63,915 nucleotides of DNA, filler included, from Thelocarpon superellum (GCA_026025795.1; 3 parts of 3 records of this genome joined end to end with filler, not necessarily neighbours in it); one strand, 5' to 3'. Shown: positions 1 through 63,915, numbered from the whole stretch's first letter. Notes: a model not told the origin generated them from the letters alone. Numbers and translations are program-made.

Positions 1-1368
1 TCTAATTTCAAGATGATGGAGAAGGACTGCGTACGGGTACGTGGAAGGTACCTATCCCCGTACGATCGAGTTGTACCTACATACCGATGGATCCGAGTCC
101 TGCAGCCATCTCAGTCATGGGCTCTCCCGGCGCAATGGGTCCGTAACGCTGCCCTGTGCCTGCATATACTGGGTAGAGCCGGAGTGCGCCAAGTGGACCC
201 GGGCAGGAAGAGGTGAATGTTGCGGCATATGAGTGACTGAAGATATGGAAGCACGAAGTACTCTGTACGAGTGCCCTTCAGATATGTCCAGTTATATGAA
301 CTCATGTCGCTCGCCCTCGAGAGATTTCTACAGCACTCCGCTCCCTCAGCTCCGTCCCCTCCCTGCCATAGCATGGTTGCACGTGGCTCGCAACGGCTAC
401 CAGCAGCTGTATGAGTACGAAGGCGGGGACAGGTGAGATGTGGGTGTCCTTGCAACGACTGACTGAGGCCCCATCCAGCCCGATGCGACCAAGCTGACGA
501 GGACCACTCCGGCGGGGAGACCACCGGCGCGATCAAGCGAGGACGCCTGGGCCAGCACTCTGACCTGACACCCACACGGTTCGACTTGAGTCGTAGGGAC
601 CGCTGAGGCGGACGGGCGTAATGGAATGCCACGTACGAACAACGTCGCAAGCGGCTTGTACAGTCCACTGTCAGTCAGGACAGGGCACTATTCGTGTACC
701 GACGAGGACATGACAAGCCGACGTGCGTGTGTGGAGGTGAGACAAGGAAGGCAAGGCACGGCCAAGGGCCGCGAGACCGACAGCTCGGCTGGCCAAATCC
801 CGTGTCGTACCGGCAGTGCGCAGCAGCGTCGCACAGCTGGCGAACGAGCCAATAGAGTGAACCGCCGTCCAGCTGCGGGCTGGTCGGTCCGGACACAAGT
901 GCATCGTCGGGTTGCCTTCAACGTGCGATCCCGCTGAGTATCCCCAGTCCGGCAGGATCACGATTTCTCGCGCAGGGATTGGGTACGTCCTCCCACACGT
1001 GCGGCCGGCCACCATCCATCTGGCTTCATGCCCTTGGACGTGCTCTCTGCGCTCTGTGCTCTGCTACGTGCATAGCCGCAGGTGACAGGCGCGGTACGAG
1101 GACACCCACTCGTGCGAAGTACATCTCATGTCGTACACCGCACAACCTACGGACCCTCACGTCATATAGGGAGCATTCCACGCAGACAACACGAAAACCC
1201 CGGCCTTGTAGAAATCTGTCTACTATTGACACACCTGAATCGCTACGATACATGCACAAGCATCCACGATGGTGCGCTGGGGAATCCAAATCCGTCTCGA
1301 CGTAATCCCCCGTCCCGGCCCCTGCGGCCTTCGGCGTCCATCTCCATAGCCTACTATGCCTGAGTCGT

Positions 1369-4300
1369 TCAGTACTCCACCCCCGACTCGTATGTTTGGG
1401 ACTGGATCGGCCAGCCACCGGTAGACGCGCCGTAGTGCGATCGTCGTTCTAACAATCACGCGTGTTAGCGACAAGGTTGGTAGCACAAGCCGGCCCGAGT
1501 CGTAGCTTACCCTTTTCAAAGTCTCCCCACCGCTTCATCGTGATCTTGCTGCTGTCAAATTCGCCCTCATACTCGATGCCGGCCTTCTTGGTCTTCTCTC
1601 CGGCCGTCTTGCGCGTGTCGCCCCAGCTGAAGTCGTCAAATTTCCAGTAGGCGTACGCGGGCAGCACGAAGTTCCAGATGGGGAGCGAGATGAGGTAGAT
1701 GAGCATCCACAAGACATACGACCACCGATGCGCCGTCAGTACGATCAGCACCGCCGGGAGCCCCAAGATGAGCGCCAAGAGCACAAGCGGGATGACGGGC
1801 ACCGGTTTCCGCACGATCGAGATGATGACTGTGGGGCCACGTCAGTATGCTCGTTTCCACGGAGATGACAAGCGGGCCCACTCACTAAGGTAAAAGGTAA
1901 AGGCGATGGCCGCCGGGAGGACCAAGGTGCCCACCAGCTCGATGAAGACGACGAACTGCATGCTGAAGCAGAAGGTACCGCACAGATCGCGCACCAGCAC
2001 GAGCTCCATGAGGTTGTGCACCGTGCTGTTGATCCATCGTCGTCGCTGCGACAGCAGCACCGAGAACTGCTCTGGCACCGTCGTCTTGCACACGGCCTGC
2101 GGCACAAAAACCTGCTTGCGCTTGGGGAAGGTCTTGAGCATCAGGGTCGACAGGTATCGATCCTCGCCCAGGAGCAGCAGATTCTTCTTGTGCAGCGTGT
2201 CCACCACGTTCTCCGAGTAGTGCTCCACCACGTCCGGGTTGGCCAGAATGGGCACCCAGTAGTTCTGCCCGCCTTTGGGCGCCTTGATGCGGTACATGCA
2301 GAAGCAGCCCGGCAGACAGGTGACGCCGCCGAAGACGGATTCGAAGGATTTGGAGAGGTGATGCGAGATGAAGTACTCAAACACCTGGATCATCGTCACC
2401 CACGACTCGCGCTTATTGGCGATCTTGGTCTCGCCGCACAGGCCCATGATCTCCGGGTCCTTGACCATGGCCGAGATCATGTGCGTGAGGCTGTCCGGGA
2501 AGACCTTGGTGTCGGCGTCGACCATGAGCACGATCTCATAAAAGTCGGGCGAGATGCCCGTCACCTTCCAGATGCCGTTGAACATCTCAAACTCGAGCTC
2601 CGTCATGCGCTCGTCGAACATGACCTTCTGCAGGAAGGACATGAGGATGATCTGGCTGTCGCGCTTGCCGCGGTTGCCCGGCTTCGATTTGGCCGCCTCG
2701 TCTTCCGTCCCGCACTTGACCACCACCATCATCGGCACCCGTTGCTGCTTCTCCCCCGGGATCGCCGAGTGCTCGCCGTAGTCGTAGAAGCCCGCGTACA
2801 CCTTGGCCATGTTGTGCCGCTTCGATCCGCTCGCCACGGCGACGTAGGAGAAAGCCTGCACCTCCTCCGGGAGCACCGCGTGGTCTTTGAGCATTCCGAG
2901 CGCAATGTCCGGCGTCGTGAATTCCTCGCCCTTGCCCTTGATGAGGCCGTCGCACACGACGAAGATGAGCTTGTGGCTGTTGGGATAGTCCGTCATCGCA
3001 ATGGAATCGAGCGTCGTCCGCAGGCCCTCCTGCCCCTCCGAGTAGGCCGTCACCAGGCAGATGGCGTGCGCGAGCGGATAGCCAAATGGTCGCCACTCTG
3101 CCGGCGGTTGCGGCACCACGGCCTCGTGGATGAAGCCTGCCGGGCCCGGCCCCTCCACCTCGCTCATGACACTGGAGAAACGCTCCGGGCCTTGCGACAG
3201 CATCAGGCTGGATCGGCTGGGCCGGTTCAGCGCCTCAAAGCTGCCTTGGCTACCGTCAGCGTTACGGTACATGGGATTCGGATTGACCAGCCGCGCGGTC
3301 GAGCTCTGGCTGGCCATGGTGGTTGGCGCCGGCCGCAACTTGGACTTGGCCACGCTCCGCTCCATCTCGTAGGGGCTCGTGAAGCGTGAGGTCGTGGGGA
3401 AGAAGGCACTGCCCCGCTTGCTCATGCGATCGCCCGCCCCGCCCGGCCCTGGCAGGTCCGCCAGCTTGGGCGGCGCGCGGTAGATATCGTCGGTCCAGTC
3501 TTCGATCTGCTGCGCGCGTTTCTTGTGGTCCGACGTCATGGACGTTTTGGGCGCGGCGAAGCGCCGGCTGAAGAACCAGCCGAAGAAGACGGCCAGGAAG
3601 AACTTGACCAACACAATGGAGAGGATGAAGACGAGGGACACGTAGAGTACCACGCTCGAGGCGATGCACCCGACCGTTTGCGTGTCCACCGACCCCACCC
3701 GAATGATTTCTTGCAGGCACTTGGCAATGCGCTTGTCCGTCGGCGATTGAAGGGCACGGGTGACGTCGACGCCGCGCACGTTCGGATTGGTGCGCAACTC
3801 GTCGAATTGCGATGGAATGCTGACCTCGGAGCCGTTGAACCATCGCAATAAATCCAGGTCGAGCACGTCACCCGAGTAGACCATCAGGTTCCGGCTGGAA
3901 TTCTTGATGTCGTCCCACGTAAAGTAGACGTCGCCCGCCCCCTTGAGACTGTAAAAGGCCTCGCGTCCGACCGCGGTCGTGTGGCAGCTGTAGCCAAGGT
4001 AATAAGGCTCGGTCAAGTTCACCGGGCTCGAGCCATCCTGGTTGTATGTGGTGCAGGGAAAGTACCAGGCAAGGTCGCCTTGCGCGTCGGTGGGCACCGG
4101 GGAATTCGGGGCGAGGGTGATGAGACCTTTGCAATTGCCGTTCACGTTCTGAAAGAGGAAGCTTCCATCTTGGCCGCCGTGTTTCTCGGGCAAATCGAAG
4201 AGAACGTTGGCGCCATTGGTGATGCCAATGGCGGCCGGGTGGTTGGAGTTGGAGAGCTCGTAGGCGCTGCCGTGGAAAATCATGTACCCGGCGTCAACTT

Positions 4301-5189
4301 GATTGACCTGTAGGCGGAGGCCTGGATTGCCGCAGACGGCCTGAGTGAAGCCAAAGGTGAGGAAGCCGACAAAGGCGGCGATCATCAGGATGATGCTGAT
4401 CAGGCCCATCTTCTCCCGCCATGCCCGTTGCTGTGCGCGGGCCGGCTTGCCAAAGCATGCGAGGAGCATATTGGGGCACCAGAAGGTAACCACCGCACAG
4501 TACACGTTCCAGAAACTGAGAGGCCGCACAGCCTCTTGCTCGCGCCGGCGTTGTTCAGCTTCTGCGCTGCGTAGTTTGGCGTCCTTACGTGAAGTCCGTC
4601 GGTGCAGCCGCTCCCGGGACGGAATCCCCTTCTCGCCCGCCTCGGCATCGACCGCTCGGGGGCCTTTTCGGAGACCACCCCGCCGTGGTGGTGACGCATC
4701 CGTGTAGCCTGCGACACCGGCACCGGGCTGATGCAGGCTCTTCATATCGCTGCTCTCGGAGCTCACGGTTTCAGCCTCGGCGTGATCCTCGATGATGGGA
4801 TCGTTGCCCGTCGTCGAGGGCAGAACGGTCATGTTGTGGGCATGTTGACGGTAATGGTAGTTGGGATGGTCGCGGTCGATGCGGTTTCGCTCGGGTCGGA
4901 TTAGACTACGCTTCCGACCGAAGTCGACCGGTCCGCTCGCGCCCGGTGGAGGGCCAGTGGGTGTCAAAGGTTCGGTGTCGCCCGTTGGGGTGTGTGAGCC
5001 GGCCTTTATGTAGCCATGCTTTCTCGACGGCGTTCGACGAGTCGGCGAAAATTGTGAAGGGGGAGCGTTGTCAGCCGAGAAGTAGCCAGGTGTCTCGACA
5101 TCAGCGAGCTGGTTACGGCGCGAAGAGTGATGCCGCTGATGTTGGCCGCGGGTCGGTGAGGTCGGAGGAGGTCGCTGTGGGAGCGACAT
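1369..5189 (-). CDS. CHS3: Class IV chitin synthase (Chs3/ChsD type); exons 5189-1886, 1828-1511, 1448-1369
   Basis: 1115-aa ORF with class IV motifs [33 protein letters not shown] and [10 protein letters not shown]-terminal exon has [10 protein letters not shown]. Introns 1885-1829 (GTGAG..ACTGAC..CAG) and 1510-1449 (GTAAG..GCTAAC..TAG) restore the frame to a TGA at 1371-1369. Confidence 0.96.
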
Positions 5190-6850
5190 GGTGTTGAGAC
5201 CGACACAATAGACTGGCGCCGCGTGTTCGGCCGGATTCTACAAGCGGCGGCGATGGGAGGGCGGGCCGTCACAGGTCACGTAAGAAAGATGATAGAGCCC
5301 CAGCAGTGTGGTCGGAAGCCACTGCGGACGTCAGGATTGTCGACTCCTCGCCGCGTCCATAGAGACCTTGGCGGTAGGGGGAGAGCGAGTGGCCCTTCAC
5401 CGGGACGGGGGCACGAGAACCGAGGGTCGCCGCCCACGTTCTGTCGAGCCACACAGCGAATGAGGAATGGCCCGGGTAAAGGATGGCAAGACGAAGAGAG
5501 CAGCGAGCGGGGATAATGGAGGCAGCCCACGTTGCGGGGGACCGCGATGCACGCAAATCAACGAATGTGAAGCAAGAAAATGGGAAACAACGGGAGTGGG
5601 ACTTGCAATCGAGATCGGTCAGGGACGACAGCGGCGACTCAAGTGTGCGACGACTCAAGTGTGCGAGCGTGCGAGCGTGCAAGCGTCGCCCCAGAAGTTT
5701 AGCCCTTCGGCCGCTACGAGTACGAGTAGCACGGGCGGGCGGGACACCAACAAAACAAGGGGTCCCTCCGCTGCACCAACGCTGTCCAGCTTATGTAAAG
5801 ACGCCCTTTGGCCGTCGCCTCATTCCCCTGGGCGCCGTGGTTTCTGAGCTCCGCCAAGAAAGGCGACCTGGATGCAAGACCCCGACGCTTTAGCGCCTTG
5901 GCAGTCTATTCTTGTCGATCGCTCATATTCGTTCCGGACGCCGTGGCATACCTTTCCTCGGCATGTGTACCCGTACGGGAGCCTTGCAGCTACCTACTCG
6001 TACTATTTTACTCGTAATTCCTGTCACGAATACGCCGCCTCTTTCGCTAACTACCATCCCTCTATTGTCACCTATGTTAGTCCTAGAACGTCTTCCGGTC
6101 CGCAGGCAGGAATGTACGTACAGACCACCGACGCCGCCAATGGTGAATCGGTGGATCAGCTGCGCAGAGGAACCAATATCAGGCAAGACTGGTGGTAGCC
6201 GTGGACTCGGCAGAACATGGTGGCACATCCGCTAGGAGTGTTCAGACCGGAGGTGAGTGTACACTGTTAATTAGCATGGTTCGGGGATGAAGGGTATGAA
6301 GTGGAGCCGTGCCGGCGAGGAGGACTGCCATGCAAATAGCCACGTTGGTGCAGTGATACTAGGTTAATCGTCGAGGTCTCGGCAAAGGCATTATTTAGAA
6401 CCCGCCTGACGCTTGCGAGCTGTCGGCGTTCGACCGTGCCGACACCATTTCTCAGGTACGCGAGAGCGACCGGTCACCGGTGGCAAAGGTACGAATAAAG
6501 AATTTGAGTCCGCTCTAGGTATCAAGGATTCGCACGGAAGTAATGATCGAGATGCGAATACTCGTACCGAATCATGGAGTCCTCGCTGGCATCCCCAAGA
6601 CGACCTTGCAAACGCCTGTGCCTCTATCATGGACTACTGCTCAGTCGGTAATCGACTTCTTGTTAACGCACATCTCTGCATGATTGTATCATGATTTTAC
6701 AATGTCACGAAGCGAACACTCAATTTAGAATCCAGAGGCTACACCGGACTTCGTCATTTGCTTGGCGCAATGGAAGATCAAATCTTGCCTATCATAACCT
6801 GTGGCGGTCCCAATGAGACGCCTATCAGTGAATTGTGCGATACATTTCGC

Positions 6851-7288
6851 TCAAGCCTTGTCCGTCTTCTTCGCCGCATAGACGCCCACAAGGTTGCCCT
6901 CGGTGTCGCGCACGATGGCGGACCATCCCATGGGACCAGCAGGCTCCTTCTCCTGGGCGACTTCATGTCCCATCTTCTGCACCTTCTCTATGATTTCATC
7001 GACACACTTGACGTGATAATACACGACTGGGGTACTCTCTTTGTTGCTCTTGGACATCTGCTTCTCATCCACCTTGGAAATGGCGCCGCCCAAGCCAGCG
7101 TTCTGGCCGGGAAATTTAATCACCAGCATGACCTCGGCAGGGACTGCGACCGCGCTTGGGAGGTATTCCCACCCGAAGAGAGCCGCGTAGAAGTCACGGG
7201 CACGGGCGACCGATAGGGCTGGAATATCGATCCAGGTAGGGGCGCCGAGAATCTCCGGCGGCGGCATAGCGAGCGCGGTGTCACACAT
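6851..7288 (-). CDS. VOC-superfamily (glyoxalase/bleomycin resistance/dioxygenase-like) protein, intronless
   Basis: Motifs PTWIDIP...ARARDFYAALFGWE, VYYHVKCVDEIIEKV..GHEV and AIVRDTEGNLVGV are typical of single-module VOC proteins. Start could be 7288 or the second Met at 7267. Confidence 0.85.
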   Translation of the reverse strand: MCDTALAMPPPEILGAPTWIDIPALSVARARDFYAALFGWEYLPSAVAVPAEVMLVIKFPGQNAGLGGAISKVDEKQMSKSNKESTPVVYYHVKCVDEIIEKVQKMGHEVAQEKEPAGPMGWSAIVRDTEGNLVGVYAAKKTDKA

Positions 7289-9281
7289 GATGGCTGATTT
7301 TTCGGTGTACTGTCATGGAATATCAGCATGGTCGAGACCGGAGACTCGATTTGGACTGACCAGGAGTTTTTTTTTCGAGCGGAGCAATCGGGACTTGGCC
7401 AGAGTTGATCCTCAGTAGCTTGTGGGACTTCAGACGCGTTGATCGAGAGGTCGGACAAGACGAATGAGCCTCTTTAAATATTGCCCATCGAAGCCTCAGG
7501 CCCACCCTGCTGATGCATCGTGACCCCGCAGCTCCCTGGCATCCATTAATTGATTATTGATCTTTCCGCGTCCTTTGCGCTTTGGTCTCCACGGCAGTCT
7601 TGCTGCCTGACATTCCTCGCTGCACCAACGCGCCTCTCCTTGGCGGGCGTGACTCAAACGCGGGTGGGACGCGATCTCACGTGATGTTCCCCGCTCTGCT
7701 CGTCGCTGACTCGCTCCTCTGCGCCGTGGCGTTCCCAATTGCCCCTAAGGAGACAATTCCTCTACACCGCTCGTCAATCTTACGGCTGTTTGGCTTGAGC
7801 CCAGACCTGTTTCTCCCGAACTGCGACGATGCGGTCCCATCATGACTCATTTACTCGGTCAAGACAGACACCTTGTTCCAGTTTAGATGATCAACGGGAA
7901 GAATGGCAAGGAACGTGGTCGGATAGAATCGAGCGATTGCCCTCCATCAATCTGCATGCTGGGAGACCATCTAGTCTAACCACTGATCGTCGTCAAGTCC
8001 ATCACCCGCCCTTTGTCTCGAGAACTTGGCAACGTCATCCTTCCGGGCGACGGCCCGTCCATGGTCACGCCAGCTTACTTCTTCTGCGAGCCGCCGCGGC
8101 TCAATGGGTAGTAGTGCGGTGGGTGATGAGTGACGTTCCCTCCCCCATCTTTGTCGTAGGCACTGCAGGGACTAGTACTTCCTGGGCTGATCAATGGCCC
8201 AGCACGCATCTGGATAAAGAGTGGAGTTCGCCTGGTTGTCGTGGTCCCGCCTGCAAAAATGGAACCCTTGATCATTACGAGATATAGCCACAAGAGGACG
8301 GCAGGCCTGGAACGGTACAAATAAACCGACCAAACTGTTGGTACTGGTAGCGATGAATTCGTCACAACTGATAGCCTAAGGTCCTCGTACCCGCAAATCT
8401 ACTATTGTAGGAGCGCGCACGTGATCTGATCACGTGCCCTCTCCTTTTACTATCCCGACTACGCGTAGATTAGCAATTCAGCTCTGATTCCTACACTATT
8501 GGAGAATTGAACACCGACGGCTGTTCTGCTTGGAGGTTCCCTAGTTACTTTGCTAGTCTGTGCTGATCTAATAGAGAGTACCTGCAGACACCCACTCGGT
8601 CAACAGCGGATGGCACATCGTAGATATGCACGGCAACGAATTTTCACAGCAACCCGCCGGGGCAGAAGCCGCCTTGGAATAATGTGGCCGTGAAGACTTG
8701 TCGTATTCTGCCGAAGCGGAGCTGGTGGTGGATACGCGACACGCGAAGCCTGCTAGCGTTTCTGCATCGCCACACTCTTCGCCGGGGTTGATCCGACAAC
8801 ACCCCGCGACCTGCGCCTATTGTTCATTGCCATCGACGCCGAGACGTGGGCAGAGGACAATTATCCCAGCCTCCGGAAATGTATACAGGCGAAGCAATCC
8901 ATACTAGCATACTCGATATCACTGATTACAAAGTGGTACGGTCGATTATATCCTCCAGATTAGTGTGAACAATCTCCCGCCGATTAAGGATGGAGCTCTT
9001 GAACTGCGTATTGTCTCTCGCGAGATGAAAGCACAGACCAGCATGGCTGGACGCAGCGTGCTCCACCGGCCATTATTACCGACGAGATGGATCAATCTAT
9101 CTGGGACACGTTCACATGCCTACAAGTACGCGTCGGCGAGACGGTCGGGCGATATATAGCTTAACGTCGTTGGCCGCGAAGAGACTGTCTCCGAAGGTTG
9201 TTGGAAGGATTTGTACACATCTGGAGCTTGTGGATCCCCACCCCATCACTGAAGGTCGTGCGTCCGACGACGTCTCCCTCA

Positions 9282-10411
9282 ATGTTACACGTTCCCGCCA
9301 AGATACTGTCATGGACAGCGGGCGTGGTTGTTCTTCTAGGAAGGGCTCATGCGGTTTATCTGCTCACAGACGACTACAGTCCGGCCAATTTCTTCAACAA
9401 GTTTGATTTTTCCACGGCATGCTGACCATGTTCCCTAACTTTCTGGGCCTGAAGGCTAACGTCGCGCAAAGGCACCCGACTTGAATCAGTGTTTTGTCAC
9501 TTACCTGGACGAAGGCGACGCCTTGTCCCGACAGCTGATCCGGACCGACCCTGGGAGCGTGTACATGGGCGTGGATCACACCACCAAGAATCCCAATCCG
9601 GGCCGGGCTAGCGTCCGGATCGAGAGCAAACACACTTATACGCATGGCCTATTCATCGCCGACATCGCCCATATGCCTGGCGGGATTTGCGGTGTTTGGC
9701 CTGCATTGTGAGCGCTGTTGCCCCATGTCACCGCGGACCAAGACTGACGCGCAATGACCAGTTGGATGACGGGAGAAAGCGACCCTTGGCCCGAAGACGG
9801 AGAGATCGATATCCTCGAGCAGGTGAATGACAATACAGAGACCCTGATGAGCCTCCATACCAACGTGTCCTGTACCCTCGTCAGCTCGAGCACACCTGGA
9901 GTGAACAAGTCCGAGGATTGTTATTATATGACGAACAACTACCAAGGCTGTGGTATCGGTATTCCGAACACCCAATCATTCGGCGCCGGCTTCAACAATA
10001 ACGGGGGCGGCGTATATGCGGTCGAGTGGACGTCGCAGGCCATCTCGATCTGGTTTTTTCCGCGCAACAATATTCCTTTGGGCGTACTGGCCGGAACGCC
10101 CGATCCGTCAACGTGGGGAGTGCCCGCGGGATACTTTCATGGCGACTGCAGCATCGATCAGAACTTCCGAAACCATAAGATTGTCCGTCTGCCAACGGGA
10201 TACTGTCGCGCAGCTGACTGACGAGCGATAGATCTTCAACACGGCTTTCTGTGGAGCATGGGCCGCCAATGCCTGGACGCCAACGTGCGCAAAGAAGTCT
10301 TCAAGTTGCAACGATTATGTGGCCAACAATCCTACCGCGTTTGTCGACGCTTATTGGCAGATCAACTCCCTCCGCGTCTTCGACAATAATAACGATCCCA
10401 CAATCTCCTGA
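9282..10411 (+). CDS. Secreted GH16 endo-1,3(4)-beta-glucanase (laminarinase-like); exons 9282-9416, 9472-9707, 9762-10182, 10232-10411
   Basis: Signal-peptide-like N-terminus [48 protein letters not shown]; catalytic [38 protein letters not shown]. Three short introns restore the frame; intron 1 is GC-AG. Confidence 0.9.
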
Positions 10412-13400
10412 AATGACGCGAGGCTCTGGGTCGACGTCATCGCGCTTCTGCACATCGCCGGCAAGATTCATTGGAGCCTTGGGGGAGTTGGTCCATCTCC
10501 GACCGTCTATGGCCAAGGCCCTCCTATTACCTAAAACTCGCAGCAACCTTGGACTCGCAGTGATGACTTACGGATAGATAGAAGCCACTTAGATATGGCC
10601 ATAGAGGTCAATACCGTGGTATGACGTTGTTTAAGCAGTCGTCGCCCGCGGACAGGATGCTTGCTTCGACCTACTTGTACTAAAGTGGATTAGGGGAGGG
10701 ATTAGGAGGGGCGACAATAGGCACGCAATTCCCTGAGCAGCATTCAAGGGTTTGAAATGCGAGAGTCCGTTGTAGGCTTGGCAGACCTCACTCGAGAAGG
10801 TCCCCCGTACTTGGGGGCTGGTGCCGGGACCAGATCGGCCCCGACCAATCGGCAGTGGTTGGGGGAGGGTGTTGGGAAGATCGGATCTAGCCGTGCGAGA
10901 TTGGCAATGTCGCGATCATTTGGGGCATCCTTGTCCGGCGACGACGCTCGCGCACGCGCCCTGGATGATATAGAGACGGGCCGAAACATTCCCCTGAAAC
11001 GTGGAGGTGTGGTGGCCGGCATTGACAGGTCGGCCGTGGACAATCTACAAGTAGCATCCTGCACGTTCCTATACCGAGTACGGAACGCGGCTGCTTAGGG
11101 TCTCGGCATACCTTAAATCACCTGGATCCATCCGCCGTCTCCGTATGGTACGAAGTACTTCGTATCACGGACGTTTGCCGTTGGTTGGTGTGGACTTGGC
11201 CCGCGCCCATGGCTGACATTGCGTCCTCATTATTGCTTCGTCTGAGCACGCAATGCGTCGCCAAGGGGTGGATGGGGGATAGTGGCGGGCTTAGACTCTG
11301 CCCGCGCGTTTCATTTGTCGAGAGTCTCGCGAGTTCAAAGCTCCCAGCGCCGCTTCCGGCCAAGACCATGCAGACCAGGCGACGGCCAGGCGAATTTGAT
11401 TTTGTCCTCTCGGGATACTAGGCCTCGTCATCGCAAAGCTGCTAGTTCGCGGTCTGACAATGGAAAGAGCCTCGTCGAAGTGGTGGTCGATGCGAGTGAA
11501 CCACTCCCGTGTCCCCTCCATGCTCGCTCGAACACGGTAGCCTTTCGGGTTGACGGACCGCCCAGCTGACTTAAAGTTGTCTGGGCACATTCTACGGCCA
11601 AAAGCATCCGCCGCGCCAGATCCCTTCTCCCCGTGCCGATCTGCCTGGCTTTCCGACTTTAAGTCAATGACCGGCAAAGGTCACGGCTGTACACCTCGTC
11701 TCAGCCTCGTTCGACGTGCCCCTCCAAGCCCCAGGCGTAGATCGGTACCTTGGACCACGCACTCGCGTGAGGGATGATGTGGATAATGATCGTCCCACCT
11801 GATAAGAAATTGGACCGGAGCTGGCTCCATGTGCCACTCCGATTTTCATCCGGCCCGTGTCATTGGGGCTGAATTTTCTATGCCGGCGCGCCAAGCCGGG
11901 GTTTGTAACTAAGGACGAAAGGGTTGGGGGCGTGCGGGGGGAAGCGGCGGGCACCGGCGCTGGCGCAGGCGAGCTTGTCGAGTGATCCAATAGTCGTGCA
12001 ACTAACTCGCTATGACGCTTACGGACCGTCCGCAGCGCCGGCGAGGCAGGCGATTGAGCACGTTCCTGAGCGAGGGGCTCTTCGCCTCGCGTTGAAGAGT
12101 GACCGACTGTCTCGTCAGAGCGCAGAGGGACCATTCGGCCGTCGATAGAGTTTAGGGCCAAGGTTGAAGAACAGCACACCCGGCGCGGAGGAGGGCCAAT
12201 TCGTAAGACTAGTTAAGCTCACCTAGTGTAAGTTTACCAGTTCGAAGCCGCACCCTACCCCCCGAGGCTGCGAGGCGCTGTGGAGAATCATGACTGAGCT
12301 GAAGCCGCTGCAAACACCCAGAGTGGTTGCCTTACACCCACCTGCGGTCTATCCAATCTCACTCAGCAGACGTGGGTGGGATGCGGTGAGAGTGGAGCGA
12401 CTAGCTAGGAAATCCTGGCCTCGAGCGCGTCACGCCGCAACCGCGTTTGCGGAAGTTGTGAGAAGAGCCCTTGGCACTTGTTCGTAGACCAGTACAAGTA
12501 GCTGACGTCGCTCGCATCTCGGAGGAACATCGGACCTGTTACAGGCGTCGGAGTTCTTGTACATGCGGTTTACCGCCGCTCGCCTGCTGGTCAGATCTTC
12601 TGAGAACAGATGTGGTAGATCTACGTACCGATCTAGGTTCCGCGTGGTACCGATACCTATGCAACGACCACGTACTCGTACTTAACTTCCCGTAGTCAAC
12701 CTACGGGGCGACAAACGGGCGAGTTCAACTTCGCCGAAACTTACGACTCGTCACTCCAATTCCTGTCACCGAGAGCCTTCCACGGTCGCTTCACGGAACT
12801 TGCATAGCTGAATGTCTTGACTGCTGCCGACGAGAGCCTGGCAACGGGCTTCGAACGACGACTAGGCTCCGGGCACGAGTGCATTGCGTGGTACAGACGA
12901 CGTCCAGCATATTGGCATGATCCGTCGTCGGCGGTAGTTGGCAGGGCTGCCTCATTCAGTCTCATCGCCGGAGAGCCCGTCTACTTGACGAGACTGCGAG
13001 AGAGCCTCTAGACTGCGGCCTCAACGCACATAACCACGTCCAATCCCCGAAACGCCTACAGAGCTCACGTTGCGTCACGGCCACCACCGTTCTTCTTGAA
13101 TTCCTTCTTCTTCGCCCGTGTTTTAGTCTTGACGCCAGGCATCCTGGCCTTGCGGCTGCGGATCCGGATCCTCCGGCCGACCCAACTGGACGCCCCGCCA
13201 CCACAACGCCCGCGACCTGCGTGCTATGCGCTTGTAGAGCGACTTGTTTTGAGCCTTTTGCACCCGCTTCGACCGCTTTGGTGAGTCGTTCGTTCCCCGT
13301 CGGCCCAACAGAGGCATCGTCGAACATCATTTGACGGGGTCTCAAAATAGTAACCTTCGTCGGCTATTCAAGGCATGTCGTAGACCTTGGACGACATATC

Positions 13401-13684
13401 CTATTGCTTACCCCGAACGACCTCTCTTCCGTAGCCTCACTCGAGCGCTAAGGAAAGAGCGCGGCTCGACGTGTCCTGGAGTGCTGACGCCTTCAACCTC
13501 ACTGATGGGAAGGGGCATAACCCTGCGGACGCCTCCACGAACAGCCCTTTACCGTCCTTGCGCGTACCACATGAATCAACCTCCTATATGAAGACATAAA
13601 GGTCAACATTGTGGCCAGTCCTGTCGTCAAGTCACAGAACGCTTCAACATCGAATAAAGGACCGACTGGGTCTCAGCATCGCAC

Positions 13685-16149
13685 ATGGCACAAGTGGACG
13701 TAATGGGCGCGGAACGCCCATCCACACCAGTCGATCAAGACACGGAGGCCAACTCGCTGGGCTCGCCTCTTCGTTTCCACGACAAGTTGGAGGGCAATGA
13801 GACGCCGCCAGCCCCTCCAGCGGCGGTGATGGTGACGGTGCCTGCCCGAAAACCCGTCCCCTCCTACGAGAAACCTCCAATGTCCCCGTCTCTCACCCCG
13901 GGTATGGGTAAACCCCTTCCAACACCGTGGGAAAGTCCGCAGCAAGAAGGTCCTCCGACGCCTCCGATCCACGTCAACAACACCCCGATCTTCGGGCCCC
14001 CAGCCCCTCCTCCTCACGGTCCGCTCCCGCCGGCGCCGCACCAGGCGAAAGGGTCGTCGTTCCTCATTTTGGACAACAAATCAACGCCTCCACCACAACC
14101 GCCGGCTCATCAGAGCATCCCAATCGCGGCTGAGAATCTGCCCGAGGGGCGAGATCCATCGCCACCTACCCATAACGTGGCTTATCGGGAACGGCCACGA
14201 ATCAACACCAACGCGGACGTGCCCCAGCCCCAGTCTGGCATCATCTCCAACCCAGACCCTCCACGCGCATCCCCCAAGGGCTCACCACTTTCGAACGGGG
14301 CGCCCAACCCGCCACGGAGCTCGTCGTTTGGAAGGTTCATCGACCAGGGAGGACGACCGCCTATATCCCCTCACGACCAAGGAGCACGACCAGCTATGTC
14401 CCCTCCGTTACCGCAGCTGCCACTGCAGTACCATCACCAGGAGCCCGCGGAAAGCACTGGTACCCAACCTCCCGATCTACGTGAGCCTCGAGCGGTGGCA
14501 CCCACTTCAAGATCAGACTCGCCTGCCTCATCCGCGGCAGGAGAAAATGCGATCCCCCCAAGGCGCCTGCTAACGCCGGCGAACAACCCTTACGGTCGTC
14601 AATCCATCATTCGGCCGTCATCAGCCTACTCAACGCTGTCGCTGCCGGATGCCGGCAAGGGCCGATCGTCGCCGAGCAATAACCCTGGCTCTCCGGGATA
14701 TCGACGCGTGGCCTCGGGCCATTCGCCGGATAGCCGGCGCGCCTCGTACATTGATCTCCTCAACGTGCCGTATCCGCAGCCGCCGCCGACGACGGGGCCC
14801 TTCAACAACTCCCACCTCCGCACAGCGGTGGGCTCGAACGCGTCGCTACTTAGCCACAAGCAGACGTTGGAGATGTATCGGGCCAATGCCAAGAAGACGA
14901 ATGATCCAGCCATCCAGTATGAATTCGCCGTCTTCATGATTGGGGCCGCCCAGGAGCTTGGTACCGCCGGAGCTGGACCCGGCACTGTGGATGGTGGCGG
15001 AGACCGGAGTCCCAAGCTGGGCCGTGACCTTGACAGCCCTTACGTTGATAACTCGACAGCGTCAGGGAGCCAAGCGGAGCTACTACGAGAGGCGCGACAG
15101 ATCCTGCAACGTCTCTCGGACCGTAGTTACCCCTTCGCGCAGTACTACCTCGCCGACGGATACGCATCAGGGCTGTTCAACAAGGGGAAGCCAGACTGGG
15201 ACAAGGCCTTTCCGCTCTTCGTGTCGGCCGGCAAGCATGGCCATGCCGAGGCCAGCTACCGGGCGGCTCTGTGTTACGAATTCGGATGGGGTTGCTGGAA
15301 GGATCCGGCCAAGGCCGTGCAGTTTTACCGACAATCGGCGTCGAAGAACCACCCGGGCGCCATGCTACGCTTGGGCAAAGCATGTCTGACCGGCGACCTT
15401 GGGCTGGGCAACCGATATCGGGAGGGTCTCAAATGGCTCAAGCGAGGCACGGATTCGGCCGATTTTCAGTACAACGCCGCCCCCTACGAGCTTGGCCTGC
15501 TGCACGAGCGCGGCTTTGGCGACGATGTCTTCCAGGATGAAACGTACGCCGCCCAGCTCTTCACCCAGGCGGCGGATCTGGGCCACGCCGAGGCAAGCTA
15601 CCGGATGGGGGATTCCTACGAGCACGGCAAGCTGAGCTGCCCCCGGGATCCGGCGCTCAGTGTCCACTTTTACAACGGCGCGGCACAGCAAGGGCATCCG
15701 GCGGCGATGATGGCGCTGTGTGCCTGGTACATGGTGGGGGCGGAGCCGGTGCTCGACAAGGACGAGAACGAGGCCTATGAGTGGGCCCGTAAGGCGGCCG
15801 AAGCAGGTTAGCCCCTCTTGTCGCGATGGGTCGCGAGGATCTTGCTGACCAAGTGACAGGGCTGGCCAAGGCGCAGTATGCCGTGGGATACTTCACGGAG
15901 ATGGGCATCGGATGTCGGCGCGACCCGCTGGAGGCCAACGTGTGGTACGTCAAGGCCGCTGACCAGGGCGACGAGCGTGCGACGAACCGGCTCGCGGTCA
16001 TTCGGGCCGCGGCGTCGGGCGATGTCCTCCTCCCTTCGAGCGTGACGCAGGGCAGCAAGGAGAAGTCGAAGAAACTCATCTCGAACCACACCACTGGTGG
16101 TAATGACGTGAAGCACGGCAAGGACGACAAGGACTGTGTTATCATGTAA
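13685..16149 (+). CDS. SKT5: Chitin synthase III activator Skt5/Chs4 (Sel1-like repeats, C-terminal CaaX); intron 15807-15859
   Basis: TLEMYRANAKKTNDP, AQYYLADGYASG, multiple Sel1-like repeats, AMMALCAWYMVG and a terminal CVIM prenylation box. The Pro-rich N-terminal start is less certain. Confidence 0.92.
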
Positions 16150-16926
16150 AGACGGGACGACGACCCTGTTCATACGCATTGCATGGCATCGGGGGGTCTA
16201 CCGGTGTGCATGTGGATCCCCCGACCTCTCTTCTGGATCGGGTAATCATTGGGTGTGTCATCCTGCTGACGGCTTGGATATCACCACCACACGTACCACA
16301 AGACATGGGTGTGGAAGCAGCGGCCGCAAAAGGCTCAGGCCCATCTTTCGGCCGGGTGGTGGGGGCTGCCGAAGGATCAGATGAGGAGTTCACATGGCAT
16401 TTTCTGTTGGGGGAGTTTGGGATTGGATCGCGTCGCCTCACCACGGCCTGTCATACGTCCGCCGCCCCCCTTTCTACGGAGGGTGAGCGATTACGAGACG
16501 CATCGCGTCTGCGTCATTAGATTCAATCCGACTCCATGCTTGACCATGCAGAGTCGAGACAAACTGTCATGGATCAAGGTGGACGATTACTTGGATTTGC
16601 GATGTGCGTCTTGTGGCAGTGCGTATGTGAAGTTTCGTATCAACAGTGTAATCAAGGAAAAGCAGTCTACCACGGAAGTTGGGCTGATGTTATTCAAGCA
16701 CTGGGCCTCCTAGTGGGAGTCGCAATATAGTATTACCCGTACAATGTCATGCAACGCTCGAAAGCATTTTGGTGGGGGGAGTAAGTGAAAGGGATCGACA
16801 ACAGTCAGGTGACACAGCCGGCACGAATGTCGCGACGACGACGACGACGACGACGCGGAGGGCCCCCCAAGCCCTCGTGAAAGACAAACATCTCCACCAC
16901 GGCGACCGCCGCCATCGCACAGAGAG

Positions 16927-18809
16927 ATGCCATGGTCTCCGAGCTCCATCGCAGCATGGGCTCTACCGGGAGTGTGCGGCTTGATTGGATACCTGTCGTA
17001 TTCGTCGCAGATCCTCTTTCGATACATCGAGCCACATCCCCTCTCTCCCTCGCAGTCCGCCATCTTCAACACGCTCGTGGCGTGCATTTGGATCTGCTAC
17101 TTTCGCGCATGCTCCACTGACGCAGGACGCATCCCCAAGACGAATGCGGAGGGAGCGGAGGGGCCAGAGCACGATCAAGACCAAGGGGACGGGCAAGGAT
17201 CGTCACCGGATGCACGGGCGTTGAATAGAAAGAAGAAGCCGGCGCAGCGCTGGTGTCCGAAATGTGACGCGCCGAAACCACCGCGAGCGCACCACTGCAA
17301 AGAGTGCAAAAGGTGCCGGTCTATTCTCAACTATGCTGCCGGCCGATGCGATATCTGCGTGTAGAGCAATATCACTGACTGGAGAACTGTGCGGGAGAAA
17401 ATCAGATGTATCCCGAAGATGGACCACCATTGTCCCTGGACGACGAATTGCGTGTCCCACACGACGTATCCGCATTTCATCCGCTTCGTCTTCTACGCCG
17501 TCGTGGCCATGACGTATCTAGAGTACTTCCTGTATCTTCGCGTCGGGGCCATCTGGCAGCAGAGGAATCTTCCTAGCGTAGGACAACTCCCTCCGTGACC
17601 GGGTGTGTTCGACGTGGCATCAGGTACAGAGAGGCTAACACGAGGTGTCGGGGAGCACAGTATCTAGGACCGTCGATCACGGCGCTGGTCCATCTTTTCG
17701 TCTTATTCTTCGTCAACTCCATCACGCTGCTGGCGCTCTCCGTGCTTCTGGTCCGGTCCCTATGGTCTCTTGGCGCCAACACGACGACCATCGAAGGCTG
17801 GGAGATTGATCGACACATTGCGTTGGTGCGACGAGCGCGGATCTTGGGTGGATATGCCTACGGACCGGACGGAATCAAAGTGCGAGTCAAGAAGCAGGAA
17901 TTCCCCTATGACATTGGCGTGTGGAAGAATATCAAGCAGGGAATGGGTGGGGGTATCAACGTGAGGATCTGCATACTCCTGGCCGACTTGACGGGTCGAT
18001 GCTAAAGCAGGCTTGCTTGCTACAGGTACTTGGCTGGTTCTGGCCTTTCGCGTCCACGCCCTCGGTGGAGAGCGGGATGGAATTTGAAGTGAATGGATTC
18101 GAGGGTGAAAACTTCCCCCTCCGTGACCATCTGCCACCTCGATGGCAAGCTGACGAGCGGGGGGACCAAACCAGACTCCTCCCTGCCATGGCCACCCATC
18201 GACCCAGAACGAATCCCACGCAGCGTGCGCAATCCGAACGGCGCCGACCCGCAGCAAGCCTTTACGCACGCAGACAGCTCAATGTCTGCCTCACCACGAG
18301 ACCAAAAGGAAGCGTTTCGGCATCGACAGGAAGAGGATCTACGACGGAGGAGACCAGGACAAAAAGGAGGAGGAGGAGGAGGCATGATTGAGGCAGACGA
18401 CGGACCGAGATCCTCGTCATCAGAAAGTGAAAGCGAGAACGGTAGTGAGGATGAAAGCGAGGCTGGGGGAGGAGAGGAGGAGAAAGCGAAGAGAGCCAAG
18501 AAGCGGAGAGAGCGCGACATGGCCCGGCGCGACGCGATGCAGAAATGGACCAACAGCGAAGGCGACACCTTGACAGATTATGGGGTCGATGAGGATGCCG
18601 AGGTGGTTTATTTCCACGATGTGTCTGTGCCAGTGCTTGAGCATGCGCATGCGCATGAGCATCAGCCTGACTACAAGGCCGAGCATGTGGGTGTGGCTGT
18701 AGATGAGGATGTTCCGCTTGCGATCTTGATTGAACGACGCCACCGGCAGCAGCAGCAGCAGCGCGAAGAGGGAGGGGAGAAAGAGTTAGGCGCGAAAGCA
18801 ATTTATTGA
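16927..18809 (+). CDS. PFA4: DHHC palmitoyltransferase, Pfa4-like; exons 16927-17312, 17406-17577, 17661-17960, 18026-18104, 18175-18809
   Basis: Spliced cysteine-rich domain [47 protein letters not shown] (TTxE motif); FPYDIGVWKNI and WPPIDPER resemble fungal Pfa4. Four GT-AG introns keep the frame. Confidence 0.85.
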
Positions 18810-18976
18810 TTGATTGATTGATTGATTGCGTGTGACATCCCTGATCTAGCCGAATCTATCTGTCGAGGGAAATCATCAATCTCATATCTCAAATCTCCAA
18901 GAATGAGGGTGCTCATAGCTTGCCACGACATGTCTATACCAACGCTTCCAAATATGATGACGGAAATTCCTCCCCT

Positions 18977-20431
18977 CTAGTACCCCCTCTTGCGATCAAC
19001 AATGTTAACCAACTTCTCGCCCTTTGCCAATCGGCTTAGATTGAGATCTAGCACCTCAAAAGAGCGCTCGATGGCCGTCTGCGAGAAGCCGCTGACATGC
19101 GGGGTGATGATGACGTTGGGCAGATCCCAAAGCTCGTTCTCGGCCGGCAGAGGCTCTGGGTCCGTGACGTCCAGCGCGGCGCCTCGAAGCGGCGGATCCG
19201 CCTTCAGGGCAGTGATGAGCGCGGGCTGGTCGAGGATGGCGCCGCGGCTGATGTTCGAAATGAAGGTCTGGCGCGAGTGTCGCAGAATGTCGAACTCCTC
19301 GGCGCCGAGGAAATGCGTCGTCGCTGGCGTGAGTGGCACCGAGATCAAGAGTACGTCGATGTCTTGGGATAGGAACGCGCGCAGGCTCGCTTTGTCCAGC
19401 CCGCTGTACCAGGCGCTGGGGATCGTGCCGTCTGGATCTCCCGTCCCCGGGATGATGTATCCCGTGTCTTTCTTGCTCTCGGGTGTCGTCCGTGGTGAGG
19501 CGGTGTAGGCGATCACGTCCATGCCCATCGCTTTACATACATTCGCCACTGTGCTGCGTTAGACCGGGAGGTTTGGAGAAGTGGTGGCACGAGGGCTTCG
19601 ATGGCAGGCGCACCTTGTCGGCCGATGGATCCGTATCTGGCAGTTTGTGTGAGCATGGAGGTGAAGCGCCGGTGCAACGCAACATGACTTACCCCAAGAC
19701 CCCCAATCTCTTGCCGACCTTGTCTTCGGGTGTCTCCGCCAGACCCGCGTAGCCTCCCCAATGATGTTCTCGCTGCCATCCGAGGAGTTGCTTGAAGCTA
19801 TGGCTGGCGGCGAGAGCCGTCATGAGCACCCATTCCGCGATGGAGGCACCGTGGATCCCTGCTCGAGCATCAATTTCCATCACCACCGAGGCTTGCTCGT
19901 AACGCTCACCGGAGCTGGTCGTGATGGGAATGTCCGAGTCCTTGTAAATGGGATGCTTCGTGAGGTGATCGGATCCAGCCGAGAACAGGTGGATCACCTT
20001 GAGCTTCGGTGCGTCGGCCGCCGTGGGGGGGAGAGCCGATAAGGTGGCCAGAATGGTGGCCGACTTGAATTCCTCTATCGGGTGAGCGTGTCAATTACGT
20101 TTCTTGGCACATCGCTGTACAATGTCACTGGAGGAGAGGCATCATGCGGTGACACACTGCTGCTGCCCGACTCTCCGAGCCTCCGAGCCCCACATCCGCA
20201 CCGCCCGTGACATGCAGCATGCACGACGGGGCCGTTTGAGGTTGCACAGCATTACAACGTACCCAGTGGAAGTTCGTCTTGATTTGCCCACAACGAGCCC
20301 TGGCGAAAGGTCACCCGTCGGAAGGTTACCTGAATATGGGGGTGGCGCTTCTCGAGCTGCTCAATCACCCCGACGGGCCGCGGGAAGGGCAGAGCAATCA
20401 GAAGATGCTCCGCAGCCGGTGCACCTCCCAT
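18977..20431 (-). CDS. D-isomer-specific 2-hydroxyacid dehydrogenase (NAD(P)-binding), about 5 exons
   Basis: IHLFSAGSDH, GIHGASIAEWV, spliced Rossmann motif LGVLGYGSIGRQVA, VPLTPATTHFL, NISRG, ALDVTDPEPLP and ITPHVSG. Confidence 0.9.
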
Positions 20432-20935
20432 GTTTGTGAGTACCAGCGGCTGAGATGGAGAAAGACAGGAGACCGGGATGCTCGAGATCACGTCAAAGGA
20501 TCATGGGCTCCCAGATCTCCTCCGAGAGATATTTGTATGCTTTCTAAACATAACCTCGGACCACGGCCAGCAGGCATGATTACCACGAAGACGATGGACG
20601 GGTCGCGTCGCGCTAGATGGGAGACCACGCACGCCATCCGCCGTTTGGTATCGGGTCTGACATGCACCTCCCACATGGGATGAGTAAGGACATGCTGACA
20701 CAGGATCGGCCAAGAAGCAGACAAGGCTTGCTTGGGGCCAGAAGGGCGGCTTCATTGGTTAAGCTTTGAGAGGGTAAGATTTACGAGGGCCGCGCGTGGG
20801 GTCAGTCCGCCGACGCTGGGGAGGTACGGGGCGGGTACCCACCCAGGTAGGCAGGTCCGTCTCCCCACAATGGGCCAGAAGGGAAGGGAGCCGGACGCCG
20901 GAAGGATGGCACGGTATGTGCTCGGTAGCTGACTG

Positions 20936-21025
20936 ATTGAGGGGTCGGCCATTGAGGGGTCGGCCATTGAGGGGTCGGCCATTAAGGGGTCGGCCATTGA
21001 GGGGTCGGCCATTGAGGGGTCGGCC
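20936..21025. repeat. Tandem minisatellite, 6 x 15 bp ATTGAGGGGTCGGCC (one copy ATTAAGGGG...)
   Basis: Read directly from the sequence; lies about 500 bp upstream of the dehydrogenase ATG. Confidence 0.97.
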
Positions 21026-21750
21026 GCCGCTTGGCGAGGTCAGCCGAGCATGTCAGATCGGATTGGTTGCGGGCGTTAGACAGAGCACTGTCTTCGGCTC
21101 GTCTCTGCGTCAGATGATTATTGGTGGAGCGTGGCAGGGATAATGCGTGGCACAATGCGACAAGTACGGCCGCCGGTCGGATGAGGGCCTCCTCGTACCT
21201 GTCAGCTGTGTGGCGGGACCATGGGGCCAGGAGAGCAAGGACTGGTGGGGCAATAATGATGTTGGTGGAAGATGGAGCCGATTGAGGCTTGGCGACGGGC
21301 CCAAGGAGGATGGCGCGGGTGCACGTGCGAGGTGGACCGCAGGCGCAGCGCGGTCGCCGCTCTTCCCGGCCATGCACGACGACACACCCTGCACGACATC
21401 ATCCAGTCGCAGGCACTCTCGCAATCCGACTGTTGTGAACTGGACACTTGGCTCTCGTTACTTTACTCCGCTGCTCGACGCCGGTCAGGATTGGTTCCTA
21501 GCTCCCGTAGGCTGTACGACACACGCACATCTTATGATTCGATACATCACTTGCATTGCTGCGCGCGTCTTCTCGAGTTTCCCATTTGAGCCAAGGAAAT
21601 GTCACAAGAATCGCATCCGGTCGCGGCCACGCACACACGCACGTAACGCCCCCGCATCCGCATCCCCCATCCCTGCCCCTACCCCGGGCGAGACCCCATG
21701 CCATGCAAGATGTAATGCGTGATTAGCAGATAGCCACCCAAACAGAAGAA

Positions 21751-22881
21751 TCATAACTGCTTCTCCAACGCCATCAGCTCCGCAAAGTCCGCTGCGTACG
21801 TCCGGGCCTGCTCGGGCGCCGGGCGGGGCAAGGGTTTGCGCGCGTACCCCCCGTAGCCAAAGAACGTCTCCATGGCGCTCTTGGTTGCCACGATGCCGCC
21901 CTTGATCGCGGCCCAGTCGCCCCGCGCCACGATGGCCTGCACCCGCTTCGCTTCCTCCACCTGGCCCGAGACGTAGAGCTCGATGATCTTGATGCACGCC
22001 TTGGGTGCGAGGTTGGCCACCCCCCCGATCGTCCCGGATCCGCCGCCAACCAGCATCTGCAGCGTGAAGTCCGCCGACCCGCCCAAACACATGAAGCCCG
22101 AGCCCACGTCCGTGGGCGTGCTGGCCCGCGTCGCCGCTGCGATGCGCGTGAGCTTGCCCGTGTTGCCGCACGTCAGCTTGCAACCGACGATGTTGCAGTG
22201 CTTGCTGAGCCGCACGATCGCATCTGAGTCCAGGTCCATGCCCGACACCGCCCCCGGGTAGTTGTAGATCAAAATCGGGATGGGCGACGCGCTGGCCACG
22301 TCCTCGAAGAAGTCGATGACCGAGGCCGCCGTGAACATGGGCCGGTAGTAGGACGGGGGCAGCACCAAGGCGTAGTCGCCGCCCGCCTCGAGCGCCTCGG
22401 TGCACAGCTCGATGGTCTCCCGCGTCGATTGTGCCCCGCACCCGACAATCAGGGGCAAGGTGTCGAAGCCGGCGTCGTCGAGCGCCTTGCGCGTCGCCCG
22501 AGTCACCGTCTTGCGCTCGGCGTGGGTGAGGTGCACCGCTTCGCCGTTGGAGCCCTGCGTTGTCAAGCCCGCCACGCCGGCTTCCGCCAGGCGCACCGCG
22601 TGCTGTGCAATGTGGGCCAGGTCGAGGTCTTCGGTGGCGGGGTCGAAGAAGACCACCGTCGGCACGTACACCCCGGGCACCAGCGGCCGAGGCATGCTCT
22701 CGTCGACCGAGTCGAGGGAGGAGTCGAGCGACGGGCTGTCGAGAGACCGGTCCGAGTCCTGGCTGGAGCACGAGGACGCGGGCGGTTCCAACGTCGGGGT
22801 GGGTGGTGGTCCAAGGGAGAATCGGCTGGGCCGGTCTGGATAAACACCGACGGGGGAAGGCGCGTCCTTATGAGGGGACAT
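21751..22881 (-). CDS. DapA/DHDPS-family class I aldolase (LGA1-type 3-deoxy-hexulosonate aldolase or HOGA-like), intronless
   Basis: GVYVPTVVFFD, QGSNGEAVHL, LVLPPSYY, IYNYPGAVSG and Schiff-base Lys in NIVGCKLTCG. Alternative start at Met 22695 after a Ser/Pro-rich leader. Confidence 0.9.
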   Translation of the reverse strand: MSPHKDAPSPVGVYPDRPSRFSLGPPPTPTLEPPASSCSSQDSDRSLDSPSLDSSLDSVDESMPRPLVPGVYVPTVVFFDPATEDLDLAHIAQHAVRLAEAGVAGLTTQGSNGEAVHLTHAERKTVTRATRKALDDAGFDTLPLIVGCGAQSTRETIELCTEALEAGGDYALVLPPSYYRPMFTAASVIDFFEDVASASPIPILIYNYPGAVSGMDLDSDAIVRLSKHCNIVGCKLTCGNTGKLTRIAAATRASTPTDVGSGFMCLGGSADFTLQMLVGGGSGTIGGVANLAPKACIKIIELYVSGQVEEAKRVQAIVARGDWAAIKGGIVATKSAMETFFGYGGYARKPLPRPAPEQARTYAADFAELMALEKQL

Positions 22882-23820
22882 GATGAACAGGAAGAGGCAC
22901 AGGAGGAAAGCACCCAGCGCAGACGGACGACCAGGTCAAGGTCACCGATTGCACAGAGATTGGGACGAGCGCTGGGTGGAGTGAATGAGGGTTGGCGTCC
23001 GACAGCAGATCGCCATCCGGAAGAGAGTGGGGGTGAAGACGTTAAATACTACCCCAGAGGCGCGTCGGACGGAGGTACCTGTAGTGTCCCGGCAGGCTCC
23101 ATGTCTTGTGAACGTCGACTGCGCCGTGGCGGCGGCGGCGGCGGCGGCGCCATTGAGCTGACTAGTTAGCTTATCACAAGGGTTTCCCGAAGCAGATGGC
23201 CTGTCGCACACCTCTCACGTCGTCGGCTTCTGATTGCAGTGACGAAAGCATCGAGAAGCATGGATCCATGACCCCGGGTAGCTCGATACGCTGCCGAGCT
23301 AAATCCACCCGCCAGGCCACAGCCTGGTGGGAGCGAGCGCCCAGCGCCCAGCGCCCAGAGCGAAACAGGAAGTGTCGTGCCCTGGCGCCCAGGCGCCCAG
23401 GTGCCCAGCGTCCCCGCGCCCCGCGCCCCGCGCCCCGCATCCAGTGCCAGGCGCGAGCACGCGCGCGAGATACCAGCGGTCAGAAGGGCGTGGGCGTCTC
23501 GCGAGATCGGCCCTGAGCCGGTCGCGGCACATTGGTCCGACGCCGACACCGGCACCGGCCCCAGGCAGCCAGGAACCAGACGGCGGTTCCGCGTCATGCG
23601 GCGGCCACACGGCGACCGATCAGGCGAACAAGTGATGCCGACGTGGCCCCATCGCATGGCGAAGCGTGGCGGAGGACATGGGCCGCAAAAAGCAAACCGC
23701 ATCGAGAGACCGCGCGGGTCCGGGCGTTGGTGGAGCCCGGAGGATGGGTTGCACTTACCCCAACTACGCTCGCCTCGAGTCAGGTGTTTGTTGCGGGCGA
23801 GCGCCTAGCACGCCCGGAAA

Positions 23821-23920
23821 NNNNNNNNNNNNNNNNNNNNNNNNNNNNNNNNNNNNNNNNNNNNTTAATTAATTAANNNNNNNNNNNNNNNNNNNNNNNN
23901 NNNNNNNNNNNNNNNNNNNN
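23821..23920. other. Artificial contig-joining linker (N44-TTAATTAATTAA-N44)
   Basis: Symmetric N runs around a palindrome that carries stops in all frames; identical to the linker at 47651-47750. Confidence 0.97.
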
Positions 23921-23951
<31 letters not shown>

Positions 23952-24383
23952 GGATCTTCGACCAACAAGAACATCTTCTTGAGTCTCCAGTCGTCGGTGA
24001 CGGAATCGGGCAACAACCTGTCACAAGGACAGAAACAGCTACTCTGCCTGGCGCGGGCGCTGCTGAAAGAGCCCAAGGTGATCATGATGGATGAAGCGAC
24101 GGCGTCGATCGACTACAACACGGATGCGAAGATTCAGGCGACGATTCGAGAACTGGACAGCACCATCATCACGATCGCCCATCGCTTACAGACGATCATC
24201 GATTACGACAAGGTGTTGGTGCTGGACAAAGGGGAGGTCAAGGAGTACGACCATCCCTGGACCTTGTTGCAACAGCCCGACAGCATCTTCCGTGGCATGT
24301 GCCAGATGAGCGGGGACATGGAGGTGTTACATGAGGGGGCGAAGAAGGCGTGGCAATCACGTCAACTGATAGAGTTGAGTTGA
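23921..24383 (+). CDS. 3' fragment (NBD2 end) of an ABCC/MRP transporter, Ybt1-like; 5' part cut off by the contig edge
   Basis: Signature NLSQGQKQLLCLARALL, Walker B VIMMDEATASID and H-loop ITIAHRLQTI. The contig begins inside a (GCCGGA)5 repeat. Confidence 0.9.
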
Positions 24384-24591
24384 GGATGAACCATCTACTG
24401 AGAGGCGATGTGAGAAAGCTGTGAGGACATCTGAGTGCAATTCGAGGAGGTGTGATAGATTATGGCAACGTACATAGACGTAGAAGGTAGATAAGACGAC
24501 CGTGTCTGATTTGAATCGAATAAGTTTGCGCGTCAAAGAAGTGCAGGGGATATGCGGAGACGTGCTGACGCGCCCCGAAATATAGGCTGGA

Positions 24592-24844
24592 ATGGGTGGT
24601 CTATTCTACGGAAGCTATCCGTCGTTCGCATATACAGCTGTGGTGGGTCGCGTGCGGCAGCTTAGTCAAAAGCCTAGAGCTCCCGTATGGAGCCTCCACC
24701 GTACTGACGCACCCCGGTTATTCCACTGGAGATGGGTGGTCTATTCTACGGAAGCTATCCGTCGTTCTAATATACAGCTATTGTGGGTCACGTGAGGCGG
24801 CTTACTCAGAAGCCTCGAGCTCCCGTATGGAGCCTCCACAGTAC
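24592..24844. repeat. Imperfect direct repeat, 2 x 113 bp (24592-24704 and 24732-24844; period 140)
   Basis: Both copies start ATGGGTGGTCTATTCTACGGAAGCTATCCGTCGTTC and end GAGCTCCCGTATGGAGCCTCCAC(C/A)GTAC; about 11 mismatches by eye. Confidence 0.95.
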
Positions 24845-25126
24845 CAAGAGGCCTACAGCTTGTGGCGAATGACATTGGGAGGACAGTGGAAAGTCATCGG
24901 TTATTGCATCATCTTGCACAAGCGGAACTCCAGGTCTTACACGACGTACAGGCCCATGTGGCACCGGACTACTACTAGTAGTAGTAAGTAAAGGTCTGAT
25001 ACAATCCCACTCGATCCCACCCTCCATCCCGACCAACGAGCATCATCTCATTCAACAATCGACATCATCTCTGTCTTCACGAAACAAGCCTCGTTTGGCA
25101 CATCTCCCGTGAATACCATACGCAAG

Positions 25127-26041
25127 ATGAAGGCCTACTGGTACGACAACGAGCCTGTAAGTTGAGACCCCGCAACTACTTTACTACCCGCCCCCCACCC
25201 CCCCTGCTTAGTCTCCACGCCCATGCGAGATCTAACACGTCTTCTCCACAGGGCGACCAGCGCCACCCGCACGACTCAGGACGCGTCGTGTCACCGGACT
25301 ACCTGGCGCAGCTGGGCGTGCTCTACTCATCTCACGGCGCGCCCCCGCCTCCCGGCTCCGCGGCCATGCCTTCCGCCCCACCCAGCATCGACGAGCTAGC
25401 CTCATCACGGGGCTACGTGGCGCGGGACGTCATCACCGTGTCGCCCGCAGCCATGGGCGATGTATACGCCGAGAAGATCCGCATGTTCTTCAACGAGCAC
25501 CTGCATGAAGACGAGGAGATTCGCTACATCCTCGCCGGGCGTGGCTTCTTCGACGTGAGGAGTCCCGCGGATGAGTGGGTGAGGATTGCGGTCGAGACCG
25601 GGGATCTTCTCATTCTGCCCCCGGGCGTGTGGCATCGCTTTACTACTGATGCTGATAACGTGAGTTTTTTTCTTTCTTTCTTTCTTTCTTTCTTTCTTTC
25701 CTCGCTGCGCTCGAAGCACTTCCGGACGGGACGCATCAAATCCTCCAACCCTGTCTGCTCCCCACCCACATGCCTACACGGTTCCGAATCGTCCTCCGTA
25801 CTAACGAGAAGGGGTAAATGAGTATATACAAGCGATGCGGCTGTTCAAAGAAACGCCCAAATGGACGCCGTTGAACCGCGCGCCGGAGCTGGAGGACAGC
25901 GCGGTGCGGAAGGAGTATCTGGATCTTGTCGGTGCTCTGGCTCGTTCCGAATGCCAATCCAAGACGGGTTCGGAGACTGGCGCGGGCGCCGCAGATAGGG
26001 TGAAGGAAAGAGAAACGAGGCAGCACGTGCTGGTGTCGTGA
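25127..26041 (+). CDS. ADI1: Acireductone dioxygenase (methionine salvage); exons 25127-25156, 25252-25659, 25823-26041
   Basis: [18 protein letters not shown], metal-binding [29 protein letters not shown] and [19 protein letters not shown]. Confidence 0.93.
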
Positions 26042-26755
26042 CGCGGTCCTTGTCTTTTGACGTGATACGAGAGATGCTACCGAGATGATATGAAGAATCC
26101 AGCAAGGAAGATGTGGTGCGTCATATTCGAGTCTTCTTATCATCTAGAGACGTACGTAGTGTGACACAGAGCACCATAGGTAACGCAACGAAGTGCAACA
26201 GTGTGTGTGGTGTGAGATGTGGCGCATTATGGAGTATCTAAGTAGTGTATACAATGCGGCGCAGCGCGAAGCAGTGGAACGGAAGGAAACGACAGAGGGG
26301 GGAAGAGAGTATTCTAGGGTGGAAAACAAGATCAGGAGGTGAGGTCAGGGGATGAGACCAACGGGGAGATATGGTTACAAAGTATAAAGAAGAGAGACGA
26401 AGACTTGAACGAGGGCGAGGACCTTGTCAGTCGAAGATGATTGATGAAGCACCACCCTCTTCTATTCCCTCCCCGAGACCAGAGAGATGCCAGGCTGACG
26501 ACCTAGCTCAACTTCTTCCGCCTCGACTCAACCCGATCCGACCCGATTTGACAAGACGTTGGTATTTGCACTGTACTTCATTTCTTCTTCATGATGCAGT
26601 CGTCCGTCCGTCCGTTGGTTGTTCTGTCGCTCGTTCCTTCATCTCCATCTCCTTTCTCCTGCCCCTCCGTCGTCCGCACCCCAATCTCAGTATCGATACC
26701 TCGAATAAAAGTACGCCTAGAAATGAGAACCCCGCAGGCAATCCATCACCTCCCA

Positions 26756-26793
26756 AGCAAGGTAGCAAGGTAGCAAGGTAGCAAGGTAGCAAG
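26756..26793. repeat. Octamer microsatellite (GCAAGGTA)n just past the SMI1 stop
   Basis: About 4.5 copies read directly. Confidence 0.85.
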
Positions 26794-26807
26794 CCTGCCC
26801 TCTCACA

Positions 26808-28566
26808 TCACAGCTCCACCGTTCTCAGTCCGTCGCCGTCTCCTGCTCTTTCTCGCTCAATTACCGGCTTCGTCTGGGCCACCTGCTCCCCGTCTCCTCG
26901 AAGGTTCGTCTCGTTTGACGTTCCCTCGACGCCCTGCACTCCCTGCACCCCGAGTCCCTTGACCGTACCGGCATTGGCGTCGGCAAAGCCATGGTCAAAA
27001 ACCGGGCCCTTGGATTCATCCAGCGCCGACACGGGAGTCTGTACCTCCACCAGCTTCGGGGGCCGTACCGCCGCACCATTCGCCGTGTCATTCCCCGTCT
27101 TGATGTTGAGAGCAGTCGCGGCTTCCTCGTTGACCCGAGCGAGCGGACTCGACGCGACCGGTGCCGTGCTGAAGCGATGACTCGATCGGCCCCGGTCCGT
27201 GTCCGCGCTGGTGGGGCTGGTGATGGGGGAGCCGTGCGTCCCCGTGGGCGAGCCATTGCGGCCGCCGGTCGAAGCGTGCGTCCCAGCACCCGGCTGCACG
27301 TGCATGCCCGATGGAGGTCGTCGTCGTGCGTTTTTGCGCCCATACTTCTGATCCATGCGCCACCTCAAGATGTCCAGGTACCCCGGTTCAACCGTCGTCG
27401 TCTTGAATTCGCGAAGCTTCAACTCTTGCGTCTCTTCGTCCACAATCACCTTCTCGCTCGCCAGATCATCCGCCACCATGGCCAGGAAGGCGGACCATGA
27501 CCGCGCCACCACGTACTTGCAGTCGTAATCCCGGCCGAAGATGATCACTTGGCCCCACTTTCCCGCCGGTCCCGGAGCGAGGTCCACCGCCAGGTTGTTG
27601 CCCCCCCAGTCTCGAGCCAGAGGAATCCAGGCCGGGTGAGCGTACACCTTCTGCACTGCGTTGGCTGGCTGTGAGTCTTGCTTGGCGAGCAGATCCTGCC
27701 GCCAGAGCGGACTGGCCGATTGCGTCGGCGGAGGAGTCGACGACGAGCTAGCGCCAAAGGCTTTGCTCGGGGCTTGGGACGCTGGCCGACGATGGTCCGA
27801 GAGGTACTCGAGGTTGACCTTCCGCCACTGCTGCCATTCCTGCACAATCTCCTCACAGTCGAGCAACATATTACCAAAGATGATGCCGGTAGGCCTGCCA
27901 CCGCGTTCTTGCCCATCATGTACTTGAAGCGATTCGCGCACCTCCATGGGGAGGGAGCAATCGAGCATGTGTTCCAGCTCGTTCAGGTCATTGTTCGTCG
28001 CTCCCTCGGAGAGTTGATCGAACAGCTCCTCGTAGTTATCCTCGGCCCAGCGGTCGATCCGCTTCCACGAATGAGCGACGGGTGGCGGCGGCGGCAGACC
28101 TTCCTGGAAATTCTGCAGCTGGATCTCGCCCGTCGTCGAATGATCAAACGAGCTCGCCTCTGCCGATGGTTCCTTGTGATTTGCCGCCGAGTTCGATCTC
28201 ATGCCTGGAGAATAGGGAGAATTCGGACGCGGCGGACCCGTGGGCGACCCAGGGTAACCATTCGACAGGCCGAACGCCGAACGGCTCGCCGCATCATCGA
28301 TGTAGGGAGAGTTGAGTTCGGCGGATGAGGCGGCCCCGTGGGTCGCGACGGACGTCAAGGGGGCATGCCGGTTGGTGTTGAGCGGCATATGTTGCCCGGT
28401 CCGATAGGGAGAGTCGTGGGGAGCGTGGCGGTCGTAAGAGGTCATCGTGTGCCAGAAGGCCCGCCAGGTGGCCCCGAGTCTATCGACCGCCATCAGCACA
28501 TCGATCACGATCCATGAGCCGGGACAGCTCGCGGACGGCCTCGCCCAGAACTTACGAGGGAGCCAT
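26808..28566 (-). CDS. SMI1: Cell wall assembly regulator Smi1/Knr4; exons 28566-28556 and 28479-26808
   Basis: Spliced N-terminus MAPSLGATWRAFWHTMTSYDRHA; SMI1/KNR4 domain motifs HDGQERGGRPTG, WIPLARDWGGNNLAVDLAPG and WGQVIIFGRD. Confidence 0.93.
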
Positions 28567-29900
28567 GTCTGGCTGAGGAACTGTCGATGTCGCCAGACTC
28601 CTCAATCAAGTCCGCGGTAGATCGGGCAGCCCCAGGACAGAAGAGTGGTCGTGGGGGACCGATGGTGCAATTCCGTCCAGGAGACCAAGGTCAGGGGGGA
28701 TGAGGATGAAAAGTGAAATGATGGGAGGATGGAGATTGGGAAAGGGAGGAGGTGAGGTCGATGCGTTTAGTCGCTTCCGCCTTGGTTCGTCGCGTGTTGC
28801 TCGTGGCTCTGGGCTCTGGGCTCCAGAGGCAAAAAGGTAAACGGATGGCGGCCGCACGTCGCTGGGTCGCGCCAAACGCCCAGGTACGAGGGTACGAGGT
28901 ACCAGGACCGCTACTAACGTCGCCGGCTTGGCACCGTCACCCGCGCGCCCGTACGAGTACCAAGGTCGAAGTATCATACTACGGTAGTACCAGTCGCACT
29001 ACGAGTACAGAGTCGATGCATTACTCGCTGCACTGCGACGGAGATGACGGAGGAGAGACGGCATAAGCAACACCGGCCCTCATCTTGATCGCAGCCGCCA
29101 CCGCATGATCTAATTCGAGCTTGCCGTTGTGTTTCTGCATTGCCGTACTCCTCCCGATGAAGCAGGATTGATTGACCCCCATGCTAATCGTGGTAACCCA
29201 AACTGCCCACATGGTGTGGGCCGTCGCCTGCAGCACATTCCCCTTTTCCTCACGCACCGCGTCGGACCCTGATTGCTTGTGTTCATTGGTTGAGGGCTCA
29301 ACCACGCACGACCGGTGGTGAGACATCGCTACGGCGGCCAATATCGGTGGTGGTGCAAATATGTCGCGCTACCGAACCGCAGTCTCTGGACACCCAAAAG
29401 GCCGAATCATAGAAACGACGTAAGCTGAGAGCGAAGGCAATGATGCGGCCCGCATGTGTCGCTGTGGTCGGTATGCAACTCATACACGTGATGCCAGCCT
29501 TTTGGTCGGAGTTCGGACCTTCAGAACACTGCGTTCCACGATCAGAGCTCAGGGTACTGCGTCCCCTAACGGTACCGGCACCTGGCATATCGGCTGGATC
29601 CTTCTCACCGTAGCACCGTCCAGCTTTGTCCATCTCAACATTACCGTGCGGATCGTCCGGCAATCTGCGGTAACGGAGAAGCATCATGATGGCGGGAGCT
29701 CCGCTGGAGGAGGCATCATCCATACTTGGCGTGGAGTGCGTCTCAAGGGTGATTGTTGATATGTACGCTGGCATATCTATGGTATACACACATCTCACGC
29801 CCGCCTGTATATGCTTGGACACGGATGTTATCTGTATCGCCCGTTGCCATCAGGTTCATCAGACATCAGATTGTGGAAGGCGTACGCCGGACCGAAAATG

Positions 29901-31265
29901 CTAGTTCATGGCACGGATCACGTCCGAGTACGTCTCCTCATCAATGGTGAGAACCTCGGACGTGGGCGGTATCGAACGGTATTTGGTGGGCCGGTGATCC
30001 AGGTGAATCAACCGCGGCTTTTCCAACGGGCCCGCTTTGGGAGACAGCGGCTTCAATTCGACGTTGGGCGAGGCCACCAGCGTCCGGTCCGACGACTGCA
30101 TGCCCGTCACCGTAAGCGTCCGTTGGGTATCGATGCGGAGTCGCGGCAGTCTCGCCAGCCATCGTCGTCGATCCTTCGTGCCACAGTGGGGGCAGATGTG
30201 CCGCGCCTGTTTCGGCGGCTTCGTCAGGCTGACGGACACATGAGGCATGCAGTTTAAGCTGCCTTCGCAATCATGTTGCCGCGGTCGTGCCTCGGTGCCG
30301 AGGAAGAGAACGCGAAAGGTGGGCAGGCAGGACACGATGACGGCGATGGATGATTCCAGCACCGAAAAGACCGTCAACGCGATTGGATCCGCCCGCTCCA
30401 GGCTTTCGATCGAATGCGGCGTGAGCGTCGTCAAGGTCTCGACGGCTCGAATGATGGCAAAGACGATGACGATCGTCGCCAAGCAGAAGACTGTCGCCAA
30501 GCCCGCCTTCTGCCGCCCGTTGATCCGAAGATTCCACAAGATACGCAAGGGCAAGATCATGACTACAGCCGGTTAGCGGGCGGACACCACCTGGGCGGCT
30601 AATTGTCCATGCAGGGCCAAGACGTACTCATGAGATCAGATAAGATGTCAACGCACGTGCTGTACTGGATGCTGACCTTGGTTCGCTCGATGCTCTCCTG
30701 GCTAAGGCATGCGTCTGCAGCTCGTCAGCCATGGCGGCACGCGCAAGTCGGGCGGGACACGGCACATACTGATCTGAAAGTACTTATATGTCGGCCCACA
30801 CACGACCATGAAGGGCACGTAGACCGTCAAGCCACTGAGCAGGGTGAAGGTGAAGACGATCCACCACGCGACCATGTGGCTGCTGAGGCCCGTGAAGAAG
30901 CGGCGGTAGAAGAGGAGGAATCCAAATTTGACAGACCAGACCGTGCCCCAGAAGAGGAAGATGGTGATGAACTGGTACTGGATGTACTTCGGCACCTGGT
31001 ACTCCAGGAATTGCGCCGTCAACGGTGCGTCCCCCACCGTGACCGCGGTGACTTTGTAAAGGATATCCAGTTCGTCAGTGTAGAGGCCCGCGCTCACAAG
31101 CAGGAGTGCCCAGGCCAAGATATGGAAGCCGTCATCCCAGTAGAGGCGATGTAAGCGCACGCGCCGGACGTAGAGACGAAAGGCCGTCAGGATCGTCGCC
31201 ACAGCGAAACCCAGCCAGATGACCGTTAACATTCCCCTGGAAGAGATGTCCGAGTTTGTCGCCAT
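29901..31265 (-). CDS. PTH11-like (rhodopsin-family) integral membrane protein without CFEM domain; 3 exons
   Basis: AFRLYVR..LYWDDGFHILAW, WSVKFGFLLFYRRFF, DILSDLMIMILPLRILWNLRINGRQK and LESSIAVIVSCLPTFR. Intron 30769-30715 and a second intron at about 30627-30563. Confidence 0.85.
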
Positions 31266-34200
31266 GATGCCTGCCTCGTTCGCTCAATAGCGCGAACGTG
31301 TCGAGTCGGGGATGCAGCTTCGAGGAGATGGTTTGATATTATGAGTCCGCTGATTCGGCCGGGTTCTTGCGATACAGCGCCATGCTGACATCTACCAGCC
31401 CTCGGTTGATCAAGGGACCACGGCGACGGGTGTGGGCCTTATATCACCCTTGGTTGCCCCATGCAGAAACACGGCGGCACACAAGGTGTGGGAGGGGTTG
31501 ACCCGGGTAGTCCGAGGATCTGGGCATGTATCCTGTGCACGCACCACCAGCCATCGCGCAGGGCGGGCCAGGGCATGCTCGGGCACGAGGTCGCTGGTGC
31601 TTGATAGTCTCCCGAGGTCGACGTGGTGTGGGTGGGGGGCGGTGCCGAGCGGTAGGAGGCGGAGAGGGGCAAGGTTGGCCGGACCAAACGATGCAACGAT
31701 CTCGTAGCACGCGTTGTGATGGGTGCGGGGGCTGGGATCACTCTGCAGACGGCCCTCTCCGCCGCGTGCTGCAGGGCAACGGGATGGAGAACGTGATTTT
31801 GGCCTCCCAATGGGAGCCCTGCCAGCCAACCAAGTGGCTGTCGGTCTGCTCTTAGCTCCGGGATCGTCGTGGGCGTGAGTCCGTTCCAGGATTGGGCACC
31901 ACGGGCGGGAAGGGGAGAACGTTCTGGGACCCTGGGGTCGAGGGACAGCGGCCGTTCTGGTGACCCCGAAGCTCAGGGTGGGCTCATAGTGCTTATAGTG
32001 CTCATACTGCTCGTGCTATGGCTGCAGATCCGCTCCAATCGCAGCATCGCAGACATCTGTCCGGCCGCATCCCTGGGCCACCACCCCCAGTCTTCATCTT
32101 GCGCATGCTAGCATGGTGAAGGTACTGCTGAAACGCGACATGGCAGTGTCATGGCGGTGCCCAGCTGTCAGGCTGCCGACGCTTCTTCATCCACCGACAT
32201 GATGCTGTGCATCACGAGTGGCGATGCTCCAACCCGCCGCTTCCTCGCTTCTGGAGACTGCTACCAGTAGTAGTCTCCGGTACACCGAAGTCCCCGTGTC
32301 AACCCTCGAGTATTATGCGCGGCGTAATCTACGCCAGTCGTGAGGTGAGATGGAAGGAAGAAGTCTACCATAATGGCCCGCCTCATTCATGATTCAGCTG
32401 GCCGTTGAGGACATTTTGGAGGTCGGGGATGATCCCAGCAGCACAATTGGCCACTTGCGTTCTCGCTCGTTGTCGATTGCATACTTACTCAAGAATGCCA
32501 AGCGAGCTGGAGGGCCCTGTGGACCGAGCGGATGTGCCTCGCGATCGTGAAATAGCATCGATCGGTCACTTATTCCTCAAGTCGAGGGAGTAGTTGGGCG
32601 CGAATTGTACGTGCGGGTGGTTCGGCTGTCCACCGCCTCCATGAATGACGGCTGCTTCGTGATAGCCGGTCATGAGGAGAGCAAAGGGCAAGTCCGGTGC
32701 TGGTTGTAGCTGGCGTGCGGACATAATCAACTTAGGGGCCGAGAGCATCCCGTCTTTAGCCCATATCATACCTCTTGTAATATCGTACCTACGATCGACA
32801 ATTTTCCCAGGGGTGCCGCTCGGACTTCCTTATCCTCCCAACTGTAGGATACCCGTAGTACTGCCGTCGTATAGTAGTACGGGTCCTGGCCGTTGCATTT
32901 GTGCATGACTGATGGCGTTAGCCGTGGCTTCATAAAGGGAAAAAGGCACTACTGTGCGCAATCCTTGGAAGCTTCAGCCACCCGTAGTGTGCGTGGTACG
33001 TGTTGCAACACTCGCGCGGTCGGGTAGGGAGGCCAGCAGCGATTGGCCTGTTCATTGATTGTGTAGTAACCAGTCCCCGGCGCCTGAGCCGCTCCACTAC
33101 TTTGCTGAGTCACGTGGCGAGGCCGCTCAGCTACTGTGTTACTCCTAATCGTACGAACTACTCCTACGGGCGAGTCCCGCTGTCGTTCGGGATTCCTTGC
33201 TTGGCAGGCGGTCGGCGTGATCTTCGCGCGACCCAACGACATCGGGCACCATCCGGCGTTCTTCGTACCCCGCCCGCTCCCCGACCGCAGCGGGTCTGAA
33301 CCTTCTGCATTTTGTTCGGAGCAGGCTCGTTGGCAGATGAGATGAATCATTTCCAGATCCGGTTCACGTGGTCATGGCTGGACTAGGACGGCAATCCGTT
33401 AGCTTTGGTAGAAGATCCAGCAGGCGGCATATTTGGGACATGTAGAGTCCGGCCTCTCATCCTCAATCAGGGCACGTCCCACATGATGAACAGTTCATCA
33501 AGGGGACGGGCCAGGGATGGCTTGTGGAGGGGCGGGATCGCAGCCGGAACATCTCGGGCGAGACTTACCCTTTGTTACTCCGTGCACAGTTCACCATGCG
33601 AACTAACAGGTCCCCCGCGCCGCCCTCGTGCATGTGGTGCTTCTCGTATTCGTCCGAGTGATTCGTAGAAGCCTTGGTACCTGCAGACACGCCGGTCATT
33701 TTCCGGGCACAAGATCAAGAGCTTTGTTATTCCTCAGCCGCACATCGGACCAACACTTGCGATCGGGTTATCGCTGTGGAGACCCTAGCAGCCTGTTCAG
33801 TATTGGCATAAGTTGCGATTGATTGTGATCAGGAAGAGATCTGTTCACTCTGGCCTTGATAAGACCATAGCTTCCGCCCTTCGCTGCTTAACGATAAGGA
33901 GGGAAGTAAAGGTTGTTCTAGTAATCAATCCCCAGTTCTTCAGACGTACATTCCAGCAATCAACATATCAGTAACGAGTAGCCTGTAGCCTGCCTCGACT
34001 GCAATGCGACCGCGTATTTTTCCAGTCCCCCCCGTTCCAGAATCTCACAGTATCCGACTTGCAATGGTCATCTTTCCGAGAAAGCGCTCTTCGCCGCCAC
34101 CCGCAAGGCTGGCACCGGCAACCGGCGCCGTTGGATTGCACCGACCGCGCTTTGGACCAGGCGGCCATCCTCCAACCGCCTGGCCCGCACGCCGGTATCC

Positions 34201-35319
34201 GGCCGGCGTAACAATGGCGAAACTGGCGGCGAGTCATTACTTACGAGCCGCGCGACGGACTGCGCCAACCGAGTGGAGGCTGCAGCGGCTTCAGTGCACC
34301 CATGCTAAAGCCGTACTGCAACGTTCGGAGCCGCACCCAATCTTCAGCCTAGAAGCTTTACCACGCCGGCCGATGAGCTCATGTGGACACCTAAAGCAGG
34401 GGTTCTCGGCGTAAAGCCCGGCGAAGAGCCATTGCAGCCACGCCGTCTGGTCCCGACTGCGCGCCATCGCGGGCGACGGCGGTAGGCGGGTTTGGTTGTA
34501 GACTACTGCAGTACCAGGCCAAGCTATCTTGCCGATCGCACTTCGGGCGGAGACTTGACCCTTCACCGCCGCTTGGCGTAGATTAGAACCAGGAATTCAG
34601 AACGGCCGACGAACGGTTCATGCAGGAATTCGGTCGAGTGAGACTTGGGAGATCTTCGGAAACGGCGGCGCCCTTGGCAGTAGCCGCGTACTGCTGTGGA
34701 GACCACGTTTAGGAACGTAAGATGATGTAGCATGCTCCTTGCGGTAAGACCTTGTGAATCGGCTACTACAGATGATGAGATGTAGGGCAAGACGCCCACA
34801 AGCTGGGAAGAGAGGGGCGAGGGTCAGTCGGCGCCACTCGGGATAGGGCGGTTGTGGATGGGTGGGGCAGCGAGAGACCGGATCGTTGGCGTGGTCTGCC
34901 ACGGCTTCACGTAGCTTCGTCGCGTATATCGTGGAAGGGTTTGCGTTTTGCCCGTCTTGACGACTCGGTCCATCACACAGGTCGATTCAAGGCGAAATGG
35001 GATCGGCGTGTGCACGGCTACGATCGATGGCGCTGGGGCACCTCTCTTACTTGCCGCCAGCCATGATCTGCACCGGGAGACCAGGGTGACATCCAGGAAC
35101 CACGTGGGCGATCGCGGGAGGCAAATTCATCTCACACGGTGCAGTCATGGTCAGAGGAAAGGATTGAAAAGACGTTATCCTTAGGTGTAAGACGTCACTC
35201 AAATCGCGCCAAGGACACGAGAGTAGATCTTCGTCAGCCGTCTTCATTGGAATCCCCACCCTTCGCTGGGCGACAGACGGAACAAATCGAGGCCTGATCG
35301 CCGATAAATGACCCGTGCT

Positions 35320-36942
35320 CTATCGACTAGAAGAGTGGTGGCTCTGATGAGACGCTGCGCCGGGAGGGGGCCGAACTCCCAAGTTTAACATCCGCCGCAG
35401 ACTATCCTCGATGTTCTGGACGTCTCTTGGCGTCTGCAATGGTTCTCGACCCCCTGGACGGGACAGACTTTCACCGTGTTCCAGCAGATGTGCATCAAGA
35501 TTTCGGCGGGATATCTCGGTTGAGCTAAGTCGCGTATGGTTGAACGGTCGGGCTGTGGATGCTTTCACCCCATCTTGCATCTCAGAAGGAACCGCCGCAG
35601 CCTCTTCACGAAGTTGGGACGAGCGCGTCACCGGTCGTGGTGATCCGGTGCCCGCACCCGGCCGCACTCCTGGGACGTTGGTGACGCTGCCCAAGGAGGG
35701 ACCAGAGACAGGATGCTTCGCCGTCCGCGCAGGGTTTTCGGCGTTGGCCGAGGTGCCGTTCCCATGGGAAGCAGGGGACGGAGATTGAGAGGCTGCGAGA
35801 TCGGCCGATTTGTAAGCTGAGGCCGGGAAAGGGCTTGTTGCGGACAACGCCGTTTGCGATTGTGGACGCAGCAGAAGATCCTTCAACGCGCGAGTCTTCG
35901 CACGGCGTTCTGCCTCTTCTTTAAGATCCTCCAACTTTGAATGTGATGAAGCCGTCCCCGGTCGCACACCCTCCACGTGACCGCTCTTTTCCATCGCGGT
36001 ATCGGAGCTTCGGAGACGCTCAGGCGTCCCCATGGCCTCCATGTCAAGGGAAAATATCTCCCCACCGGAGGGTTCATTAACGGGGAGTCCGGAACGGCCG
36101 CGGAAGCGTGCGGGAGAAGGCGATGGTGATGGACTTGCATGAGGTGCAGGTGATCCTCTGTGTGGCGTTGGAAGTCCCGGCATGCCCCCGGCATTGCTTG
36201 ATGATCTCGCCTTCTCGTCCCGAGCGGCTTTGAAGAGCATCTCCAACGGTGAATCATCTCGGCCGGCCGGCTGGGCGAGGGATGAGATCGGTGCTCGGCT
36301 CGGAGAGGGTTGGCTACTATCCGACTGCTCGTCCAGCATGGTTTGGAAGCCCTTATGAGCTGGCGGATCGGGAACCGACTTGGAGAGGAAGCTTGGTATA
36401 GGGAGCGCCGACGGCGCCGGAGACGCGTGGAATGTGGGGCCTGCGTACGCCGTGTGGGTGGAGTTTGTCGCTCGCTTTGGTGGCGTCACGTTGTGGGGTT
36501 GAGTCAGCGCTCCTGCCGTCGCCCGTAGCTGTGACGAGTTGATCGCTCGTGCTGGAGACGACAGGTGTCGAGTATCTTGAGGACGGGACTTTGCTCCAGC
36601 TCGTCTCTTCTTTCCAGAACTCGGGGTTGTGTCTGACGCAATACCTTCGTTATCCGTCCCCATTTGATCGTGAGGGGCTCCACGATACTGCGCCGCCGAC
36701 CCATCGGAAAGTTCCAAGAGACGTTGGCCATCTGACCCCATATGAAATGGGAAGAGTTGTTCTGAGGCAGCCCGGCCCGGTTGGTGATGAGCGTTCTCTT
36801 GATAGTAGTTCAAGTGGTGGGGGTTTTGTTGCGGGTTGAATGGCACGGCCTGGCCGTTTGGAGCCCGTGCTGCTGAGCTTTTAGAAGGCCGGTGTTTTCC
36901 ACGACCGGCTTTCGGCGGTGGGGTTGCTGTAACGTCCGACAT
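35320..36942 (-). CDS. Disordered Pro/Ser-rich protein with PNRC/Edc1-type motif (putative decapping activator)
   Basis: About 540-aa intronless ORF containing YAGPTFHASPAPSALPIPSF. Confidence 0.75.
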   Translation of the reverse strand: MSDVTATPPPKAGRGKHRPSKSSAARAPNGQAVPFNPQQNPHHLNYYQENAHHQPGRAASEQLFPFHMGSDGQRLLELSDGSAAQYRGAPHDQMGTDNEGIASDTTPSSGKKRRAGAKSRPQDTRHLSSPARAINSSQLRATAGALTQPHNVTPPKRATNSTHTAYAGPTFHASPAPSALPIPSFLSKSVPDPPAHKGFQTMLDEQSDSSQPSPSRAPISSLAQPAGRDDSPLEMLFKAARDEKARSSSNAGGMPGLPTPHRGSPAPHASPSPSPSPARFRGRSGLPVNEPSGGEIFSLDMEAMGTPERLRSSDTAMEKSGHVEGVRPGTASSHSKLEDLKEEAERRAKTRALKDLLLRPQSQTALSATSPFPASAYKSADLAASQSPSPASHGNGTSANAENPARTAKHPVSGPSLGSVTNVPGVRPGAGTGSPRPVTRSSQLREEAAAVPSEMQDGVKASTARPFNHTRLSSTEISRRNLDAHLLEHGESLSRPGGREPLQTPRDVQNIEDSLRRMLNLGVRPPPGAASHQSHHSSSR

Positions 36943-37736
36943 GGTGTCTCGAGTTTGTTGGCTTGATAAATAGGCAGCCAAAGGAATCGATCTCGTCCTG
37001 ACGAAATGTGGCAGAGGCGCGAGACGGGGTCACGGCTCGGTCGCTGTGTGCAGTGTAAAAGCACAGATGACAGGTACAATCTCCGACAACGCTGGCGGTA
37101 GCTATGAGGCGGTGGTTCGCCTGAATGATCTTGACGATGTCGCGAAGTCAAGATGTTCTAGTTTCCGGCGTTGTCGAAGAGAATGCCGATATGGTGCGAG
37201 GGAGGAGGAGAAGAGCTGCGTGAATGTGAATGTGGTCATGTTTCGTGACCTGGGAGGTTTCAGGTAGCCCTAATATCTGATCCAGAGGCTTCAGCTGTCG
37301 GCGAGTGAACGATAGAGATGATGACATCGGAGGAACACATATGCCCTTACCAAACTTCGGACACAAGTCATTGTCTTGGGCTGCCTACAATCTCACTAAC
37401 CACGTGACAGCTTTTCTGGTGACCTAGTCTCCAACGCCAACGCTAAGCCTAGTTGCGGTTGCTTGAGTGCCGGCCAGTGCTACGGCTCTGCTACCGAGAT
37501 TCACGATACGAATGCACTGATGCGAGGAAGCAAGAACATCTTCGTTCGACCTAATACTGACTCATAAACTTACCAAGGACTACCCCTCGAAGTAACACGA
37601 TCGAGCTGATCAAGCTACACAAATTGAGCCGCGAGATCCAGTCGGCCATCGTGACACAAGCACTCGTGCATCGTTTCGGTCTTGGTTAGAATCCCTTCGG
37701 CAAGGCCAACGGGAGATGGACAACGATTCAGGAGCC

Positions 37737-38297
<561 letters not shown>

Positions 38298-38608
38298 TGA
38301 TGCGACATGGCTTGTTGAGCGACGTCAATTCGCCAGCATTCTTTAGCATTCGCCAGCTGTGTCCATGCGATACGGAGCCATGTTCGATGATGAAGGGGGC
38401 CAACGATGGATGTGGCGTTCTCGTGGATTTAGGCAGCGTCCTTGCATTCTCGGCGCATTGAATGGGACATCTCCCGATAACATGGATTCCTCTAGCCTCA
38501 AGAACTACCAAAGTAGCCCTGCCTAAGCGGTACAAACATTTGCATCTCGTAGTGCAGGAGAGATGCCCAGATATCCCAGCCAGAACGCCCCGTAGTGCCC
38601 TGTGTCCG

Positions 38609-39050
38609 TCATCCAATCACCTGGCCATCCACCACGACTCCAGCTTTTGCCGTGGCGCTGCTCCCACGAGGGATGTATCTCAAGGGATTTTGATTGAAGA
38701 AGGGCCACGGCGGGACCACGATGACAAAGGTGAGTCCGGTGCCCAGCAGGCCGGCGTAGAGGGAAAGGTAGACGTCTTGCAGCAAAAAGCCCACGAGGAA
38801 GGCAATGATCTATACAGCCAAAGGCGGCCATTAATACCCGTTCTGATAGGAGGAGTGCTTCGGTAGCAGCCACACGCACCCCAGTGGCGATCAATAGCGT
38901 GTTGGTGATGAGCTCCGCCAGACGCTGACCATGGAAATCCTACGGTGGTCAGTGGGTGGCTTCCGCAGACTGATACGCCGGGAGCTCGCGTAGACGTACG
39001 ATTTGACCCTCCAGCGTGGTTTGTATCTCCTCGAGGAATTGATCCGCCAT
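38609..39050 (-). CDS. SPC1: Microsomal signal peptidase 12 kDa subunit; 3 exons
   Basis: MADQFLEEIQTTLEGQI|DFHGQRLAE, two hydrophobic segments and VVPPWPFFNQNPL. Confidence 0.88.
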
Positions 39051-40271
39051 GGCCAAAAATAGAGCCGATAGGATAAGTGGTGCTGCTACTTCTTGAATGG
39101 GCCGTTGGCCGGAGGTGGGTGATGGGTGTCCATGCAGTTTGTAGCTCTGGCACATGTGGCCGTCTGAGCGAGACGCTTCTCTAGTCCACCGTAGTAGTTA
39201 CCATACTGGCGCGGGGCGTGAACAGTAGCTGCAGCGCTGCGCAGCTACGGTGGACTGCTAAGCGATCTTATGGGTGAGTTTGCGGTCCTCCGCAACTACT
39301 AACAAGTACATTGTACCAGTCCGGTATCCGATGGCGCGAGTACTGGTGCGGGAGGCCCGTGGCTGATGCGCTGACGGCTGTTTCCGCAGAGTTGATGGAG
39401 TAGATTAGCCAATCATAGTGGACCGAGGCAAATTCTGGCAATCGAGTGGGCCCGTCCAGGCCTTAGGGATTCGTGCAACGCAGCAAAACGCGCATGCTGC
39501 GGCGTTCATGTGCTAGCCGTCGGTTCGCTGGAGTGACGGAATTACCGATTGCAGAGATTTGCAGACCATCTATCCCATGTTCGCCTCCTGCAACGCTGGT
39601 CTTAATCTTCATCCCCTTGCCATTGTTGGATGCCTGCTGGTTCTCGCCCTTCGCATCTACAAGCCCATCCAGACGAATCGGTCTCGTAGTTGATTTGCAC
39701 CCTACTGCGCACTTCTGTACGTGCGCGCCGCTTCAACCTCGTGGCTATCGAGCATCACGTCAGCCATCCTGGCCTCCCAATCCTCCGCTTTCGGCACCTC
39801 GCCTCGAGTAACCTGGCGGCCACAGGCTCGAAATACCACCAAATTGGCGGGACCGGTACTGTTCCGCTTCTATCTCATCCGGCCTCTCCTCGGCTCGGGG
39901 CTCGGACGTCATTCTGGAGCTGCGGAAGGCCTTATGACCGGCCTTCCAAGCCCTGATTGACTGCCGCGTCTCTGCGATCGCGACCGCAGGTTGTCGGATA
40001 TACATCTTCCTGGGGTGTACGCAGGTCTTCACCCTGGCGTTCTGGGAGACAACGGTTGAGTGCTGGGCCTGAGGTCCTCGCGCGTTACCGTCGGCTGCCC
40101 TCGTCCGCGCTTTTTCGCCGACTTCGTGTCTCTTTCAAGGCGGGCATGGAGGACTGATCCCTTCCCATGCGAGTCGCTCAACCTTGTTCTCAGCTCCGTC
40201 GAGACATGGGAAGGTAGCGAAACTCGTGCGCAGCTTATTTCAAGACACCTCCCGCCGAAGATATCGAAAGC

Positions 40272-42347
40272 ATGGACGCCTCAATGTCGGAGAAGTCGGA
40301 GAAGTCCGAGACTCGGTTCAGTACGCCGGTGTCGGACTTGGATGATCATCGTCATCAGCCATCCTCCCTGCCACGATCAGATACCATCGGTCCAGTGCGC
40401 AGGAGTATGTCCATTAGCCAGGGCGTAACGCACCCGCCACACGGAGGTGGGCCCTCCACAAGCCATCATCCTGGGGAGGAGTTGCGACGTACTGGGCCAC
40501 ACATTCAAGATTGGGAGCATGCCATCACCGAGGACGATCACGAGAAGGCCAAGGCCCGCCAGGGGCCGGAGGTGGATGGAATAATGGGCTTGCCTCTGTC
40601 CGCCTCTCCGGTGACCAGGCGCCGAGGTACCCTCCTGTTCGATCAACACCCGGGCAAGCCGATCCGATCTCGGGCCTCCTCTGCCTCATCCGACTCCAGC
40701 TCGCCACCCAATTCCGTCGATGCTTTTGCCGATCCTCGCCGCCGGGAGCGAGCGGGCACGCTCGATAGCAAGGTGCCATCGGACCTCGATGTGCCCGTTG
40801 TCCGCGCTGGATCCAAAGCCACCTCGTCGCGGCGGCCTACCTTCAGCGATGGCAATGTCAACAAGGCCGAGATGCTCGATGAGGAGGTGTCGAAGCACGA
40901 CTTGGCCCAGGAAGATGTCTGCTTCCCGCCATTCGGTGAACTGTCCAAGACGAACACCATCGACTTCGAAGCCCTTGAAGAATTTGTCGCTGAGCACGCT
41001 CGACGACCTGGGTCGGCCCATTGCACCCATCGCACGCACAGCATCAGCTCGCGTAGCCAGCGACCCAGGGTGTTCCACGATCTTCGCCCGAAGACTTCCC
41101 TGTCGCCCTTGCCCATTCAGGTCGCGCGCGACGTCCCCAATACGCCTCAAATCCGGGTCGAGTCGAGCGACGAGAGCGACATGCTGGCGGAGAAACACAA
41201 CGAGCTCATCCGGTCGACATCTGCCTCTCGTCCGAGCCCATCTGAGCCGAACCGGTTCAGCTTCTTTTCGTCGGACCTCGACTCGACGATCCATGCGCCC
41301 GAACTGGGAGATCTAGTGCTTCCGGGCGATTCCTTCCGTGATCTTTTCGAACTGAACCCGGAAGGAGGCGTGTGGTGGCTGGATGTGCTCAACGCGACGG
41401 AAGAGGAGATCATGGTCTTGACCAAGGCCTTCTCCATCCATCCTCTCACCTCGGAGGACATCAAGACGCAAGAGACGCGGGAGAAGGTGGAGCTATTCAA
41501 GCAGTACTACTTCGTCTGCTTCCGCTCCTTCTACCAGATGGATAAGAACAGCGACGACTACATGGAGCCGGTGAACGTGTATGGCGTGGTCTTCCGTGAG
41601 GGCGTCCTGAGCTTTACCTTCCGTCACAGTCCCCACGCCGCAAACGTGCGCCAGCGGATTGGGAAGCTTCGAGACTACGTTTCCCTGAGCAGCGACTGGA
41701 TCTGCTATGCCATGATGTTGGTCTCTCTGCTTCTCGCCGTCCCCGATTAGGCGCTGACGATTCTTAGTGATGACATCGTTGACAGCTTCGGGCCCGTCAT
41801 CAAGGATATCGAACGCGAGACCGACGTCATCGAGGACCAAGTCTTTGTGGCCCGGGCAGACGACGTGGGCTCGCTGCTGCGGCAGATTGGGCAGTGTCGA
41901 AAGAAGGTCAACAGTCTGATGCGGCTGCTGGGCGGCAAGGCGGATGTGATCAAAGGCTTCGCAAAGCGATGCAACGAGCAATACTCCATCACCCCACGCG
42001 GTGAGATTGGCCTGTATCTGGGCGACATCCAAGACCACGTGGTGACGATGATGTCGAATCTGGGGCACTTTGAGAAGATGCTCTCGCGCTCACACAGCAA
42101 CCACCTGGCGCAACTGTCGGTCGACAGCATTGAGCAAGGGAACCATGCGAATCGTGTCCTCAGCAAGATCACCATCATCGCCACCATCCTGGTGCCGCTC
42201 AACCTGATCTGCGGTCTGTTTGGCATGAACGTGCCTGTGCCGGGACGCGAGACTACAGACTTGAGTTGGTTCTTTGGAATCATAGGTGTCATCGGTGCCA
42301 TTGTCGTCTTCAGTCTGTTGGCCGCCAAGAGGTTCCGGTTCATTTGA
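40272..42347 (+). CDS. ALR1: CorA-family Mg2+ transporter, Alr1-like; intron 41717-41767
   Basis: WWLDV, HPLTSEDIKTQETREKVELF, SSDWICYAMIDDIVDSF, YLGDIQDHVVTM and the GMN signature in GLFGMNVPVPG. Confidence 0.9.
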
Positions 42348-42811
42348 TTGATCCTTCTCGTGCTGAGAGGCGTGGAATCCAACACTTGATTCGCGTGGTC
42401 ACGAGGCTCCGACTCTCGAAAGGCCGTTCCCGGATCATTCCTCTCTGTTCTCTTCTGCTCCCCTCTGTCCTGTCGTTTCATGGCCCTGCATCACTGTCTT
42501 TGATACCACGCCCCAACGCATACCCCCGAATCACAGCCTTGGTTTTTTTGGGTTTGTGTTGGCGCGAATTGATTCGAAGATTCCACCTGCCCGTACGCCT
42601 GCGTGCATCGATAGATGTACGCATTCGTAAGCGCGTTCTTGGTTCCACGGTAGAAGAGATCAGGATCCCGTACAATGAAGCAGGGTCTTGTGGGAGAGCG
42701 GAAGGTCTGAACCCGAGAATATGGACGCCCTCGTAGGTACAAAAATCCGCCGGCGTCGTGTGTGTCTGTCTGATCTTAGGCAACGGCAAGGGACAGCGAA
42801 GCCATGGTCGT

Positions 42812-44164
42812 TCACTCCGTCTCTTCTGTGATCGCACTGCCTTTGACCGCGTAGCCGCCACGAGCATCTTGGATCCAGACCTCGAATGCTTTCCGAGGGG
42901 GAACACTCGAGGCGGCGTTTTGCCCCGGTGGACTCGTCGCCTCTCCGGTCCCGCTCTTCTCCCCCTTGTCTCCTTCCCCCGTCATCCTGTCATCTGCCTT
43001 TCCCTTTGCTCCCTCGCCCGTCGCCCTCCCACAAACGGTAAGTTCATCCCCGGCATACAAAGGCGCGAGGTTACGATATTCAAGATCGAGCACGCGCCGC
43101 CCAGCCCCGCCGCCGCTATCACCATGCAGCCGGGAAGAGCTTAGCAGCGAGAGGAGCAGCGTCAGGCTCAGCGGACCATGCACGAGCGTCGTGGGTTGGG
43201 ATTCGACGCGCCGGCAGTACTCCGGGTCCAGGTGGATCAGGTGCGCGTTGAATGTCAGGGCGCTGAAGCGGAACAGGAGGCCCGGGGTTGGCGTCATGCT
43301 TTGGCTGAATGTCGGCGCGCGGTGAGCTGTACGGAGGGAGCGAGAGCGTGAGCGAGAACTTGTCGGGGTCTTATGGAAGGTCAAATGCGTGGGCGAGAGG
43401 GACTTACGGCGGAGAATGCGTGGCTCGGTTGCAAGTGGGCGCCGGCGGGCTTCATGTAGGAAGGCGAGGTCTCGTCTCTCTACTATGGCAGCAGACGTAT
43501 CGCCAAAGATATCATCGTCTCTGTTGTCTCCATCTCCGTTCAATCGCAGCCGGGTGTCGGCGTCGGATTCGCCCTCCTCGGACACGCCGATGCGTCGCTC
43601 AATGCGCACGAAGACCGTCTTTCCAGGCTCGTCGTTGGCGTCCCAGCCCCCGTCCTTGACGACCACGTCCCGGATCCGCTCCACGCATGCGACGCGGCTC
43701 CCGTCGAGACGCAGCTGCCGCTGCCGCGACGGGTGAAAGGACACGCGACCGCCGGCCCACAGTCGGCGGGTGTAAGGTGGGCCGGGCGAATGCAACGGGT
43801 CGGTTCCGTCTGGGAGAAGGGCATTGGAGGGAACTTGGGCGGGGAAATACACGAGATGGTGACCTGCGGGGAGGACGTTTGCAGATCTAGTGGAAGGAAG
43901 AAGGAAAGGGAGAGAAGCGGTTTGGGTTGCAAGACGGGGGTAGAGAAACGGCAGAAGAGAAATATCCAGTAGGTGGGAGGGAGTGGGAGATAGATAGTCA
44001 AAGATCACGGGCAGGCGTCGCGACGTAAGAGCAGCCCGGAGTTCAGAAGCTTGGCTTGAAGTCAAACGACGCGCACTCTTTGCAGACCGGCTTGGAATGG
44101 AAAGCCGGGATGCTCTCCCAAGGGGACTCCCAAGGGGACCACGCACTTGTTGCAGGGCAGACAT
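42812..44164 (-). CDS. HTD2: Hotdog-fold hydroxyacyl-thioester dehydratase, Htd2-like (mitochondrial FAS II); probable in-frame intron 43407-43327
   Basis: Arg/Ser-rich presequence-like N-terminus; LPAGHHLVYFP, DGTD, RRLWAGG, LLFRFSALTFNAHLIHLD and LVHGPL. Confidence 0.8.
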   Translation of the reverse strand: MSALQQVRGPLGSPLGRASRLSIPSRSAKSARRLTSSQASELRAALTSRRLPVIFDYLSPTPSHLLDISLLPFLYPRLATQTASLPFLLPSTRSANVLPAGHHLVYFPAQVPSNALLPDGTDPLHSPGPPYTRRLWAGGRVSFHPSRQRQLRLDGSRVACVERIRDVVVKDGGWDANDEPGKTVFVRIERRIGVSEEGESDADTRLRLNGDGDNRDDDIFGDTSAAIVERRDLAFLHEARRRPLATEPRILRRKSLSPTHLTFHKTPTSSRSRSRSLRTAHRAPTFSQSMTPTPGLLFRFSALTFNAHLIHLDPEYCRRVESQPTTLVHGPLSLTLLLSLLSSSRLHGDSGGGAGRRVLDLEYRNLAPLYAGDELTVCGRATGEGAKGKADDRMTGEGDKGEKSGTGEATSPPGQNAASSVPPRKAFEVWIQDARGGYAVKGSAITEETE

Positions 44165-44720
44165 GGCTGTGGAGATGGTGCAAGACCGTCCTGGAAGATC
44201 CAGTAGAGGCTTTCGAATGTCATCACGTCTAGAAGCGAAGTCGCATTTACATCTACATCGCGCCATTCTGGAGGTGGAGCTGAGATGAGGCTGCCCGATC
44301 GATACCTATGTCATTGAGTCGCAGCTGTGGATTCACTTGAGCTTCTGACCCGTAGTCCTTCATGTCACCTGATTACCTAGCTAATGCTTGACTCGAGCCT
44401 TTCGTCTCGGACATGCTCGCCAAATGGAACCAAGCGACAGAAAAAGTCTGGATCGATTGGATACAATAACCACGGAACTCTTCTGACTGAACCTTGCCTT
44501 ACTTTTCCAAGATTTCGGCGGATTGAGAACTAGAGCTAGCTGTCTATTTACCCGATTTCTCGTGTCCCTGTACCTCCTGGACGGGCAGCGGGTAATGTGA
44601 AGACGGCAACAGGCTTGACAGCCCTCGGTCACGTACATAGATTACCTAGCTAGAGCGAGCGGAAGCATGGTATGCGATCGATGGCTTCTGTCGCCACAAG
44701 TCCAACGGATGACTCGTGCC

Positions 44721-45054
44721 TCAAGCCATCATCCAAGCACCGGCACCCCACCCCATATTTCCCGGCGCGGCATAACCACCAGACGCGTGGAGCCTCGTCG
44801 GCGACCACGTGCCAGTGGCATCCACATCTGTGCGTGATCCATCAGCAGGTGCGACGGCGCATCAGCCCACGACGCTTACCACTTAGTATCTTGATGAGAG
44901 CGGAGCCTCCGTCTCCACCGGGGCGGCACATGGGCTTTGCTATGCTGGCCCGGAACGTGGCGTCAAAGTCCTTGTTGTGATGACGACCCGTCAGGCCCTC
45001 GGAAGAGGGGATGTCTGGAAACAGTGCCTCGCGGTGGGCGAGGTGACCAAACCG
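44721..45054 (-). promoter_or_regulatory. eRF1 3'UTR readthrough extension containing a 52-nt intron (44879-44828)
   Basis: The stop TGA (45057-45055) is followed by CGG and 58 open codons, then GTAAGC..GCTGAT..CAG, then 35 more open codons to a TGA at 44723-44721. Confidence 0.75.
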
Positions 45055-46477
45055 TCAATCATCGTAGAACTCGTCCTCGTCGTCAAAGTCGGCCAGTTGC
45101 TCGAAGTTGACCTTATATCGCAAGATGGCGCCGATTCCACCGAACCCCTTGACGAATTGGTTGCCCTCGCTGGATCGGTCCGACACAAACTCCAGATTGG
45201 CGCCAAAGTCCTTGTACTTCTCCGCCAGCCATTCCAGGAACGGGGCCTGGTCGACGACTTCCATCTCCTGTCCCGTCTCGTTGTCCATGAACATGTCGCG
45301 ATTCAACCCTTCCTGGCTCTTGCTGGTATGCAAGATCACCTCGGATCCCGAGGCCGTCTTAAGCACCCAGCGCGTGATGTCGAGATTCTCAAAGACAATC
45401 AGGATCTCGCACGCCCCCAGCTCCAAGGCCTTGAGCGTATCGTCAATGCCGTAGCAGACCTTGCCGCTGTCCTGGCTGATCTCCTCAAAATAGCTGCTGA
45501 TCAGTTTCTTTTCCTGGATGAACTTGACGTTGCTCAACGTCTCAGCGGAGAGGTCGATGGCCTGGTTGAAACCGCTCTCGCCGCCATAGGAGACGTCGAC
45601 GACCTTGATGACCTTGGCCTGGAGACGCTGGTCAAACATGTCGGACTGGTTGAGGTCGTTCTTAAAGTCGGCCGATCCCGCGAGAATCAGGCCGGCCACG
45701 TTGACCTTGTCGCTGGTGATGAAATTCTGCACGGCCAATTCGGACACCTTCCGCACGTAGTTGTGCCGTTTCTCCTCGCGCAGACGGGCAAAACGTAGTG
45801 CCGACTGCCCACCGCGACCATGCTTCTTGGGAAGATCGACGGAGAACTTGTGCACCACGTCGCGCGTGTTACCACTGAGCGTGCCAAAGAGAGCGCCGTT
45901 CCCGTCCATGATGATGAAGCCGAATTTCTGGTCCGACTCCAGCAACTCGCTCAGCGCCTCCGTGTGGAACTTGTTGTCACACAGATAGAGCGAAGTGTTA
46001 ATGGGCTTGAAGGGTTCAAAGTCGATGTTGATCTTGCGCTCTTTGCCTTCGGACGTGATGATCTCGCCACAGTAGACGACAAGGCCATTGGGCGGCACCT
46101 TGGAATACAGCTTCAGCCGCTGCTGAGTCGAAGTGATGGCCGACAAGACGGAGAGACGATTGACCCGCGATTTGATATTGGACGCCGTGCCCTAGACGAA
46201 TCAGATGGCGATACCAGCGTGACGAGTACGTGGACTCACAAATTCTTCGGCCAGCATCTTGGCCGCTCGGGAGACCTGGTCCTTAGGCGCTGTGTACGCA
46301 GATGGGTGAGCAGGCGTGTCGCCCAAACGGCCCGAGAGGTCGAGGAGAAGACTTACGGATGATGAGGGAGATCATGGACGTGCCATTGCCGCGGGCGGCT
46401 TCGAGGCGCTTGATCAGCTTCTTGACCTTCCAGATCTCGATGTTCTTCTCCGCCTCGTTGGCCTGGGGAGCACTCAT
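45055..46477 (-). CDS. SUP45: Eukaryotic peptide chain release factor 1; exons 46477-46357, 46289-46240, 46191-45055
   Basis: [19 protein letters not shown] (NIKS), [14 protein letters not shown] (GGQ) and [11 protein letters not shown]. Confidence 0.98.
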
Positions 46478-47650
46478 CGTGCCGGCCCGAGCAGGGTGAG
46501 ATGGCGCGGACAGCACAAACGGAGGCGAAACGGTCCTGGGAGAGCCGCGTCCGTGGGACGGCCTCGACGACGGATGCCCAGTGACCTCGGGCTGATGGAA
46601 TTCGTACGTTTCGTCCGATGATAGAGGTTGGTGGGAATGGCGGGGCAAATCTTCTACGAATCATCGGTTGTGGGCTTGTGGGGTGGCTTCCGCAATCCAA
46701 AATTTCGCCCGCCGGTCGCGCCGAGGTGAGCCCTACCCGCAATGCTACCACTGGAATACTTATCCGTTCACCTGCATTTGTCGCCGATCCAAAGTCACCT
46801 TCAAGTATCTACGCACAAGTAAACGGGCTTTTCGGGTAGGGCAATCTCTGGCACTTGCGCCTCCAGTTCACCGCATCCGAAGCGTTCGTGCTTCGTTCGG
46901 CACCCATAGCTCATACAGCGGAATAGCGGGATCCTACGCTGGTACCAGGTGTCATCTTTGTGCGTTGGGCCACCACCGCCACTCCATCAACAGCTAACCC
47001 TAGGCAGACAAGGAGAACAAAGCTCGGAATTTTTGGTATCGCCTGTGGGCCGCTGAGTATAATCCAGCAACAACGCAATCTCTTGTCCAGCGCAGTCACG
47101 CCCCATCCGTCGGCCTGACTCGTGGTACTTTCCTGGGATTTACCTTTGGTGTATTGCCTGAGTCCGCGACGCCCCACGCCTATCGGTCTGGGAAACGTAC
47201 GATACGAGCGCTCTAGCTATATGATACGGCGGACTCACCACGGTTCAGCCACACGACGGAGAACTCCGTGCGGACTCTCAAGCGTGTTCGGATGGATGAA
47301 CGGTCTGACTACTTGTACACGACCGGCGCCAGGGTGATACTGGCCCCAAAAGGCCCCCGGCTTGGTGACGAGTGCGTCATGCTCTAGAAGCTGCCGCACC
47401 TGCGGAAGGCAGCGGATCCGTCGAGACGCGACCAGCTTGCCATGTGCGAAACCAGCGCGGAGTTGTCCCTCGGTGATGGGCGGCCCAAGAGCTCTTCGCC
47501 TGGTTGGTCCGTCTGCTTATCTGTTGTGCCTGCTGCCGCCTGGGCCACGTTAGTCCGCCGTATGTGGCGAGCCGTGCGCCCGTTTTCGAACATCGGCGCT
47601 CCAACCGCGCTTACGTATTCGCAAACTCGTCCGCGGGGGCTTCCATTGCT

Positions 47651-47750
47651 NNNNNNNNNNNNNNNNNNNNNNNNNNNNNNNNNNNNNNNNNNNNTTAATT
47701 AATTAANNNNNNNNNNNNNNNNNNNNNNNNNNNNNNNNNNNNNNNNNNNN
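47651..47750. other. Artificial contig-joining linker (N44-TTAATTAATTAA-N44)
   Basis: Identical to the linker at 23821-23920. Confidence 0.97.
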
Positions 47751-48963
47751 TGGCTTAGTCACCTTTTGATTAGTCGTGCCAAGCTCCAGTGAGCTGTCGA
47801 GCAAAAGGAGCAAGAGCGCCGTCTCCCTTCAGTATAACAGCCCGCCATTGAGATCCAGACCTCCACTTCCACATCAATTGGGCGGCTCATGGCGCCCCGA
47901 GGCGATTGATTGACCTGTCCTAATCCACCTGCTCGATCTTTTACACCCCACTCCGTCCACTCCCAAATCCTCCTTCAACTCATCTGCCTTTCCACCGACA
48001 GGCAAACCTCCAAGCCCACCGCGTTTGAGCAATATTCGGGGGTCCAACACCTGCAGAAGGATGTACGAGTACAGGCTGGGACCGTACTCGGACAGCTCGA
48101 GTGACAATTTGACGCATTGTCTCAAATGGAATGACAACCTCAATGTCGCCAAACCAGAGTCATACCGAGGGGGCGACTACACCAAATGCTTGCAATTCAT
48201 CAAAGCCTGCGAGCGGACCTTCGACGAAAACCCAAGCGTATTCGAAGACAAGTATCGGAAACTCTACTTTGGCGAAGCGTGTCTCAGGTGCCCCATCCAG
48301 AATGACTGGTTCGAGAAGCCCATCGACGGATCCATAGAGGATTACCACTTGACAACATGGGAAGACCTCAAGCGTTTTCTCCTCGCGGAGGCGACGCCGG
48401 CCTTTTCTCGAGAGATGGACCACTACAAGTAGTACAAGGAGATGACGCAGCGGACAGACGAGTCGGTGGAGCAACTCATCAAGCGAATGGACGAGCTCGA
48501 AGAAAAGCTCGAGCCATTCACCGAACGGCAACGTCGAAACCACCTTCTCCACAGCCTACGCCCGGACATCAGAGGCAAGATCAACCAGCAAGGAACCGAG
48601 ATGCCGCAGACTCGACAGGAGCTTGTATACCGAGCCATCTTTTTCGAGGGGTGGCTATCGGCGGAGAAGTCCGACGACAAGCCCACCACTTTGGCCTCAC
48701 GCATCACGTCTCCAAGCAGCGGCAAAGCGGCTCGGAACCGGAAGAGGAATCTGGCTAAAAAGATGGAGAAGAAGGCCCGGCAACACGCTCAGACGCAGGC
48801 TCAGAGCGATCCCCGGAGCCACCCTCAGGGCGAACCCCAGAGATACCCACGGTATGAGCAACCGTACAACGGCGGGGATGAATGGGAGGACCAATGGAAT
48901 CCTCCACCCATCGCCCGGACTAGACCTCCGAGACGTCCTCGTCACCGTCACGGTCGTTGGTAA
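47751..48963 (+). mobile_element. Decayed Ty3/Gypsy-type gag (capsid-like) remnant; no pol visible
   Basis: ORFs 48025-48432 and 48442-48963 share a frame, split by one TAG. The translation shows gag-like KPESYRG..F..CE..F, TWEDLKRFLL, MTQRTDESVEQL and LLHSLRPDIR. The upstream frame has further stops at 47790, 47835 and 47907. Confidence 0.65.
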
Positions 48964-49388
48964 TCCATCACAGGGCTCCGACTCCCGCTCATTTACTGCT
49001 TCGACCGACTGCCTATCTACCATTCGCCAGGTGCAACTCGAGGATTGTCCAGCGTCGCTTCCCTCTTCCGTCATCTCCTTTCTCGCTTGTCTCCTCTTTG
49101 TTCATCTCTCTCCCCCTCTTTCCTTCCCATATCAACCAGCGCTAGAGTAGATGCGTGTTACGCTGAGAGTAAGAGGAAGAGGAAAAGGAGGACCTTTGCG
49201 TCATGGCTCGCGACCCGGGATGTATAGTAGGTCCTGAGTGACTGAACAAACGAGCGAACGAACACCAGCGTCTCTTCCTCTTTCACGCCACCTTCTACCC
49301 CTTGCCGGTTTACCCAAGAGCTCTCCCAGACAGACAGTCAGTCAGACAGTCGGAATAATGCACAATGACAAAGAGTGACGCGCTCTCA

Positions 49389-52300
49389 TCAATCCACTCC
49401 ATCCTCATCCTCGTGCCCGTCCCCATCCTCATCCTCTCTCTCACCCCCTTCATACTCTTCTTCCCCACCATCCGCCTCAAAAGCACCACGAACAACTCCC
49501 AGCCCCCCCAGACAAGCCCAGAACCTATCTCGGCCCAAGACATGCATCCGGTCGAAACGCAAGCCGTCCAGTGTTCGCAACGAGGGACAACTACTGGCGA
49601 CCAGCATCTCATATACTCTCCGCCGGAGCTTCGTGTCCCGGTCCAGACGCGCGCGATACGCCGTGTCGCTCGCTGAGCCGGCGAGGGGAAGGTGAAACAC
49701 GGCGGCGTCGGCGTCGTAGTCATGACGGCAGTCCCCGTCTCCTTCCTCGCAATTTCCGTCGGCCGCGGTCCCCCGGTATGTGACGACACGGCGCTCGATG
49801 GCCGGCGGGTAGAAACCGACGGAGAGAGGGTTATTGCGAAGGTCGAGGTCGCATAGAGACGGGAGCAGGGCGAGGGCCGCGCTCGTTTTCCGGAGACGGT
49901 CGAGCCGATTCCCTGCTACGTGGAGCTTGTGCAGGCGCACGATGCCCTCGAGCGGGCCGAGGTCGCGCAGCGCGTTGAAATTGAGGCTGAGTTGACGTAG
50001 ATTGCGTGCGCGGTGTCCAAAGTCTGCCGGAAGCTCTTGGAGCCCCGATGAGGCCAGCTCGAGCACGTGCAGGTTCAGGAAGTTGAGGCCCAAGCTGAGC
50101 GTGCTCAGGTGGTTGCCGCTGTAGTACAGCTTGCGCACCTCAAAGTAATCGTCCGCCTTCATTTCGGGTTCGGGCTCCGTCTGGGGCTCTGTCTGCATCC
50201 GGCTGCTGGGATGAGGAGAGGTGCATTGTTCGCGCATCGAGATCAGTTCGAGGTGTTTGTGCGATCGAAGGCCGTGAATCTCCTGTAGTCGGTTCTCGTC
50301 GACATGGAGGATGCGGAGATGAGGCATTGGGGAGGTGTCCAGATTTCCGAGCCAGTTCTTCTCCAGACCGAGGAAGCGTAGCCGTTTGAGCGGTGCCGTC
50401 GGCTTCACCTCAAACTCCACCAGTGCGTTCGATCCTGCCACGGTCAGTTGTAGATCCTCAGGCCCGTGGATCCACATACCAAGTTCCAGATGGCTCAACG
50501 CCGGGAGGTGGTGCAGATTTCGGACCGAGTGGATCTGGTTGCCCTTCAGATCGAGCGCGCCCAGTCGTTTCCTGCTTGTCGTCAGTAAACCTTCATCCGC
50601 GCATTCATCCACATTGGAGGCCACCTACAGCTGAGCCGTGGCGAAATCCACCCTCGACAACCGATTTCGCCGCGCGCGAAGGCTGGTCAGCCCGTCAAGC
50701 TGGAAAACACCTTCGAGCGACGAGATCTGGTTATCGTCGGCCTTGATCTCTCGCAGGTGTACCAGGCCCTTCAGCCCCTCCAGACTGTCAATCTGATTCC
50801 CGGATAGATCAAGGGACTGTAGGTTGCCCAGATGTCCCCACGCCGTCATGTTCGATAAATGATTGTAGGCCACCGTGAGATGGCGAAGGCTTGCTGGCGC
50901 GCCGTTGAGTTGAGCCAGCTGATTCTCCGACAAGTTCAACACTTCCAAGCGCCCGCAAAAGTCTTGCAGGCGGTGTAAGCCATTGAGACGCCGGCCCCGA
51001 AGATCCAGCTGTCGAATTTGCTCCCAGTATGGCTCGTATGGCTCGATATCGGTCAACTGCTGGACGAGGTTGCTGGTGACCTGCGATAGCCCTTGAAGCG
51101 CCGTCGATGGCACCTTCTCCACGCGCTTGGCCAGATAGCTAATCTCTCTCCCACTTGTCTCGTCGCCTTGATTGAGGGTAAAGTCCGGGAGAGGGCTGAG
51201 GTGGAAGCTGACATTGGCCCGCCGTTCCAGCGCCGGCATCGATGGTGCCATCATGGCCGTCACATCCTCCGACGGAAGCAACGGAGCCGCCACGCAGACA
51301 TCCAGACTCGTCCGTCTTGTGCCGCTGGCGCGGAGATCGGATGCGCCGTGGGATTCTTCGTACTGCTCATCGATCCGGGCGAAGGGGTGGAGGGTGAAAG
51401 ATCGAGTGGCAAAGGATGTCGGGCGACCCATCACCCGAGTCTGTCCCTGAACGTGACGACCGCTGGATGCCCGTCTCCTGCCACGCCCACCAACCACCGA
51501 GTGCTCCCAGTCATGCTCGATATCAACCGTGCCGTGTCTCACCGCTTGCGCACCGGACCATCCGAGAGAATCGTGGAAAGATTCCTCGCTGACGGGGGTG
51601 CCCATTACCTGCGATACTAGCGGCGATGAAAAGGTGATGGTCACATCACGGCGGCCACGCCGAGGACCAGCGCCACGCGTTTCCGGGTCGGCGCCACGAC
51701 CCTCGTGGAGCTGGATCTCTTCTTCCACCCCATCCTTCGACGGCGCCGGGTCAAGCGCCGGTTGGACATGATCACCGACGTGCGCCTTGGTCCGCTGGGT
51801 GTGCACCTCGTCGCCCCAGGAGGTCGCACGCGTTTCTGTCCGCGGTCCACTGGAGGCGAGGTTGGAAGACTTGGAAGGGAGCGAGCTCGAATCGGCCACC
51901 ATCAAGAATGATCCCGCTCGCGTCGCTGGCCGTTCTCCGTTTCCGGTCTCGGCCGCGGCGAGAGCACTCTCTAAAGTAGTCGGCGGCAGTTTCATCTCCT
52001 CCGCCATCGCCGCTGCCGCCACGGCTTGGGTCCGTATGCGCTCGGCCTTCTCATCGACCGAGAGATCGGGAATGTTGCCCAGCGGATCCTCCTCGCTAGT
52101 CTCCGAGGCTGCCCCCTTGCCCGATGCCTGGGACGTGCCATGTTCCTTTCGACTGACCCATGTCTGTCTGGCGTGATCGTAGGTCATACCGGCAATGTGA
52201 CCGGGGATGAGGTGCGACACCCTCTCCGGCCCAATGACGTGTCGGGTCTCGGACCGCCCGGACGAGCTGCCCCGGCCCGTTTGCCCCGAGGATGTCCCAC

Positions 52301-55022
52301 CCGTGGCACTGGAGCCTTGCGAATCAGCTTGCCCCCGGCCTGCGGCCAGCACGTCACCCTTCGCTCCCTCTCGGCTCGTTTCGGTGTGAAGGCCCACGGT
52401 GTGTCCAAGGATGCGAATGTTGTTCGGTTCGCTTTGGATCTGGCCTTGGGTGCGCATCACCGCTGCTGACAGTCCGCTGGCCGTGACATCACGAGAGTCG
52501 GCCGAGGTCGGGCGTGTCTTGCTCTCTAAGTCACTCTCGGCATATTTGGCCAAATGGTCAAGGATTTGGGGATCCGGTACGATTAAGGCTTGTCGACGTA
52601 AAGTACCACCTCCGTCACGACTGGCCGGCCGCGAGAAGTCTTCGTACGAGGAATCTGCCGTGGCCTTGGACGACGCCTTCTCCCGGGTCGTCTCCTTGAC
52701 ATCTTCCATTGCCGACTCTTCCAAGCTGGCAAGCGCACTGTGTCGCCTTCCTTTGGCACGTATCTGCTCCATGATCTTGGTGGCTTCGTCCAGAAAGTCC
52801 TGCGTCGTGACCGATCCCTTTCGAATCTCCCCCGATGGATGTTGTCCCGGTTGGGGGTGTGAGAGGTCGGTTGTGCACGCATAGGCTCGAATGCGAGGAG
52901 GCTTTTCCCCATAGAGATGGACGGCTGGTCCTAGGTCGCTTTGATCCCCTCGATGCTGATGCGGTGTAGGCATCCGCGCCTTGAGGATGCGACGAGCGGC
53001 AACGCGGTCCGGATCCGCCGTCCCACCGTCATCGTGGTATCGAGCATCTTTCCTCTTCTTTCCCACCAGCAAATTCTTCGCTGCGGTCAAGGCCTCGGTG
53101 GCCTCCTGAGCCCTCTCCGACGAGAGCGTCTCCATCTCCAATCGAGTTAGTGTCCGACGGCGCTTCGATACCCGACCCTTGGCGGGGGAGCTCGGCGGCC
53201 GCTTGCCGTCCACGACGAGCGCCACTCCCAGATCGTCGCCGGCGTGGTCCTCGCCGGACGTCTCCCCATCTCGGTTGTGACGACGCCGGGCCGAGGTAGC
53301 CCGGCGTCGGCGACGGGCCCGCGGGGCGACGCGATCGCGATCCAAGCCGTCCACATGAGAAGATCCATGTCCACGTGACGATGATAACGCGCGGCCGTCG
53401 TTGAAGGATGAGACCGAGCTCTCGTCGAAAACATATTCGTCCAGCTGGCCCTGGCCGAAGCTGCTGATGCGCGTGCCTGATCGCCGTGGAATTCGTGACG
53501 TGTCGCTCTCGTCTACTTCTAGTCCCAGCTGACTCGTACGTTGTAGCTCGTCGATTTCGTGGTCGTGAATCGTGTCTTCGAACTGGCTCATGCGGCGGAG
53601 TAGTTTGTCATTGGTAAAGGTATCATAGCCTCCAAACAGCTTCAGCGGGCTTTTCGAGCTCTTGGATGGATCTGCCCCCTTGCCTCCTCGCGATGGGCTT
53701 GCGACGGGCGTGTGGGGAAGGTCCGAAGGTGACGATGCCCGCGATTGCTTGCCATCATGGCTGGTGACGTGCTCCGCCGTGCGAATTCCCGGTAAGCTTT
53801 GAGGAGTGCCTGTATCGATCGATGCATCTCGCGTTGCAAAGGAGTCCTCGGGCCGCGGTAACGATGAGGGACTGAGTTTCTTCATTTGAAAGGAGCCTTC
53901 GCTGTAAAAGCCTCCGCGGCGCGTGTTGATGAAGCCCCCGTGCGAAACGAAGTCATGCGTGCCGAAAGTCGTGTCGTTCAGTTGGCTTTGGCCAGGCGGT
54001 CCCTCTTCTCGCACCATACTTCCTTCGCTCTGCCTCTGACTCTGAGACGAGTCATGTGCATCATACTGGGCCATTCCTCCCACCACGCCCTGCCGAGAGA
54101 CGAAGATGGGAGAGATATCTTCATTTTTGGCGGCCGAATTCGCGCTGACGGTCCGGTTCCGGTCGAGACGGTCATCGCGATCTCCGTCGCGGTTCATATG
54201 ACGGCCAATCACCACGGACGAAGCCTCGGTGGCTTCCGAGTCATTTCCAGCCGTCACTGCGGCGCCGTGGCGGAGCTCGAAGGCGCTGCTGCGGCGTGAG
54301 CGCCCCGTGTCGGACGTGCCATCTCCTTGGCTCAGGTTTTCGCTTCCATGGTTCAATACCTTTCGGCATTCTCCTCCATGGACGGGACGCGTTACATTGT
54401 TCGCGTCCGGTTCGGGGTGGTTGATCGGTTGCGAGCGTGGGATGATCGGTCTCCGTGGTGTCGCGGACTCGGGCGGAGGCTGAAAGATGTTTTCGAGCCC
54501 GATCGGGCCAAAGAGGTCGCGCTGTGCATACACCGCAGCCTCGCCGAGGAGGCGTCTCTTCCACTCGGGTGTGTCCTGTTTCCGTCGCTGCTTCCTGGGC
54601 GAGGAGCTGAGCGATCGGTACAGAGCGACGGGATGTTGTCGAGTGGTCTGGACGGAGGCAGAAGACAGGCTTTGTGAGACGCGTCGGTTCGATTTGCCCG
54701 GTGCCTCTTCGTCTGCCGGAGAGGTAGATGCATCCATCGGTGCCAGCTGAGAGCTGTTGTTCTTGCTCGGACTGCGGACTGAGAGCACGCCATGGCCTCC
54801 ATTACTCGCTTGCTCCTGTCGGGTCGTGGGCCTCGACTCTCCTCGGCTTTTCGGTGGTCCACCGGGCTGCGGGCGCGCTTTGTACCGTGGGATACGACTG
54901 CTGGGGGGATGGTGTGCTGAGCTTCGGTCGGAGGCGGTTGAGCTCTGCAAGGGAAGGCTCGGGGAGGAGGAACGAGGCTGGGGAATCCAGTCCTCGGACA
55001 AGGAATCGAGCCACGGATTCAT
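49389..55022 (-). CDS. NUD1: Septation/mitotic-exit network scaffold with C-terminal leucine-rich repeats (Nud1/Cdc11-like); two introns near 50628-50572 and 50478-50434
   Basis: N-terminal WLDSLSEDW, TPEWKRRLL..QRDLF.PIGLENIF, SPLKLFGGYDTFTNDKLLRRMSQFE, GSVTTQDFLDEATKIM, EPYEPYWE and many LxxLxLxxN repeats. Confidence 0.85.
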
Positions 55023-55786
55023 TTTGGAGCAGGTAGTGTGTTAAGGCAGCGTCCAGGCGAAAGAGAACTGGTGGCCAGATACGGATCATGCCTGTCCGAT
55101 CATCGCATCGTAGCAGCTATCGACACGTCGCGTGGTGTTCGACCCAGTCACAGGACGTGATCCAGGGAAAGCATGGCAGTCGTCAACCTCCACGAGCCAT
55201 GTCACTTGGGCCTTGTGCAGACCGTGGGACAGCTTGAGCAGCCACGGCTGGATGCTGATCGTCGTACGCACACCGTGGTGGGATGACGAGAATTGCGTGG
55301 TTCGGGTGTTTCGACACTGATGACCTCTTTGGGCTAGCGTACAAGTCGCCTGTCTTCGTTAACCAATCAAGTCGGTGAGGTGTTGACAGTAGCAGGCAAA
55401 CAAGCCTCCCGTTGCCCAGGGCAACGACAGTGAGGTCGAAGCGTACGCAGTTCCCGTCACTTCGCACCCTTGCACGTCCACGATGAAGAGTGGGCCATGC
55501 AAACAGTCCCCTCGCACGATGAAAGAGCATTTCATTTTTAGGAGATTAGTTGACTAATCGTTATGAGACGCATGGGCTTCTGTGGGTCCTGACTATCGTG
55601 ACCTGACCACAGCACGGCTGTGAGGAAAGACCAGTGTGTGGATCTTTGCTACTTGCGTGACTGTAAGCTTGGAACGATGTCATCCGGAGCTCAAGCAGTC
55701 GTTATGATGACCGAGTCGACATCTTCAGCCAGGCATGTTCTTTCACCTTTTGACTGGTACTCGCCTCCCTTGGCCATTCCGCAAGC

Positions 55787-56461
55787 ATGGATTCGTCCCA
55801 ATGTCGGTGGCCTACCATCACCCGACCCCTATCTCCAGATGCAGATGACATGCTGGTAGCCGACTCCGATTCTGGGCGGAAAGATGCTTCGTCACCTGTA
55901 TCCAATTGGCACCGGATTGAGCAGATCGCGAAACGATACGAGGAAGGAAGCACGCCCATCATCTTGACTGCCTCCCTCCGTGGACCGTTCGACAGGGGCT
56001 GGGTGAACCCGTGGAAGAAGAGCCCAAATGGCCCACGGCGGCTGAGGGCCGACCTTTCGCGCGCTCAGTTCAGATGGTGATTCATCTTGGAAAGCGTGAG
56101 GATCCTCTGTCCTAAGCTCTGACTGAAGGACAGTTGTTCCGTGGCCGTTAAGGAAACCATGCGCGGCGAGTTGACCGATTCGCCGTCGCGAATTCAACTG
56201 GCTCCCACCGCTATGATAGGAGACGATTGCGCCAAAGACATTTCTCACGCAGCCAAGGATTCATTGCCGGGACCACTTCCATTTCGCCTGGCTCAATCCA
56301 GGGTGATGCAAGGGCGGAGAACGCCCGACGCGTGGGCCAAGGGCAGGTCGGCGGACCGGTCGGCGGGCCATTTATGTGGGGACGGCGGCAACGACGACAA
56401 TAATGATGATGATGATGACGACGATGACGATGACGATGAGTTATCTGGCCCTCATTCTTAA
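55787..56461 (+). CDS. Hypothetical protein with a motif recalled from conserved ascomycete hypotheticals; exons 55787-56076 and 56134-56461; possibly truncated
   Basis: RIEQIAKRYEEGSTPIILTASLRGPFDRGWVNPWKK. Intron GTGATT..CTGAC..CAG joins it in frame to ORF 56141-56461, which has a poly-Asp tract. Confidence 0.5.
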
Positions 56462-58870
56462 TCTGCCCTCGACTCTTCCGGGATCGCCAGGGAGCAATCC
56501 TCAGCCGGTGAAGTCAGCTAGCATGACTGTGGAAAGTGCTAGAGCGACCGGCGATCATGACGCAGAATCGAGGCTACAAAGGTGAGGTAAGCGGGCATTA
56601 GCGAGGTTGGGAAGACACAGACAATCTGCGGAAGATGGTTGGTTAGGAAGGGAGAACGGTGCTCGCGTGAACACGGAGTCACCAGTACTCATACCTCTAG
56701 CGTATCCTCCAAAGGCGTAAGTCTCCAGTGGCATGGGGTGCCTCTAAAGTCACAAACGGTGCCTGCTATGGAGAGAAGAACTGGGGGCCCGCAGACTAGA
56801 CTAGCAGTCTATGCGCTCCGAAAAATACTATCAAAGACGACACTCATTGCGCTTCGAGGCAGCCCTCATTACCTTGAACATCCACGCCGAGAGTAGTCCT
56901 GGCTGCCTACGCGGTTTCCAGGGAAGCCCCCATTGACTTTGCTCATGTTGCTGGCGTTGAGGGTCATTCAGTCCGGGCCCCGGGGGTTGCGCGGAATGGC
57001 GTCTGCCAGCTGTAAAGGAAGGCCGGGCATCATGCGAAACAACTCAACTCCGGCCTTATGACAGCTGTGGATTCCCGCGAGACATCATGACTACTAGTCA
57101 TAGTAGTAATGTAGCTGATTTTTTGTACTACAAAGCAGCTGGCCGTGGTGCTGAGTGTTGCATCCGCTTACAAGTTGTGGTACTGCGCTTTGCAGGGGAG
57201 GTGGCGTGCGGAGCTACGGGGGCCACGGCGCGAGGGTGCCACCAGAGCTGCAGCGATATCACGTTCCCAACTGATTGGTGGCCTCGGGACAAGGCGATAA
57301 GGTTCGGATCTCAACCGCAGCGGCCGCTAAACAAGGGACTCGTACTTGTACAAGTACGTGACGGTAATCGTACGGTAAGCTATGAACGAGAATCATCCCA
57401 GCCGTAATGAGGACTCGGACGAGACTCGTAGAAGGACGAGACAACAAAAACTCGTACACCACTCGTAGTGCCGCCAGTCCTCGCTGGCAGCGCAAGAGCG
57501 CCCCTGCTCCTCATCCGATGGGGCACGCCCGATGCTTCTCATAGGAACGATTCCTGTACACGTATCTTACGTAGACGTGGCCTTGCTCGTTGATGCCCAG
57601 GAGACCACGGTCCCAGGCCACGGTGCCCGGCCGCGGATGTCCGCGGCCCAACCGGCGCAAATAAGAATGTCGCGCAGCTGTTCGCTGAATTGATGCGATC
57701 TCCAGATTGCCGCGGACGTCTGGCGGGCGGGGTCAGCGGTTGGTCGAATGGCACCGAGCAGGGAAGGGATCCAGTCCTCCCCGCATCTTCGGCGCGCTTT
57801 GCCGCCTTACTTATGACGATTGATGGAGCGGCATGAGCGCAATATTCTAGGAAGGCACACGTCTCGCCCGAGCCAGACACGGGTTTACTCACGTTACTCA
57901 TGCTTACCAACGTACGTACGGTTGCAAGCTGCGACTACCAGCGACCGTGGTGGAGGATCGGGAAGGACCTCGGCGGTTTGGGCTGCCACATTGCTCCTGC
58001 GCACTTACAAAACAGCAGGCACGACGGCTCGATGGTTGGACGGTGGGGCCAATCACAACGCTCTTGGTGGGGTCGCCCGGACTCTCGCCTGCGATTGGAC
58101 CATGACTCCCTCGGGCTTGCGCAGCCAGCGATCCGTGATTCGACCCTTATGCTGCCGGAACATGGCAAACTTACCCTACTGACGGGTACTCGTACTTTAC
58201 TCGTACTTGTATACTGGTGGCGTGGGAACGGGTTGGTGGTACGGTGGACGTGCAAGCGCACGTCAGGTAGGGCCAGAGGTCGCCAAAGAGGCAAAAAGGC
58301 AAAGAGGCATCAGCGATGCCGCTCTCGCCGCTCTCGCACCTGGCGTGCAAGTGGTGGCGCCATTGTTATTGCTTTTCCTTCTCGCAGCCCCTCCACCGCC
58401 AACAAGCACGCATTTTTCTCCTCGCCTCCGGACAACAACCCCACCGTTGGCCGCCCATGCAACCCATGCACCCAAACCCCCAAACCCCCATGCCCCAGGC
58501 CCAGGCCCATGCCCATGCCCATGCCGTTGACCTCCACGCTCACGCTGCCACTCATCCACGCACACACCCTCACGCTTCAGCCTTGCCCCAACCTTCCGTA
58601 GCCTTTTCCCTTTCAAGCCCCGTTATCATTGCCGAAGAGCCTGACGTCGCTCGGGCCCAGCGCGTCCACTCTCGGCCGTGCATCTGTCCCAGTATCGTAT
58701 CCTGGCATCCATTCACACCCCACCCCCATCTCCTTGTGCGCCTGCGCTTACGCCTACTGCGGCGACTCCTGACGAATTACCCGTCCCCTCGGCGCCAGCA
58801 GCTCTCAGCGAATAGCTTGGCCACGCACCGTGTGGCCCCTCCAGGGCCCCCGCCCTGGGTTTACCGCCTC

Positions 58871-61800
58871 ATGTCCAGCTCGCCGACGTCCTGGCTTCAT
58901 AGAAATACCTCATCCGCCTCCTCGGTGGTGTCACAACCTTCCTCCTCCTCCGCCGCTACCGCGAGCGACGTGCCCGACCCCGACGATGATGCCACCGCGC
59001 CCCAACCATCGTCGTCGTCCCATCCGGCGATAACCCCCGCCACATCGTCCCTGGCTCGGCCGACTCCTCGCCCTCCGACCGCGCTGGGGAACGTGCCTCC
59101 CCCGCCTTTGTCCGAGCGTGACTCTATCTTTGCCACTCATTATTCTCTCGATAACGACGACGGCGACGACGATGACCTCGACCTCTCCAGCCCTCGACGC
59201 CCCGTCAGTCTGCCAGGCTCCCAGGATGGCCTCGCCGTGAAAGACGCCGCCGACTTTCGCGCGTCCATGGAATTGTCGCCGCGGCCCACGTCCTCGACGA
59301 CAGATTCGTCCGCGCTGGCGGAGAAGCTCAGCTCCGCCACAGTGCGCTCCCTGGCCTCACCCCCCGTCGGCCCGCTGGTGCCGGTCGACCAAGATGCCAC
59401 GGTGGATCACAATCGATCGTCGCGTCTGACGCGGACACGCGGACGGGGTCCTTCGCGGGAACGGCCGGAGCGGAAGAAGCACGTCCAGATCCAGTCTCCC
59501 GTCCCCAGTCCCGTCGACACCCCTCGCGCCCGGCCATCCACCCCGCGTCTCCACGCGCCCGCCCCAATGCAGGCGCCCGCGGCGCCATCGTCACCACAAT
59601 CAAAGACAACGCACGGAGAAGAGCGGGGCCACGAGACACTCCGGAGCAGAGGCTCGCAGGATGGCGTGCGAGGTCGCGAATCGTCGGCGGGGCGCGTCTA
59701 CGGCCCGGACCGGAGCGGAAATCGGAGCCATGTCGAGAAGAGGATTGAGGCCACCATGACCCACCTCGAATCCAACGCGCGGAGTCGGAAGAGCAGTCGT
59801 AGTCTCGGTCTGTTCAAGGAAAACCATCCCTCCTACGAATCTCGCCACCGAGAGGACCGTCGGCCCGCGGACGATAGTGCCGTGGCCGATGTGCATCCCA
59901 GCGCGTCGACTGACGAGCGAGGCCGGGCCCGCACGATGCACCCCATGTCGAAGGCCACCACAGCGGTATCCACCCGGTCTGATCCGGCTGCTGAGGGTGA
60001 CAGTGGCAGAACCATGCCAGACTCGCCCGGGACGGAGGTGTCGACGTGGCACACCTTACCCCCGTCTCTACTGGAGGAAATCCGCACGCATCATAACGTG
60101 ATGCCCGGAGCAGCGCAGGGCACATCGTTCTCGAAAAGCCTGCCGACCACGGTCTCAGAGCAAGCGCGATCGCTGGTCCGTGGTCGGACGCCCGTTGACG
60201 CGGGCGTGGAGCAGGACGAGGGAGAGGGGAGCCGGGAGGGGTCATGTACGCCACGCGGTCACCTGGTCAAGACGCCGTCAGGTTCCAGGGAGCACGAAGG
60301 GGACGACTATTCGGACAAAGATGAGATCTCCTCCGCCCTCTATTTCCCCCATCAAACGCCATCCATCCAAGCAGCGCGTGTCATTGAGGGCCACGTCACC
60401 GGCGCACACGAAGATTCCGACGTGCCGCCGCTGTCGGCGGACGCCGACGTGCCCACTACGCCACAATGGCCAGTCGAGCCCGAGGGGTTGACGAGCGCTA
60501 ACGAGGTCGACATTTCTCTTCGCTCGGACAAAGAGAGCAACTACTTGCACGGCGATGCCCTCCTTCCTCGCGTATCCTCGTCGAGCGACGCCGAGCACGG
60601 GCATACGTCGTCGTATCCACGGTCTATCTTCTCGGCCTCGGACTCGGAATACGAATCGTGGGATGAGCCGTACGTCAAGAGCGACCCGGCCGAGATTATC
60701 CCAACAGCCGCCCCGCTGCCGTCAGAGCCGGGCACGTTACGAGCCCCGGTGCCGCCACCGCTAGGCGCGGTGGAGTTGAAACCCTACAATCATCAGGTGG
60801 GCGGACACACGACCGTCTTCCGCTTCTCCCGTCGGGCCGTGTGCAAGTCCCTCAGCAATCGCGAGAATGAGTTCTACGAGACGATCGAACGGTGCCACCC
60901 GGAACTCCTGACTTTCCTGCCGAGGTATGTGGTGGACTTTCACGTCACTCTTCCCGTCGCGGCGGTGGACGCTGAGACTTGACCAAGACTTGCGACCTCC
61001 CTCTCCCTTCCGCCAGCCTTCGCTCTCGCCCGTACCTAAGCTCTGGCTAACGAGACGCTCGCGAGGGTTCATTAGGTACATTGGCGTGCTGAACGTGACC
61101 TATCGCAAGTCGACGCGGAAGCGAAAGCCGCGCGAGCGCGACGGCGATGATGCGGGTTGGAGCTCAACGGCTCCAGCCGTGTCGGGACCGGTGCCGCTAT
61201 CGGCTCCCTCGCGCGAGGCAGAGGCGGCGCCAGCGACGGAGCTTTCGCCGCGGACGGTCAGCCAGTCGCAGCGGCCAGGGCCGGTGCCACAAGTGGTCTT
61301 TGCCAACAATCGGCACATCATTCCTGACAGCCTCTTCCGCCTATCGCAGGGCTCCGCACTGTCGCGTAGTCTCTCCTCGCAGCGACAAGGGAGCGCCGAT
61401 ACGGGTGCGGCGTCGATGCCGGCGACGCCGGCGGCGGTGGAACGCGTCAAGACGCGGCCGACGCTCACCAAAGACCACGCCAGCTGGGGCGCGACGACGG
61501 TCAACCGTAAGCTGCAGGAGCAAGTGCTTCGGGAGGTCTTTGGGCCGCCGACCATCCAGCACTACCATCGCCGACACGGCCGGCTGGCACTCCCTCCTCG
61601 CGACGACGCCCCATCATCGTCGGCATTGGCGGGCTCCGTGCTCCGACGTGGTCTCTCCGACGTCGCCAGCCACGCGTCGATCGCGAACGGCGAGGTGGTG
61701 CCGACGCGGGAGAGCGGGGTACCGCTTGCCGCGCCGGTCTCGACCGACGGTGCCAAGGAGGTTCCGGTGACCGGACATCTCAAGCGACGTCACTCCGGCG

Positions 61801-62867
61801 GTGGCCTCCGGCGGCAGGTTTTGTCGGGCGTTAGCAAGCGCGGTGATCTCGAGTATTTTGAGGACGATGGATACGGCGGTGACAAGGAGGACGAGCTTCT
61901 TGGGCTAGGCGACCCGTTTCACGCTGCGCAGCTCTCATCGTCCGCCCCGAGCGCAGCAATGCCGTCGACGACGTCGCGTGTGGCAATGGCGACGGCGGCA
62001 GTGTTGGCGCCGCCGGCCGTGCTGACGACGGGTCCGACGATGCCACGGACGCCGGCCAATCCCAAAGAAGCGCAGATCGATGAACGGGTGGAGCACTTCC
62101 TCCTGCTGGAAGATCTCACGGCGGGAATGAAACGGCCGTGCGTGCTGGATCTCAAGATGGGCACGCGACAGTACGGGGTGATGGCGGGCGAGAAGAAGCA
62201 ACGGTCGCAGCAGCGCAAGTGTCGGATGACGACGTCGAAGCAGCTGGGGGTGCGGGTGTGTGGGATGCAGGTGTGGAACGTGCTGGACGAGTCTTATCTG
62301 TTCGAGGACAAGTACTTTGGGCGCGACGTCAAAGCGGGGCGCGAGTTCCAGGACGCGCTCACGCGCTTCCTGCACGACGGAGGGAGCATGTCGAGCGTGG
62401 CGCATCGCATCCCGGTGATCCTACAGAAGCTGGCGCAGTTGGAGGCGATGGTTCGCAATCTGCCCGGTTACCGTTTCTACGCCAGCAGCCTGTTGATGCT
62501 CTACGACGGAAACCGCCGCGAGAGCGGCAGCAACACGTCCAATCCGACATCCACGGGACGGCCGCCGATCGAGATCAAAATCGTTGATTTTGCCAACTGC
62601 GTGACGGGGCTGGACTACTCACCCGAGAAGGTGGCGTGTCCGCCGCGCAACCCGACCGGGGTGGATCGCGGCTATCTCCGCGGACTGCGGTCGCTCCGGA
62701 TGTACTTTCAGCGCATCTGGCGGGAGATCAACCATGAAGACTGGGTGGAGCGCGGCGAAGCGGATGGCCTGGCCCTGGGCCGGGACGGGGCTGGACGTGG
62801 CGTCAGCCTGACAGACGAATGGTCGGACAGCGTCATGGACCCTGATCCAGGTGAGGTGAGCTTTTGA
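58871..62867 (+). CDS. KCS1: Inositol hexakisphosphate kinase Kcs1 (IPK family); intron 60925-61075; start uncertain because the frame is open back to 58316
   Basis: [77 protein letters not shown] and IVDFANC. Confidence 0.93.
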
Positions 62868-62994
62868 CGGAGGCGATGGCGGAAGATACCACGTGTCATT
62901 CAGCGAGCGGGGTTGGTCGGTCGTTTGGTCGGTCGGGACGGCGTTGGGGCTGGTATTGGTATGTCTTGGTATGGTCTTGGTATCGCCTTGGACT

Positions 62995-62995
62995 T

Positions 62996-63035
<40 letters not shown>

Positions 63036-63046
63036 TCGGCGTCGGC
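62995..63046. repeat. Hexamer microsatellite (GGTGTC)n(GGCGTC)n in the KCS1 3' region
   Basis: Read directly. Confidence 0.9.
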
Positions 63047-63318
63047 CTTCTCTCCGGCGGTCACGAGCACTACTTGTGTGCACATAGGCTCGGATATGAA
63101 ATACACCAGGACGACAACGAGGAAGTTGTGTGGAGTGCACCAGGGACTCGTGCGAAGTACCACGACTAGGTCACCGGCACGAAACCATAGGCGCACTGCT
63201 ATGTTATACTACCAGTAATACTGGTAGTCGTACGCGTGCTACTACTACTGTCAACACTCTATGCTGATACAATGGCGACTACTTCAGAAAGCCTGATCAG
63301 TAGACGGGTGACGCCCCG

Positions 63319-63461
63319 TTAGCTGCGCTGAGTATTTGGGGGAGCCTCCATTAGCTGCGCTCAGTAAACAGGGGAGCCCCCACTAGCTGCGCTCGGTAAA
63401 GAGGTGTAGGCTCCCCGGCCTCACAGACCCACTGCACCCACTGCACCCACTGCACCGACTG
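63319..63461. repeat. 32-bp-period tandem repeat (core TAGCTGCGCT, 2.5 copies, 63319-63400) followed by (CCCACTGCA)3
   Basis: Read directly. Confidence 0.85.
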
Positions 63462-63508
63462 TTTCCACTCGCCATCAATGCGCACCTCCAGAATGGCTCT
63501 CTCCAGTA

Positions 63509-63904
63509 TCAGGTCAGTGCTCTTGAGATCCTTGTACTTATTGTTGAATCCTGATGCAACAGGACCAATGAGAAGATCTGGTTCCCCACGTCCTGCAATT
63601 CAGGTGGAAATTTGTAGCTCCTTCGACTAGCCCAGATTATCGCCTTCCAGTTGTCGCCAAACCCAACTTCGGCGATCTTGAGGGCGTCGAGTAAGTTGTT
63701 CAGGACAAACACCTGCAGGATGGCAGCCGGCTCATAGTCCTCTCGGGCTCGGGCATATCGAGCGTATCGTTCCACTGTCTCCTTTTCTGGTGGGCAGGAG
63801 GGGCAGTGCTTTGGAACACAGAAATATCTAGGATTTATATAGAGATGACGAGGTGGAGGGTCCTTTTGCGTCGCCACATCGTGGAAATCTTTGGCACGCG
63901 ACAA
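63509..63904 (-). CDS. Unrecognised ORF near the window edge (possibly the 3' part of a gene or element)
   Basis: 131-aa ORF with protein-like composition; no family recognised. Confidence 0.3.
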   Translation of the reverse strand: MSRAKDFHDVATQKDPPPRHLYINPRYFCVPKHCPSCPPEKETVERYARYARAREDYEPAAILQVFVLNNLLDALKIAEVGFGDNWKAIIWASRRSYKFPPELQDVGNQIFSLVLLHQDSTISTRISRALT

Positions 63905-63915
63905 TTTGCCTGCTC

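Follow-up and report, generated by a model that had tools for sequence, protein, structure and literature searches.

The eRF1 gene and its relatives

The window, i.e. the whole stretch of 63,915 nt of Thelocarpon superellum DNA that was analysed (filler included), carries a gene for the release factor eRF1 on its minus strand (Table 1). Translation of the three joined exons yields 435 amino acids with zero internal stops. The Pfam families eRF1_1, eRF1_2 and eRF1_3 (PF03463, PF03464, PF03465) match the protein with E-values from 5e-15 to 5e-48. With three domains in order and a full length of about 435 amino acids, the gene product is eRF1. P0002, a public model from the Coniocybomycetes (Chaenotheca gracillima), has 405 of the 435 residues in common with it. 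The nearest named eRF1 proteins, at 92-93% identity, belong to Coniocybomycetes, Lichinomycetes, Geoglossomycetes and Lecanoromycetes, followed by those of Eurotiomycetes and Dothideomycetes at 89-91% identity. These identities place the window in the Pezizomycotina, probably in a class other than that of Neurospora crassa.

Table 1. Features at the 3′ end of the eRF1 gene and in its surroundings, in coordinates of the window
Feature	Position	Strand	Description	Basis
eRF1 coding sequence	45058..46477	-	exons 46477-46357, 46289-46240 and 46191-45058	
eRF1 introns	46356-46290 (67 nt), 46239-46192 (48 nt)	-	both GT..AG	
eRF1 stop with context	45049..45057	-	UGA, +4 to +9 CGGUUU	sequence
Conserved hairpin (predicted)	45027..45043	-	CCUCGC-CCACC-GCGAGG, 6 bp, 5-nt loop	folding, conservation
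Second conserved block	44988..45018	-	CCAGAC at one end, CUGACGG at the other, small CCCUC/GAGGG hairpin between	codon conservation
Extension, part 1	44880..45054	-	58 codons + 1 nt (175 nt)	ORF listing
Candidate intron	44828..44879	-	52 nt, phase 1, GTAAGC..GCTGATG..CAG	intron model, relatives
Extension, part 2	44721..44827	-	35 codons including the split codon; second stop UGA 44723-44721	ORF listing, spliced model
Weaker intron-like site	44577..44636	-	GTACGT.., 60 nt	score 15.9, below the control threshold of 18.3

Related loci were collected from metagenome contigs by scanning with the protein of exon 3. The scan matched 597 stretches, and 523 were confirmed. The best 80 of the 523 confirmed loci were used, comprising 42 close loci (at least 80% identity) and 38 distant loci (69-75%). 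The close loci are mutually related metagenome contigs, and p-values calculated over them are inflated. Among the relatives, the final Asp codon of eRF1 is often split by a phase-1 intron, and this was corrected for before their stop contexts were read. Locus L037, which has no 5′ introns, was considered as a possible cDNA. This was rejected, as it carries no poly(A) tail and continues into other sequence. BLASTN of the 3′UTR of the window against the loci of the relatives gave matches confined to the first 23-37 nt past the stop, and none of these loci was near enough to align the candidate intron itself.

On the plus strand, an open reading frame at 44654-44980 has no Pfam match. Scans for bacterial-type promoters and terminators were uninformative in this fungal DNA and were set aside.

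Stop codon context

The coding sequence ends with TGA at 45057-45055 of the minus strand, and the next six bases are CGGTTT. The original prediction had named UGA followed by CGG as the eRF1 stop, and this is what the sequence reads. TGA-C terminates eRF1 in 40 of the 42 close loci versus 8 of the 38 distant loci, 20 of which end in TAA. The exceptions among the close loci are TGA-T in L036 and TAG-A in L038. UGA-CGG and UGA-CUA are type II viral readthrough motifs according to the accessible part of Firth et al. (2011, PMC3159437). A C in position +4 interferes with decoding by eRF1, and the SUP45 stop of Saccharomyces cerevisiae, UGA-AUA-AAU, is an efficient terminator (PMC6868437, accessible part). 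The original prediction had called UGA-CGG a known leaky context. Its listing among the type II motifs and the retention of UGA-C in nearly all close loci agree with this. As judged by sequence only, a readthrough-promoting stop context is present in the window eRF1.

A conserved hairpin downstream of the stop

According to the sequence comparison, the most conserved part of the eRF1 3′ end is a predicted hairpin with its onset 11 nt past the stop, which was not mentioned in the original prediction. In the window, its folding energy amounts to -10.1 kcal/mol (z -3.28), and one of 200 shuffled sequences was equally stable. The motif CCUCG..CGAGG was found in 39 of the 42 close loci and in the window (40/43). 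Inspection and an alignment of the relatives, A1, gave the repeat consensus CCUCG(C/U)..(G/A)CGAGG. Alignment A1 comprises 38 rows. It leaves out L005 and L019, which are identical to L004 and L018, as well as L026, L030 and L038, in which the motif is absent. The minimum-energy folds of L026 and L030 show another hairpin of 5 bp, GGCUC/GAGCC, in a similar place; these folds are not better than those of shuffled sequences.

The spacing between stop and stem shows zero indels in the 38 rows of A1. The loop varies freely in sequence and measures 5 nt in 32 rows and 8 nt in 6, which preserves the reading frame. Among 37 distinct rows, the stem is closed by C-G in 26, by U-A in 4 and by the intermediate U-G in 6, and the other five pairs are nearly invariant. 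The covariation score of 0.104, compared with 0.082 in shuffles, was reached by 10 of 500 shuffles. Such modest covariation is expected of a stem with five nearly invariant pairs. Codon usage provides a further indication. The codons in the hairpin arms are fixed at their synonymous sites (Leu CTC 34/34, Glu GAG 34/34), and for the Ala between them all four codons are used. The fixed synonymous sites point to selection on the RNA in the hairpin arms.

A search of positions 44300-45200 against Rfam, SECIS included, gave no match at E ≤ 1. Selenocysteine recoding, for which a UGA with a nearby hairpin might speak, was ruled out on the basis of the missing SECIS match in this region. Fungi are not known to possess a selenocysteine machinery. 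Inverted repeats of the type CCTCG..CGAGG occur six times across the window, with 1.7 expected.

The second conserved block lies further downstream. Its codons are fixed or nearly so across 37 loci, with Pro CCA in 18 of 18, Leu CTG in 19 of 20 and Thr ACG in 15 of 17 cases. RNAalifold paired CAGA with UCUG in 13 loci. This pairing, which shows weak covariation and is partly disrupted in the copy of the window, was not adopted as a second helix.

The open frame beyond the stop

With the 52-nt candidate intron removed, the frame of eRF1 stays open past the stop for 93 codons and ends at the second TGA, 104 nt past the putative junction. The original prediction had described 58 open codons, 175 nt to the donor and 35 more codons to a total of 93, and every coordinate and count was right. 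If the stretch is not spliced, the frame closes after 70 codons, within the candidate intron. The 3′ region of the window has a G+C content of 60%. In dinucleotide shuffles of the spliced 3′ region, a frame of at least 58 open codons occurred with a probability of 0.185 and one of at least 93 codons with a probability of 0.066. In the window taken alone, open frame and intron motif exceed chance only marginally. The significance of the layout comes from its conservation in the relatives.

In 38 non-identical loci, the open stretch past the stop has a median length of 71 codons in the eRF1 frame (minimum 48), compared with 16 and 2 codons in the other two frames. In 36 of the 38 loci, it exceeds both other frames in length (Wilcoxon p of about 5e-8, calculated over related loci). 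Shuffling of the 450 nt of each locus resulted in p < 0.2 for 36 of 37 loci and p < 0.05 for 12 of 37. Combined by the method of Fisher, these yield 1.6e-15, a value in which independence is overstated by the relatedness of the loci. The direction is unambiguous and suggests that the post-stop frame has been kept open among the relatives.

The first 23 or so codons of the window extension align with the extensions of the relatives. A tail motif, (R/G)(P/R/S)S.(L/V)R(N/S/H)(V/M), is present in 22 of 37 loci, and in 19 of these 22 a stop follows within 4-10 codons. Public models of Aspergillus and Emergomyces contain it as well. In the window, no frame contains a significant match to the motif. 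Scores reach at most -1.1 in the spliced frame and 6.5 (P = 0.13) in another frame. The tail motif was tried as a confirmation of the splice frame of the window, with a negative outcome. The GC3 values of the two extension parts, 0.67 and 0.57 versus 0.80 in the coding sequence, indicate little codon bias in the extension. No Pfam family matches the window extension.

The candidate intron

A 52-nt stretch GTAAGC..GCTGAT..CAG had been proposed as an intron downstream of the stop. It is borne out as a sequence and is treated here as a candidate intron, with its donor 175 nt past the stop. The heptamer GCTGATG occurs twice inside it. For scoring, donor, branch and acceptor matrices were derived from 60 distinct introns of related eRF1 loci, the junctions of which had been set by protein homology. 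True introns were scored on a leave-locus-out basis, and the matrices held intron-only columns. A first intron model with exon-side columns (score 13.6, 30% of nulls) was discarded, because the training introns originate from three homologous sites and these columns only encoded local codons.

The candidate reaches a score of 18.0, corresponding to the 13th percentile of true introns (median 21.0), and is the top-scoring intron site within 640 nt past the stop. The controls comprised 182 stretches of 330 nt in coding sense, coding antisense and 3′ antisense orientation. A candidate as good as that of the window was present anywhere in 6.0% of them, and in 2.2% when the donor had to lie 140-290 nt in and the length was limited to at most 70 nt. 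By its motifs, the intron in the window is only moderately convincing.

For 34 loci, enough downstream sequence was available. Strong candidates, exceeding the 95th percentile of the controls (18.3), were found in 13 of these loci versus about 1.7 expected, with donors 146-280 nt past the stop. In 33 of the 34 loci, the next in-frame stop follows the putative junction or precedes it by no more than 37 nt, where NMD should not be triggered. The exception, L013, has a weak candidate only. In one clade, the extension ends about 12-28 nt before the donor.

Six loci (L001, L004, L007, L008, L032 and L039) contain a putative phase-1 intron just before the tail motif, after the conserved sequence ..(L/V).H-G (junction at the hyphen). 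Once this intron of 51-195 nt is taken out, the tail motif continues the frame of the extension. For L001, L004 and L032, whose intron lengths cannot be divided by three, only splicing brings the motif into frame. The fitting intron of L039, with 195 nt, lies beyond the length limit of the model search. This frame test on six loci is the strongest evidence for introns in the relatives. The best candidates at offsets of 184-187 nt are of phase 1 and 53-54 nt long in L007, L009 and L032, and of phase 0 and 75 nt long in L040. The window candidate shares the phase of the putative introns of the relatives and is similar to them in length and place. Stop context, open frame and the position of intron candidates, the three features for which an alignment across fungi had been suggested as a check, all recur among the close loci.

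The weaker intron-like site begins 85 nt past the second stop and overlaps a TATGTA element. If it is real and spliced, its junction would be situated more than 50 nt past the second stop and would not be cleared by readthrough. The TATGTA element may instead be part of 3′ end formation.

A probable readthrough/NMD switch

Stop context, hairpin, open frame, position and phase of the intron candidate and the next stop form a layout that is present in the window and conserved among its relatives. The window probably represents an orthologue of the readthrough/NMD autoregulatory eRF1 3′UTR of Neurospora crassa and seed plants. Its module is likely to consist of UGA-C in a CGG-UUU context and the 6-bp, G+C-rich hairpin 11 nt downstream, joined to a putative 3′UTR intron. 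In this circuit, most ribosomes would terminate at the first UGA, resulting in the normal 435-aa eRF1. Splicing of the 52-nt stretch would create a junction 175 nt past the stop, and an exon-junction complex at this site would mark the mRNA for NMD. Scarcity of eRF1 would lead to more readthrough of the UGA, aided by the +4 C and by the hairpin at the mRNA entrance. On crossing the junction, the readthrough ribosomes would remove the complex, and they would terminate 104 nt farther on. Thereby, the mRNA would be stabilised and eRF1 would rise. With abundant eRF1, readthrough would drop and the mRNA would be degraded. All of these steps are deduced from the layout, by analogy with plants and Neurospora. 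A point against the explanation is the spacer of 11 nt before the hairpin, which is longer than the 7-9 nt given for viral signals in the accessible part of PMC3159437. Further points against it are the marginal statistics of open frame and intron motif in the window alone, the missing tail motif, the GC3 of the extension, far lower than in the coding sequence, the modest hairpin covariation and the weaker intron-like site past the second stop. The central claim of the original prediction, a switch layout at the eRF1 3′ end, holds as far as the layout is concerned and gains strength from the comparison; the intron of the window remains its less certain part.

Alternatively, the main role of readthrough may be to supply a C-terminally extended eRF1 isoform that has a separate function; the intron would then be an ordinary one within a recoded coding region, and NMD control would be secondary or absent. 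Parts of the extension are indeed conserved as a peptide with variable codons, e.g. P-(D/E)-(I/L/V) encoded with GAC, GAT, GAA and GAG, and Ala encoded by three or four codons. The most strongly conserved positions, however, are fixed at synonymous sites, which speaks for RNA rather than protein. The tail motif of the 22 loci, in frame across the intron in six of them, would suit a functional peptide, but it is missing from the window, where the extension has little codon bias and no Pfam family. According to the accessible part of PMC5397192, the extended eRF1-1 of plants showed no activity when assayed for termination, and the extension lacks conservation. On balance, an extended isoform as the main purpose of readthrough is unlikely. 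Production of such an isoform is compatible with the readthrough/NMD explanation.

It is quite improbable that the open frame and the GT..AG stretch of the window are a coincidence in G+C-rich DNA. Termination would then be ordinary, and hairpin and stop context would serve another role, for instance in pausing at termination, in mRNA stability or in forming the 3′ end. The probability of 0.185 for 58 open codons, the 6% of controls with an equal intron candidate, the post-junction peptide that is not conserved in the window and the surplus of CCTCG..CGAGG repeats would fit this reading. The frame is, however, open for at least 48 codons in 38 of 38 loci and the longest in 36 of them, and the candidate is the top intron site within 640 nt, with phase and place as in the supported introns of the relatives. 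UGA-C is nearly fixed in close relatives, in contrast to the UGA-AUA-AAU of SUP45 (PMC6868437, accessible part).

A bypass of the stop via alternative splicing, in which the terminal Asp-codon intron would use a downstream acceptor (..GCAG) in the hairpin loop, is conceivable in relatives and very improbable as an explanation here. The terminal intron is frequent among relatives, a reading of the alignment finds a frame-keeping GCAG in the loops of L009 and L032, and the public models P0014, P0044, P0083 and P0117 join the coding sequence to the extension with the stop omitted. On the other hand, the models could be artefacts of gene calling, and loci lacking the terminal intron show hairpin and UGA-C with equal conservation. 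The window, having neither this intron nor an AG in the hairpin loop, excludes the bypass by its own sequence. The expectation that gene callers would miss the readthrough arrangement was half right, since in some public models of relatives stop and hairpin are spliced out and the extension becomes part of the coding sequence. Such models, known from several fungi, may represent an annotation error worth knowing.

Known systems

The erf1 gene of N. crassa is said, in work ascribed to Kurilla et al. 2020 and Zhang & Sachs 2015, to be autoregulated by readthrough and NMD dependent on a 3′UTR intron. The work ascribed to Kurilla et al. 2020 reportedly proposed similar circuits in many fungi. The window resembles N. 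crassa erf1 in the gene itself, the subphylum (Pezizomycotina) and, reportedly, a stop of the readthrough-prone type. The N. crassa gene reportedly also has a 3′UTR intron more than 50 nt downstream and an extension frame that reaches or crosses the junction. Unlike in N. crassa, the eRF1 of the window is nearest to those of Coniocybomycetes to Lecanoromycetes and not to those of Sordariomycetes. A search of open texts for a fungal eRF1 hairpin or 3′UTR intron, with limited literature coverage, revealed only papers citing Kurilla 2020.

The eRF1-1 of seed plants has a 3′UTR subject to readthrough and NMD, in which readthrough was proposed to strip the exon-junction complex (Nyiko et al., 2017, PMC5397192, accessible part). 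Its stop, UAG-CAAUCA, differs from that of the window and belongs to type I (CARYYA); the accessible part of the article mentions no hairpin. In the plant gene, fewer than 25 nt separate the next stop from the intron that follows (PMC5397192, same part), whereas the frame of the window crosses the putative junction. The plant arrangement is similar to that of the one clade of relatives with a stop 12-28 nt before the donor. The same part of the article describes plant extensions as not conserved and a second, unregulated eRF1 paralogue as kept (PMC5397192).

Type II viral signals often include a 3′ stem-loop after a spacer of 7-9 nt, which raises readthrough 3- to 14-fold (PMC3159437, accessible part). 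They share with the window UGA-CGG, a structure at a fixed short distance and synonymous-site conservation 3′ of the stop. The viral stems, as far as described there, have 11-12 bp or more and enclose about 100 nt (PMC3159437), compared with 6 bp and a 5-nt loop in the window. Unlike the viral signals, the element of the window belongs to a cellular gene and is coupled to a putative intron. The +1 frameshift of bacterial RF2 (prfB) offers a parallel in principle, as a release factor senses its own level via recoding at a stop codon (PMC5397192, accessible part). In prfB, recoding makes the functional protein; functional eRF1 comes from normal termination, with protection of the mRNA as the sole role proposed for recoding.

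Significance

The circuit is already known from seed plants (PMC5397192) and N. crassa; the window adds one fungal lineage and opens no new question. The suggestion that it extends the circuit to another lineage is weak as a novelty, given that about 40 Pezizomycotina-like loci share the layout. The comparative set yields targets that can be mutated in reporters, namely the hairpin at fixed spacing, the second block and the phase-1 intron interrupting the tail motif.

A wider proposal is put forward tentatively and with considerable doubt. The eRF1 stop of Pezizomycotina might lie in a compact, lineage-wide recoding element without an Rfam family, with a functional tail peptide, and the window would have kept the RNA element and lost the tail motif. 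Jointly with the functional tail, it is similarly doubtful that the element is composed of UGA-C, an 11-nt spacer, the CCUCG/CGAGG hairpin and the CCAGA..CUGACGG block. If this is true, the role of the readthrough tail would go beyond giving ribosomes room to clear an exon-junction complex, its motifs being conserved across classes and across a putative splice junction.

The dosage of eRF1 sets the fidelity of reading at all stop codons. A self-correcting circuit composed of a leaky stop and an NMD-triggering intron, as probably present in this fungus, is among the few known couplings of recoding with mRNA surveillance.

Conserved elements downstream of the eRF1 stop

Comparisons were made with eRF1 loci in metagenome contigs (L numbers; the best 80 of 523 confirmed), of which 42 are close (at least 80% identical) and 38 distant. 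The window eRF1 shares a second conserved block after the stop with L004, L007, L008, L009, L011, L014, L023, L027, L032, L035, L039 and L040; its synonymous sites are fixed (Table). A CAGA/UCUG pairing within the block has been predicted by RNAalifold, with weak covariation. The UGACGG in this block repeats the stop context in a different frame.

Table. Features around eRF1 in the window
Feature	Position	Strand	Basis
Second conserved block, CCAGA..(about 20 nt)..(AU)CUGACGG	44988-45018	-	Synonymous-site fixation
Long ORF, downstream neighbour of eRF1	42812-44305	- (same as eRF1)	Weak MaoC-like dehydratase match

In one clade (L003, L010, L012, L013, L015-L018, L020, L022, L028, L029, L031, L033, L034 and L043), a nearly invariant RPSPLRS(V/M).. 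tail closes the extension, the open frame after the eRF1 stop. The extension's own stop follows at most five codons further, and a candidate intron donor lies about 12-28 nt past it, an arrangement like that of plants. In L037 (1491-1900), the extension finishes with ..SHG. The sequence GCAAGT..CTAAC..TAG comes next and may be a GC-AG intron, located at the ..H|G position where other relatives have GT-AG introns.

A phase-1 intron that splits the final Asp codon (G|AT) and lies two bases ahead of the UGA is present in many relatives, among them L004, L007, L009, L011, L012, L015, L017, L023, L028, L029, L031, L032, L034, L036, L040 and L043. Their last exon consequently begins with AT-UGA-C. 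The window eRF1 is without this intron.

Public gene models

Publicly available models of eRF1 from Geoglossum, Emergomyces, Diplodia and Aspergillus wentii (P0014, P0044, P0083, P0117) reach 477-497 aa, because they splice out the stop together with the hairpin downstream of it and fuse the extension to the coding sequence. The UGA is read as W in P0035, a metagenome model of 574 aa. These models are probably annotation artefacts; an alternative acceptor within the hairpin loop is possibly used instead.

Surroundings of eRF1 in the window

The neighbouring ORF, whose MaoC-like match (E 0.0016) is below the Pfam cut-off, has its upper end about 420 nt from the second eRF1 stop. Immediately upstream of the eRF1 promoter region, the sequence shows a run of N (X in translations) and a fall in G+C to 36-40%, at about 47550-47700. 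This looks like an assembly gap; 100 filler N join JAPEUG010000280.1 (to 47,650) and JAPEUG010000395.1 (from 47,751).

UGA-C in distant loci

Of the 38 distant loci, which are 69-75% identical, 8 also have the UGA-C stop, with 15-48 codons open afterwards: L045, L049, L050, L060, L072, L073, L074 and L077. These are mostly short contigs with an intronless coding sequence. The leaky stop context may extend past Pezizomycotina.
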